This document shows, in pieces, positions 1 through 64,000 of a stretch of DNA of 64,000 nt. The notes beneath the pieces were generated by a model. It ran no database searches, was not told the DNA's origin, and worked only from the letters and a program-made list of their open reading frames with translations. The position numbers and the translations under genes were made by a program. The stretch lies in the NCBI RefSeq assembly GCF_009914755.1, contig NC_060940.1. One strand, given 5' to 3'. Numbering within the stretch: the first letter of the stretch is position 1; the number at the start of each line of letters is the position of its first letter. Source of the DNA: the human T2T-CHM13v2.0 reference genome, Homo sapiens.

Positions 1-303
1 AATATTGGTTAATATTACTTTTCAATCAAAACCTTCTTCAAGCTCAATGTTAGGGATGGTCTTCAAATAAAGAATAATTATCCAGTATTTAACATGCTTT
101 CATGTTAAGCCAAAAGGGTCATAGACTCTGAAATCCCTTGAAAGGCAAAAGCAGATAAGTGAAAGCAAGATAAATAGATATCTTCCTGGTAAACTGACTA
201 ACTCACTCTGAGAAATACAGAATGTATAGATGGTATCTACACTACTCTAACATAATGAAGAATAACATTTCTTCTAAACACTGTTTCTTTTCTGCCCCTT
301 TAG

Positions 304-511
304 GGACAGTTTTAATTCCAGGAACCACTCAGCTGACCCAGAAAGACATTCTCTACAGACTACAATCTTCAAAAGCAAACTGCATTATCACCAATGATGT
401 TTTAGCCCCAGCAGTAGACGCTGTTGCATCCAAATGTGAAAATCTGCACTCCAAGCTGATTGTATCAGAGAACTCCAGAGAGGGGTGGGGGAACCTCAAG
501 GAGTTGATGAA
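304..511 (+). CDS. ACSM3: ACSM3 medium-chain acyl-CoA synthetase, internal coding exon (earlier exons lie upstream of the window)
   Basis: TAG acceptor 301-303, GTGAGT donor 512; encodes GTVLIPGTTQLTQKDILYRLQSSKANCIIT...WGNLKELMK; 208 nt. Confidence 0.95.
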
Positions 512-689
512 GTGAGTAGCCACACTTGTTGTAAAACAGCTTCCCAAAAGGAAAGGCAACAATAAAAAGATATTAAACCCAGCAGTGATTAGAAAAATGC
601 AAATTAAAACAACAGGCAAAGGGAACAGTTGGTAGTTATTGCTGCACTAATAGTGCTAAACTCTGAAGTAGGAAGGAGCTTGGAGTGCT

Positions 690-1010
690 TTTTGTAGGTT
701 GGGATCCCCTGAGATTGGAGATTGGTGTATAGGAAGTTTATTAAGGAGTTCTTTTGGGATTAACACCTGTGAGGAATGAGTAAGAATGTCGGACTGGGCA
801 GAGAAAGAAATTTATTTGCGATGTATTCCCTACAAAGCTTTCAGTCAACCCACTGGGACCTCTGAAGGACCTCCTCAAAGCTGTTCCCAGCTAAAGCAAG
901 AGGTCCTGGCCTTTATATACCCACATTGATCAGTAATTGGATGGGGTTGTCCCTAGGAGTCAAGACCTTTAACAAAGCCACTGTCTTCAGTCAAGGCAAT
1001 CTCTAGAGAG
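690..1010. mobile_element. Old ERVL LTR fragment (LTR16-like)
   Basis: Resembles recalled LTR16 consensus (AGGTTGGG...GAAGTTTATT...AACACCTGTG...GGACTGGGCAGAG). Confidence 0.5.
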
Positions 1011-1670
1011 TGCTCCCAGCACCTGTCACTGAAGGATCACAGTCAGTCCTTCAGTGTTGGCTATCCCATTCCCTTGCTGACAGCAACACTGGTATCAGGT
1101 TAAAAGAAAAAATGCTTAATGTTAATGGATGCAATTATAAAAGTGAATTTCACTGATGTTGAAGCCTAGCATGGGGTGTTTCCATGGGTTACTTGGAACT
1201 CTTGCCAGGTACTGGTTATGCCTTAGAATTGGGCTGGCAGCAAAGTCCTTCTCTAGAATGAGCTTCCTACCTTTACTCAAGGATTTGGGAGCATGCTTGC
1301 AACTATGGACTTTTCCTACCACATTTAAAATTCCTAATATTGAGTTCTTGCCAAAGGCCAAGTACGGTTCTAATAAAAATAATGTTATAATTGCAATCAT
1401 AGCTTATATTGATACGGTTATGTGCCAGAAACTATTCTAAGGACTTCAGATATATTACCTCATTTAAACCTCACAGCAACCTAGGTACTATAATTACACA
1501 GCTGAATAAGGTCAAATGCTAGTATCTGGCAGAGCTAAGTTTCAAACCCAGGCAGTATGGGTGCTGAGCCTACACTCCTCACTTCTGTATGTACTGCCTC
1601 TAGTAAGAGATCAGTACAACAACCCTTCCTCAGGTTTTGAGGGCAACCGTATTGGTGATGGAAGTGATAG

Positions 1671-1981
<311 letters not shown>

Positions 1982-2072
1982 TATAGATAGTATTTTTAAT
2001 TAATTAAGATAATTATGAAATCATAGACTGAACACTTGGTGTAGCTTTGTCAGATTTTGAAAACAGCTTTTT

Positions 2073-2356
2073 AGCCAGGCGCAGTGGCTGATGCCTATAA
2101 ATCATCACTTTAGGAGGCTGAGGTGGGATGATGGTTTGAGTCCAGGAGTTCAAGACCAGCTTGGGAAACACAGTGAAACCTCTTCTCTATATAAATAAAA
2201 ATAATTAGCCAGGCATGGTGATGCATACCTGTAGTCCCAGCCTACTCGGGAGGCTGAGGTAGGAAGATCGCTTGAACCCAGGAGGTCATGGCTGCAATGA
2301 GCCATGACTGAGCCACTGCACTCCAGCCTGGGTGAGAGAGAGAGAAACCCTGTCTC

Positions 2357-2389
<33 letters not shown>

Positions 2390-2400
2390 GAAAAGAAAAT
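2073..2400 (+). mobile_element. Alu (J-type)
   Basis: Dimeric Alu, A/GAAAA tail, TSD AAAA(C/T)AGCTTTT. Confidence 0.93.
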
Positions 2401-2702
2401 AGCTTTTCTATATTTCTCATGAATGGCCTGGTTGTTTCTACTCATTCTCAACCCCACATGCCTGGATAAGTCTGTGTGCATCTTAGACACTTGATATGTA
2501 TGTGTGCAGCTGCCCTAATGTGTGACTTGTATAGAAGTCTGATTATCCTTTGGAACTAAAAGGTTTTCTTTCTCTTTAACTGGAACTCTTTCTTCCCTGG
2601 ATGGATGCTTAGATCCTGTTCAATCTTATTGTCTGCTATATCCAGAACTATGTAGACTCTCTTGTGGGAAACAGAAAAGCCAACCTTTCACGGTCAGCAA
2701 AC

Positions 2703-3202
<500 letters not shown>

Positions 3203-3572
3203 CAGTACCCATGGCTTTTACTAACATGTATTGTATTAACATACTCATTTTTAAAAAATCACATTTTAAAGCATCCATAGGGGAGGGAAGGGGAAAATTC
3301 TTCCTTATCCATGATTGCAAGATCACACAGACTCCTTACTCTGCTGGAGGTATGATAAAAATCTCAAGTTTTAAAAATGCTTCAATCCTTCTTTATCATA
3401 GAATAAAAAGCTAGGAAAGCAGCTATTATAAATGGGCCTTTGATGACAAAGTTTAGTTTTGATTCTAGAAAGCACCTAAAAGGATAGAGAAAGTGATGGC
3501 TTTTACCCTGTAATTCAAGCTAAGCCACTGGCACCTGATTCATGACATGAAGAGGTTCAAGTGGAGAGCTTC

Positions 3573-3665
3573 TCAAAATTTTTCAGTGGTAACAGTCTGT
3601 GATGCTGTGTTTAACATGCAGTCATTGTAGTTTTTCCTTTGCAGACATGCCAGTGACAGCCACAC
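3573..3665 (-). CDS. ERI2: ERI2 alternative terminal exon (coding part), overlapping an ACSM3 coding exon
   Basis: TGTTTTGTCTTCACACAG acceptor; VWLSLACLQRKNYNDCMLNTASQTVTTEKF-TGA; 244+84 = 328 aa, matching a recalled ERI2 isoform length. Confidence 0.75.
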   Translation of the reverse strand: MWLSLACLQRKNYNDCMLNTASQTVTTEKF

Positions 3666-3788
3666 CTGTGTGAAGACAAAACACAATGAGATCATGGCCA
3701 TATTCTTTACCAGTGGAACAAGTGGATATCCGAAAATGACTGCACACACCCACAGCAGTTTTGGTTTAGGATTATCTGTAAATGGAAG
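3645..3788 (+). CDS. ACSM3: ACSM3 coding exon with AMP-binding P-loop signature
   Basis: CAG/GT boundaries; encodes HASDSHTCVKTKHNEIMAIFFTSGTSGYPKMTAHTHSSFGLGLSVNG; FTSGTSGYPK is the adenylate-forming enzyme A3 motif. Confidence 0.97.
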
Positions 3789-3904
3789 GTATACTTTCAC
3801 AAAAGTGCAGCTTGAAGTGTCAAAACTGCAAAGATGATGACTTATGTACTGGTCTTTTATATTTATTTTCCTATGTACATCAGGGCTACTCTTTGTTTTC
3901 CCAG

Positions 3905-4061
3905 GTTCTGGCTAGATTTGACACCCTCAGATGTGATGTGGAATACCTCAGATACGGGCTGGGCAAAGTCTGCATGGAGTAGTGTTTTTTCTCCGTGGAT
4001 CCAGGGAGCATGTGTATTCACACACCATTTACCCCGTTTTGAGCCGACTTCTATCTTGCAA
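3905..4061 (+). CDS. ACSM3: ACSM3 coding exon
   Basis: CCAG acceptor, GTAAGC donor; FWLDLTPSDVMWNTSDTGWAKSAWSSVFSPWIQG...TSILQ; phase matches neighbours. Confidence 0.96.
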
Positions 4062-4209
4062 GTAAGCCAAAGCACAAAGAGGTCAATATTTAGAAATGCA
4101 TTAAGCAGTATGGCTGACAGAACTGGTGAATAAAGCAACTTGCAGAGATCAGAGTAGACAATATGATTTAAGATATGTCACATCCAGAAAGTCAATAAGC
4201 CTGAAAAGA

Positions 4210-4510
4210 TACACTCGGCCCCCTCTGTATCCACAGGTTCTGCAGCCTCTGATTCTGCCAGGCACATATTGAAAATATTTGGGGAGAAAAACCAAAAACA
4301 AAATACAACAATTAAAAAAATGCAAATAAAAAATACCATGTAACAAATATATACATAGCATTTACATTGTTTTAGGCAGTATAAATAATCTAGAGATGAT
4401 TTAAAGTATACGGGAGGATATGCATAGGTTATATGCAAATACCATACAATTTTATATAAGGGACTTAAGCATTCCTGGAACCAATCCTGCAGACACTGAG
4501 GGATGATTCT
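4210..4510. mobile_element. Tigger3-type TcMar DNA transposon
   Basis: CCCCTCTGTATCCACAGGTTCTGCA...AATCTAGAGATGATTTAAAGTATACGGGAGGAT matches recalled Tigger3 MITE. Confidence 0.7.
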
Positions 4511-4638
4511 ACAAGAAAAGGTAAGAATGTATTTACATTAACATAAACAATGTTTAAATTGTGCTGCGTCAACCAAAGACATTTAAGCACTTATTTAAGT
4601 TGTAGTAAGACCAAGAGTTTGCTTTTTCTAAATTGCAG

Positions 4639-4718
4639 ACACTCTCCAAGTACCCCATCACAGTCTTCTGTTCAGCACCAACTGTATACCGAATGCTTGT
4701 ACAGAATGATATAACCAG
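4639..4718 (+). CDS. ACSM3: ACSM3 coding exon
   Basis: TGCAG acceptor, GTAAGA donor; TLSKYPITVFCSAPTVYRMLVQNDIT. Confidence 0.95.
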
Positions 4719-5144
4719 GTAAGAAATGTTAGTAAATAGGCATCTAGTGGGGAGAGGGGAGAAGAGGAAGCTATAAAATAAAAGATCTTTCTGCCTGAAA
4801 CATAGCTCCAAGCCAGTAGACACAGGATTTAGCAATCTCTCCTCTTCCTCTTTCTCCTTCTTGCCTGCATTCTGTAAATGATAATTACTGTGACCAGGGC
4901 AAGATCCCCCAAACAAGAAGAAAGTGAGGGTTCAGCTATGTTTATAGCTCTAAGCCCAGTGGTTATGGGTAAGAAGATGGTAAATCTTTTGGATGATGGC
5001 TTTCTCTGAGCTGAGAAAGTAGAGAACTTGTTTCTATTTGGAACCTTATCCCAGCAGATAGAAAAGAGGATGCATATCTTTTATTCTATTGCTGATTCCA
5101 TTTGAAAGGGTTCATTGGTAATCCAAAAAGAAAAACAACCCCCG

Positions 5145-5150
5145 TTTCTC

Positions 5151-5185
<35 letters not shown>

Positions 5186-5400
5186 GTTTCAATAGGGTTT
5201 TGGGAAACAGGTGGTGTTTGGTTACATGAATAAGTTCTTTAGTGGTGACTTCTGAGATTTTGGTGCTCCCATCACCCAAGCAGTATACACTGTACTCAAT
5301 GTATAGTCTTTTATCCCTCACCCACCTCCCACCCTTTCCCCAGAGTCCCCAAAGTCCATTATATCATTCTTACGCTATTGCATCCTCATAACTCAACTCC
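5145..5400 (-). mobile_element. L1 3' end (L1PB-like) with (GTTTT)n tail
   Basis: GGAAACAGGTGGTGTTTGGTTACATGAATAAGTTCTTTAGTGGTG is typical of an L1P 3' UTR. Confidence 0.75.
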
Positions 5401-5424
5401 CAGCAACCACTATTTTACTATATT

Positions 5425-6250
5425 CACAACACTCAATACTCTGGGTCTCCAGATGTAAGGGATCTTTTCCCCCACATTGACCAATTCTCCAACATCAGTT
5501 GAGTATCCTATGATTTAATTCAGTCTGACATTATCTCCGTGGAGGCAGCATCATATCCCACAGGTTAATGACTCAGTCCCACAAGACTCTTTCCCATCTC
5601 AAATGCTAATCACAAGTCCAGGCTGTCACCTGCGCATATGACCAAATGGCTACAAATCAGAGGTTCCCATGACCCTTCCTTGGGTTTAGTAATTTGCTAT
5701 GATGGCTCACAGAGTGCAAGAAAACACTTACTTACATTTCCCAGCTTATTATAAAAGATATGATAAAAGTTACAGATGAATAGCTAGCCAGATGAAGAGG
5801 TACATAGGGTGAGGTCCACAAGGTCCCAAGTGCAGCAGCTTCTATCCCTGTGGAGTGGGGGTGCACTACCTTTCCGGCACGTGGTGCTCTCCAAACCTCA
5901 TACTTCAGGGATTTTTTTGGAGGCTCCATTATGTAGGCATGATTGATTATTAAGTCAATCTCCAGCTCCTCTCCTTTCCCTGAAGGATGGAGGTGAGGCT
6001 GAAAGTGCCAAGCTTCTGTTCCTGGCTTAGTCTTTCTTGTGACCAACCCCTATACGGGAGCCCCATTGAGAGTCGCCTCATGAGAACAAAAGACAATTCT
6101 ATTACCCAGGAAATTCCATGGAATTTAGAAGCTCTGTATCAGAAACTAGAGTCAAAGGCAAAATATTAGAACAAAAGATACTCCTAGCACACCCATCACT
6201 TGGGAAATTACAAAGGTTTTAGAAGCTCTGGGCCAGGAACCCAGGATGAA
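5425..6250. mobile_element. MER21-type LTR
   Basis: Similarity to recalled MER21 consensus (CTCAGTCCCACAAGACT...GGTTCCCATGACCC...CAGGAAATTCCA). Confidence 0.65.
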
Positions 6251-6259
6251 GACTCAGTA

Positions 6260-6492
6260 CAGGTTGAGTATCCCTTATCCAAAATGCTTGAGACCAGAAG
6301 TCTTTTGGATTTCAGATTGTTTTGGATTTTGGAATATTTGCATTATACTGGTTGGGCTGCCCTAATCCAAAAACATGAAACCTGAAATCCTCCAATGAGC
6401 ATTTCCTTTGAGCATCATGTTGGTACTAAAAAAGTTTCAGATTTTGGAGCACTTTGGATTTTGAATTTTCAGATTAAGGATACTCAACATCT
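6260..6492. mobile_element. Tigger4 (MER46)-type MITE
   Basis: Terminal inverted repeats CAGGTTGAGTATCC...GGATACTCAACAT flanked by TA. Confidence 0.8.
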
Positions 6493-6743
6493 ATGTATTT
6501 CTTGTTATAGCTCATATCACAGGTAAATATATTTAAACTGATGTTATTTAATTATCGAATAGGAAATAATTCACCTGCCATAAAATTCAAAAGGTATATA
6601 AAAATACATAGTGAAAAGTCTTGCTTCAAACCTTGTCCCCAGTGACCCAGTCCTCTTCCATGGAGGCAAACTGAGTTTCCAGTTTCTTGTCTATTCTCCC
6701 TGAAAATACACAAACTGATACACATGTGTTCTCCCCGTCTCAA

Positions 6744-7106
<363 letters not shown>

Positions 7107-7119
7107 TAACAATACATTC

Positions 7120-7330
7120 TGGCACTGTGTTGTGCAATATGGTAGCCACTAACCACAGCTAGTTATTTCAATATAAATATTAAGTAAAATTAAAAATTCA
7201 ATTCCTCAGTTATACTAGTCCTGTTTCTAGTGTTCAATATCCATATAGGGCTAGCATATACTGTAGTGGGTACAGCAGATTACAGAGTACTTCCATATAA
7301 CAGAAAGTTCTACTGGGCAGCACTGTCCAA
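7120..7330. mobile_element. MER3-type hAT-Charlie element
   Basis: CAATATGGTAGCCACTA...GAAAGTTCTACTGGGCAGCACTG; similar copies near 17300-17480 and 55675-55850. Confidence 0.65.
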
Positions 7331-7439
7331 GAGCTTCCTCATTTTTCATAGCTGTATAGTATTCCATTGTATAAATATCCCACCATCAGTTTTACCAAAC
7401 AATTGGTACTTTTCATTGCTGATTTAAAGTGTTATTATG

Positions 7440-7540
7440 GTGCTCACTTCAGCAGTACATACACTAAAATTGGAATGATACAGAGCAGATTAGCATGGCC
7501 CCTGCACAAGGATGACATGCAAATTTTTGAAGCATTCCAT
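7440..7540 (+). pseudogene. U6 snRNA processed pseudogene (retrocopy)
   Basis: Near full-length match to U6 with CpG decay and ACAGAGA->ACAGAGC; A-rich tail 7542-7574; TSD AAA(G/A)TGTTATTATG at 7426-7439 and 7571-7584. Confidence 0.95.
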
Positions 7541-7914
7541 GAAAACATAAAAATAAAAACAAAATAAAATAAAATGTTATTATGGGGTACCTTCCCTAAG
7601 AACAGAATGACCTTCTTTGTAATAAATTATACCTCCACCACAAAAAGGGGGGTAAAGAAAAACTAGTATTTGGGGTATTCTAGTATCATTCTATGATATT
7701 AGAATGATTTATCTTTTTAATATCTTTATTTTTAATTTGTGTAGGTACTTAGTAGTTGTATATGTTTATGGGGTAAAATGGTTTGTTTTGTGCTAGGGAG
7801 AGGAATTAAAAAGCGACTAAAACATTTTATATTGAAGTTCATAAGAAATAATCCTTAATCTTCACTTCTCTCCATTTTTCCTCCTAAATCTAACTTATCT
7901 GGTTTTCTGAGAAG

Positions 7915-8038
7915 CTATAAGTTTAAAAGCTTAAAGCACTGTGTGAGTGCTGGGGAACCAATTACCCCTGACGTGACTGAAAAATGGAGAAACAAGACGG
8001 GCCTGGATATCTACGAAGGATATGGACAGACTGAAACG
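7915..8038 (+). CDS. ACSM3: ACSM3 coding exon (SAGEP and EGYGQTE motifs)
   Basis: AAG acceptor, GTACCT donor; YKFKSLKHCVSAGEPITPDVTEKWRNKTGLDIYEGYGQTET (A5 motif YGQTE). Confidence 0.96.
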
Positions 8039-8500
8039 GTACCTGACCTCACTGAAAAGACATAGCTGGATTCCATTTAGTCAGATGAATAAAAACCAAA
8101 GTGTCCACAGTCTCCTTATGATTATTTGAGGGATAGGAGTTGAGTGGTTAGAAAATGTTTAAAAAAACAATGCTTGCAAGAACCTAATTGCAAAAAAGCT
8201 CTGTTAACAGATAGTTGTTTAAATAGCCATTCATTGACAAACACCACTGTTAATGGATCAGAGTAAGGGCATTACAATATTTTTTTAAATGAAATAATAC
8301 TGGATCTACTGAAAGAAAGAATTCCTCCCAGTGTGATAGGGAAGTATCTTATTTAGGGCTGCCTCAAAATGGAAAATGCTGAGATCCTTGCTGCCTGAAA
8401 TATTAAGAGTTTGCTGGACAACTCCTTAGCAACCATACTCTAAAAAGGATTTTTTAAAGAGCTCATAGAGATAAGGAATAAGAAATTCTAGAGGAAATGA

Positions 8501-8552
8501 ATGAAATAAGAACAAAAAATGAAATAAGAACAAAAAATGAAATAAGAAAAAA
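8501..8552 (+). repeat. 18-bp tandem repeat (ATGAAATAAGAACAAAAA, about 3 copies)
   Basis: Units start at 8501, 8519, 8537. Confidence 0.9.
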
Positions 8553-9008
8553 GAACAACAGTGGTTATTTTGTAGAAGAGGGAGGAGTAAGATGAAATAG
8601 ATAAGGGAAAAGTTGAAAAAACTTTTCACAATGTGTCTTTATAATGCTTCAATTTATGAACCATGAGAATGTATCACCTGGTAAAAAATGAAAATATCAA
8701 AAATAAAAATCAAAAATTGAAAAATTCATTAACTAGAAATAGCATAACAAGTATGCTAATATAAATGCAAATGTTAATATACTCATGTTTTGATAAATAT
8801 GGATATATGAGTAATTATTGTTATAACTATATTTTATACATATGCATGTATTTATATGTTATCACTACATTCCATGAGAGTATAGCATTCATTTTGAGCC
8901 TAGTTCATAGTAAGTTTTCAATAAATAATTTGTTGAATGAATGCATGATAGATGAATAAATTTTAAGTGACTTGTAATGTTATCTTACTTTTTCTTCTTC
9001 TTAACTAG

Positions 9009-9089
9009 GTGCTAATCTGTGGAAATTTTAAGGGAATGAAAATTAAACCTGGCTCAATGGGAAAACCTTCTCCTGCTTTCGATGTTAAG
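9009..9089 (+). CDS. ACSM3: ACSM3 coding exon
   Basis: CTAG acceptor, GTTTGC donor; VLICGNFKGMKIKPGSMGKPSPAFDVK. Confidence 0.95.
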
Positions 9090-9182
9090 GTTTGCACATC
9101 CCCTTCCAGGAGAATGTTTAACAACCCAATCTGTACACTACCTACCTACCGCTTACCCCCATATAAACTTTCTTTGTTATGA
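9090..9182 (+). CDS. ACSM3: ACSM3 alternative short-isoform C-terminus (intron read-through)
   Basis: In-frame read-through of a weak donor gives VCTSPSRRMFNNPICTLPTYRLPPYKLSLL-TGA; AATAAA at 9311-9316; matches my recollection of a 438-aa isoform. Confidence 0.65.
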   Translation, partial: VCTSPSRRMFNNPICTLPTYRLPPYKLSLL

Positions 9183-9268
9183 TGGTGATTCCATTTTACT
9201 TCCATGATACTTTAATTTTTATAAATATGTGAAAATGATTAGAAATGTTAGCTTCTTGGTCTCCATTA

Positions 9269-9655
<387 letters not shown>

Positions 9656-10084
9656 CTATGAGAAGCATACTAATATTAGAACCATTTTACAAACAAGGCA
9701 CAAAGAGGTAAAAGAACTCACCAGAAGTCACACAGCTAATAGCTGCTAGAGTTGGGATTCAATCCCAAGCAGTCTGGCTCCAATATCTGCACTCTTAACC
9801 ACAACACAACACTGGTCCTCTCAGGCAAGGGAGGTCAAGACCTTCTGAGCGGGTCAACTAGGCCCGAAGAGGCTTCAGTTTACAGTGGCTGCAGCACTTT
9901 CCCTCTCTGCTCCCAAGCCTGCCTGGCCATTTCCAGCCTCTCTGTATCCACTGCCACTACTACCACCTGATGCCTAGGGGGAATTCCAGTTCCCCATCAG
10001 CAAGCTTTATATAGGGTTAAAATTGTTCTCAGATCAACCGAGCTTCAAAGCTGGGTGTAGCCAAAGGAACTTAACACTAATTTG

Positions 10085-10308
10085 GACACTCCTCAACTTA
10101 TGATAGGGTTATGTCCCAAAATAATAAGTCATCATAAGTTGAAAACATCCTAAGTCACAAATGCATGGCTGACTGGGAGCTGTGACTTACTGTTGCTGCC
10201 CAGCATCTAGAGAGAAAGATGGTTTCAACTGAATGGTTATCTTTTTCACCCATTGTAAAGTTGGGAAATAGTAAGTTCGAACCATTTTAATTCAGAGACC
10301 CATCTGTA
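10085..10308. mobile_element. MER47/Tigger5-type MITE
   Basis: CTCCTCAACTTATGATAGGGTTATGTCCC...GGCTGACTGGGAGCTG...ACCATCTGTA. Confidence 0.6.
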
Positions 10309-12409
10309 CGTTAAGAGACAGCAAAAGCAGCAAAAATATGGATGAATTAACAGAGTACAGCTCTTAGATAAATGTTTCCCAAGCTTGTTTGATCATAAAC
10401 ATCATATGGATATCTGTTAAAAATACTAATTCTCAGGCCCCTGGAGAGACCAATTCAATAGATTTGGAGTGGAACTCTGAAATTTGAAATCTTGTGATTT
10501 TAACAAGCACCCCCCAAGTAGTTTTTAGGATCAAATAAGTTTGAGAGAGTTTAGATGAGCTTGATTGCTGCTGTAACTCTTTATAGAATAAACCAGATCC
10601 TGGGTCCTTTCTCTCACTTTAACCTTGCTGTGGAAACCTGGTCTCAAGATAGGATAGCCTAGTGGTTCAACTATATCTCTGCTATTCACTGTCTGAGTGT
10701 CTGTGGGTACACTGTTAAAGCTCTGTAAGTTCCAGTTTCCTAATTTGTAAAGTTGGGACTAGAGTGACCAACCTGTCTGTTTGCCTGGGACTTATCTGGT
10801 TTTAGCACTTAAGGCAATACATCCTGAAGAACCACCCCCCGACAACCCCTCACCACTTCAGTCTCAGATGGTTGGTAAACCAAATAATAACAGAACTGAT
10901 TTCATAGGTTTCTTGTGGTGATTAAAGGAGACAATATGTTTAAAGAGCATATCAGAATGCTTAGTACATAATAAAGGTCCAAAAGATGGGTACTGTTATT
11001 TACTTCTCCCTCACATTCCTCTTTTTATTTATTTATTTATTTTTTTATTTTTTCACATTCCTCTTTGAAAAGCTTATCTAAGAAAAAATGGTAGGAGAGC
11101 CCAAACAGGCTTAACAATAGTTTGTTGGTTAACAGGCTACCTTAGGTTGAAGAAAGAAATATTGATAATTAAGCACACTCATGTCTGCATTACAGGGAAG
11201 TTGATATGTAACACAGCTATGTTCTTTTTCTTCCTTCCTTAATAGCAATTCCCAACATGCATGGCTATCAGGGTCTTACAGGCACAGCTGTATTCACAGT
11301 GATCCCAACTGCAAGGTACCCCCACCTGCTCCCCATTAATTTGAGCCCAGTGGTTTTCTAGAGCAGCTATCTTTGAATGCAAATATGATGAGGCTGAGAG
11401 GAAAACAGTACTTTTTCTGCATCCCCAGTCATTTTTAACTCTTTTCCACGGGCCGTTATTATGGGGCTTCTTGTTCCTTAGCTAAGGGCATCTGCAGTAA
11501 CATTCTGGCATCTGGGGATGTGTTCCAACCAGGTGAATATCAGATTCCTACAACTTCAAAGCCCAACCTTTATAATCTTCTTTGTTTGCTTTTAAATACT
11601 CATAATTTTCATGTTTAAACATTTTAAGACCCTATGAACAATGAGGAACATGATTCTCCCCAGACACAGAAGATTTTATCTATATTCCCATCTATTAAAA
11701 TCTGTAAGTAACTGGAACTTTTAAAATACTTCCTTTCCATCAATAATTCCTTCATACCTGGAACCACATATTTCTTTAGATAACTGGGTGGGAATTTATA
11801 TTTTTTTATTTGCAAGAGCTTAAAGAGAAGTTTTTACGCTTAGAATTCCTTTGCCATTTAAGTTTCTCATTCAGCACATAAGCCCCTTTCCTTTTGGAAA
11901 GTGCTAGATAAGTATTATACTTATTCTCCATGCAGGCCACACCTCAGGTTTGAAGGTATCTGGAGAATATATATAAAAGCAGAATTTTGATACTTAGAAA
12001 CAGCTAAAAGTCATTTAGAGCAAAATCTGATGTATAAAATCAGCAATCAACTTGAGAAATGCTAATCTGATTTTTTTAATTGGATTAAACTCTCTAGAGG
12101 CATTGCACAGAGGAGTGTAATGATTAAAAGCATATGATCTGGAGTGTAAGTGGTGAGATTTGGATTCCAGCTCAATCATGCACAGTGTTAAACTCTCTAC
12201 ACCTCAGTTTCCTCATGTGTCAAATGGGCATAAAAATTCTAACCACATAGGGCTACAGTGAGGAATAGGTACATGTCAAGTACTTAAAGGTTTAGCATTA
12301 ATTACTTAGCATGTATTAAGTACTTAATAAATGCTAGCTACTGGTAGACACTTCAGGGAATGATGAGGATTGGAGAGAGGGTAAGAGAGCAAGGCTGTGG
12401 CTTACTTAC

Positions 12410-12488
12410 CATTGTCAACCAGAGAATATTCCCCTTTTCCTGTTTACTCATATTGGGCTTCTGAAGTAAGGTTCTGTAGGTTCCACAG
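12410..12488 (-). CDS. ERI2: ERI2 alternative (short isoform) exon inside an ACSM3 intron
   Basis: TTTGTTTAG acceptor, consensus GTAAGT donor; CGTYRTLLQKPNMSKQEKGNILWLTM; phases fit both neighbours. Confidence 0.75.
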
Positions 12489-12611
12489 CTAAACAAAGTT
12501 TGAAAACCAGTAATGAAGATATTTATTTATCAAGAGGAAAAGATAATCAAGACCTATTGCTAAATGATAAAAGCAGGTTGGCAAAACTGTATATTATAAA
12601 GCAACTCTATT

Positions 12612-12905
12612 TTTCTTTTTTTTTTTTTTTTTTTGAGATGGAGTTTCACTCATTGCCCAGGCTGGAGTGATCTCGGCTCACTGCAACCTCCCCATCCCGG
12701 GTTCAAGCAATTCTCCTGCTCAACCTCCCAAGTGGCTGGGATTACAGGTGCCCACCACCATGCCTGGCTAATTTTTCTATTTTTAGTAGAGATGGGGTTT
12801 CACCATGTTGCTCAGGCTGGTCTTGAACTCCTGACCTCAGGCGATCCACCCGCCTCGGCCTCCCAAAGTGCTAGGATTACAGGCATGAGCCACTGCGCCC
12901 AGCCA
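12612..12905 (-). mobile_element. Alu (S-type)
   Basis: Poly-T plus dimeric Alu. Confidence 0.93.
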
Positions 12906-13099
12906 GCAATCCTATTTTTCGATTTATCTATATTGTCTCAAAGGATATTACCAAAATGTGATTATTGCTGGATGGTAAAATTTTTAAAAAATTTTATCCT
13001 GCGTTCACATGTTGGTAACCTGTATTTAATATTTTATGCAATAAGAATTTAAGTAAATATATTTCTCTTAGGAATTTAAAGTATATTTAAAATATTTTT

Positions 13100-13390
13100 G
13101 GGCCAGGTGCAGTGGCTCATGCCTATAATCCCAGCACTTTGGGAGGCCAAGGCTGGAATATCACTGGAAGCCAGGAACCAGCCTGGGCAACATAATGAGT
13201 CCCTCATCCCTACAAAAAATAAAAATAAACATTAGCTGAGCATAATGACATGTGCTTGTAGCCCCAGATACTTGGGAAGCTGAGGTGTGAGGACTGTTTG
13301 AGACCAGAAGTTTGACGCTGCAGTGAGCTATGAGCTATGATTGCACCACTGCACTCCAGCCTGGGTGACAAAGTGAGACCTTGTCTCACA
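13100..13390 (+). mobile_element. Alu (J-type)
   Basis: GGCCAGGTGCAGTGGCTCATGCC start, dimeric structure. Confidence 0.9.
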
Positions 13391-13517
13391 CACACAAAAT
13401 TTTTTTTAAGTCTTCATTTTTAAATGGCAAAAGCCAAAATAAAACTTGCAAAGTTAATATTTAAGCTGCGACATTAAACAAAAATTTCCTTAAATAAATT
13501 GTTCTATTTTATCCTAG

Positions 13518-13619
13518 ATTGTAGATGTAAATGGCAATGTTCTACCTCCTGGACAAGAAGGAGATATTGGCATTCAAGTTCTACCCAACCGACCATTTGG
13601 CCTTTTTACTCATTACGTA
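13518..13619 (+). CDS. ACSM3: ACSM3 coding exon
   Basis: CTAG acceptor, GTAAGT donor; IVDVNGNVLPPGQEGDIGIQVLPNRPFGLFTHYV. Confidence 0.96.
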
Positions 13620-13780
13620 GTAAGTGACTTACTAAATAATCTCATTTTCTATTTATTTCTCAAGTGCTTGGTAACAATCCCTGTTTGCCACAAAACATAC
13701 CTAGGATAGGTACTTGACCCTTTCTTGAGAGATTGGTTGTCCTGAATAGTAATCCAAAAGACAAGAAATTGAAGAAATAC

Positions 13781-13863
13781 CCAAATTCTTGCTGAAGAAA
13801 AGCATGCTGGTCCCCTGAGGCCAGATCACTGTTCCAGGTCCACGAAGGCAAGAGGAAGGGACC
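13781..13863 (-). CDS. ERI2: ERI2 alternative (short isoform) exon inside an ACSM3 intron
   Basis: CTCTTTCTAG acceptor, GTATTT donor; phase 0 matches exon 8; GPFLLPSWTWNSDLASGDQHAFLQQEFG. Confidence 0.75.
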
Positions 13864-14574
13864 CTAGAAAGAGGACAGCCTCTTAACATCCCCTGATCCT
13901 CTCAATTATCAAACAAAACCCACTCATTTTCCTGAAATCCAGTTAGTGCTCTTTCTTTTCGGGAAGAGTGAGAGGGACAGGGGATGCGGGGGTGGTGGGA
14001 TTAAGCAAATGTCTTTCACAAGAGGCTTTCTAAGCTCCTTACTGTTTACAACAATATTTTCATCTCTAATCACAGTATACAAATTAGAGCAAAGTCTCTA
14101 TCATATAATAAAAGATCCAGATGCTACTTGCCAGTGTATTTGATATAATGTAACAGTATCTTGTTTTTTCTTATGTCAGACTTGCAGAACCAATTCTATT
14201 ATTGTGTAAAACAAAACAAAGCACAAAAACAAAACAAACCTGTCTGCTCTTTATTAGGTGTCAGTGCTTTCTTTTGACTCTTGAGTATTTACTTCTCTCT
14301 TTTCCTACCAGCATTATCTATTAATCAATTAGCAAAAGACTTAATTTAGTTTACTCCTCTGAGCTACTGCAATATTTATTTTGTAATCTATCTAAGAAAA
14401 ATCTCAAGATGGAAACATGACTAATCTTTGTAACTGTAGTTTACCTTTCTTCTGTCGGGCTAGCTCCATGCTGGAATTTCATCTTTATTTTCACAATCTA
14501 TCTCTTCCTAACTCTAATGCTTCTCAAAGGAGCCAAACTTTTCTGCTTCCTTGAACATTTAAAAATCCAATTGA

Positions 14575-14917
<343 letters not shown>

Positions 14918-14932
14918 CTATTTGTTTTGCAG

Positions 14933-15060
14933 GATAATCCTTCAAAAACAGCTTCAACTCTACGAGGCAATTTCTATATCACTGGGGACAGAGGATATAT
15001 GGATAAAGATGGGTATTTCTGGTTTGTTGCAAGAGCAGATGATGTCATATTATCCTCTGG
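14933..15060 (+). CDS. ACSM3: ACSM3 coding exon (A7 TGD motif, A8 start)
   Basis: TGCAG acceptor, GTAACT donor; DNPSKTASTLRGNFYITGDRGYMDKDGYFWFVARADDVILSSG. Confidence 0.96.
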
Positions 15061-15166
15061 GTAACTTTCTTTTCCATATGTGCATATGTCTGTGTTAACT
15101 GATCATCAGTGTTCTAGAGTGAACCTGCCACTCACCTGTATGTATTCCTGCCATATGTGTTTCTAG

Positions 15167-15266
15167 CTATCGAATTGGACCATTTGAGGTAGAAAATGCC
15201 CTGAATGAACACCCTTCAGTTGCAGAGTCAGCTGTTGTCAGCAGCCCAGACCCCATCAGAGGAGAG
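15167..15266 (+). CDS. ACSM3: ACSM3 coding exon
   Basis: CTAG acceptor, GTAAAA donor; [33 protein letters not shown]. Confidence 0.96.
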
Positions 15267-16117
15267 GTAAAAGAACTGATTCATGTCAACTTTATAATTT
15301 GTTGGCAATTTAACACATACTTACAAACAGTAGCTCAGTGAAACAGAATTAACCAAATGATTCATTTACTAAATATGCAAGTCAGATAGAAATATGCTAG
15401 TCAGAAAGAACTGCTACAAAATAAGATTGAATTATGAGTTGCAGCTCTGATCCTAACAGACAAACAAAATAAGGCTGAAAATACGTACTAGAAAGAATTT
15501 GAATTCCTTCCGTGGTGGACTAGGGCAAAGATGGTGTGAATGCCAGTAACCCAGGCTCACGTCAGGATGGGGTGACAGAAGTCAGCTGGATGGGATCAAA
15601 TTGTTACCCAGAAGGTCTGGAAACCAACGAGGTCCCTGGTGTAGTGAAGGAGAATGGGCTGGCATCAGATGTCAGAAGTGGGAACCAGAGGCTGGAACTG
15701 AGGTAACCATAAGCAGTCTTGGTAGGTAAATAAGTAGAGATTTCAGGAAATAAACTCTGAATAACACAGGTGTCCTGAAAGCCCATTCCTATTGGGGCTG
15801 ACCACACAGTATTTTGGCTTAAAAGTACCATGCCAGGCAGCCTCCTGCGTTTTGCCTGTGTGTCTACAACATGCCCCTAGGGTTTCTCTAGCTGAGTTAC
15901 AAGTTCTCACAAGTATTTCTTCAAGCCATATCCCTTCTAACACTGAATCCAAGTTTTGAAGATGACACTGATGTCAATACAAATCCAGAACTTTCTGTAC
16001 CATGTATTCAAGCTCCTTATCTCAAATCCTAGGTATAGGGCTTCAAGCACAGGGCACAGGGCAGAGTTAGAAGGTATCCAATCTCAGGGGATGAAATAGG
16101 TCCTGAAGTTTAAGGCA

Positions 16118-16425
16118 GGCCAGGCACAGTGGCTCACACCTGTAATCCTAGCACTTTGGGAGGCTGAGGTGGGTGGATCACCTGAGGTCAGGAGTTTGAG
16201 ACAAGCCTGGTCAACATGGTGAAACCCTGTCTCCACTAAAAATACAAAAATTAGCCAGGCATGGTGGCACACGCCTGTAATCCCTGCTACTTGGGAATCT
16301 GAGGCAGAAGAATCACTTGGACCCGGGACGGGGAGGTTACAGTGAGCCAAGATCGTGCCACTGTGCTCCAGCCTGGCTAACAGAACAAGACTCCGCCTCA
16401 AAAAAATAAAAATAAAAATAAAAAA
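16118..16425 (+). mobile_element. Alu (S-type)
   Basis: Dimeric Alu, TSD AAGTTTAAGG. Confidence 0.95.
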
Positions 16426-18114
16426 GTTTAAGGTAAAAATAGGAGATGTGCATGTTACAGTGGAGGGTGGATCTCCCCCCAGGACTGATTCCCCTAACTG
16501 ATCTTTGATGCCAGAAGATACCCTGTTAAGTCCTCCTGGATGGCCCAAAGTTGTTCCAGATATAGCCCAGTGGCTGGGAATTGGTAGTTTGTCAAGTTGC
16601 TAGGATGACAATCGCTATTTACTGTGAAAGGGTATATTCCAGGCAGCTGAGGGCAGGGAAAACAGTCAGTGATTATTGGCTTGTCTCTTTGCTCTGAACA
16701 TCATCGGCAAGGTTTCACGAGTCTTAGCTCTTCCTGTACTTCTCCCCTACCATTAGTCATCATCAGTTTTACCCACCTAGACAGGTGCTTACTAGGGACA
16801 GGATGGTAGCTGAGCCTTTCGGAACAGGGTTAGCTTGGCAGCCACCTGATATCCTAGCGTACAATATAGGAAAGGTCTATAAGTGGGTTGTGGTCCCCTC
16901 ACAGCTCCGGGGGCTTGGCATAGGGCTTGGATTAGTCAGAGTGAGGGGGAAAGTGTGGCCAGTTTTCCAACAGTGGTAGGCTGCAGCATTTCCTAGTAGA
17001 AGATGTGAGTGGGTATCTCAAACGAGGTATCCATGAACAAAACGGCCATGTGCTCCATGCCTCCCTTTCTGCTGCCAGGCCTATTCTACCTGGGTTAGGT
17101 CCTTCTCTAGGCTGGGTCCTGCCAGGCAGGGTAATTGGGTAGCAAGTTCCAGAATTGATTAAAAAGAATATTTGGATTTGAAATACCATTTTAACATTGG
17201 AATGTGAAAGACTTGTGGAATATGTGTCTAGATCACTAGGTTCTTAAATTTTTGGGATCACATATCTCTTTGAGAATGTGAAGAAAACCATAGGCCACTG
17301 TTAAGACTTATGCAGTGATGGAAATGTTCTATATTTGCACCATCCAATGCGATAGCCATGCATGGCTATCAATCACTTGAAATGTGGCTAGTGTGACTGA
17401 GAGTATTTAATCTTATTTAATTTTAATTGATTTAAATTGAAATAGACACACGTGGCTAGCAGCTATCATATTGAATGGCACAGCCATAGACTTTTCTCAG
17501 AAAAATACAAGATTTTGCATAGAATTTCATAGAGATTTGAAGCCCACTTATGGATTCTGGGTTAAAAAATAAGACCCAAACTTCTTGTAATTCTAAGACT
17601 ACAACTAAGAGCTAATGTTTTTGATGACTTACTATGTGCCAGGCATTATACATCTATGCTAATTCATTTAATCATCATAATCTCTTTTACAGAGAAGGAA
17701 ACTGAGGCACAAAGAGATTACCTAACTTGTCCAACATTACACAACAAACTGTGACTTGAACCCAGCTGTTCTGACTTCAGAGTTCATACTCTTACCCATG
17801 TTAGGTTGTTCCTTGTTAATTTAACATTTTCTGCAGTAGTTTAAAAAGATAAAAGAGACTATCCAAGTTGTAGAAATCGTCAATATGTGAACCAGTATTG
17901 CAGTTTTTAAAATAATTTACCTTTGAATGACTCACTTACAACAAGCATAATTTTTTAATTTGTAAAAATGTTAATGCAGCAGAGCTAGCATAACTACAAA
18001 TGCATTTTATAAAATGTCAAAAAGTGAATGGAACAAAATTATATCCATAGACACACACACACACAAGGGTTCACAACTGCCGCATGGCACATGTAAATTA
18101 AAAATGTTCAAGTG

Positions 18115-18250
18115 TTGTTGTTGTTTTTTTTCTTAGAGACAAAGTCTCACTATGTTGCCCAGTCTGCTCTCGAACTCCTGGGCTCAAGCAATCCTCCCAC
18201 CTCGGCCTCCCAAATGTTGGCAGTACAGGCGTGACCCACTGTGCCTGGCC
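18115..18250 (-). mobile_element. Alu left monomer (FLAM-like)
   Basis: Single monomer ending GTGCCTGGCC. Confidence 0.85.
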
Positions 18251-19300
18251 ACAAGGGTTTTGGGTAAAGACAAAAATGGGTAATTGTTCATACAATGTAA
18301 AACTGCCCACTGGTGAACAGTTTTCAATATGTGAAAAAATTATAACTTCAAGTCTTTGTTTCTCACCAAATGGCTGTCCTGGTAATTTGTTGTTTCAAAT
18401 AATTCCTTTTCAATGAAATCTTTACTCCCAGATCAAAGTGGATAGGAAATGTTGCCAGCTTATCTTTAAGCTGGACAAACGAATCCTTGAATTTAATAAG
18501 ATTTCAGGCACCTAAGTGCAGGATACTTAATCATAAAAAAGCTTCAGGGGACTCTCCTGGAACTGTGCCTACAGGGAAGCATCATTCCATAGCCAGCTCC
18601 GGGCTGGTAATCTGGCGTTGGAGGTACATACTAGTTGATGCACCTAGACTCATGCCTCTAGGGAAGGCAGTAAATGGCAGTCCTGGTAGTGCCCTAGGAG
18701 AGAAAATGACAGGACTCCAAATTTACTTTTAAAGGGGGCTATGAGGGATGGCCTATCTTTCTGTCTTCTCCATTACAGGTCCAAAAACTAGGCAGAGTTT
18801 TCAAAAACATTTCTAGGAAGGATAAAATTTGGAGAAGAGGATTTGTAAGCATAAAGTAATAACATCTTTCTTGGCTTCTGCCAGTTAAAGGCCACCATGA
18901 TTTCCACTCTTGTTCCTCAGGGCCATGGAAATGGATCAGAGCAACAAAAAAATAGCTGCTGGAATCTTCACAGCCTTGTATAAAGACTGCATGTTCTCTG
19001 TGAACTGTTCCCTTCAACAAAGACATGGCAAACTCAGCGTGACTACTGTTTATAAGTAATCCCCCATGCTGAGGGCTAGGCTGGATGAGGCTGGGTTGTT
19101 ACAGGGGTCCCAGAAGCTCTCCTGTATTAGGTACAGACCAGGAAGTGGCTGGCTTAAGAGCACAGAGCTGGGATCAAACTTTATTAAAACACACTGGCCC
19201 ACCCCACCAGGCATGTAGATTCTCAGAGCAAGCAAACAAGACATACTAAAACATACAAATGCATAACTCATTTTCCTGGTGTTTCAAATATTTATTTTAG

Positions 19301-19420
19301 GTAGTAAAGGCTTTTGTCGTTCTAAATCCTGATTACAAGTCACATGATCAAGAACAACTAATAAAGGAGATTCAGGAGCATGTTAAAAAAACTACAGCAC
19401 CTTACAAATATCCCAGAAAG
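19301..19420 (+). CDS. ACSM3: ACSM3 coding exon
   Basis: TTTTAG acceptor, GTAGGC donor; [40 protein letters not shown]. Confidence 0.96.
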
Positions 19421-19816
19421 GTAGGCATCCTAATTATAACGAATATTTGCTCAGTGTTGTGGACAATTTCAAGTGTTTATTTTTACATTTTAATGAATAT
19501 TTTCTTCACACATGCTGCACCACATGTCCCAAACTGAACTGATGACATATGGGTAAGAATCAGAATCTTTGAGATTAAAATGAAACCCTGAACCTATTTT
19601 GTTTGGTCCTTTGGCTTACTGGACTCACAGTAAATACTTAATATCAAGACAACTTTCCTAACAATACCCTTTTCCCTATTTTGGCTGTTACCCAAAACCC
19701 ATTCCAAAGACTATTCTAATTCTTCCACCTAGAATTCATAATCAAACTGCTATATAATTGGCTTTATGTAAAGATAAAAATTTCCAGGCTAATTTTCTTC
19801 CCCTTGATGCCAACAG

Positions 19817-19903
19817 GTAGAATTTATTCAAGAGCTGCCAAAGACTATCAGTGGGAAGACAAAAAGAAATGAACTGAGGAAGAAAGAATGGAAGACAATT
19901 TAA
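19817..19903 (+). CDS. ACSM3: ACSM3 last coding exon (A10 catalytic Lys motif)
   Basis: CAACAG acceptor; VEFIQELPKTISGKTKRNELRKKEWKTI-TAA (stop 19901-19903). Confidence 0.96.
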   Translation, partial: VEFIQELPKTISGKTKRNELRKKEWKTI

Positions 19904-20062
19904 AGTTGTTTCATTAATTACCATATCTATAAAACAAACATAGTATCTGTCAATCTCTAGAAACCACAAGATGATGGAGAGGTCATAAAAACTGTGGTAG
20001 TATGCTTAGAAACTGTTGATTTAAAATATCTTGTGGTTATGATATCAGAGGCTAAATTTTGA

Positions 20063-20068
20063 AATAAA
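20063..20068 (+). terminator. ACSM3: Candidate ACSM3 polyadenylation signal (further AATAAA at 20275, 20491, 20569)
   Basis: First AATAAA downstream of the stop codon; which signal is used cannot be determined from sequence. Confidence 0.5.
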
Positions 20069-20654
20069 ATATTTGGCAAATTCCTCCACATTAGTGTCAA
20101 TGTTCCTATCATTTCTTAATATAAAAATAATACCATCAATTGCTGATTAATTTTTAAATGTATAGTATAGAAGCAGTTTCTGAACCAGATCTCTGCTACA
20201 TAGGTTTTCAAACTTTAGTTGACTAATTCTTCTGATATGTTGATATACAAATCAGAACCAATGTTCAAGCCTGAAATAAAACTAAAGAACTTATAAAAGT
20301 TTTTAGAAAAATATAAAATATCAGTTAGAAGATTATGATAATCTCAAAGTACAAGAATCTACCTGAAAATAGACTAGGGATTTTTATTAGTCACATTTTT
20401 TGCAAATAATTTAAAAATAGTTTAGACTTGTTTCAAGGTCTAACTATAAAAGAAGGATCATATACTATTGTTGCTTATTATATGTAATCTAATAAATACT
20501 GTTTACAAAAGATTACACTTGTGGTTCCTGAAGAAAGTATGGTAAATGCAGTAAACATTAATATATAAAATAAAAATAAAATAGTGTAAGATGTTATCAG
20601 AATACTCATGTTTGGAAATTCAAGGAACAATTAGGATTCATACATGAAAGGTTA

Positions 20655-21998
20655 TCAATTCCTCATTGAAGGCCTGAGTCTCAAAGAATTTTTGGTGGAA
20701 ATACTTAAATTTCTGTCACAAATATGGCTTGTTTCTGGAGAACTAAAAGTGAGTCCCCCTGTGGAATGAGATGGAACCATGCTGTTGGCTCTTTCCTTTT
20801 GAAGTGTTTGTTCCCATTTGAAATAACCACAACATTTTCTGTTTTCTTGGTATTTCCCGATAGGGCAACAATAGAAGACTTTTCCATGGTTCGGTCCATT
20901 ATTAGAAACAACAAGTCTCTTAGATCTCCGACCACACTTGCATAATGGAGGTGTCATTTTCCCACTCTTCCATGGCTCTTGTAGGTTAACTGTAGAAGTT
21001 AATATAGATGGGAGACGCCTCCAGGAAGAACTTCTTACTGGGGAGCAATCAGATGATGTAGGCTTTTCTTCATGAATAGTGAAGGGTTGTTTTTTTGCTG
21101 GTGGGAAAGCTTGGGGACTGCATGGATTCCTTTTGGTACCACCTGAAAGAAGAGGATGTTTCCCCAAAACTAAAGGATGAGACATATTGGCATTAACTCT
21201 GTTGAAGGTACTTGATTTGTGTTCAGGTAACTTAAAGGCAGAAATATCTGAACCTGGATCTTTGGCTTCTTTTACATTATAAATAGTAGTGTGAGGACTC
21301 TTGTACACAATAGACTTAGAAGTCTCAGATTTTTGAGGAGTTTCCTCTATGTCTCCAAAGTTTTCATGACTTGACATTTCCAATTCTTTCAAAACCATTA
21401 ATCTTTCTCCAGAATTAAATGAAATCTCTAAGTCTGAGTCACTAATGGGAACTGTACAGTCTACGTTTTCCTCAGGCTGAGATGCTGGCAGTAAAACCAC
21501 ATCCTCCCAATCAGCCAACACAGGTAAACAGTCCAGAGTAGAGCTCATTTCCAAATCAGAAACATGATGAACAGTTGGAACGGTGGTAGAAACAAGTACC
21601 AATTCTGAACCAACTGTTGAAGCCTTAGATTTGGTATTAAATGCAAGATGTTCATTTTTTCCTTGCTTTTGCATATAGATAGGTGAATTCAAGGTAGGAG
21701 ACTGCAACTGCCCCACAGAAGTAGAGGACTTAGTATTAAAAAGAGGTAAGGAACTTTTGACATTGTGAAGACTTGCTTTTATATTGTTTTTTACTTGTAA
21801 TTGATCCTGTTGTGCCTTTATAGGAGAATTTGCACAAATTGACTTCATTTGAACTTTTTCATGAGGATTTATTATATTTTTAGGCTCCTTATTATATATG
21901 CTGGGACCCTGGATGCTAATGTTACAGGCAGACATTTCTTCAACTTGAATTGTATTCAAATTTCTGGCCAGAATGCTGAAATTCTTCTTAGTGGGAAC
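20655..21998 (-). CDS. ERI2: ERI2 long terminal exon: Ser/Pro-rich linker plus GRF zinc finger
   Basis: ATAG acceptor at 21999-22002, in frame with the 434-aa ORF; CKCG...GPNHGKVFYCCP...CGYFKWE at 20811-20942; exons 1-9 total 2076 nt = 691 aa. Confidence 0.96.
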   Translation of the reverse strand, partial: VPTKKNFSILARNLNTIQVEEMSACNISIQGPSIYNKEPKNIINPHEKVQMKSICANSPIKAQQDQLQVKNNIKASLHNVKSSLPLFNTKSSTSVGQLQSPTLNSPIYMQKQGKNEHLAFNTKSKASTVGSELVLVSTTVPTVHHVSDLEMSSTLDCLPVLADWEDVVLLPASQPEENVDCTVPISDSDLEISFNSGERLMVLKELEMSSHENFGDIEETPQKSETSKSIVYKSPHTTIYNVKEAKDPGSDISAFKLPEHKSSTFNRVNANMSHPLVLGKHPLLSGGTKRNPCSPQAFPPAKKQPFTIHEEKPTSSDCSPVRSSSWRRLPSILTSTVNLQEPWKSGKMTPPLCKCGRRSKRLVVSNNGPNHGKVFYCCPIGKYQENRKCCGYFKWEQTLQKERANSMVPSHSTGGLTFSSPETSHICDRNLSISTKNSLRLRPSMRN

Positions 21999-22193
21999 CT
22001 ATGATTCCACAGACAAATGCAACAGCTTTAGAAACTGTGCATTCGTTAATTTCTTCAGTATACAGTTTTATGACAAAAAAGAGAAATGTCATTGATTTAT
22101 AAATGACTGCACACATTAAATCTACGTTTCAAAGAACGTATGACTGTTTATGAAGTTTGAGATGACAGAATAAAAAGGCAAGACACTACTAAC

Positions 22194-22282
22194 CTTGTTC
22201 AACGACCTTGTAATTTTCATTACACAACCATCTCTGATCATTTTCCAAGCAAGAAGGGCAGTATTCCGAGAATCGTCCAACC
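22194..22282 (-). CDS. ERI2: ERI2 exon 8, Exo III Asp
   Basis: CTCAG acceptor, GTTAGT donor; GLDDSRNTALLAWKMIRDGCVMKITRSLNK. Confidence 0.95.
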
Positions 22283-22685
22283 CTGAGGATACAGATATCA
22301 AACACTGAATTTAGTGGTACTAGTACTATTTCCTTAGTACTAAAGAAATAACTTAAAAAGAAAAACACCACTTGTGTAGAAATTGGAACACAGTTTTAGT
22401 TTTATGACCATCTACTAATTTTAATCATGATAAACTGGTCTTGGAAGTGGAAGGCTATGGCAGCATTACCAGTGAAAGACAAGCTCGTCCACATTTATAG
22501 AGGAGGATATGAAAATGTATTAGACAGTTCCCCAAAATGTGGCCAGCGTTCTGCAGGAACCAGGATTTGTGAATAATCTAATAGTCTTGTTCAGTTTTTT
22601 CACTAGTCCATTCTATTATTTGAGCACTTGTTTAATCTCCATTTGATTTGGCTCATTCTTTTCATTCTTCTTAGCAACTAGAAAG

Positions 22686-22699
22686 CCACTAGATGGCAG
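22686..22699 (+). promoter_or_regulatory. CTCF core motif in ERI2 intron 7
   Basis: CCACTAGATGGCAG fits CCASYAGRKGGCRS at every position. Confidence 0.7.
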
Positions 22700-22887
22700 T
22701 GTATCTTACAATAGTTTATGAAAGTGGTAATTTGAAAGTCTTAGAAACAATGTGAATTGTTTAGATTAGGAGTTTTTTTTTTTTAGGCTGAAGATATCCC
22801 TTACTAATGACATTACCAAAAAATGAAATTCATATGAAGTATTTTTTAAAAGTCAAATGGCTTACATAATTTTTAATGTATACTAAC

Positions 22888-22969
22888 CAGAATGTTCTCG
22901 TCCTGAGAATTCTATTCCTACTTCCTGCAAGGCACCACTTAGTCCTTTTGGTTTTCTCCTATAGAAAAG
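22888..22969 (-). CDS. ERI2: ERI2 exon 7
   Basis: TTAG acceptor, GTTAGT donor; LFYRRKPKGLSGALQEVGIEFSGREHS (catalytic His). Confidence 0.95.
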
Positions 22970-23232
22970 CTAACCAATAAAAAAAGATATATTTAAAAGA
23001 AGATTACTATTTTAAAGACTATGTATTAAACACTTTTCATAATTTTTAGTTCTATTAGATTTAGAATGTGCTTATTTTTTGTGTGTTGTTTTTAAATACT
23101 TTAAGAAATGCATTTATGTGACCAGTACAAAAGAAAGTATCTTCTTTGCAGAAACCCATGCCCATGTGTAGGATAAAAGTTAATCATTTTTCCATAGAAA
23201 AAAGTAAACATGCCCCCATTTTTTACCATTAC

Positions 23233-23333
23233 CTTGTAAGTTGCTCTGAGATCAATCCAAGAATTTAAAAACACAGGTTTTAACAGCTGCTTTCTTTTAC
23301 ACTCATACTCCAGGCAAACCCCCAAGTCCCAGT
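23233..23333 (-). CDS. ERI2: ERI2 exon 6, Exo II motif
   Basis: TGCAG acceptor, GTAATG donor; DWDLGVCLEYECKRKQLLKPVFLNSWIDLRATYK. Confidence 0.96.
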
Positions 23334-24133
23334 CTGCATTAGGTACATTAAAATAGAACAAAGTCAATGATGCCAGCATTTTTTACTTATGCTGCCACCA
23401 TTTACAAATAGAATGCTAGAAGATCATATAAAATAGAACAGTATGATTTCATTGCTCTGCTAATATCTAAAAATTATTCACTTTATATAACTTACTATTA
23501 ACAAGTTAGGTTGATGACTAAATTTCAAAATGATTTCTTAAACACCCAGTAAAACCTTATTTCAGAAAGAAGAGTAACATGTTAAATTACAAGGACTATA
23601 TTTTCTATATTCTAGGAAAATATTAATGTTATTGAGAAACCAAACATTTTATAGTAACTGGAAACCAAATATGACTATCAATGCTATCTTATCAATGACA
23701 CAGTATTGCTATTAATGACTATTAACAGCAATGCTCTAACACAGTCATACAAAAAACCTACTTTAAATGGCTCATTTTTTTTTTCTTTTAAGTGTCAAAG
23801 CATAAAAGCAAAGGATGTTGAGCTGATGAAGACTGTAGAAAATAGCATAAGAGTGTTCACTAAATCATCTTTGCTTAATTCTTAACAGTGGAACTCTAGA
23901 AACATTTTTTTAAGTTCAGGCTTAATATTTTAAGGTATCCCAAAAGGTTAATTTAAAAAATATGTATTAATTTACTTTTCTTGGCTAACATCTGCTAGGC
24001 ATTTAAATTTTTTTTCCTAGCCCAGAAGATTAACAAACATAATTCTAGGTTAGCAAGTATAAAACTAGAAATAAAGAATTACATAGTGGTAATGCTACCC
24101 ATCTGTGATTAATAGGTATAACTTATTCTTTAC

Positions 24134-24290
24134 CTGACCAAGTAACAAATGCACATAATTTTACTTCAGAAGCAGAAGGCTCTGAAATCCCAGTAGCAAA
24201 AATAATGTTCTTCTGTTGCTGAATCTTATGAATCCATTTACAGAACTGAGATAAGCAAATCTTCAGAGGGACTCCTTCATCAACTTGAGC
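24134..24290 (-). CDS. ERI2: ERI2 exon 5
   Basis: CTCAG acceptor, GTAAAG donor; AQVDEGVPLKICLSQFCKWIHK...LCAFVTWS. Confidence 0.95.
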
Positions 24291-24627
24291 CTGAGTAGAG
24301 AGTCACAAAAGCTGAATTCAACAATCAAATTCCATTATTATTTAGCATGTTTTATAACTGTGGAGAAAGATTAATGGTTTTAAAAGAATCAGAAATGCCA
24401 AGTCATGAAAACACAGTGTACTGTGGGAAGACATAACAAAGTGGTTCTAACTGGCAAAGAGTTTATTTAGTGGAAAGAGGTAAAAACACGTGGGAAAGAA
24501 AGAATATTTAGAACCCACCAAGGTAAGAAAGATTAGGTTGATAAAAACTAAAATCACACAGAAATATGATCATTAAGTCCAGACTGACATAAATCATAGA
24601 CAAATTTGAGTCACTTAATTTCCATAA

Positions 24628-25640
<1,013 letters not shown>

Positions 25641-25726
25641 CACTAAATAAATCTAATTTCAAATGGTATAATAACTTTTATTTTCTTTTTGAAACTGACT
25701 TCTGAATTTTAAGATTTGCATCATAC

Positions 25727-25854
25727 CTGCTTTATGCCTGTCAATTCCATGCAAAATTCTGAAAGAATTGGATGTTCCTGAGGTTGAACATAAGCCTGGA
25801 ACTCAGAGTCAATCTGTCCAGTTGATGTGTTCAGCAACACTGCTGGAAACTCAA
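25727..25854 (-). CDS. ERI2: ERI2 exon 4
   Basis: TTTAG acceptor, GTATGA donor; EFPAVLLNTSTGQIDSEFQAYVQPQEHPILSEFCMELTGIKQ (ERI1-family motif). Confidence 0.96.
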
Positions 25855-26363
25855 CTAAATGAAAGAATAATCAATTGACAGTTGAATAAATAATTTTTAA
25901 ATTAATCCTGTAATCATCCTAAATTAAACATGTTACCATTTTAATTAAACAACCAGTTTTCAGTAAAAGCATACTAAAATGACCAAAGCAGTGTGACATA
26001 AAGGTTATAATAAAGTTATGCTAAAGTCAAAATATTGAAGTTATGAGCATGTTGTCTTAAAAGAAAACAATATAATTAAATAAATATAAAAACCATATGG
26101 AATATAAAATTTACTTTTTTTGCAAAGGCATTTTTTTCAGTTTCTATGCCATTGAGGTGTTGTATGTAATATAAAACAACTATTTTATATAATAACACAT
26201 TTAGGTATTTGAGATTTTGCTCTTTTTTATTCAACATAAGTTTTGCATTAAACTACCAATGCATAGACCATCCTGTTTTCTTAAACTTTTGGCTGATTCA
26301 GATCTATAAACTTTAAAGTGACTCATCTAGTGCCAGCTTTGGCCATTCGTAGCCCAGACTTAC

Positions 26364-26447
26364 TTATTTCCTGGCTATGGTGGTGCTTCCCATCATTCCA
26401 GCATGTCGATTCAAAATCAATGACAATTAAGTAGTCAAACAACTGCT
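26364..26447 (-). CDS. ERI2: ERI2 exon 3, DEDDh Exo I motif
   Basis: TGCAG acceptor, GTAAGT donor; QLFDYLIVIDFESTCWNDGKHHHSQEI (D-F-E). Confidence 0.96.
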
Positions 26448-26533
26448 CTGCAAAAGATCAAGTTGTTCTTATGCTTTACCAGTGCTGAAAATGCAAGGCT
26501 ACAAAATGCAAAGAAACTAAGCATACTACTCAC

Positions 26534-26601
26534 TGGATTTGCTTCTTCCGAGATTTCCATTTGCTGGCGCAATTGACTTTCTCCTAATTAATCCAAGCTG
26601 C
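26534..26601 (-). CDS. ERI2: ERI2 exon 2
   Basis: TTTTAG acceptor, GTGAGT donor; QLGLIRRKSIAPANGNLGRSKS. Confidence 0.92.
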
Positions 26602-26789
26602 CTAAAAATGTGAAGCAATCCAAATATGATCAATGAACTCATTCACACTCCTGTTTGAGTAGGCTACCAAACTAATGGTACTGGGCAACAATCTCATTAT
26701 TTATTGTGACTGAGGGGAAATCGAACTGGACTTTGGCTTTACCTGCACAGGCCTCGAAAGTACATATTTGCAAATTAGGCTAATTTGTT

Positions 26790-28365
<1,576 letters not shown>

Positions 28366-28384
28366 GATCACTAGAAAATGGGTT

Positions 28385-28967
28385 TGTAAAAAGTAGAGGT
28401 TCCTCTTCAAAGACTTCCTTCCCCGTCTAATTAGGAATAAATAGTAACTTCTCTTAGAGCAAAATTTATTCAAAGACCTGTGCTAACATTCTTAAATATC
28501 TGCTAGATATAATAAAGAAATCAATGTACTTTATGTTCTTAGCTCCCACAATTTAGCCTAAATATTTGCCCTGGCATGCTTATACTGGTCCAATCAAACA
28601 TTAGGTCATAGCCTGTTCCTCTTCCTTACTTAAAAGTGTTTTTACCTTTCTCAGCATTCCACAAGTTACTTCCTTCTTCCTTTGTTCTCCTCTGCCTTTG
28701 CCTCTTTTAAAAAGTTCTATGTTGCTAGTCAGTCGGGACAAATACAGAATGTGAGGTCCCGTTCCAGCCAAAGGAAACCGGACACAGCAGTAGGGTGGAC
28801 GCGCCACGTTATAAATGACCCTGTCTCCTTTGTTCAGTGTACTCTCCTGGCAAAACTGCTGGCGAGTGTACCCTTTCTGCAGGAAGTAAAAATGGCCTTA
28901 CTAAATAAATTAAATTTAAGTTTAAGTTCTATTTCTTTACAGCACCGAGGAACGAGCATTTCGAACA
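28385..28967 (+). mobile_element. Solo ERV1 LTR (LTR10-type, probably LTR10C)
   Basis: TG...CA termini, 4-bp TSD GGTT (28381-84, 28968-71), TATAAA 28810-15; family from recalled consensus. Confidence 0.85.
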
Positions 28968-29338
28968 GGTTGAACACCTTGACAGATTCAGTGTGTGGCC
29001 TGCCTGAGACCTCCAACCAGTCTGCAGGGCACTGTCACGTCCAGTCGTTTCCCAAGGCCTAAAATAGGCAGGCACTGGCTCAAGGCCACACAGTCAAGGC
29101 CCCAGGGTTCGTCCGCCTCGGGCTCCTGTCACCCTCGGGTAGAAGGTGGCCCAAGGCTGAAGACCGAGGTCCAGGGAGGCGCCTTTCCAACCGTGCCAGA
29201 GAGGGCAGGTCGCAGACGCCGGGGCTGCGGGGAATAGAGGCCCTCACCGCAGATGCCACCTGCCGTGCCCTGCTCTGCGGCCAACGCCAGCGCTGGACCC
29301 GGAGCTACCCGCCCCCGACCCGGAACTCCCTCGAGTAC

Positions 29339-29361
29339 CGCGCGAGCCGCTTGGTCGCCAT
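29339..29361 (-). CDS. ERI2: ERI2 exon 1 coding part (MATKRLAR)
   Basis: ATG at 29361 in strong context (GGGAATGG); GTACTC donor at 29338; phase 2 matches next exon. Confidence 0.9.
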
Positions 29362-29426
29362 TCCCGACACTCCTTGCTTTTCCAAGTCCAGCTGCCGGAA
29401 GTCGCTCGACTTCTACTTCCGGTCCG

Positions 29427-29441
29427 TTCAAAAAGCCCGCG
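29427..29441 (-). promoter_or_regulatory. CDE/CHR tandem element
   Basis: Minus strand CGCGG-GCTT-TTTGAA: CDE, 4-nt spacer, canonical CHR. Confidence 0.75.
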
Positions 29442-29559
29442 AGGCTGAGGGGCGGTTGTTGTTGGCAGCTGTGGCTAAGGAGGGGAGAACCTCTGCTCCC
29501 CGCCCGTCTTCTCTTCTGCGTTTCCCGGGCTAGGGGGCGTGGGGAGTGGTTTTAGGCGG

Positions 29560-29636
29560 CGAAGCCGCTCGGCAGCACCTTCCTTCTTTGCCAGGCAGAC
29601 GCCCGTTGTAGCCGTTGGGGAACCGTTGAGAATCCG
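29560..29636 (+). other. REXO5: REXO5 non-coding first exon (5' end approximate)
   Basis: CCG|GTAACC donor at 29637 pairs with the CTTTCTCCACAG acceptor ending 29882, two nt before the ATG; TSS not determinable. Confidence 0.6.
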
Positions 29637-29884
29637 GTAACCGATGCGGACGGTAAAGCCGTTTGGGTTAGAGCGGCGCGGGTGTCCAGTCCGCGGAACG
29701 GGGAGATCGTTGGCACCTTCGCTTTTTTAGGGGAACGGGGATAGTTCGGTAAACTGAATTGAGAAGCGGATCCGAGGGAGGTTGAAAGCTGTCAAGCCCG
29801 TGTAGCTCTCCCGCTAGGAGGCGGCACGCGGGGGAATAGGGGCGCTGGAGTTTCCCCAGCTCTACCTCATCTTTCTCCACAGCC

Positions 29885-30022
29885 ATGGAGCCAGAGAGGG
29901 AAGGGACCGAGAGACACCCCAGGAAGGTCAGGGAAAGCAGGCAGGCCCCAAATAAGCTGGTCGGGGCAGCTGAGGCGATGAAAGCCGGTTGGGATCTCGA
30001 GGAGAGTCAGCCCGAGGCCAAG
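29885..30022 (+). CDS. REXO5: REXO5 RNA exonuclease 5 (NEF-sp), first coding exon
   Basis: GCCATGG Kozak; MEPEREGTERHPRKVRESRQAPNKLVGAAEAMKAGWDLEESQPEAK; GTGAGC donor. Confidence 0.92.
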
Positions 30023-30227
30023 GTGAGCAACGGGGATCCCGAGCAGGCGGCCCTAGGCGGTTTGGAGCTCCCGGACCCTCGCCCAACCGCCGTCGGGGGC
30101 ACTGGATTCGGGCGGGCTCTCCGCCCTGGCCTCTCCGAACCTGATCCCTGATCATTAAAATGGGAATGAGTGTAATACCACCTTCCTGCAACAAGGCTGT
30201 CATTGGCTGTCACTGGGATAGTGAGTC

Positions 30228-30705
30228 GGCCGAGTGCGGTGGCTCATGCCTGTAATTCCAGCACTTTGGGAGGCCGAGGCGGGCGGATCACGAGGTCAGG
30301 AGTTCGAGACCAGCCTTGTCAACATGGAGAAATCCCCGTCTCTACCAAAAACACACACACAAAATTAGCCAGGCGTGGTAGTGGGTGACTGTAATCCCAC
30401 CTACTTGGGAGGCTGAGGCAGGAGAATCGCTAGAACCCAGGAACCAGAGGTTGCAATGAGCCAAGACCACGCCATTACACTCCACCCTGGACAACAAGAA
30501 AGAAATCACGTCTCAGAAAAAAAAAAAAAAAAAAAAAAACTGGGATGGTGGGCCGGGTGCAGTGGCTCACGCCTGTAATCCCAGCAGTTTGGGAGGCCAA
30601 GGCGGGAGCATCATTTGAGGCCAGGAATTCAAGACCAGCCTGGGCAATATAGCAAGGACCCCATCTCTTAAAAAAAAAAAACAAAAAACAAAACAAAAAA
30701 AAAAC
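30228..30705 (+). mobile_element. Full Alu followed by an Alu left monomer
   Basis: Alu 30228-30540 with TSD ACTGGGAT(A/G)GTG; monomer 30550-30705. Confidence 0.92.
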
Positions 30706-30792
30706 TGCCTGTACATAATAGGAATGTTCATCGATATCCTGGGGCACAAAAATACAATTCCTTGCCCTCGTGCAGTTTACATTCCAGTAGGG

Positions 30793-31161
30793 CGGGGGTC
30801 CCCAACCCCCTGTGCACAGACTAGTACCTGCCTGTCCATGGGGTCCCCAACCCACTGTCCACAGCTGGCCTGTTAGGAACCGGGCCACAAAGCAGCAGGA
30901 GGTGAGCGGTGGCCGATAGAACGTTACCCCCTGAGCTCCACCTAGGCATTAGATTCTCATAGGAATGTGCCAAACCTATTGTGAGCCCTATTGTGAACTT
31001 TGCATACGAGGGTCCTAGGTGGCATGCTGCTTATGAGACTCTAATGATAAATGTAATGCACTTGAATCACCCCGAAACCATCCCCCCAGCCCTTCTCCCA
31101 GTCAGTGGAAAGATTATCTAACACGAAACCGGTCCCTGGTGCCAACGGTTGGGGACCGCTG
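30793..31161. mobile_element. MER1-type hAT-Charlie element
   Basis: TIRs GGGGTCCCCAACC...GGTTGGGGACCGCTG; 8-bp TSD CA(G/A)TAGGG at 30785-92 and 31162-69. Confidence 0.85.
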
Positions 31162-31544
31162 CAATAGGGGAATAAAAAGGCTGATTATCCCTATCATCCT
31201 TACCATTTACTGAGAACTAAATATACTTCATTCATCCCTTCAGTCGTTCATTGGGCTTTTTTGTTTGTTTTTGTGTTTGAGACAGGGTCTCTGCTCTGCT
31301 GGACTCAGGCTGGACTACAGTGGTGTGACAAGGATCCTCCTGTCTCTGCCTCTTACAGGCATGAGCCACTGCACCCAGCTATTCATTGGTTTTTATTGTC
31401 TGCCATGTGCTGGGGCACTGACCTAGGTGCTTGGGGTACATCAGTGAATCAAGTTCACTGCCCTAGTAGGTCTTATATTCTAGTGGGCAGAGACAAATGA
31501 TAAAAATAAGTTATAATATGTGAGAGAGGGATTAGGGATGTGAT

Positions 31545-31957
31545 TTTTTTTTTTTTTTTTTTTTTTGAGGTGGAGTCTCCCTCTGTTGCCCAGGCTGGAT
31601 TTGGCTCACTGCAACTTTTGCCTCCCAGGTTGAAGTGATCCTCCCACCTCAGTTCCACCAATTAGATGGGACTACAGATGTGTGCCACTGTGCCAGCTAA
31701 TTTTTCTTTTTTTTGTAGAGACGGGGTTTTGCCATGTTGCCCAGGCTGGTCTTGAACTCCTGGACTTAAGCGATCTGTCCACCTTGGCCTCTGCAAGTTC
31801 TGGGATTACAGGCATGAGCCACTGCTTTTTTTTGTTTTTTTTTCGTTTGTTTTTTTTTAAAGAGAGACAGGGTCTCCAACTCCTGGGATCAGGAGATTCA
31901 CCTGCCTCAGCCTCCCATAGTGCTGGGGATTACATGTGTGAGCCACTGCACCCAGCT
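31545..31957 (-). mobile_element. Alu plus adjacent Alu monomer
   Basis: Poly-T, dimeric Alu, second T-rich tract and monomer. Confidence 0.85.
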
Positions 31958-33339
31958 GAAAATTTTTTTTATTAAAGTGGGATTCCAGTTTTTTTGCCTA
32001 TCAAATTTGCAAAAAAATGTTTAATGTTTATGTGGTTAGTGTAAGGAGATTGACAATCACATATTTTGTTATGTTGAAACAATCTCAAACTTTTAGAAAA
32101 GTTGTAAGAATAGTATCAAAACCTCCCCTCAACCAACATTTGAAAGTAGTTGCTGACACAATGGTCTTTTTCTACCCACCCTCAAGATATTTTATTATAT
32201 ATTCTCTATAAACCTACATAATCACAATGCAACCATCAAAATTGGAAATTACCATGGATATATCATGACCATCTACTCCTCAGATGCCATCCAAATTTTC
32301 TGTAGTTGTTTGAATAACGCTTTTTAGCAATAAGATCCAGTCTAGAATTGTGTTAAATTTAATTGTCATGTCTCCATCAAACAGTTCCTTAGTCTTCCCT
32401 TGATATTCATGACTTTACTGCATTTGAATAATCCTGGGCCAATTATTTTGTTGAATGTCCCTTAAATTAGATTTGTCTGTTTCTTCATTGATTAGATTCA
32501 GGTTATATACATCTTTAGCAGGAATATCACAGGAGTGATACTCTGCTCCCTTGCAGATTGTACACAATTTGATTTGTCCCATTATTGGTGATATTAACCT
32601 TGATAACTAGATTAAGATAGTTTCTACTAAAGTTCTCTAAAGTTATCTTTTTCTCTGTGTAATTTTCATTCTTATTTTTTTGAGACAGGATCTTGCTATA
32701 TTGCCCAGGCTAGTCTGGAATTCCTGGGCTAAAGCAATCCTCCCACCTCAGCCTCAGTGTAGCTGAGGTTACAGGCCCAAGCCACTGCTCCCAGCTGTCT
32801 GTAATGTGCTTCCTCAAACACTTTGGGCTTATGCATTTACTTTTTTATCAGTATGATGAACTCAGTGGTACCTATTTTGTTCAGTGTGTTACTATCTTTT
32901 ACTGGATTGTGATGCTTTAAATATCCAAGATTTTGTCATTAAGCTAGCTTCTGTGGCCTTTTGACATGACAACATCATTCTTTGAGCATGTCATTACTTT
33001 CTGGCACAAGAAGATATTCCAGGCTCATATGTGCTTTCCCTGCCCCAAGCCTGGAATCAGTCATTTCTCTTAGGGTACCTGGTTCTTTTTAGTGTAGAAT
33101 GATATTTAGATTTGGGTGCTATGGTGATGTTAATACAGATGCTTCTTCACTTAAAATAAGATTACGTCCCAATAAATCCATCGTAAATTGAAAATTTTGT
33201 AAGTTGAAAGTGTATACACACACACATACTTACATTTAAATATTTTTCTGTATTTTACTTATGTGAATTCACATCAGTATCTCCACTTTAATCCAAATCC
33301 AGTAATACAGGGTTCATTCTATTCATTCTAGTTTTCTCC

Positions 33340-33626
33340 TTTTTTTTTTTCTTTTGAGACAAAAGTCTTGCCCTGTCACCCAGGCTGGAGTGCAGTGGCA
33401 TGATCTCTGCTCATTGCAACCTCTCCCTCCCAGCGATTCTCCTACCTCAGCCTCCTGAGTAGCTGGGATTACAGGCACCCACCACCACGCCTGGCTAATT
33501 TTTGTACATTTAGTGGAGATGGCGTTTGACCATGTTGGCTGGTCTCAAATTCATGACCTCAAGTGATCTGCCCACCTCGGCTTCGCAAAGTGTTGGGATT
33601 ACAGGCGTGAACCACCGCGCCCAGTC
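33340..33626 (-). mobile_element. Alu inside an old L1 remnant
   Basis: Poly-T plus dimeric Alu. Confidence 0.92.
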
Positions 33627-35150
33627 CATTTTCATATTTGTAACTTCCTTCACTAACAATGAGAAACCCGACACCCAACATCTTCAGTATATTTGATCAA
33701 TCCTTATTGCTGCCGCTGACCCACCCTCACACCCTCTTGACTCTGCTTAGGCTCTGTCACCCTGCACTGGCTCCATCACCTTGTACCAGGTCATCTTCCT
33801 TTGTGAGCACCCTCATCCTATGACAGGTGGCTGCCACCATCCCTCTCAGGTTTATACCCTCATCCTGTTCAGGCTTTAAACCCTGCAACAGGCCACTACT
33901 GTCCCTCAGCATTGATGCCCTCCTTACCCTAAATAGTTTCTGACATCTGATGTCAGGACTCACTGCCCTCCCTTCCTTCCTGTATGGGTGACGTCCTTGT
34001 GCTGCTGAGGCTTTGACACCCCACACCAGAGCACCCTCCTGCATGAATGTCCTCAGCTTCTGCTCCTAGTCCTGGACTGTCTCCTCTACAGGACACCTTC
34101 CTCACCCAACTCAGGCTCTTGACATCCCATGCCTGGCAACCAGGGTTACTCACCGCCATATAGACTCCATCTTGCTCAGTCTCACCTTATTAATCTCATG
34201 TTTTTATTTGGTAAAAACAAACTGGCATATTCTTTCAGGAGTTCATTTGAACCAGGAATTGATCCTAAGAAAGTAGATAGATGTACAAAGGTGTCTGTAC
34301 AAGGATGTTCATCATAATGTTGTTTGTAATTTAAAAAACCAGTGTTATCAATAGGGAATGTTTTTCAGATATATTATAAATTTTCAGGTAAATTTAGAAA
34401 ATGGACTATTATTCAAGTATTAAAATTGATTTTTTTTAACTGATATGGAAAGATACAGCTTAAGTTCGGGAGTAGGGAGTTGGTTTCAAAAAAGAATGAT
34501 TGATAAAATCCACTGCGGGCTGTATAGTATAGAGATAAGCCTGCATTCCAGTCTTGGTTCTATCATTTATCTGTCTCTCCAATTTATCTGTAAAATGGGG
34601 ATGATAGTAGTACACACTTACAAAGTTGTGAGAATTAAATGATTTAATGCATGTAAAATGATCAGAACTGTGTTTCGCTAATGTAAGAGTTTAACATTAG
34701 CTTAAGGCCATGGGAATACATTAGCAATAATATCTAATGTTTATTAAGTACTTATGTCAGGTACTAGCCTCAGTACATTGTACTTGAACTATTTCATTGG
34801 TCCTCCCAATTATTTAATGAGATAAAATTATAATTACTCTCTAGATGAGGAAACTGAGTCTTAGAAAGGCTATGGCACTGGTCCAAGATGATGATGATGG
34901 TCCAAGGCTATGGCACTGGTCCAAGCCTGGTGTTTGAACTCAGGTAGTATGACTAGGGCTTGAGCTTCTAACCGCTATGCTCTGCTGCCTCGCAGACCAA
35001 AACGAAAGTGGTGATTACCTCTAAGTTGTACTTTTATTTTAATTATCTCTGAGGTGACTTTTATTTTCGTTTCTCTGTATCATTTATTTTACAATTCTCT
35101 GTTAATGAGTCTTTTGTAACAAACACGAATTACTTTATTAAACAAATATA

Positions 35151-35470
35151 GGCTGGGCGTGGTGACTATAGGCCGGGCGTGGTGGCTCATGCTTGTAATC
35201 CCAGCACTTTGGGAGGCTGAGGAGAGCAGATCGCTTGAGCTCAGGAGCTCGAGACCAGCCTGGGCAACATGGTAAAAACTCATCTCTACCAAAAATACAA
35301 AAAAAATTAGCCAGGTGTGGTGGCATACATCTGTGGTCCCAGCTACTCAGGACACTGAGGCAGGAGGATCGCTTGAGCCTGGGAGGCAGAGGTTGTAGTG
35401 AGCAAAGATAGCGCCACTGTACTCCATCCTGGGTGACAGAGTGAGACTCTGTCTCAGAAAAGAAAAAAAC
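35151..35470 (+). mobile_element. Alu with duplicated 5' end
   Basis: Dimeric Alu; 20-bp tandem duplication at the head; TSD AAACAA(A/G)TATA. Confidence 0.92.
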
Positions 35471-36120
35471 AAGTATAAGTTCAAAGCCTTTTTAAAGGGG
35501 TTGGGAGCTTTGCTGAACTCTTGTTGCCCAGGGGATAAATTCTGATTCATTAGCTTAGGCCGCATTGATCTATGATCTGGCTCCTGCTTCCCTCTCCTCA
35601 TACCTCCACTACTATGCAACATGCAATCCTGGCTCCTTGCCAAACCATACTACATGTTGAATGCGATGTTCCCTCCAACATGGCATTGTTTTCAAGGCTC
35701 AGCCTCAGTATTTTCATCTCAGTAGCCTTCCCCAAACTCTCTAACCCCTAAGGCAGTTAGACTCCTTGTTCTCATAGCTTTGTAATAGCACTTACCCACA
35801 CTGTGTTGGAATTAGCTATTGCTTTCTCTCCCTAGTAGAATGGACTCTTTGAGAGCATGAATTATGCTTTATTTATCCTATTCCTAGCATGTAACCAAGT
35901 ATCTATAATTCAGTTTTGTGTCAATGATAATTACTTTATTAATAATGTCATACCTACCACATATTGTTATTTTAGGCCATCATTTTCAATTAATTAGCAC
36001 TTCCTTATGTTAGAATATACCTGTATGTTAAAGTAATCAGAAGCTAGAATAATTTAACTTGCTTTGTTGGTATTCTTGATAACCAATAATGGCTTGCTAC
36101 GCCCTGATTAATCTTTGCAG

Positions 36121-36233
36121 AAAGCCCGCTTATCTACCATTTTATTTACTGACAACTGTGAAGTAACCCATGACCAGCTGTGTGAATTGCTGAAGTATGC
36201 AGTTCTGGGCAAATCCAATGTTCCAAAACCCAG
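36121..36233 (+). CDS. REXO5: REXO5 coding exon
   Basis: TGCAG/GTATGA; KARLSTILFTDNCEVTHDQLCELLKYAVLGKSNVPKP. Confidence 0.93.
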
Positions 36234-36688
36234 GTATGAGATGAATTTAAATGGTGGGTATTGACCAGCGGTTTCTTTTTTTTTTTTTTTTTTTTACCTC
36301 TCCCAAGCTCCATCATTCAAACCAGAGGTTTCAAACTGGCTTATCGACAGTATTTTTTTGCTATGCAGCATGTCCTGAATTTTTTATGATGGCTGCCAAG
36401 TGTTAATTCTGGAAATTCCTATATAAAAATCTACATTTTCTTCTTCCAAAAACTCAAAGATGGCAGCTATCCCTATATTCCCACATGGCAATAATTTGTC
36501 AAAGCTGAGTGGTGGTCTCCCCCTTTATATGGGACATGTATACTACAATGTCCTACCTGGCCTGCTTCCCATATTTACAGTATCTGTCTGGCTACTATAG
36601 ATATTTTAGTTTGTTTCCCGTGTTGCAGACTCAGCTGAAATAACAATGATCTGTGAAGAATTCCAGTTAATCTTTTTTCTTTCTTTTA

Positions 36689-36985
<297 letters not shown>

Positions 36986-37171
36986 TTACAGCCATCAGTC
37001 TGTCAGTTTATCTAAAACTGTTTTTTTTTTTTTTTGGTAGGTTTTATGTCTCTATTGCAACTACCCAACTTGGCCATTGTAGCCCAAAGCAGCCATACAT
37101 AACACATAGACAAATAAGCATGACTGTAGTTCAATAGTCTTATTTACAAAAATGGGTGGAGCAGGATTTGA

Positions 37172-37472
<301 letters not shown>

Positions 37473-37857
37473 AAAACTGAATTTCTTAAAGCCAGCCATT
37501 TGATTCCCTGGTTTAGGAAGGACCGCAGAGTAGGTTGGTATCTTAGGGATGACTTTGTAAAGTGAGCTTAGTTCTGATTCCAAACAAACCTTAATAGGAC
37601 TGTGAATTTAAATGCATTGCATTTTGCTTGGTATTTTACTGGATTTGAATACAACAAGTATTTATCTCTAGGGATCTTTATTTGAATTCTGTGCAATAAT
37701 GGCTGTCTTCCAGTTCCAGGCAGACGGTGAATGGTGATAAATTCTATTAACTCTCACTCACTGCTTTTCCTGCGCCTTCTCCCCTATTTCCCCTCTATAT
37801 GACTGTAACTGACTTAAGGCCATCTGTCTTAACTGTGTTGGTTTGATTTCTTGGCAG

Positions 37858-37984
37858 CTGGTGCCAGCTTTTTCATCAAAACCACCTAAACAACGTAGTG
37901 GTTTTTGTTCTGCAGGGAATGAGTCAGCTACACTTTTACAGGTTCTATTTGGAGTTTGGATGTCTTCGAAAAGCATTCAGACAT
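37858..37984 (+). CDS. REXO5: REXO5 coding exon
   Basis: GGCAG/GTAAGT; WCQLFHQNHLNNVVVFVLQGMSQLHFYRFYLEFGCLRKAFRH. Confidence 0.93.
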
Positions 37985-39046
37985 GTAAGTTAAGAATACT
38001 TTGTACTAGGGGCTGAGTCTGTTTTCCCATTCTGAGACTAATACATGTGTCAGGGACCATGCTCCTTGGCAACCTAACTGAACAAACAGTAGGGGATATA
38101 GAAAGCAAAAAGACCTTAGAGGCCTCATGTAGATTTGTCTCTGATTTTCTTTGGAAATCTAGGCAAACTCTTATTCCCAGGTTATAATCTGTAGCTCCTA
38201 GGTTGATATTGTTCTATTTTATTTGGGCTATGGTGTTTTCAGAAATTGTAAAATATAATACAAGCTGAGTTTTCTACCTCTCTTTAAAAAAATCGCAAGA
38301 TTGGGCACCCTTAAAACAGTATATGGAACTGAATAGCAGTTGTCATCTTTAAAAAGAGGCACCTGCTGTCCATTTTCCCGTAGCCTCTTCCATTTCCTAG
38401 TGACCCATTTCATCCATTTATTCCTGAAGGCATTTGAGTTGGTGAGCCCTAATTTAACCTCCCTGGGTCACCATTTTTTTTGCTTTCATTTATTGAGCAC
38501 TTCCTGTGTATCAGGCTCTCTATTAACCACGGACCACCTGCTACACGTATCATCTTTAATTATCACAATAGTCTTATAAAATAGATACTTTTTAATTTCC
38601 ATTTTGTACATGAGAAACTGAGTAACTTGCCCGAGTTCCAGCTAGTAAGTGGTAGGGCTGAAATTTAAGCCCAGGTGAACCTGAAGCTGAAGCTCTCAAC
38701 CTTTTTGCCGTGTGATACCATCTATTCTGATGGCAATGGCATGCTTTCCAATGAAATAATAGATTTGGAAGAACTTTGAAAATACAAAGGGACTTTTCTT
38801 GTCTAAGTTGTATATTTCTGTAAAGTTTGTCTATTTTACAATATATAATCATAGGGATCAGTTAGTGTTGTGTGGCTTCATTTACTTAGTCACTTTTCTA
38901 TATTAAGGAAACAGTTCTTATTTTAAAATGCTAACAATTACTGTCTAGAACTTTCAAAGCACTGAGGTGACAATAAAAGTCCAGGCCTTTCACAGTATTT
39001 TAGCTGTTTTCAACCATTTTTGTAAAACCTGTTAATATATTTTCAG

Positions 39047-39143
39047 AAATTCCGCTTGCCTCCACCATCATCTGATTTTCTAGCTGATGTTGTTGGGCTA
39101 CAAACTGAACAAAGAGCTGGAGATCTGCCCAAGACAATGGAAG
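39047..39143 (+). CDS. REXO5: REXO5 coding exon
   Basis: TTTCAG/GTATAG; KFRLPPPSSDFLADVVGLQTEQRAGDLPKTME. Confidence 0.9.
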
Positions 39144-39256
39144 GTATAGCTATGATGCTGGTTTGATGCTTTGCTCACTCTAAAAGATACGGATATGATT
39201 GTAAGTAGGTTTAGCACAACAAAACTCAATTCTAACTAGCTTAAGCACAAAAACAA

Positions 39257-39623
<367 letters not shown>

Positions 39624-41409
39624 TAGCAGGAACCACAGCCAGGGTTCATGTCTCAGAAACAATCTGGTTAGATAGCTAAGGATACCTGGGTATCACTGAT
39701 GTTGGACTCTTATGAATTACTGTGAATAATTTCTAAACTGTCACTGGGTCTTTGTACCCACCAGTGTACAGGTGGGAAGGAAGATCTTGCCTTTGACTAA
39801 TATAAGGGATACCTGCTGATACTACTCACAGTGAAGAATAGGCAGGAGGTTTAGATACTAGCCAGCTGAAAGATTCATGATAGCAGTGTGTTTTTCAAAC
39901 TGTGGGTTGTGTCCTATTGGTAAGTTATAAGTAATCTTTTTGGTTTTGCAGGAAGGTGAGTGATAGAGTAGTATAGGACTTATCAGAGTTAGTTGCATAT
40001 AGTAAGGTTAGGTATTGTTCAATGATACTCTATTTTGTGTTCAGAAATAATTAATTGAATAATTGCACTGAGGGAACATGAAAAAGTAGTGAGGAGTAAC
40101 TTGATTTCTTATCTCCTCTAGAAATGTGCTTGCATTATCCTCTGTCCTAATCCCCACTTCTAATTTTCTATCTTTCTGTTGTTCTCTTCTTCTCATGGAT
40201 GCCCATTTTTGATCTGCAATTGTATTTGATTTGATTTGCACTGTATTTTAAACATCTGTGATTAAATCACAGAGTAATCATTATGAGATTCTAGGTTCAA
40301 GTAAAAGCATCACGTTGCAAAAGAAAAGATGTAATCAGGAAAAAGAAATCTGACATGTTTGAAGAGTACAGCTTGTTGGACATGCTGAGAAGAATAGGAG
40401 GAGGTGGTGATGAGAGACAAAGCTGGAAAGGCAGATTAAAGCCATATCCTGCAGGCTTTGTTTTTATTTTATGTTTTATTTTTATATTCTGTACCAGCCA
40501 CGGAGAGACAACCTACAGGCTTTGAATGTCATGCCAAAAGAATTTGGATTTTATTCTGTAGGCCTTGAGGAGCCAGAGAGGTTAGGGCAACTTCTCCATC
40601 CTCCTAAGTATTTCACTTCATTTTCCAGTGCTAAATATCAGAGTCCCCAAGGCATAGTCCCTCGCACTCTGATCTTCGTTAATCAGTCTTTCCTTCGGAG
40701 CATTCATCTGTTCTTGCCAAGTTTACCTATTAGTTTTCTTTGAATGACTCCTGTATCTTTATCTCTAGGTCTGATGCCCCAGATTGCAGGCCTGCATTCT
40801 CAACTGCCTGCTGAATATTCCAATTGCTATTTGGATATTCTACTGTCCTCAGTCATAACATAGCTAAATGCGTTTTTCTCATCCTCAAATAATGGTCTCT
40901 TCATATTCCCTCTTGTTGGTGTCATTTTTCTCTAAGACACCAGTGTTGAATTTTACAGTTTTCTTTTGGCTCCCTATCCCCAAACTGTCTGCATGCCTAA
41001 TTCCCTTTGCTCCTATAAATCTCTATTCAGATGTCAATTTAACAGAGACCTTCTCAGCTCATCCTATACAAAATATATGACAGTAACCCTTTCCCTGCCC
41101 CAATATTTCCTATACTTTTCTCCTCCTTTTCTTCAAAGCCCTTATCTTACCTGATATATTACGTATTTATTTGTTTATTATCCATATTTCCAACTATAAG
41201 TTAAATGTCATGAGGAATTTTGTTGGTTTTGTGCATTGGGGAATTCCTAGTGGCCAAAACAGTGCCGGCTACATAATAAAGTTATAAATATTTAAATATT
41301 TTGCTGGCTGAATAATTTTTTCACCATGTTCTACCAGTTTTTCATGTATGTTTTATATATCCCTTTTTCTCCATAGCTTCCACTATCTTAATTCAGATGC
41401 TGTAACAAC

Positions 41410-42230
41410 TTCTTTTTGAAACAGAGTCTCGCTCTGTCGCTGAGGCTGGAGTGCAGTGGGATGATCCCAGTTCACTGCAACCTCTGCCACCTGGGTTCAA
41501 GCGATTTTTGTGCCTCTCAGCCTCCTGAGTAGCTGGGACTACAGGCGTGCACCACCATACCAGCTAATTTTTGTATTTTTAGTAACGACAGAGTTTCACC
41601 ATGTTTGGCCAGGCTGGTATTGAACGCTTGGCCTCAAGTGATCCACCTGCCTCAGCCTCTTAAAATGCTGAAAGTACAGGCGTGAGCCACTGCACTTGGC
41701 CTTTTTTCATCAACATTTATTTTAAGTTCCTGGGTACATGTGCAGGATGTGTAGGTTTGTTACATAGGTAAATGTGTGCTGTAGTGGTTTACTACACAGA
41801 TCAGCCAATCACCTAGGTATTAAGCTCAGCCTCCATTAACTATTCTTCCTGATGCTTTACCTCCACCAACCCCTCTGACAACCCCAAATGTGTGTTGTCA
41901 TGTGTCCATGTGTTTTCATCATTCAGCTCCCTCTTATAAGTGAGAACATGGTGTTGTTTGGTTTTCTGTTTCTGCATTTGCTGAGAATAATGGCTTCCAG
42001 TTCCATCCATGTCCCTGCAAAGGACATGGTCTTGTTCCTTTTTGTGGCTGCATAGTATTCCATGGTGTATATGTACCACATTTTTTTTTATCTGATCTAT
42101 CATTTATGGGCATTTGGGTTGATACCATGTCTTTTCCACCTGCGCATATCTTTATAATAGAATGATTTATATTCCTTTAGAATATACCCAGTAACATGAT
42201 TGCTGGCTCAAATGGTATTTCTGCCCCTAG
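41410..42230 (-). mobile_element. Alu (41410-41702) followed by an L1PA 3' fragment
   Basis: Alu dimer, then GGGTACATGTGCAGGATGTG...TTATAAGTGAGAACATG...TTCCATCCATGTCCCTGCAAAGGACATG. Confidence 0.88.
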
Positions 42231-42294
42231 CAGATGCTCATAATTTTTTGGCCAGAATTATTGTAAAGCCCTTTCTAGCCTCTTTCTACTTCGC

Positions 42295-42985
<691 letters not shown>

Positions 42986-43441
42986 CTACTCCATTTTTTA
43001 CAAATCTTTGAGGTTGATGTTTCTTAAAACACTGCTTTAATTACATCACTTCCGTTCTCAGGAGCTTTTTGTGGCTCCCCATTACGTATTGAATGGTGGA
43101 CGAAAGTTAATTATGCTCCTGTCTCAACTTTGTTTCCTATGCTCATCTCTTGCACAGACCTTTCTTTCTTCATTACTGGTCTACTGACAAACCAAGTTTA
43201 CTCTACATTTCTGTCTTGCCTGGAATGTCCTCTTCTACTTATGATACTTTGGCTATTTTCTTTACAAGGATCAGCTACTCACTTAGGTCATCTTGAGCAA
43301 ATATTGTTTGAAGAAGGATGTATGTGGGTAGAAAGCCAGCAGGAACCTAAGTGCCCCTAGTAAAAAGATTTTCTCCAACCCTTTCATAGCATCTACTTAT
43401 CTGTGTATTTTCTTTTCTCTTCTGACTAGTCAGTTCTCTCT

Positions 43442-43778
<337 letters not shown>

Positions 43779-44136
43779 CAGTTCTTTATATTTTTTAGTG
43801 AAAATCCTTAAAGCAGGCGGTCTGATGAACTTAACTACTTAAGATTTTCCCTCTGAGAACATGTCTTGATAAGGAATATCAAGTCATTGGTCAATCTATA
43901 GATGATCTCTCTTGAGCCAGGTCATACCCTTAATCCAATCAGTAATGGTCCCTGGTTAAAGAACAAGCTTTTGCTGCTTAAATAGGTGGCTGAGGGTGGA
44001 GTATATTTAGCTAGAATGAACCATAAGGGAGAGACAGGCACTGTAAAGAACAGGTTGAATATACCAACTATCTGAATTCTGTCTTTTTTTTAAGACTCAA
44101 TCTTTTCCTTTCTTGATCTCTGACACTCTATTGTGA

Positions 44137-44508
<372 letters not shown>

Positions 44509-44676
44509 TTTCTGTGTTCTTATAATTGTAATAGATTGCAAGCCCCTAAATGGTTGGGGCTGAGTTTTATACATCTTTTGATCTTCCTTGTGCTTAGCCT
44601 ATACAACCTTAGGAGACATTTCTTCTAGGGTTCTTAAACACACATTCTAATATACGTTCAATTGTTTTTCTTTCAG

Positions 44677-44817
44677 GGCCTTTACCTTCTAATGCAAAAG
44701 CCGCCATCAACCTTCAGGATGATCCCATCATTCAAAAGTATGGCTCTAAGAAAGTGGGCTTGACCAGATGCCTTCTGACAAAGGAGGAAATGAGAACGTT
44801 TCACTTTCCATTACAAG
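44677..44817 (+). CDS. REXO5: REXO5 coding exon
   Basis: TTTCAG/GTTGGC; PLPSNAKAAINLQDDPIIQKYGSKKVGLTRCLLTKEEMRTFHFPLQ. Confidence 0.92.
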
Positions 44818-45339
44818 GTTGGCTTAGGCTTACTCTGATATTGCTAACAATGTAAGAATATCTAACAGCTTATTTAAATACTACTGTTTGAGATTCATTT
44901 ATCTGGCTGTTTTCTGAGTGGCTTATTCTTATTTCATCTTCTATTAATGAGGAAATATCTTCGGCACAGTGTATCTCAAAAGTGTGTGATGTCTACCGTG
45001 ATTGGCAAAGTGATGATTTTAGGTAGTACATGAATGTGACATTAAATAGCATTGAAATAATATTTAATAAGAAAGTTATTCCCTTTCCTTTTCATTCAGT
45101 TTTCTTTCATTTCTTCTTAATATATTAAAAACAGTCAGTATGTCTTTAACATTTTAACACTTTTCCAGTACTTCTAATTCTCCTCCCACACTGCCCCCAT
45201 ATTTCTTTAACAAATAGAGCAGGTCTAGGCTCGGAGCCTTGGTCAATTATATAGCAAGAATTTAATAAAAGTACTTTGATTTCATTTTATTTTCTTTGTT
45301 ACCTCCTAATTATAGCAATGATAATTAAATTTCCTTTTT

Positions 45340-46190
45340 TAAAAACAGATATAATTTAACATACCACACAATTCACCCACTTAAAGTTACAATTAAGTAT
45401 TTTTTACTATGTTCACAGAGTTGTACAGCCATCACCACAATTTTAGAACACTTCTATCATCCCAAAAGAAACCCTGTATTATAATTTCCCTCCAACTCCC
45501 TGAGCCTTTGACAACCGTTAATCTAGTTTCTATATATAGATTTACCCATTCTGGGTATTTCCTGTAAGTGGATGTGCAATATGTGGGCTTTGTGACTGGC
45601 TTCTTTAACTTAGCATAATGTTCTCAAGCTTCATCCATGTTGTAGCATGTATCAGTACTACATTTATTTTCACTGCTTAATGATACTGCATTGGATAGAC
45701 TGTTCATCAGGTGATGGACATTTGGGTTGTTTCCACTTTTTAGTTAATAATGCTGCTATGAATATTCAGGTCCAAGTTTTTTGTGTGGGCACATGCTTTC
45801 ATTTCTGTTGGGTATATACCTAGGAGTATAATTGCTGGGTCATGTGACAACTCTGTGTTTAACCTTTTGAGGAACTGTCAGGCTGTGAAAGCTGCCGTAC
45901 CATTTTACTTTCCCACCAGCAGCATATGAGGTTTCCAGTTCCTGCACATTCTTGCCAACATTTACTATTATCTTGTCTGAATATATCCATCCTAGTGGGT
46001 ATGAAGTGGTGTCTCATTGTGATTTTGATTTGCATGTTTCTGTTGGCTGATGATTTTGAGCAACTTTTCACATGCTTATTAGTCATTTGTATAGCTTCAG
46101 AGAACTGTCTATTCAGATCCTTTGTCCATTTTTAAATTGGGCTGTATTTTATCATGGAATTATTGGAGTTCTTATTTTCTGGATGCATAA
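45340..46190 (-). mobile_element. Old L1 (L1MB-like) 3' fragment
   Basis: ACAATTCACCCACTTAAAG...GGTATATACCTAGGAG...CATTCTTGCCAACA...TTTGTCCATTTTTAAATTGG. Confidence 0.8.
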
Positions 46191-47353
46191 ATTTTATTTT
46201 TTTAATTTTTTAAGTTGATGTAGGCGTGTTTTATAGGTGCCAGGCACCGTACTAAGTGCCTTTTTGTACATTAACTGGCAGTCCTATGATATATGAACTA
46301 AATTTTAACTCCATTTTATACATGGCTTTTTTCTCTATTTATTTTAACATATTTATAACCATCTTTTTCTTGAGGTTGCACTACTGTCACATGAGCACGT
46401 AGTAAGGGCAGTACTGCTAACACCTATAAAACACCACTGATAATATAGATAAGGTAGGCAGCAAATATAGTGTCTGTGAGATTTGAGGCTGCCTTTCTTC
46501 TCTGGGATAGACCATCTTTTGATTCTTTTCATTGCGATTAGTTGGAAATTTCACAGTACCGGGAATCAGAAATTGGTCAAAGGTTTGCATAGCCCCCTTT
46601 GTTCCGTGTCAAACAAGATTTAGATGTTACCTTTACTGCTCCAGCCTCTGCCTGAAGGTAGAAATCTTCAACAATTCAGATGCTTTTGGGTTTTTGAGCT
46701 AAATATGCATGGTTATGGACTCAGGGTTCACAAATAGAGGGAGTACCTTAAATCTATAGCTGAGCCTCTGTAGGAAATATGTGATTCCAGAAAATGCAGG
46801 CAAGGCTCTGAATAGGTGTTTCAGAGGAATCTCACAGGTTGAGTTGGGTGGAGGGACACATATGGTGAATGTTACTTAAACTTTCTTCCTACTATGAAAT
46901 CCTTTTAGATCTCCATTATGGTGGAATCTCATTCCTATTTTCTCTTCCTGTATTTAGGAAAGAAAGATGCCACATACAGTTATTTGCATACTTTATTCAT
47001 TCTTTCTTAGTGCTGACATGGAAAGCGCCTAATGACTTTGGGTTTAGCCATGATTTAGTTATCTCTTTTCTCATGAGGAGGAAAAATTGTTACTTGGTAA
47101 CTGCCAGGAAGTTCAAGCCCCAGAATCTCCTCCTAACAGCAAGCCTACATTATTCTTTCAATATAAAAATGAGTAGATGGAGAAAAACTTGAGGACAGAG
47201 ATTGTATCTTATTTAGTCATTGTATTTCAAGTGTCTAACATACCAACATATCTGACTAAAATATCTAGTATTGTAGTTTTACCTGCTTGAATCTAAGAGT
47301 GATGTTTACCATCTCTATTCTAAAGGCAAACATTTTCTTCCTTTTTCTCCTAG

Positions 47354-47442
47354 GTTTTCCTGATTGTGAAAACTTTTTACTTACCAAATGTAATGGTTCT
47401 ATAGCAGACAATAGTCCTCTCTTTGGACTTGACTGTGAAATG
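47354..47442 (+). CDS. REXO5: REXO5 coding exon with Exo I (DCE) motif, GC donor
   Basis: CCTAG acceptor; FPDCENFLLTKCNGSIADNSPLFGLDCEM; frame with the next exon requires ATG|GCACGT. Confidence 0.88.
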
Positions 47443-47641
47443 GCACGTACTACTTTTAATTTTTCAATTGGAGTGTTGCAAGCTGAGGTCTAGTAGAAAA
47501 TGATTTCTTGAGTCTAATGCACTAATGAACGAATACATTCATTTTTAGTATTCTGTTTTAATAGCTGAAAGTAGGTCCTTTTACTCACACTTTAGAAAAC
47601 TTAGATCTGTATTCCAGGATAAAGAATAAATATCACATAAG

Positions 47642-47935
<294 letters not shown>

Positions 47936-48747
47936 CACGTTTTCCAACTAGTTACTATGTTTAATCAGGTCTTTGCATGTTGCTAGAAGTTGATTCCTTG
48001 TGTTTGAAGAAGTATTTTGTTGTTGCTGCCATGAGGACTTTGCCTTAATTGTTGGTTTGGCTTAGTTTTACACCTTGAAGATCAGAAATAGGATTTCCCT
48101 GCTTAAGTTCCCCTCGTGCTTTGCTTTATCTAATTGTAGTAAGCCTCTTTTCAAAGACAGTGCATCCCCTCTCAGTACTCAGGAAACAGTTTCTCAATTC
48201 TTAATAGAGTAACTAAGACCTAAAATTTGAGAATCTGACATATCAGGGTGTATATCCTGTCCTTGCCTGTTAGTGGCTATGTCGCCTTAGACAAATACCC
48301 CTAACCTATCAGCCTCGGCTTCTCCCTCTGTGAAGTGGGGGTAATAATAAAGCCTACCTCAAAAGGTAATTATGAGAGTGGCATATATAAAATTCTTAGT
48401 ACAGCACTAGCTGATAATAGAATGGGCTTCATAAAAATTACCTATTAGTGGTATTTAGCATAATACTGGATATAGTACACACTCCATAAATGGTAGATAC
48501 AATTATTAATATTATTTGCATTCATCTTCTTTGTGCAGACTACACTGTGTTGATCCTCTTAAGTGTAACATTCAGCAGCCTGCCCAGCTTTAATTTCACT
48601 CACACTAGATCCTCTAGAAAGCAAGTTTGTGCCATTGCTGCAGGGACCCTGGTAGATTACAGTAGATGGCAGTTGACATAGTGTAAATAGTAAGAAGAAG
48701 CAATAACTTCCACAGTTCAGCAGCCTGACTACATGTTGGTCTTTCAG

Positions 48748-48863
48748 TGCCTCACATCCAAGGGGAGAGAGCTAACACGCATCTCACTGGTTGCTGAAGG
48801 AGGCTGCTGTGTTATGGATGAACTGGTCAAACCTGAAAACAAGATTCTGGACTACCTCACCAG
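48748..48863 (+). CDS. REXO5: REXO5 coding exon (exonuclease domain)
   Basis: TTTCAG/GTATTT; CLTSKGRELTRISLVAEGGCCVMDELVKPENKILDYLT (REX1-like). Confidence 0.95.
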
Positions 48864-49972
48864 GTATTTTTCACCTTGCCTGCAGCTCTTCTAAGAGCTA
48901 TCGGGCTAGAATGGAATAATACTTAAGAATGGCCCACAGCTTCAGTTTAGTTAGGTTTTATCTACTTAAATATTATCAAAGGTTAGGGCATCACATAGGT
49001 ATATTTTAATGCTGAAATTGCACAATGTCAGTGTATAATGCTCTTGCCCTTCTTGATCTTCAATCTTCTTGTGACCTTAAGTCAGCAGAATATTATCTTC
49101 CTTGTTCCAGAATCTCCCAATTATAATCATTATCTACAACTGCCAAACAGCTAGAGCTTTGCTTTCTGATAAGACCTCATCTGAAAATCTGCAAGTCATC
49201 ATTTGGCAGTCAAGTGATGTTAGAGCTTAATCTGCCTTGACCCCCAAAACACAAACAAATATTTTTCATAACAGAAATTTGAAGCTGAAAATGTTAGTCT
49301 ACTTTTCCAAAGATTAGCATGTAATCTCAGAATGTACACACAGTGACTAGGCAAGAAGCCAGTGAAACATTACTGTTCCCATCCGTTGACGTGGCACCAG
49401 TAGATTCGTGATGACTTAGGGACAGAGAGGCAATGATAGTGATAAATACTGTCCTATTAGCAGACTTGACAATTAGATTCTTAGAGAACAGTCACGTGTG
49501 GCAAAGTTGTATGCACAAGCATGTTTGTCACAGTATTGCAAAAATGTGAGTATATAAATGTCTGAAAGTAGGGGATTAGTTAAAATATGCTGTATCTGTA
49601 TAATGGAATACTCTGTAACCATTTAAAAGGATGTGCTAAATAGATTTATTGATGTGCAAATGTGTTTATGACATATTATAAATGATAGATTCATTGTAAA
49701 GCAGCTCATGCATTATGATTACATTTTTATAAAAATTAAATATATACCTGAATCTATATCAAAAGTATGGAACGACATTTACTAAAATGTAAAAAAGCAA
49801 TCATCTCTGGGTGATAGGATTATGACTAATTTTTAATTCTTATTTGTCACTTTGGACACTAAGCATATATATATTAACAGTAATTTTAAAAAATGTTATT
49901 TTTAAAATCACTTTCCAGAGAGGAAAACTTGTTAATATCCTAGCCTGTCCATTTCTCTTTTTTTAATGAAAG

Positions 49973-50111
49973 CTTTTCGGGAATCACGAAGAAGATTCTT
50001 AACCCAGTGACGACCAAACTCAAAGATGTACAGAGGCAGTTAAAAGCACTGCTTCCTCCTGATGCTGTGTTAGTGGGCCACTCCTTAGATTTGGATCTCA
50101 GAGCACTGAAA
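49973..50111 (+). CDS. REXO5: REXO5 coding exon, Exo II motif
   Basis: AAG/GTGAGT; FSGITKKILNPVTTKLKDVQRQLKALLPPDAVLVGHSLDLDLRALK. Confidence 0.95.
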
Positions 50112-50267
50112 GTGAGTATCTGATTTAGGACTTTGCATTTTCAGTATAAATGCCTGTTCCATTTATCTCAAATCTAAAGTCTTGGGCTCTTCTCTCCCAC
50201 CCTGCTAGCCCACTTGTTTTTTCCTTTAGCATAAGACACTACTCATTTTATTCTCTTTCTTCCTCAG

Positions 50268-50362
50268 ATGATACATCCATATGTTATTGATACATCGTTG
50301 CTTTATGTCAGAGAGCAGGGCAGAAGATTTAAGCTCAAGTTCTTAGCCAAAGTTATTTTGGG
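50268..50362 (+). CDS. REXO5: REXO5 coding exon
   Basis: CTCAG/GTAGGT; MIHPYVIDTSLLYVREQGRRFKLKFLAKVIL. Confidence 0.95.
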
Positions 50363-51349
50363 GTAGGTTTGCTTATATGCTGTAATATTGTTCTGACAAA
50401 CTGCATACAAGTTAGCATGTAGTATCTAATTTAATGCATATTGCAAAATTCAGGGTTTCTGCTCTCTTTGCTTTAAACATGTTTTTTTGCATTTCTTATG
50501 AAATGAAGAAATTGTAGCAATAGAGACAGGGGTTTACATTCACAGTCGAGGCTTAATGGACAGAACTGAACCATGAAGGCAGAAGAGGTAACCAAAATTT
50601 CAAAACATAACATACCTATATGCCTATACAAGGTAGTATAACATACTTATACTGTCCTATTGTATTAAGACACATATGTACAAAGGTGTTCATTATAACA
50701 TGGTTTAAAATAGCAAAATAGAAAACCTCAAATATTCTAGAAGTCTGGTTGAGTAAATTATGGTTATCTGTATTATTGAATATTTTGTTGTTCAGAAGAA
50801 TATGATAAATCTGTTTGTGATATGAACACCTCTCTAAGACACTCCTGAGAATAAGGGATGCAGAGCAAGATCTATATATGCCTCAATATTTATATGATAT
50901 AGATTAGATTTAGTTCTATCTATAAATATATACATATATTAAGCTTTTTAAAAACACCTAAGAAAGTATTTAAGTATGTATAGACACTTATATACAAATA
51001 AAAAAGTTTCAGGAAGGCAACTTTAAACAATGGTTAGATCTGAGAAATGGGCCTGGTCCATTTCTTAGAGAAGGGCCTGGCCAGGGAGTCAGCCAGAAAC
51101 TTTTTGTTGGGTAGCCTTTTGTCCGGATGCTATGCTTGCTGTGAACAAAGCTATTCCTGATTGTTTTGCACCCCCAGTTCCTCTCGCAGGGCTGGGCAAT
51201 TAGCTGGAATAAAGGAACCTTGATTTTTGTGATGCAAATCTAATTATCAGAATTCTAACATTTTATATGTAATCAGAACACTTGAGATGGTTGAAAAAGC
51301 CTATCATTAAAAGTGCTTCCAGTATGTCAATTTTATATTGACTTTCCAG

Positions 51350-51452
51350 GAAGGATATACAGTGTCCAGACAGACTTGGTCATGATGCCACAGAAGATGC
51401 TAGAACAATCCTTGAATTGGCTCGGTATTTCCTTAAGCATGGCCCAAAAAAG
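51350..51452 (+). CDS. REXO5: REXO5 coding exon, Exo III motif (H-x4-D)
   Basis: CCAG/GTTAGT; KDIQCPDRLGHDATEDARTILELARYFLKHGPKK. Confidence 0.95.
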
Positions 51453-51560
51453 GTTAGTATCTTTGCCCAGTGTGTTCACCTTTTCTTAAAATCATGGGAC
51501 TAGATCAGATTATCACAGACTACCAACTCCTATTATCTATTTTTATGAAAATGGCAGTGT

Positions 51561-51880
51561 GGGCCAGGTGCAGTGGCTCATGCCTGTAATCCCAGCACTT
51601 TGGGAGGCCAGGGTGGGCAGATCACCAGGTCAGGAGTTCGAGACCAGCCTGGCCAATATGGTGAAACCCCGTCTCTACTAAAAATACAAAAATTAGCCAG
51701 GTGTGGTGGCGCGTGCCTGTAGTCCCAGCTACTCCAGAGGCTGAGACAGGAGAATCGCTTGAACCAGGGAGGCAGAGGTTGCGGGGAGGCAGAGGTTGCA
51801 GTGAGCCGAGATTGCACCACTGCACTCCAGCTTAGGTGACAGAGCAAGACTTCATCTCAAAAAAAAAAAAAAGAAAAGAA
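51561..51880 (+). mobile_element. Alu with internal 17-bp duplication
   Basis: Dimeric Alu; TSD AAAATGGCAGTGTG. Confidence 0.93.
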
Positions 51881-52984
51881 AATGGCAGTGTGATTGAATC
51901 CTAAAAAAAGAAAATGGCAGTGTGATTGAAGCCTAGCATGTATTTCGAATTAAGACCCATATCACTAGCATAATGTGGTTAAGTATATAGTCCCTGCAGT
52001 TGGGCTTATCTGTTTTAAAATATATGTTCTACTATGTCTAGCTGTATAATCTAGGGCAATTTCTCTGAACAACATCAGTTTTTGGATCTATAATATGGGA
52101 ATACACACTTTTCTGGGATATTGTTGAGAGTAAATGAGATATTGTGTATAAAATTCTTAGCACAGTGTCTTGAATATACTAAGCACTATCCTGGTGGTGT
52201 GGTGATTATTGTAGTTAATACTAATAATTATAAAAAATCTGCATAGATTTTTGTTTTCTTGGAGTAGGGGGAGCATACAATTGTTTCAACAGCAGTTCAG
52301 TGGGTAAATGTTAGAACAACACATAAGGGAGACATGGAAGAGGACATAGTCTCTGACAAACTTTATTATAATGCATTCTAACCTATTAGATTGTCCCATT
52401 GCATAGTACATTCCATCATGACTCCATTATGAAATAAATTGTACTCCACATAGAATAATAAGTAACAGCCAGAATAGTCTTTTGTGTCAGGTGGTAGAAA
52501 GACATTCTAACAGATCTTCTTTGAGCATATAGATAATAATAGCCACCACTCACTGAGGTCTTAAGTGTACTGTTCTAAAATGCTGTATATACATTATCTT
52601 ATTTAATCCTCACAACAGCCCTGTGAGTTAGCTATTATCATTCCAATTTTATACATGAGCCTTTCGAGGTTACCAAAGGTTAGATAACTTATCTGAGGTC
52701 CCACAGTCAGTCAGAGGTGGAACCAGAATTGAAACCCAGGTCTGTCACATTCTGTCTTTTCTGTATACCAGGGATTAGCAAACTTTTTCTGTAAAGGCCA
52801 ACTAGTAAATATTGTAGGCTTTGCAGATCATATTGTCTTTATTGCAGCTACTCAACTTGCTGTGGTACTGCAAGAGCAGCCATAGACATTATGTCAACAC
52901 TGGTGGGCACAGCTGAAATAAAACTTTATTTATTTACAAAAAAATATGTATTGGTGTCTGCTAATCTCTGCTCTAAATCACTAC

Positions 52985-54280
<1,296 letters not shown>

Positions 54281-54708
54281 ACTTAATTATGCTTGATTTC
54301 CAGTGAAAATTGTGTCTCACTTGGATAAAAACTAACCAAATCTGAATTAAGCATGGGCTTAATTAATAATAATGCATTACTATTGGTTCATTAATTGTGA
54401 CAAATGCACCATACAAATCTATTACTAATAGGTAAAAATGGAGGTATGCTATATGGGAACTCTGTACTATTTTCATAATTTTTCTGTAAATCTAAACTGA
54501 TTCTAAAAAAAAAGTTTATTTTTAAAATTTGTAACTTTAAAAATTATTCTCTCTACATCACAACTCCCTGGTGGGCTCCCACTTTACGGAAGGAGAAGAA
54601 ATAACTAGAATAGACTTCTCATGATTTTGTATTAAACTAATAAATAGTCTTTTTAAAAAATTTTCCTGTAAAAGCCATTCTTTTATCATTTCCAAAATTG
54701 CATGTTTG

Positions 54709-54756
54709 CAGAGAAGTAAATTTTAAGTGACTCAGAGAAGTAAATTTTAAGTGACT
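54709..54756 (+). repeat. Perfect 24-bp tandem duplication
   Basis: CAGAGAAGTAAATTTTAAGTGACT x2. Confidence 0.95.
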
Positions 54757-55070
54757 GACTGTTGGATGAGTGATGAGCCAAAATTGACATCCTTTTTCAA
54801 TCAGCCCTACTTGGCCCTTCCCCATATTCATGTAACAATGTTAGTAGCTGATAACAGATTGCCGGTCTTGGCTAAGCAACCATAAACCATCTGGTAACTA
54901 TTGAAGCCATCCCAGGGCTGTGGCAATGGCAAAGCCACTGCCTAAGAGAACAGAGAACATTATTCAAGTGGATTTTTTGCTTTTTGTTGTTGTTGCTTTT
55001 TGTTTTGTATTTATTTGAGCATCAAATGCTCTGCAAGCAATTATATTTTTACCACTTTGTTTTCTTCAAG

Positions 55071-55174
55071 ATTGCAGAACTAAATCTAGAAGCACTAGCT
55101 AATCACCAAGAAATACAAGCAGCAGGCCAAGAGCCTAAAAACACAGCAGAAGTACTTCAGCACCCAAACACAAG
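55071..55174 (+). CDS. REXO5: REXO5 coding exon
   Basis: TTCAAG/GTAATA; IAELNLEALANHQEIQAAGQEPKNTAEVLQHPNT. Confidence 0.9.
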
Positions 55175-55917
55175 GTAATATTTTCAGTTTGAAACAAGAG
55201 CAAAGACAAATGGAGTATCTAGTTTCTTATTTAACAACACCTGAGAATGTTTTTATCCTCTTTTGAGTCTATTAAAAACTATTTACCAAAAAATGATAAC
55301 ATCTATCACAAAAACCACGGAAAAAATACCACCTTCTAGCCTTAATATATAGTATTTAATTTCTAATTTTCTGAATCTAGTGGCTGGTCTAAAATGATAT
55401 CCTTGATCAAAAAAAAAAAAAAGAAAAAATAATTGGAATACGTTGAACCTAGGTAGCACTGGGAAAGATGATAGACTAGTTGGTATTTTGGCTAGAAGAG
55501 TCAATCTGTAGCCTTGTTGTATTGCCCAGACTATGAAAGACACACACACAGACTCAAAAGGGCTTTGTCTCCAGACTATAGCAAATGTATCAGATCTTTA
55601 GAATTTTGCCTAATCTTTTGATAGAGAGCTTTGGGTATATTTCTTGTTTATCCTTCCTCTCTCTATTGAAGCAACACTGTCCAAAACAATTTTCTGTGAT
55701 GATGGAAGTGCTCTACATCTGTGCTATCTCGTTTGGTAGCTGCTAGTCACATTTGACTAGTGCAGTTGAGGAACTGAATTTTTAATTTTATTTAATTTTA
55801 ATTTTAATAGCTATATATTGCTAGTGGCTACCATATTGTATAATGCAAGTATAGAGAAATAACTGTCAGGTTCTGGAAAACTGTTGTTCTTACCTTAACT
55901 CTTCTACTTCTTTATAG

Positions 55918-56038
55918 TGTTTTAGAATGCTTGGATTCAGTGGGTCAGAAGCTTCTTTTTTTGACCCGGGAGACAGATGCTGGTGAACTTCCATCTTCCA
56001 GAAATTGTCAAACTATTAAGTGTCTTTCAAATAAAGAG
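55918..56038 (+). CDS. REXO5: REXO5 coding exon
   Basis: TTATAG/GTGAGT; VLECLDSVGQKLLFLTRETDAGELPSSRNCQTIKCLSNKE. Confidence 0.92.
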
Positions 56039-56449
56039 GTGAGTGGCCTGCTGAACCTTTGCAGGTTATATTCAAAGCAGAGGGGAATGTAGCCCTTTGC
56101 ACCCATGCCAGTGTCAAGCTTTTTTTCATCAGCAACCCTGGCTACAGTTAGCAAGCCTGGCTTGTGTCTCACATCTTGTATGGAGTACCTAAGTCCTCAT
56201 AGGGGCAGAACTGTCAGCTGCCAATGCCTGCTTCCAGAGCCCAGCAGGCCTCTGGCTTTGGTCTTGCATACATCTTTGAGTTTCTGTTGTGTTTCTGGTT
56301 CATGGAAACGTTTATCTTGGTTTTGAGCCTGGCTATATCCTTTCGATTTTTTCTTTTTATATTTTATGTATCATTGCTGTATGTTAAGTCAGAGAGGCTA
56401 CATCAAACATGAGCTTATTATGTTATCATATTCAGAAGATCTGTGTTTG

Positions 56450-62000
<5,551 letters not shown>

Positions 62001-62670
62001 CTCCATTTCCAGAATGATGGTGTGGTGTTGAGGGAAGGGAGGAATTTATAATATTGTTCAGAAGAGTTGGCATTCTTCACAGCAGTGTCTCCAAGGAGTA
62101 CCACCTTTTCTCTATATATCTGATTCTTCTCCAGAAGCATGGCTTCTCTGAGGCTGCCAAGCCTCTTGCTTGTAGTCAAGTGCTGAGAACTGTCAAAATC
62201 ATGACCCATGTTCCTTATTTGACATTTAATTGGAGTTTTTATTTTGGGGTTTTTTTATGCTTCATCTAATTCTTCCATGCCCCTTGATTTTTTTTTTTTT
62301 AACCAAATCTATTAAGCCTCCTCTCCCTTGCTTTCCCTACTCACAGGCTTGCAGCAGTTTACAATAGTGGGAGTTACACTTATTTATTTAATTACAGGTC
62401 ATTTGAAAATTTTTGTAATAGCCCTTGTCTCTTAGTAATGCCGAAGGTATGGCTCATATGTATTTTATTTTTATTCTTTTTATTGATTCTGTGGTTCTTT
62501 GGGGAAGGTGTGTGGTTTCACCATTTTCCTGCAGACCTGGAAGTCAGCCCCATATTACCTTTCAGTATGCGTAAAAAGACAACTACTGTTTATATTATTG
62601 TGGCTCATATCCAGGAGCCACAATAGAGTATGAGGTTCCTACCTTATCCAGGCTGTGCTGTTCTCTACAG

Positions 62671-62775
62671 GTTCTTGAGCAGGCCAGAGTGGAAATCCCC
62701 CTGTTTCCCTTCAGCATTGTTCAGTTCTCTTTTAAGGCCTTTTCACCTGTCCTCACTGAGGAGATGAACAAAAGG
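62671..62775 (+). CDS. REXO5: REXO5 coding exon
   Basis: CTACAG/GTAAGT; VLEQARVEIPLFPFSIVQFSFKAFSPVLTEEMNKR. Confidence 0.92.
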
Positions 62776-63246
62776 GTAAGTGAATGGGTTCTGCTGAATG
62801 ATTTATTTAGTGACTTATTATAACCTCTCATCATTAAGGAAAGTAATACATGCTTTATTTAATTTGTTGTGTTTTTCTCTAGATTTTTACTATCTGCATA
62901 TTAACATTTAAAAATATTTTTATGAAAATGGGAATCAGACTATGCATACTGTTTTGCAACTTTATTTTTTCATTTAACAGTATATCATACATCTTTCTGT
63001 ATCACTACATATCTTATTTCCCTTGTTTTTAATGGCTACATAGTATTCTGCTATATGATATACCTATTAACATTTGTGCTTTATACATTTTTGCTATTAC
63101 AAATAATACTTCAGTGAACATCCTTGGACATTTGGCAAGTATTTATATCAAAAAAATCTTTGGTGAATAATCCCATGCATTGACTCATGATTTCAGTTCT
63201 CTTTCCATATTCATTCCCATACTATATTCTGTTGTTTTTCCTACAG

Positions 63247-63384
63247 ATGAGGATCAAGTGGACAGAGATATCAACTGTCTATGCTGGGCCATTTAGCAAA
63301 AATTGCAATCTCAGGGCTCTGAAGAGGCTGTTTAAAAGCTTTGGCCCAGTCCAGTCAATGACTTTTGTTCTTGAAACCCGTCAG
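63247..63384 (+). CDS. REXO5: REXO5 coding exon, start of RRM (gene continues beyond window)
   Basis: CTACAG/GTAAGA; MRIKWTEISTVYAGPFSKNCNLRALKRLFKSFGPVQSMTFVLETRQ (RNP2-like VYAGPF, FxxFG). Confidence 0.92.
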
Positions 63385-63601
63385 GTAAGACCGGAAAATT
63401 CAGATTTCATTTTCTAGATTAGTGTTAGACATTCAGGTGACTGCTTGGGCCATGCAGATAGCAAATATTCGTAAAGTAAGCTTGATTGCTACCAACTGGA
63501 GTGTGAGACATACTCTAATGAGAGCAGTTGTTGACCCACAAGAATGTATACCCAGTATTGTGAGATCTTTTGTTGTGTGTGTTTAAAGAATTGAGAAATC
63601 T

Positions 63602-63735
63602 GGCTGGGCGCAGTGGCCTATACCTGTAATCCCAGCACTTTGGGAGTTTGAGGAGGGAGGATTGCTTGAGCCCAGGAGTTCAAGACCAGCCTGGGCTCAA
63701 GCAATGTGAGACCACATTGCTACAAACAATTTAAA
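63602..63735 (+). mobile_element. Alu left monomer
   Basis: GGCTGGGCGCAGTGG...GGAGTTCAAGACCAGCCTGGG. Confidence 0.85.
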
Positions 63736-64000
63736 AACAAGAATTAAGAAATCTGTCAGTTTTCATATGTTGGCTCCCATTTCTCAAATACCAGGCCATA
63801 CGAAAAAATATGTCTGCTGGTTGAATATAACCTGTGGTCCTTATGATTGTACCTCAGCTTTAAATGATAAAATACTCTTTCAAAAAGAGAAGTAACTTTC
63901 ATATCTTAGAAAGTTACTTCTTTTTTTACATTACAGAGTAGGCTCATGGCTTGCTTGGTTAAGATACAGGAGGAAGATTATGGGAGGGCTTTTGTTGTTA

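What the first reader, a model, noticed from the sequence alone, without database searches (positions are those of the whole stretch)
3645..3690. Dual-coded DNA: an ACSM3 exon encodes the ERI2 splice acceptor and overlapping codons on the opposite strand
Seen: ACSM3 codons for T-C-V-K-T-K-H-N read on the minus strand as TGTTTTGTCTTCACACAG, the pyrimidine tract and AG of the ERI2 alternative terminal exon. Positions 3645-3665 are CDS on both strands (HASDSH on +, VWLSLAC on -). The ACSM3 acceptor (TTTTTCCTTTGCAG) is itself ERI2 coding sequence. This lies just upstream of the ACSM3 AMP-binding loop. Inference: synonymous ACSM3 variants here could alter ERI2 splicing, and ERI2 RNA could mask the ACSM3 acceptor.
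Basis: partly seen in the sequence, partly recalled or inferred. Interest (0 to 1): 0.72.

Follow-up and report, generated by a model that had tools for sequence, protein, structure and literature searches.

The report
ACSM3 and ERI2 antisense exon overlap
Twenty-one bases of human chromosome 16 are protein code on both strands, because the last exon of a short ERI2 form starts inside an ACSM3 exon; the overlap is real and already in the public gene catalogue, and nothing shows the two genes regulate each other through it.

Summary
ACSM3 exon 3645-3788 (+) and the alternative terminal exon of ERI2, 3124-3665 (-), share 21 nt that are in frame on both strands. The ERI2 acceptor AG (3667-3666), its pyrimidine tract and a candidate branch point lie in ACSM3 codons. 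The ACSM3 acceptor and its tract lie in ERI2-short codons.

Both exons are in RefSeq, so the overlap itself is already known. What I add:
- The two frames sit third position on third position, so 8 of the 9 changes silent in ACSM3 are also silent in ERI2-short.
- The antisense pyrimidine tract is a by-product of ACSM3 residues that are nearly invariant in 56 distinct mammalian sequences.
- The ERI2 tail appears only in simian ERI2 models.
- Acceptor-like motifs of this strength are not rare antisense to coding sequence (5 of 319).
- A published table of synonymous-constraint elements lists none here (the protein id is from my recall).

It follows from the sequence that silent ACSM3 changes can destroy the ERI2 acceptor: all three at 3666 do. 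RNA masking of the ACSM3 acceptor is untested speculation. The closest precedent is THRA/NR1D1. Interest is low.

The parts
3645..3788 (+). ACSM3 coding exon, 144 nt and in frame. Codons start at 3646; base 3645 completes a Lys codon begun in the previous exon.
   Evidence: The exon translation matches Pfam AMP-binding, E 1.4e-5, 24.5 bits, below the 29.9-bit curated cut-off for this short piece. 145 ACSM3-type relatives were found.
3709..3735 (+). TSGTSGYPK, the AMP-binding loop motif of ACSM3
   Evidence: for the coordinates. In one search, columns 22-24, 27, 29 and 30 are invariant in 56 of 56 distinct sequences.
3631..3644 (+). ACSM3 3' splice site (pyrimidine tract plus AG). On the - strand it is ERI2-short codons Leu-Gln-Arg-Lys-Asn.
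   Evidence: Matrix score 6.07, rank 9 of 36.
3610..3615 (+). Candidate ACSM3 branch site TTAAC, with the A at 3614, 31 nt before the exon. It lies inside ERI2-short codons. This is an inference only, and two AGs lie between it and the acceptor.
3645..3665 (.). The 21 nt that are coding on both strands: (K)HASDSH(T) on +, VWLSLAC on -. Third codon positions coincide.
3124..3665 (-). Alternative terminal exon of ERI2 (short isoform), 542 nt
   Evidence: Hub annotation. Single copy within the window.
3573..3665 (-). Coding part of that exon: 30 codons (3576-3665) plus the stop (3573-3575)
   Evidence: The same tail is present in Pongo and Symphalangus ERI2 models.
3666..3667 (-). ERI2-short acceptor AG. 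On + it is the third base of an ACSM3 Thr codon and the first base of a Cys codon.
3668..3686 (-). Pyrimidine-rich tract of the ERI2-short acceptor, antisense to ACSM3 codons Cys-Val-Lys-Thr-Lys-His-Asn
3686..3690 (-). Candidate ERI2-short branch site CTCAT, with the A at 3687, 22 nt before the exon. No AG lies between 3705 and the acceptor. This is an inference only.
3141..3146 (-). AATAAA polyadenylation signal of the ERI2-short exon
12410..12488 (-). Upstream alternative ERI2 exon, 79 nt, spliced to 3665 in the 328-codon form
   Evidence: Hub annotation; (AG and GT present; frame kept only when the 83-nt exon is also included)
13781..13863 (-). Upstream alternative ERI2 exon, 83 nt
   Evidence: Hub annotation

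Best explanation
This is an ordinary, annotated convergent overlap between two protein-coding genes. It is carried by a minor ERI2 transcript that runs past the canonical ERI2 terminal exon, continues about 16 kb antisense through the 3' half of ACSM3, and ends in exon 3124-3665.

Shown:
- The 3' splice site of that exon (AG, pyrimidine tract, probable branch point) is written on the antisense strand of ACSM3 codons Thr-Cys-Val-Lys-Thr-Lys-His-Asn.
- Those residues are nearly invariant in mammalian ACSM3.
- The first 7 ERI2 codons read the edge of the ACSM3 exon and the next 23 read the end of the ACSM3 intron.
- The short protein keeps the RNase_T exonuclease domain and replaces everything after ERI2 exon 8.
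- The two frames are in the wobble-on-wobble register, so they constrain each other very little.

Inferred:
- The purine-rich ACSM3 codons give a ready-made pyrimidine tract on the other strand.
- The acceptor was exapted from what ACSM3 protein constraint already kept in place. It needs only C at the silent third base of the Thr codon.
- The resulting ERI2 tail is a young, simian-lineage by-product.
- No dedicated cross-regulation between the genes acts through this site.
For: Anatomy and frames.

Acceptor quality: the site ranks 10 of 36 annotated acceptors. The canonical long-exon acceptor at 21998 ranks 25 of 36.

ACSM3 residues across the acceptor, counted in 56 distinct sequences from the 120 listed relatives: Thr 54, Cys 56, Val 56, Lys 38, Thr 56, Lys 54, His 55, Asn 40 (plus 16 Asp), Glu 56.

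Register: 63 possible substitutions in the 21 nt, of which 9 are silent in ACSM3, 18 in ERI2-short and 8 in both.

Distribution: two searches of the 5.8-billion-protein set with the tail returned ERI2 models only from Pongo (a cluster of 20), Symphalangus, Rhinopithecus, Aotus and Cebus, plus 2 unnamed ORF calls. That is 6 of 6 and 5 of 6 candidates scored, with no non-primate ERI2. The gibbon model joins exon 8 directly to this exon, so the acceptor serves two donors.

Domain: RNase_T covers 38-222 of the 328-residue form.

Constraint: tables S1-S3 of PMC4014394 list synonymous-constraint elements for ENSP00000289416 only at residues 557-577 and 542-582, and none near residues 213-232.
Against: - No RNA data could be consulted, so use and abundance of the junction rest on the RefSeq model and on predicted primate models.
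- Absence of non-primate models is weak evidence. Annotation depth differs between species, the search needs shared 5-residue words, and 90% clustering hides cluster members.
- Two New World monkey models read further into the antisense of the ACSM3 exon, and the Rhinopithecus tail differs, so the acceptor may not be used identically across simians.
- No DNA of other mammals was available, so I could not test whether C is kept at the Thr third position.
- That ENSP00000289416 is ACSM3 is from my memory. It is only indirectly consistent with the domain coordinates and was not confirmed in print.
- My weight matrix is trained on only 35 sites.
Confidence: 0.72

Rival explanations
1. Splicing noise. 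The ERI2 short transcript is a rare read-through product that happens to use a decent cryptic acceptor. It makes no stable or functional protein, so the 'coding on both strands' is nominal.
For: - Acceptor-like sites of this strength occur about once per kb antisense to coding sequence (5 of 319).
- An open 7-codon antisense frame is expected by chance (P about 0.69).
- The 84-residue alternative C-terminus has no Pfam match.
- The tail is restricted to simian models, and the models disagree in structure.
- No paper on this isoform was found.
Against: - The same 328-residue structure is modelled independently in Pongo, and the acceptor is used from a second donor in Symphalangus.
- The stop codon lies in the last exon, so the transcript is not an obvious target of nonsense-mediated decay.
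- A canonical AATAAA sits 17 nt before the exon end.
- A different ERI2 C-terminal truncation was reported to matter for influenza replication, so truncated ERI2 can be biologically active (PMC7735754, passages).
Confidence: 0.3
2. Regulatory cross-talk of the THRA/NR1D1 type. ERI2 read-through transcription, or pairing of the ERI2-short RNA with ACSM3 pre-mRNA, covers the ACSM3 branch site, tract and AG. This promotes skipping of the in-frame 144-nt exon that carries the AMP-binding loop, or ACSM3 transcription conversely limits the ERI2 isoform choice.
For: - Perfect complementarity is given by the geometry. The ERI2-short exon covers the last 521 nt of the ACSM3 intron plus 21 nt of the exon.
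- Skipping would stay in frame, since 144 is divisible by 3.
- Antisense control of exon choice is an established kind. For THRA/NR1D1 I read the abstract and Introduction of PMC4569393. For the titin antisense RNA I saw only the listing and the start of the abstract of PMC12054628.
Against: - There is no expression or perturbation data for this locus.
- The canonical mRNAs already overlap exon on exon by 816 nt elsewhere (hub table), so this site adds little pairing potential.
- Any ERI2-short pre-mRNA is antisense to ten ACSM3 exons, not specifically to this one.
- No synonymous-constraint element is listed at this site (id recalled).
- The isoform is seen only in simians, whereas ACSM3 exon structure and sequence are conserved across mammals.
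Confidence: 0.07
3. Selected dual coding. Both reading frames over 3645-3665, and the splice signals in 3666-3690, are under purifying selection for both genes, so ACSM3 silent sites are constrained by ERI2.
For: - The Thr codon uses C at its third base, as the acceptor needs.
- The ERI2-short frame has one position (3660) where a change silent in ACSM3 would create a stop.
Against: - The wobble-on-wobble register minimises mutual constraint.
- No constraint element is listed here in the 9-, 15- or 30-codon sets, while one is listed over the last ACSM3 coding exons (id recalled).
- The tail is found only in simians.
Confidence: 0.05

Closest known systems
THRA (TR-alpha2) / NR1D1 (Rev-erb-alpha) antisense coding overlap
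   Same: The genes are convergent. An alternatively spliced final exon of one gene overlaps an exon of the other on the opposite strand. The alternative exon swaps the C-terminus. Its authors conclude that the splice elements arose by stepwise exaptation of sequence in and next to existing coding sequence (PMC4569393, abstract and Introduction read).
   Different: - TR-alpha2 is a major, widely conserved eutherian isoform with a known dominant-negative role and experimentally mapped splicing elements. ERI2-short is seen only in simian models and has no known role.
- The overlap here falls on an internal ACSM3 exon and is only 21 nt of exon on exon.
- No regulation has been shown at this locus.
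Human gene pairs with overlapping coding regions (genome-wide surveys)
   Same: It belongs to the class counted by Sanna et al. 2008: 51 human pairs with overlapping coding regions among 669 overlapping pairs, with convergent as the commonest different-strand type. It also belongs to the CDS/CDS class that Solda et al. 2008 find under-represented, and it fits their view that overlaps are mostly species-specific and arise by acquisition of terminal exons (PMC2335118 and PMC2330155, passages).
   Different: I did not see ACSM3/ERI2 named in the passages I read from those papers. Here the overlap depends on a non-canonical isoform.
Antisense RNAs that steer exon usage (e.g. the titin antisense transcript)
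   Different: Those cases have perturbation data. Here there is none, and the antisense partner is a protein-coding isoform.
ERI2 internal alternative 3' splice site (influenza-induced short form)
   Same: It is another way of truncating ERI2 after exon 8 while keeping the exonuclease domain (PMC7735754, passages and supplement rows).
   Different: It is a different event. The junction hg19 chr16:20809533-20810585 maps to window 21142-22194, inside the long terminal exon, and gives a 35-residue tail. It does not touch ACSM3 coding sequence or the 3665 acceptor.

Membership tests
Convergent sense-antisense pair of protein-coding genes with a CDS-on-CDS exon overlap | Two annotated exons on opposite strands share bases | tested here: met
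   Exons 3645-3788 (+) and 3124-3665 (-) share 3645-3665 (hub table).
Convergent sense-antisense pair of protein-coding genes with a CDS-on-CDS exon overlap | The shared bases are in the open reading frame of both transcripts | tested here: met
   both spliced frames are open through the overlap. ERI2-short is 328 codons with its stop at 3573-3575.
Convergent sense-antisense pair of protein-coding genes with a CDS-on-CDS exon overlap | Canonical splice signals at both exon boundaries | tested here: met
   AG at both acceptors. Matrix ranks are 9 and 10 of 36.
Convergent sense-antisense pair of protein-coding genes with a CDS-on-CDS exon overlap | Both transcripts are actually expressed, and both are translated | not testable with these tools
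   No RNA-seq, ribosome-profiling or proteomic data were available. The only support is the RefSeq model and primate gene models with the same junction.
THRA/NR1D1-type antisense-regulated alternative terminal exon | The alternative last exon overlaps the partner gene's exon and changes the C-terminus | tested here: met
   the tail is replaced after exon 8 and RNase_T 38-222 is retained.
THRA/NR1D1-type antisense-regulated alternative terminal exon | Partner-gene expression or RNA measurably shifts the splice choice | not testable with these tools
   This needs perturbation experiments. No paper on it was found.
THRA/NR1D1-type antisense-regulated alternative terminal exon | The isoform is conserved over a broad clade | tested here: inconclusive
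   Only simian ERI2 models carry the tail. Absence elsewhere may reflect annotation depth.
Synonymous constraint element (coding sequence with an added, selected function) | Significantly reduced synonymous rate in mammalian alignments | tested here: not met
   Tables S1-S3 of PMC4014394 list ENSP00000289416 only at residues 557-577 and 542-582, and none at about 213-232. That this id is ACSM3 is from my recall, and I ran no alignment myself.
AMP-binding enzyme family (ACSM3 exon) | Match to Pfam PF00501 and presence of the loop motif | tested here: met
   the full-length orthologue P0023 matches PF00501 at 75-426 with E 2.2e-66. The 47-residue exon alone matches with E 1.4e-5 and 24.5 bits, below the 29.9 cut-off. 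The motif is at 3709-3735.
RNase_T / DEDD exonuclease family (ERI2-short) | Match to Pfam PF00929 above the curated cut-off | tested here: met
   P0004 (the 328-residue form) scores 85.2 bits against a cut-off of 24, over residues 38-222.

The most novel reading that the evidence does not exclude
In simian primates the ERI2 read-through isoform and ACSM3 are coupled through this site. Use of the 3665 acceptor, or pairing of the ERI2-short exon with ACSM3 pre-mRNA, lowers inclusion of the AMP-binding-loop exon in tissues that express both genes. Silent variants at the ACSM3 Thr codon (3666) then act as ERI2 isoform-switch alleles. This would be a second THRA/NR1D1-like case, one that arose by exaptation of protein-constrained codons.
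Probability: 0.06. Interest if true: 0.6.

Novelty: already known. Interest (0 to 1): 0.2.

Why it matters
The main value is for variant interpretation.
- A 'silent' ACSM3 change at 3666 removes the ERI2-short acceptor.
- 3660 C>T is silent in ACSM3 but creates a stop in ERI2-short.
- Changes that are silent in the ERI2-short tail hit the ACSM3 acceptor AG and pyrimidine tract (for example 3644 G>A).

Pipelines that score only one strand will mislabel such variants.

The site is also a tidy small example of how amino-acid constraint on one gene (Lys/Thr/His/Asn codons) can hold a usable splice acceptor in place on the other strand for a neighbour to exapt. It does not open a new question.

Tried and rejected

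2. I first suspected that the influenza-induced 'short ERI2' of PMC7735754 was this isoform. Its junction maps to window 21142-22194 and gives a 35-residue tail, so it is a different event.

3. To get DNA of other mammals for a direct test of the silent sites, I scanned genome contigs with the exon peptide. Of 334 pattern matches, 6 loci passed. The 4 I inspected are uninterrupted bacterial acyl-CoA synthetase genes with open frames of 385-591 codons; the other 2 were not inspected. No mammalian DNA was obtained. So synonymous-site conservation was not computed here.

4. Lin et al. 2011 (the original constraint-element paper) is not held under the PMC id I recalled. I used the re-tabulation in PMC4014394 instead. 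Gene symbols and UniProt ids gave no hits because the tables use Ensembl-54 protein ids. The recalled id ENSP00000289416 gave rows, but I could not confirm the id in print.

5. Literature searches:
- 'ACSM3' + 'ERI2': 10 papers. I opened only one, which says only that ERI2 overlaps ACSM3. The other nine hold each term once and were judged from the listing alone.
- 'NM_080663': 0 papers.
- 'EXOD1': 14 papers, none on the overlap judging by title and abstract.
- 'ERI2' + 'isoform': 689 papers, mostly unrelated word matches.

6. Repeat origin of the three ERI2-short exons: none has another copy in the window, while the positive control (ACSM3 alternative exon 2728-2838) has 30. An origin in low-copy or old repeats is not excluded.

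7. I considered whether the long open antisense frame (112 codons, 3573-3911) means something. In this register only TTA, CTA and TCA sense codons give antisense stops (88 of 1677 codons). The chance of 47 open codons is about 0.08, which is unremarkable.

8. No structure prediction, complex prediction or RNA folding was run. None would bear on the question.

Full report
**What is there**

Reading both strands shows the ACSM3 acceptor, a T-rich tract ending in GCAG, followed by the exon from 3645. On the other strand a pyrimidine-rich tract ends in CACAG and is followed by an exon from 3665 downwards.

Joining the annotated coding parts in a script gives one open ACSM3 frame that ends in a stop. 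All 11 parts have AG acceptors, and the 10 followed by an intron have GT donors. In that frame the exon begins (K)HASDSHTCVKTKHNE and carries TSGTSGYPK at 3709-3735.

Joining ERI2 exons 1-8 with 13781-13863, 12410-12488 and 3124-3665 gives an open frame of 328 codons. The last exon contributes 30 codons starting VWLSLAC (3576-3665), with the stop at 3573-3575. The same tail frame results if exon 8 is joined directly to 3665, giving 274 codons. Including only one of the two small exons shifts the frame.

AATAAA lies on the - strand at 3146-3141, 17 nt before the exon end.

Bases 3645-3665 are coding on both strands. The ERI2 acceptor lies in ACSM3 codons, and the ACSM3 acceptor lies in ERI2-short codons. 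Both exons are rows of the RefSeq table the hub attached, so the overlap itself is public knowledge.

**Is it more than chance?**

As a motif, no. I trained a weight matrix (positions -20 to +3, leave-one-out) on the window's 36 annotated acceptors.
- The ERI2-short site scores 5.53, rank 10 of 36, just behind the ACSM3 acceptor it faces (6.07, rank 9).
- 122 of 8913 AGs in the window score as high.
- Among 319 antisense AGs inside 5033 nt of annotated coding sequence, 5 do, this one included. That is roughly one per kilobase.

In the register found here, antisense stops arise only from sense TTA, CTA and TCA codons, which make up 88 of 1677 codons. Seven open codons are therefore expected (P about 0.69), and even 47 are not rare (P about 0.08). 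The antisense frame is in fact open for 112 codons, 3573-3911.

The matrix is crude, with only 35 training sites. Proper splice-site models were not available.

**Register and mutual constraint**

Third codon positions of the two frames coincide at every codon of the overlap. Of the 63 possible single substitutions in the 21 nt, 9 are silent in ACSM3, 18 in ERI2-short and 8 in both. The one ACSM3-silent change that is not silent in ERI2-short (3660 C>T) creates a stop there. This is the least constraining way for two antisense frames to overlap.

Outside the overlap:
- All three substitutions at 3666 keep Thr in ACSM3 and destroy the G of the ERI2 acceptor AG.
- Other ACSM3-silent sites fall at -4, -7, -10, -13 and -16 of the ERI2 acceptor.
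- Another falls on the A of the only well-placed yUnAy match (CTCAT, A at 3687, 22 nt upstream; no AG between 3705 and the acceptor).
- Conversely, changes silent in ERI2-short hit ACSM3 intron positions -1, -3, -6, -7, -9 and -12.

**Where the acceptor comes from**

A search with the 47-residue exon peptide returned 145 relatives among 153 candidates. The 120 listed are ACSM3 models whose named members are mammals, plus unnamed ORFs. They collapse to 56 distinct 47-mers.

Across the ERI2 splice signals the ACSM3 residues are nearly fixed, counted out of 56:

| Residue | Count |
|---|---|
| Thr | 54 |
| Cys | 56 |
| Val | 56 |
| Lys | 38 |
| Thr | 56 |
| Lys | 54 |
| His | 55 |
| Asn | 40 (plus 16 Asp) |
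| Glu | 56 |

Codons for these residues are purine-rich: 17 of 25 bases at 3666-3690. Their complement is therefore a pyrimidine tract. The A of the acceptor AG is the complement of the invariant Cys codon's first T. Only the G depends on a silent base.

I infer that ACSM3 protein constraint holds a near-complete acceptor in place on the other strand and that ERI2 exapted it. I could not test the silent base in other species, because no mammalian DNA could be obtained.

**How old and how real the isoform is**

Two searches with the tail found ERI2 models carrying it only in simians (sequences, alignment).
- A Pongo-named cluster of 20 members has the same 328-residue structure.
- A Symphalangus model joins exon 8 directly to this exon.
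- A Rhinopithecus model has a somewhat different end.
- Aotus and Cebus models read further into the antisense of the ACSM3 exon.
- Two unnamed proteins are ORF calls on short contigs.

No non-primate ERI2 appeared. This is weak evidence for youth, because annotation depth, word-based retrieval and 90% clustering all limit the search.

The short form keeps the RNase_T domain (38-222, 85 bits) and has no other Pfam match. The three short-form exons have no other copy in the window, whereas a control exon in an Alu-like repeat has 30.

**Constraint data in print**

Tables S1-S3 of PMC4014394 re-tabulate the Lin et al. synonymous-constraint elements at 9-, 15- and 30-codon resolution. They list ENSP00000289416 only at residues 557-577 and 542-582.

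That this id is ACSM3 is my recollection. It fits the domain flags of the random control segments when compared with Pfam coordinates of a 586-residue orthologue, but I could not confirm it in print.

If the id is right, the constrained stretch is window 19370-19420 plus 19817-19888. That is the last ACSM3 coding exons, which lie inside the 3' UTR exon of canonical ERI2. It is not the finding's site, which would be residues about 213-232.

**Cross-talk**

Nothing here bears on RNA masking except geometry.

By the hub's exon table, the canonical mRNAs already share 120 + 696 = 816 nt of exon-on-exon complementarity at 19301-19420 and 19817-20512. The mature ERI2-short and ACSM3 mRNAs share 21 nt at this site. 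The ERI2-short pre-mRNA is antisense to ten ACSM3 exons alike. I rate dedicated regulation through this site at well under 10%.

**Comparison with the known**

The closest precedent is THRA/NR1D1, where an alternative last exon overlaps the partner's exon on the other strand. Its authors argue for stepwise exaptation of sequence in and next to existing coding sequence (PMC4569393, abstract and Introduction).

Surveys count 51 human pairs with overlapping coding regions. They find such overlaps under-represented, mostly lineage-specific, and often created by new terminal exons (PMC2335118 and PMC2330155, passages).

For this locus I found only the remark that ERI2 overlaps ACSM3 (PMC4199483, passages).

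The influenza-linked short ERI2 of PMC7735754 is a different event, at window 21142.

**Verdict**

The overlap is already annotated and belongs to a known kind. The by-product and exaptation reading is the best supported. Regulatory claims remain open. Interest is low.

Noticed in passing
window 21142 (- strand), within ERI2 terminal exon 19271-21998: There is an internal alternative 3' splice site, with the tract ending CTTCTTTCAG before the exon. It matches the influenza-induced junction hg19 chr16:20809533-20810585 of PMC7735754. Joined to exon 8, it gives exactly the 35-residue tail that paper states. It is not among the hub table's exons.
   Followed up: yes
window 19271-20512: The canonical ACSM3 and ERI2 mRNAs overlap tail to tail. 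ACSM3 exons 19301-19420 and 19817-20512, including the coding sequence up to 19903, lie wholly inside the ERI2 3' UTR exon. The published constraint elements for ENSP00000289416 (ACSM3 by my recall), residues 542-582, map to 19370-19420 plus 19817-19888, which is inside this overlap.
   Followed up: partly
window 2728-2838 (+): This ACSM3 alternative exon lies in a high-copy repeat. It has 30 other matches in the window at about 79-82% identity among those listed, on both strands, which looks like an exonised Alu-type element.
   Followed up: partly
window 29339-29421: ERI2 exon 1 (29339-29403, -) and alternative REXO5 first exons (29356-29421 and 29375-29652, +) overlap head to head, touching the first ERI2 codons (29356-29361). 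Two exonuclease genes share a bidirectional promoter region. This was read from the hub table only.
   Followed up: no
window 3573-3911 (- strand): The antisense frame is open for 112 codons, across the whole ACSM3 exon, the 116-nt intron and into the next exon. Public protein sets contain ORF-caller 'proteins' from this antisense frame on short unnamed contigs (P0001, 130 aa, 100% identical over the 40-residue query; P0006, 174 aa). These are probably prediction artefacts.
   Followed up: partly
window 21998 (- strand): The acceptor of the canonical long ERI2 terminal exon is weak by the window-trained matrix (2.21, rank 25 of 36). This may help explain why at least three alternative downstream acceptors are used (21142, 13863, 3665).
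   Followed up: no
P0007: A Tupaia chinensis 'ACSM3' model of 1173 residues carries an RRM domain (PF00076) besides the AMP-binding domains. It is probably a fused gene model.
   Followed up: no

What the first reader, a model, noticed from the sequence alone, without database searches (positions are those of the whole stretch)
29339..30022. Two DEDDh 3'-5' exonuclease genes head-to-head on one cell-cycle-type promoter
Seen: ERI2 (IDFE / WSDWD / EHSGLDD plus zf-GRF) and REXO5 (LDCE / GHSLDLD / GHDATED plus RRM) both keep full catalytic motifs, and their ATGs are 524 nt apart. Known: they belong to different DEDDh subfamilies (ERI1-like and REX1-like), so this is not a recent tandem duplication. 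Inference: a co-regulated two-nuclease module for RNA 3' trimming or R-loop handling in proliferating and meiotic cells. This is my best candidate for an under-described system in the window.
Basis: partly seen in the sequence, partly recalled or inferred. Interest (0 to 1): 0.75.

Follow-up and report, generated by a model that had tools for sequence, protein, structure and literature searches.

The report
Shared cell-cycle promoter of ERI2 and REXO5
Two distantly related human exonuclease genes, ERI2 and REXO5, start back to back on one small promoter that is already catalogued as a cell-cycle (DREAM-controlled) promoter, but nothing yet shows that the two enzymes work together.

Summary
The ERI2 (- strand) and REXO5 (+ strand) start codons lie 524 nt apart, and the selected transcripts start 55 nt apart. 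The two proteins show no detectable similarity to each other. They fall in different DEDDh branches, so a recent duplication is excluded.

The "cell-cycle-type promoter" is real and already in print. The 54 nt between the two starts hold two inverted CCGGAAGT sites, a CHR with an adjacent CDE, and a GC box. Mueller 2014 lists both genes as DREAM-bound with this conserved CHR. Later datasets show REXO5/Rexo5 repressed through p53 and LIN37.

Co-regulation is partly supported. Both genes sit in the same S/G2-M co-expression cluster in synchronised human fibroblasts. The mouse data are asymmetric.

A functional "two-nuclease module" is untested. I found no paper that treats the pair. ERI2's activity is undescribed in the library. 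Synteny and binding could not be tested with these tools.

Verdict: an ordinary, annotated bidirectional promoter carrying a modest, testable hypothesis.

The parts
28900..30400 (.). CpG island, the only one in the window, spanning both 5' ends
   Evidence: 500-nt tiles with GC > 0.55 and CpG o/e > 0.6 occur only from 28801 to 30500. Over 29000-30200, GC is 0.63 and o/e is 0.77. The GC profile agrees.
29339..29403 (-). ERI2 exon 1: 42-nt 5' UTR, start codon at 29361-29359, 23 coding nt, GT donor
   Evidence: Hub table. Sequence, splice sites, UTR length.
29458..29636 (+). REXO5 exon 1 (non-coding) of the selected transcript
   Evidence: Hub table. There is no upstream ATG in the 181-nt 5' UTR.
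29356..29421 (+). Alternative REXO5 first exon that overlaps ERI2 exon 1 antisense by 48 nt (another starts at 29375)
   Evidence: Hub table; overlap computed. Mueller 2014 Table S3 places a LOC81691 start 29 nt to the left of the ERI2 start.
29883..30022 (+). REXO5 exon 2 with the start codon at 29885
29395..29402 (+). Consensus ETS/GABP-type site CCGGAAGT, at +1..+8 of ERI2
   Evidence: One of only 2 copies in the 64 kb window. Two or more copies appeared in 6 of 2000 dinucleotide shuffles of the island. Protein binding was not tested.
29415..29422 (-). Second CCGGAAGT site, inverted, at -12..-19 of ERI2
29427..29432 (-). CHR element (TTTGAA on the - strand), at -24..-29 of the ERI2 start and -31..-26 of the REXO5 start
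   Evidence: Mueller 2014 Table S3 lists TTTGAA at -29 of ERI2 with placental PhastCons 0.933. Uxa 2019 lists the same CHR for REXO5.
29437..29442 (-). CDE-like TCGCGG, 4 nt upstream of the CHR on the - strand
   Evidence: The only SGCGG-N4-TTYGAA composite in the window. It appeared in 11 of 2000 shuffles. Its published conservation score is only 0.008.
29450..29455 (+). GC box GGGCGG, at -8..-3 of the REXO5 start
   Evidence: A sequence match only.
29603..29628 (-). Three CCGTTG words (MYB-site consensus YAACGG on the - strand) within 26 nt, in the REXO5 5' UTR exon
   Evidence: Three such sites within 30 nt appeared in 0 of 2000 shuffles. Function unknown.
22194..26601 (-). ERI2 exons that encode the DEDDh exonuclease domain
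   Evidence: Motif positions. RNase_T match on exon 25727-25852. Exons 25727-25852 and 24135-24290 are identical to PDB 7n8v, 'ERI1 exoribonuclease 2'.
20805..20948 (-). ERI2 GRF zinc finger coding stretch, in the last exon
   Evidence: Zn_ribbon_GRF at E 1.7e-16, residues 351-398 of the translation of 20658-21998. Coordinates derived from that match.
47354..51452 (+). REXO5 exons that encode the DEDDh exonuclease domain
   Evidence: Motifs at 47428, 50076 and 51378. Exon 49974-50111 matches SDN1 (5z9x) at E 0.012. D313, inside GHSLDLD, is the residue whose D313A change inactivated the recombinant enzyme.
63280..63372 (+). First half of the first REXO5 RRM; the rest lies outside the window
   Evidence: RRM_1 at E 0.001, 19.3 bits, under the cut-off. 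Silva 2017 describes two RRMs.

Best explanation
Positions 29339-30022 are the shared, compact, TATA-less CpG-island bidirectional promoter and the first exons of human ERI2 (- strand) and REXO5 (+ strand).

The 54 nt between the two main transcript starts hold two inverted consensus ETS/GABP-type sites, a conserved CHR with a non-conserved CDE beside it, and a GC box.

Proposed mechanism. In quiescent or p53-arrested cells the DREAM repressor sits on the CHR and keeps the promoter low; DREAM binding here is published. When DREAM leaves in cycling cells, general activators of the ETS/GABP and Sp1 type fire transcription in both directions; this step is inferred from sequence only. Both mRNAs then peak in S/G2-M in proliferating human cells; this is published expression data. 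The testis bias of REXO5 plausibly reflects the same proliferation and meiosis programme; this is inference.

The products are two anciently separated DEDDh 3'-5' exonucleases. REXO5 is a proven ssRNA exoribonuclease with a published R-loop role. ERI2 is an ERI1-family nuclease with a GRF zinc finger and no described substrate.

That two nucleases share this promoter is most likely an accident of gene order. It gives co-expression, but not a demonstrated joint function.
For: Anatomy.

The motif content exceeds chance in the island. Two CCGGAAGT sites appeared in 6 of 2000 shuffles, and the CDE-CHR composite in 11 of 2000.

Published regulation:
- Mueller 2014 Table S3 gives ERI2 and LOC81691 (REXO5) DREAM '1111'. 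It places the CHR at -29 of ERI2 with PhastCons 0.933, which matches my coordinates exactly.
- LOC81691 is in their Table 1 of 148 late cell-cycle CHR genes.
- Uxa 2019 supplement, for REXO5: DREAM binding 9 of 9, phase G2M, Nutlin log2FC -1.54 with LIN37 rescue and -1.10 in LIN37 knockout.
- Mages 2017 supplement: mouse Rexo5 is among the genes up in serum-starved Lin37-/- cells.

Published co-expression: in Giotti 2018, ERI2 and Entrez 81691 are both in NHDF Cluster002, 'high at 18-22 h', peak index 7. ERI2 is on their 701-gene S/G2-M list.

Background, from the Collins 2007 abstract: about 10% of human genes are divergent pairs under 1 kb apart, and GABP binds more than 80% of such promoters.

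Different branches.

REXO5 enzymology and R-loop role.
Against: - Mueller 2014 state that for head-to-head pairs with a CHR only one gene was a late cell-cycle gene 'in all observed cases'. Their table leaves the ERI2 peak blank.
- Mouse Eri2 is absent from the Lin37-/- gene lists.
- Silva 2017 did not detect REXO5 in HeLa or HEK293T, and in mouse found it only in testis.
- There is no CCAAT box from 28591 to 30201 and no canonical TTTSSCGC E2F site. The MMB and FOXM1 columns are empty in Table S3. The promoter therefore lacks parts of the classic G2/M set.
- A CHR hexamer alone is not rare: one or more occurred in 651 of 2000 shuffles.
- GABP and Sp1 binding are read from sequence only.
- The ERI2 row of the Uxa table was not visible because the file was cut when stored.
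Confidence: 0.72

Rival explanations
1. The pair is a selected two-nuclease module: ERI2 and REXO5 are kept on one promoter because they act together or back each other up, in RNA 3'-end trimming or R-loop removal, in proliferating and meiotic cells.
For: - The two genes share an S/G2-M cluster in human fibroblasts.
- REXO5 loss raises R-loops and replication stress in K562 cells.
- ERI2 carries a GRF zinc finger. In other proteins this domain binds single-stranded DNA; that point is recalled, not tested.
- By my rough estimate, two members of a family of about 18 genes among about 1000 divergent pairs would occur about 0.001 times by chance. The family size is recalled, and the 10% figure comes.
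Against: - No paper links the two. Only 2 papers hold both current names, and 8 hold any two of six aliases; none is on the pair.
- ERI2 has no described substrate in the library.
- GFP-ERI2 was seen in the cytoplasm and centrosome, while NEF-sp/REXO5 is nucleolar or nuclear.
- The mouse regulation looks asymmetric.
- The chance estimate is post hoc.
Confidence: 0.12
2. Only one side is truly cell-cycle controlled. The CHR and DREAM regulate REXO5, while ERI2 merely shares the CpG island and is expressed broadly. Its apparent periodicity would be weak or indirect.
For: - Mueller 2014 state a general rule for head-to-head CHR pairs.
- The ERI2 peak column is blank, while LOC81691 is marked G2/M.
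- Only Rexo5 is on the Lin37-/- up list.
Against: - ERI2 is periodic in human fibroblasts and Eri2 in mouse embryonic fibroblasts. ERI2 is also marked G2 in Bar-Joseph 2008 as tabulated by Giotti, and it passed their tissue and development validations.
- The CHR lies at -24..-29 of the ERI2 start, in ERI2's own orientation.
Confidence: 0.15
3. The pair is the remnant of an old inverted duplication of a single DEDDh gene.
For: Both products carry the DEDDh motifs, and head-to-head paralogue pairs exist elsewhere (recalled).
Against: - BLASTP finds nothing between them. The best E is 4.8, over 13 residues outside the motifs.
- The exons match different branches in PDB.
- The appendages differ: a GRF finger against RRMs.
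- The catalytic motifs sit in differently placed exons.
- The Rex1/REXO1/Rexo5/Sdn5 group is shared with yeast and plants, according to an abstract seen in the listing.
Confidence: 0.01

Closest known systems
GABP/ETS-type bidirectional CpG-island promoters of divergent human gene pairs (Collins 2007, abstract read)
   Same: The starts lie on opposite strands 55 nt apart. The promoter is a TATA-less CpG island with strict-consensus CCGGAAGT sites between the starts.
   Different: There are two inverted sites plus a CHR packed into 54 nt. GABP binding at this promoter was not tested here, and I did not see it in print.
CHR/DREAM late cell-cycle promoters such as CCNB2 and CDC25C (Mueller 2014, passages and supplement read)
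   Same: A canonical, conserved TTTGAA lies within 30 nt of the start. DREAM is bound, expression peaks in G2/M, and the gene is repressed after p53 activation.
   Different: There are no CCAAT boxes nearby, and MMB and FOXM1 binding is not recorded. The promoter serves two genes that both look periodic in one human dataset, against that paper's general statement.
Bidirectional pairs of DNA-repair and genome-maintenance genes (abstracts of PMC1853124 and PMC4089025, seen in the listing)
   Same: The two genes have related biochemistry, share a promoter and tend to be co-expressed.
   Different: No joint pathway is shown for ERI2 and REXO5.
Yeast Rex1 / metazoan REXO1-Rexo5 / plant SDN exoribonucleases, and the ERI1-ERI3 family
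   Same: REXO5 has the DEDDh motifs, and one of its exons matches SDN1. The ERI2 exons match ERI2, ERI1 and ERI3 structures.
   Different: ERI2 adds a long low-complexity tail and a GRF finger. REXO5 adds two RRMs.

Membership tests
Bidirectional (head-to-head) promoter pair | Transcript starts on opposite strands less than 1 kb apart | tested here: met
   The starts are at 29403 (-) and 29458 (+), 55 nt apart. Alternative REXO5 starts overlap ERI2 exon 1 (hub table).
Bidirectional (head-to-head) promoter pair | CpG island, no TATA box | tested here: met
   GC 0.63 and o/e 0.77. There are 0 TATAWAW matches in 29000-30200.
Bidirectional (head-to-head) promoter pair | GABP bound between the starts | not testable with these tools
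   Two consensus sites are present. No binding data were seen.
CHR/DREAM cell-cycle promoter | CHR (TTTGAA or a close variant) within 200 nt of the start | tested here: met
   TTTGAA lies on the - strand at 29427-29432, at -24..-29 of ERI2.
CHR/DREAM cell-cycle promoter | CHR conserved (PhastCons at least 0.9) and DREAM bound | not testable with these tools
   Read in print only: PhastCons 0.933 and DREAM 1111; DREAM binding 9 of 9.
CHR/DREAM cell-cycle promoter | Late cell-cycle expression of the gene | not testable with these tools
   Read in print only. REXO5 is marked G2/M. ERI2 and Entrez 81691 share an S/G2-M cluster.
CHR/DREAM cell-cycle promoter | CCAAT boxes upstream of the CHR (usual, not obligatory) | tested here: not met
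   The nearest CCAAT is at 28590 and the nearest ATTGG at 30202.
DEDDh exonuclease, ERI1 branch (ERI2) | DxE, D and Hx4D motifs, and sequence membership | tested here: met
   Motifs. RNase_T at 27.6 bits, over the cut-off of 24, on one exon. Exons are identical to PDB 7n8v; the next matches are ERI1 and ERI3.
DEDDh exonuclease, REX1/REXO1 branch (REXO5) | DxE, D and Hx4D motifs | tested here: met
   LDCE, GHSLDLD and GHDATED. D313A kills the activity, in print.
DEDDh exonuclease, REX1/REXO1 branch (REXO5) | Significant profile or sequence match of the nuclease domain | tested here: inconclusive
   None of the 5 nuclease exons matched RNase_T singly. PF00929 on the genome did not find REXO5. 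PDB gave SDN1 at E 0.012, ISG20 at E 0.46, and nothing for the third exon. The spliced protein could not be handed to the profile tools.
Functionally coupled gene pair ('module') | Head-to-head order conserved across vertebrates | not testable with these tools
   No vertebrate genomes are held. The only hint is that a cattle CNV row names ERI2, REXO5 and DCUN1D3 together.
Functionally coupled gene pair ('module') | Physical or genetic interaction of the products | not tested
   None found in print. The spliced proteins cannot be submitted for complex prediction.

The most novel reading that the evidence does not exclude
ERI2 and REXO5 are kept on one DREAM/CHR promoter because they are complementary S/G2-phase 3'-end nucleases. 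REXO5 would be guided by its RRMs to the RNA strand of R-loops, and ERI2 by its GRF finger to the displaced or exposed single strand. ERI2 would then be the 'unknown nuclease' that masks the Rexo5-knockout phenotype in mice.

As a lesser point, this promoter would be a counter-example to the published rule that a CHR never co-regulates both genes of a head-to-head pair.
Probability: 0.1. Interest if true: 0.55.

Novelty: already known. Interest (0 to 1): 0.27.

Why it matters
If the pair were a true module, it would give a function to ERI2, a cell-cycle gene still filed as 'uncharacterised'. It would also explain why Rexo5-null mice look normal. As it stands, the locus is a tidy example of a very compact DREAM-controlled bidirectional promoter. 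Its value lies in a cheap, well-defined double-knockout experiment, not in a new kind of system.

Tried and rejected
- The gene tables of Fischer 2016 could not be read because the zip was too large. The 3 files searched held neither gene.
- The main text of the Engeland review names neither gene.
- Uxa 2019's table is cut when stored, so the lack of an ERI2 row there says nothing.
- Pfam on single exons found no RNase_T match for 5 of 5 REXO5 nuclease exons and for 5 of 6 ERI2 nuclease exons. Spliced proteins cannot be handed to the profile, fold or complex tools, so no structure or complex prediction was run.
- PF00929 over the window's own genome gave only 5 exon-sized matches. That is useless for counting the family, so my chance estimate uses a recalled family size.
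- Literature searches returned unrelated papers (plant work and questionnaire items).
- The two papers naming both genes are a cattle CNV table and a 16p co-expression table, the latter probably driven by copy number. Two further co-mentions are gene lists.
- Short-motif scans of both proteins found no KEN box, strict D-box or PIP box.
- Recent or ancient local duplication was rejected.
- The promoter is single-copy in the genome, so it is not part of a segmental duplication.

Full report
**1. What is in the sequence**

The window is human chr16p12.3, according to the hub note. On the - strand, ATG is read from 29361, followed by 23 coding nt and a GT donor. This is ERI2 exon 1. On the + strand, an ATG at 29885 opens REXO5.

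Splicing the annotated coding parts inside a script gave two open frames:
- ERI2: 691 codons plus stop, with 8 of 8 introns GT-AG.
- REXO5: 542 codons for the 14 coding parts in the window, with 13 GT donors and one GC donor after 47442.

All six quoted motifs are there: IDFE 40, WSDWD 152 and EHSGLDD 212 in ERI2; LDCE 231, GHSLDLD 309 and GHDATED 362 in REXO5.

Only single exons could be given to the profile tools, so domain evidence is exon by exon.
- The ERI2 last exon matches the GRF zinc finger at E 1.7e-16.
- One of 6 ERI2 nuclease exons matches RNase_T at E 4.9e-6.
- The REXO5 exon 63247-63384 matches the first half of an RRM at E 0.001, just under Pfam's cut-off.
- None of the 5 REXO5 nuclease exons matched RNase_T alone.

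Against solved structures, two ERI2 exons are identical to 7n8v ('ERI1 exoribonuclease 2'), and for exon 25727-25852 the next matches are ERI1 and ERI3. One REXO5 exon matches Arabidopsis SDN1 at E 0.012, one matches ISG20 at a non-significant E of 0.46, and one matches nothing.

Published enzymology fills this gap for REXO5. Recombinant human NEF-sp/REXO5 is a metal-dependent 3'-5' exoribonuclease on single-stranded RNA and is inactive on DNA. It is killed by D313A, and D313 lies inside the GHSLDLD I located (sections and passages of Silva 2017 read).

**2. Not a duplication**

BLASTP between the two spliced proteins gives nothing better than E 4.8 over 13 residues, away from the catalytic motifs. 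The exons match different branches in PDB. The appendages differ, and the motifs lie in differently placed exons. An abstract seen in the listing groups Rexo5 with yeast Rex1/Rex3, REXO1 and plant Sdn5.

**3. The promoter**

The only CpG island in the 64 kb window spans about 28900-30400. By the hub table, the selected transcripts start at 29403 (ERI2) and 29458 (REXO5), 55 nt apart. Two alternative REXO5 first exons start at 29356 and 29375 and so overlap ERI2 exon 1 antisense.

The 54 nt between the main starts are almost filled with recognisable words:
- CCGGAAGT at +1..+8 of ERI2.
- The same word inverted at -12..-19.
- TTTGAA (a CHR) at -24..-29, in ERI2's orientation.
- TCGCGG (CDE-like) four nt further upstream.
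- GGGCGG at -8..-3 of REXO5.

The two CCGGAAGT words are the only ones in the whole window, and the CDE-N4-CHR composite is also the only one. In 2000 dinucleotide-preserving shuffles of 29000-30200, two or more CCGGAAGT occurred 6 times and the composite 11 times. A bare CHR occurred 651 times, so the hexamer alone proves nothing.

There is no TATA box and no TTTSSCGC. The nearest CCAAT words are at 28590 and 30202. The 701-nt core is single-copy in the genome.

**4. The promoter is already catalogued as a cell-cycle promoter**

Mueller et al. 2014 (NAR; passages and supplementary Table S3 read) list both ERI2 and LOC81691, the old name of REXO5.
- Both have DREAM '1111'. I take these four flags to be the four DREAM ChIP sets the paper names: E2F4, LIN9, LIN54 and p130.
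- Both carry a TTTGAA with placental PhastCons 0.933, at -29 of the ERI2 start.
- The CDE scores only 0.008.
- The MMB and FOXM1 columns are empty.
- LOC81691 is marked G2/M, and the ERI2 peak is blank.

These positions agree to the base with mine. LOC81691 is also in their main-text Table 1 of 148 late cell-cycle genes with conserved CHRs.

Uxa et al. 2019 (supplementary table row read) give REXO5 a DREAM binding score of 9 of 9, RB/E2F 3 of 5, and phase G2M. Repression by Nutlin is log2 -1.54 with LIN37 and -1.10 without, at about 5 TPM. That file is cut, so ERI2's absence from it is uninformative.

Mages et al. 2017 (passages and supplement read) list mouse 2610020H08Rik (Rexo5) among the 387 genes up in serum-starved Lin37-/- NIH3T3 cells. 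Eri2 is not on their lists.

**5. Are the two sides co-regulated?**

For co-regulation:
- In Giotti et al. 2018 (passage and supplements read), ERI2 and Entrez 81691 are both in NHDF Cluster002, 'high at 18-22 h', peak index 7, 'S/G2-M associated'.
- ERI2 is in their final 701-gene list as 'Uncharacterised'.
- Mouse Eri2 is S/G2-M in embryonic fibroblasts.
- Their tabulation of Bar-Joseph 2008 marks ERI2 as G2 and LOC81691 as G2/M.

Against co-regulation:
- Mueller 2014 say that in all head-to-head CHR cases they looked at, only one gene was a late cell-cycle gene.
- Mouse Eri2 is not de-repressed in the Lin37 knockout lists.
- Silva 2017 detected Nef-sp only in testis among mouse tissues, and not in HeLa or HEK293T.
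- The mouse Rexo5 symbol has no hit in Giotti's files.

My reading is that the two genes are co-expressed in cycling human cells, that the strength differs by side and by species, and that the testis bias of REXO5 fits a DREAM-repressed gene. The last point is inference.

**6. Mechanism**

Shown in print: DREAM binds here; REXO5/Rexo5 rises without LIN37 and falls after p53 activation; both mRNAs peak late in the cycle in one human dataset.

Shown here: the element layout and its departure from chance.

Inferred: the CHR is the DREAM landing site for both directions. ETS/GABP and Sp1-type factors supply the bidirectional drive; Collins 2007 (abstract) reports about 10% of human genes in such pairs and GABP on more than 80% of them. 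The lack of CCAAT boxes and of MMB/FOXM1 binding suggests a mainly repressive CHR.

**7. The 'module'**

REXO5's role in R-loop removal and replication-stress avoidance is published for K562 cells (abstract, discussion and passages of Lee 2024 read). [quoted passage not shown]

ERI2 has no dedicated paper in the library. Three papers hold ERI2 with 'exonuclease' and 13 hold it with 'exoribonuclease'; none has ERI2 in its title.

No paper treats the pair. Two hold both current names, and 8 hold any two of six aliases; those I opened were gene lists.

GFP-ERI2 was cytoplasmic and centrosomal, while NEF-sp is nucleolar or nuclear.

A rough estimate is that about 1000 divergent pairs and a recalled family size of about 18 give roughly 0.001 such pairs by chance. 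That is suggestive but post hoc. Synteny, binding and genetics could not be tested with the tools at hand. I put the module at about 0.1.

**8. Verdict**

Co-expression has partial published support. The functional claim remains an untested hypothesis that would be cheap to test.

Noticed in passing
window 29603-29628 (- strand sense), in REXO5 exon 1: Three CCGTTG words, which match the MYB-site consensus YAACGG on the - strand, lie within 26 nt at +145..+170 of the REXO5 start. Three within 30 nt occurred in 0 of 2000 shuffles of the island. They lie at the edge of, or outside, the promoter stretch that Mueller 2014 scanned (my coordinate conversion). They may bear on B-MYB control, or on testis A-MYB control of REXO5; that link is speculation.
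   Followed up: partly
window 21051-21116 (- strand), ERI2 residues 539-560: There is a weak Pfam match to Cyclin_N2, the cyclin-A APC/C-binding region (E 0.08, under the cut-off). It covers FTIHEE at residue 550, which fits the ABBA-motif pattern. About 0.5 such matches are expected by chance in a protein of this length (my estimate). No KEN box, strict D-box or PIP box was found. This could hint that ERI2 protein is handled by the APC/C.
   Followed up: partly
window 19271-21998 against 19817-20512: By the hub table, the last ERI2 exon (- strand) and the last ACSM3 exon (+ strand) overlap tail to tail. Other ERI2 transcripts run as far as 3124, through the ACSM3 gene body.
   Followed up: no
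window 7440-7546 (+): A full-length U6 snRNA match (Rfam RF00026, 90.1 bits, model positions 1-105) lies inside an ACSM3 intron. It is annotated as the pseudogene RNU6-944P. It is the only Rfam match at gathering score in the window.
   Followed up: yes
window 47443-47444 (+): The REXO5 intron after the exon that carries the first catalytic motif (LDCE) uses a GC donor instead of GT.
   Followed up: no
window 29200-29800: GC skew changes sign across the promoter, from about -0.14 left of 29400 to +0.28 right of 29600. Each gene's sense strand is therefore G-rich just downstream of its start. From memory, this pattern is typical of R-loop-prone CpG-island promoters.
   Followed up: no
window about 30222 onward: An Alu-like repeat, recognised by eye, begins right after the island downstream of REXO5 exon 2.
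   Followed up: no
literature, not a window place: In Giotti 2018's NHDF sheet, the REXO5 row (Entrez 81691) has an empty symbol field. This may be why the gene, although in the same S/G2-M cluster as ERI2, does not appear in their final 701-gene list.
   Followed up: partly
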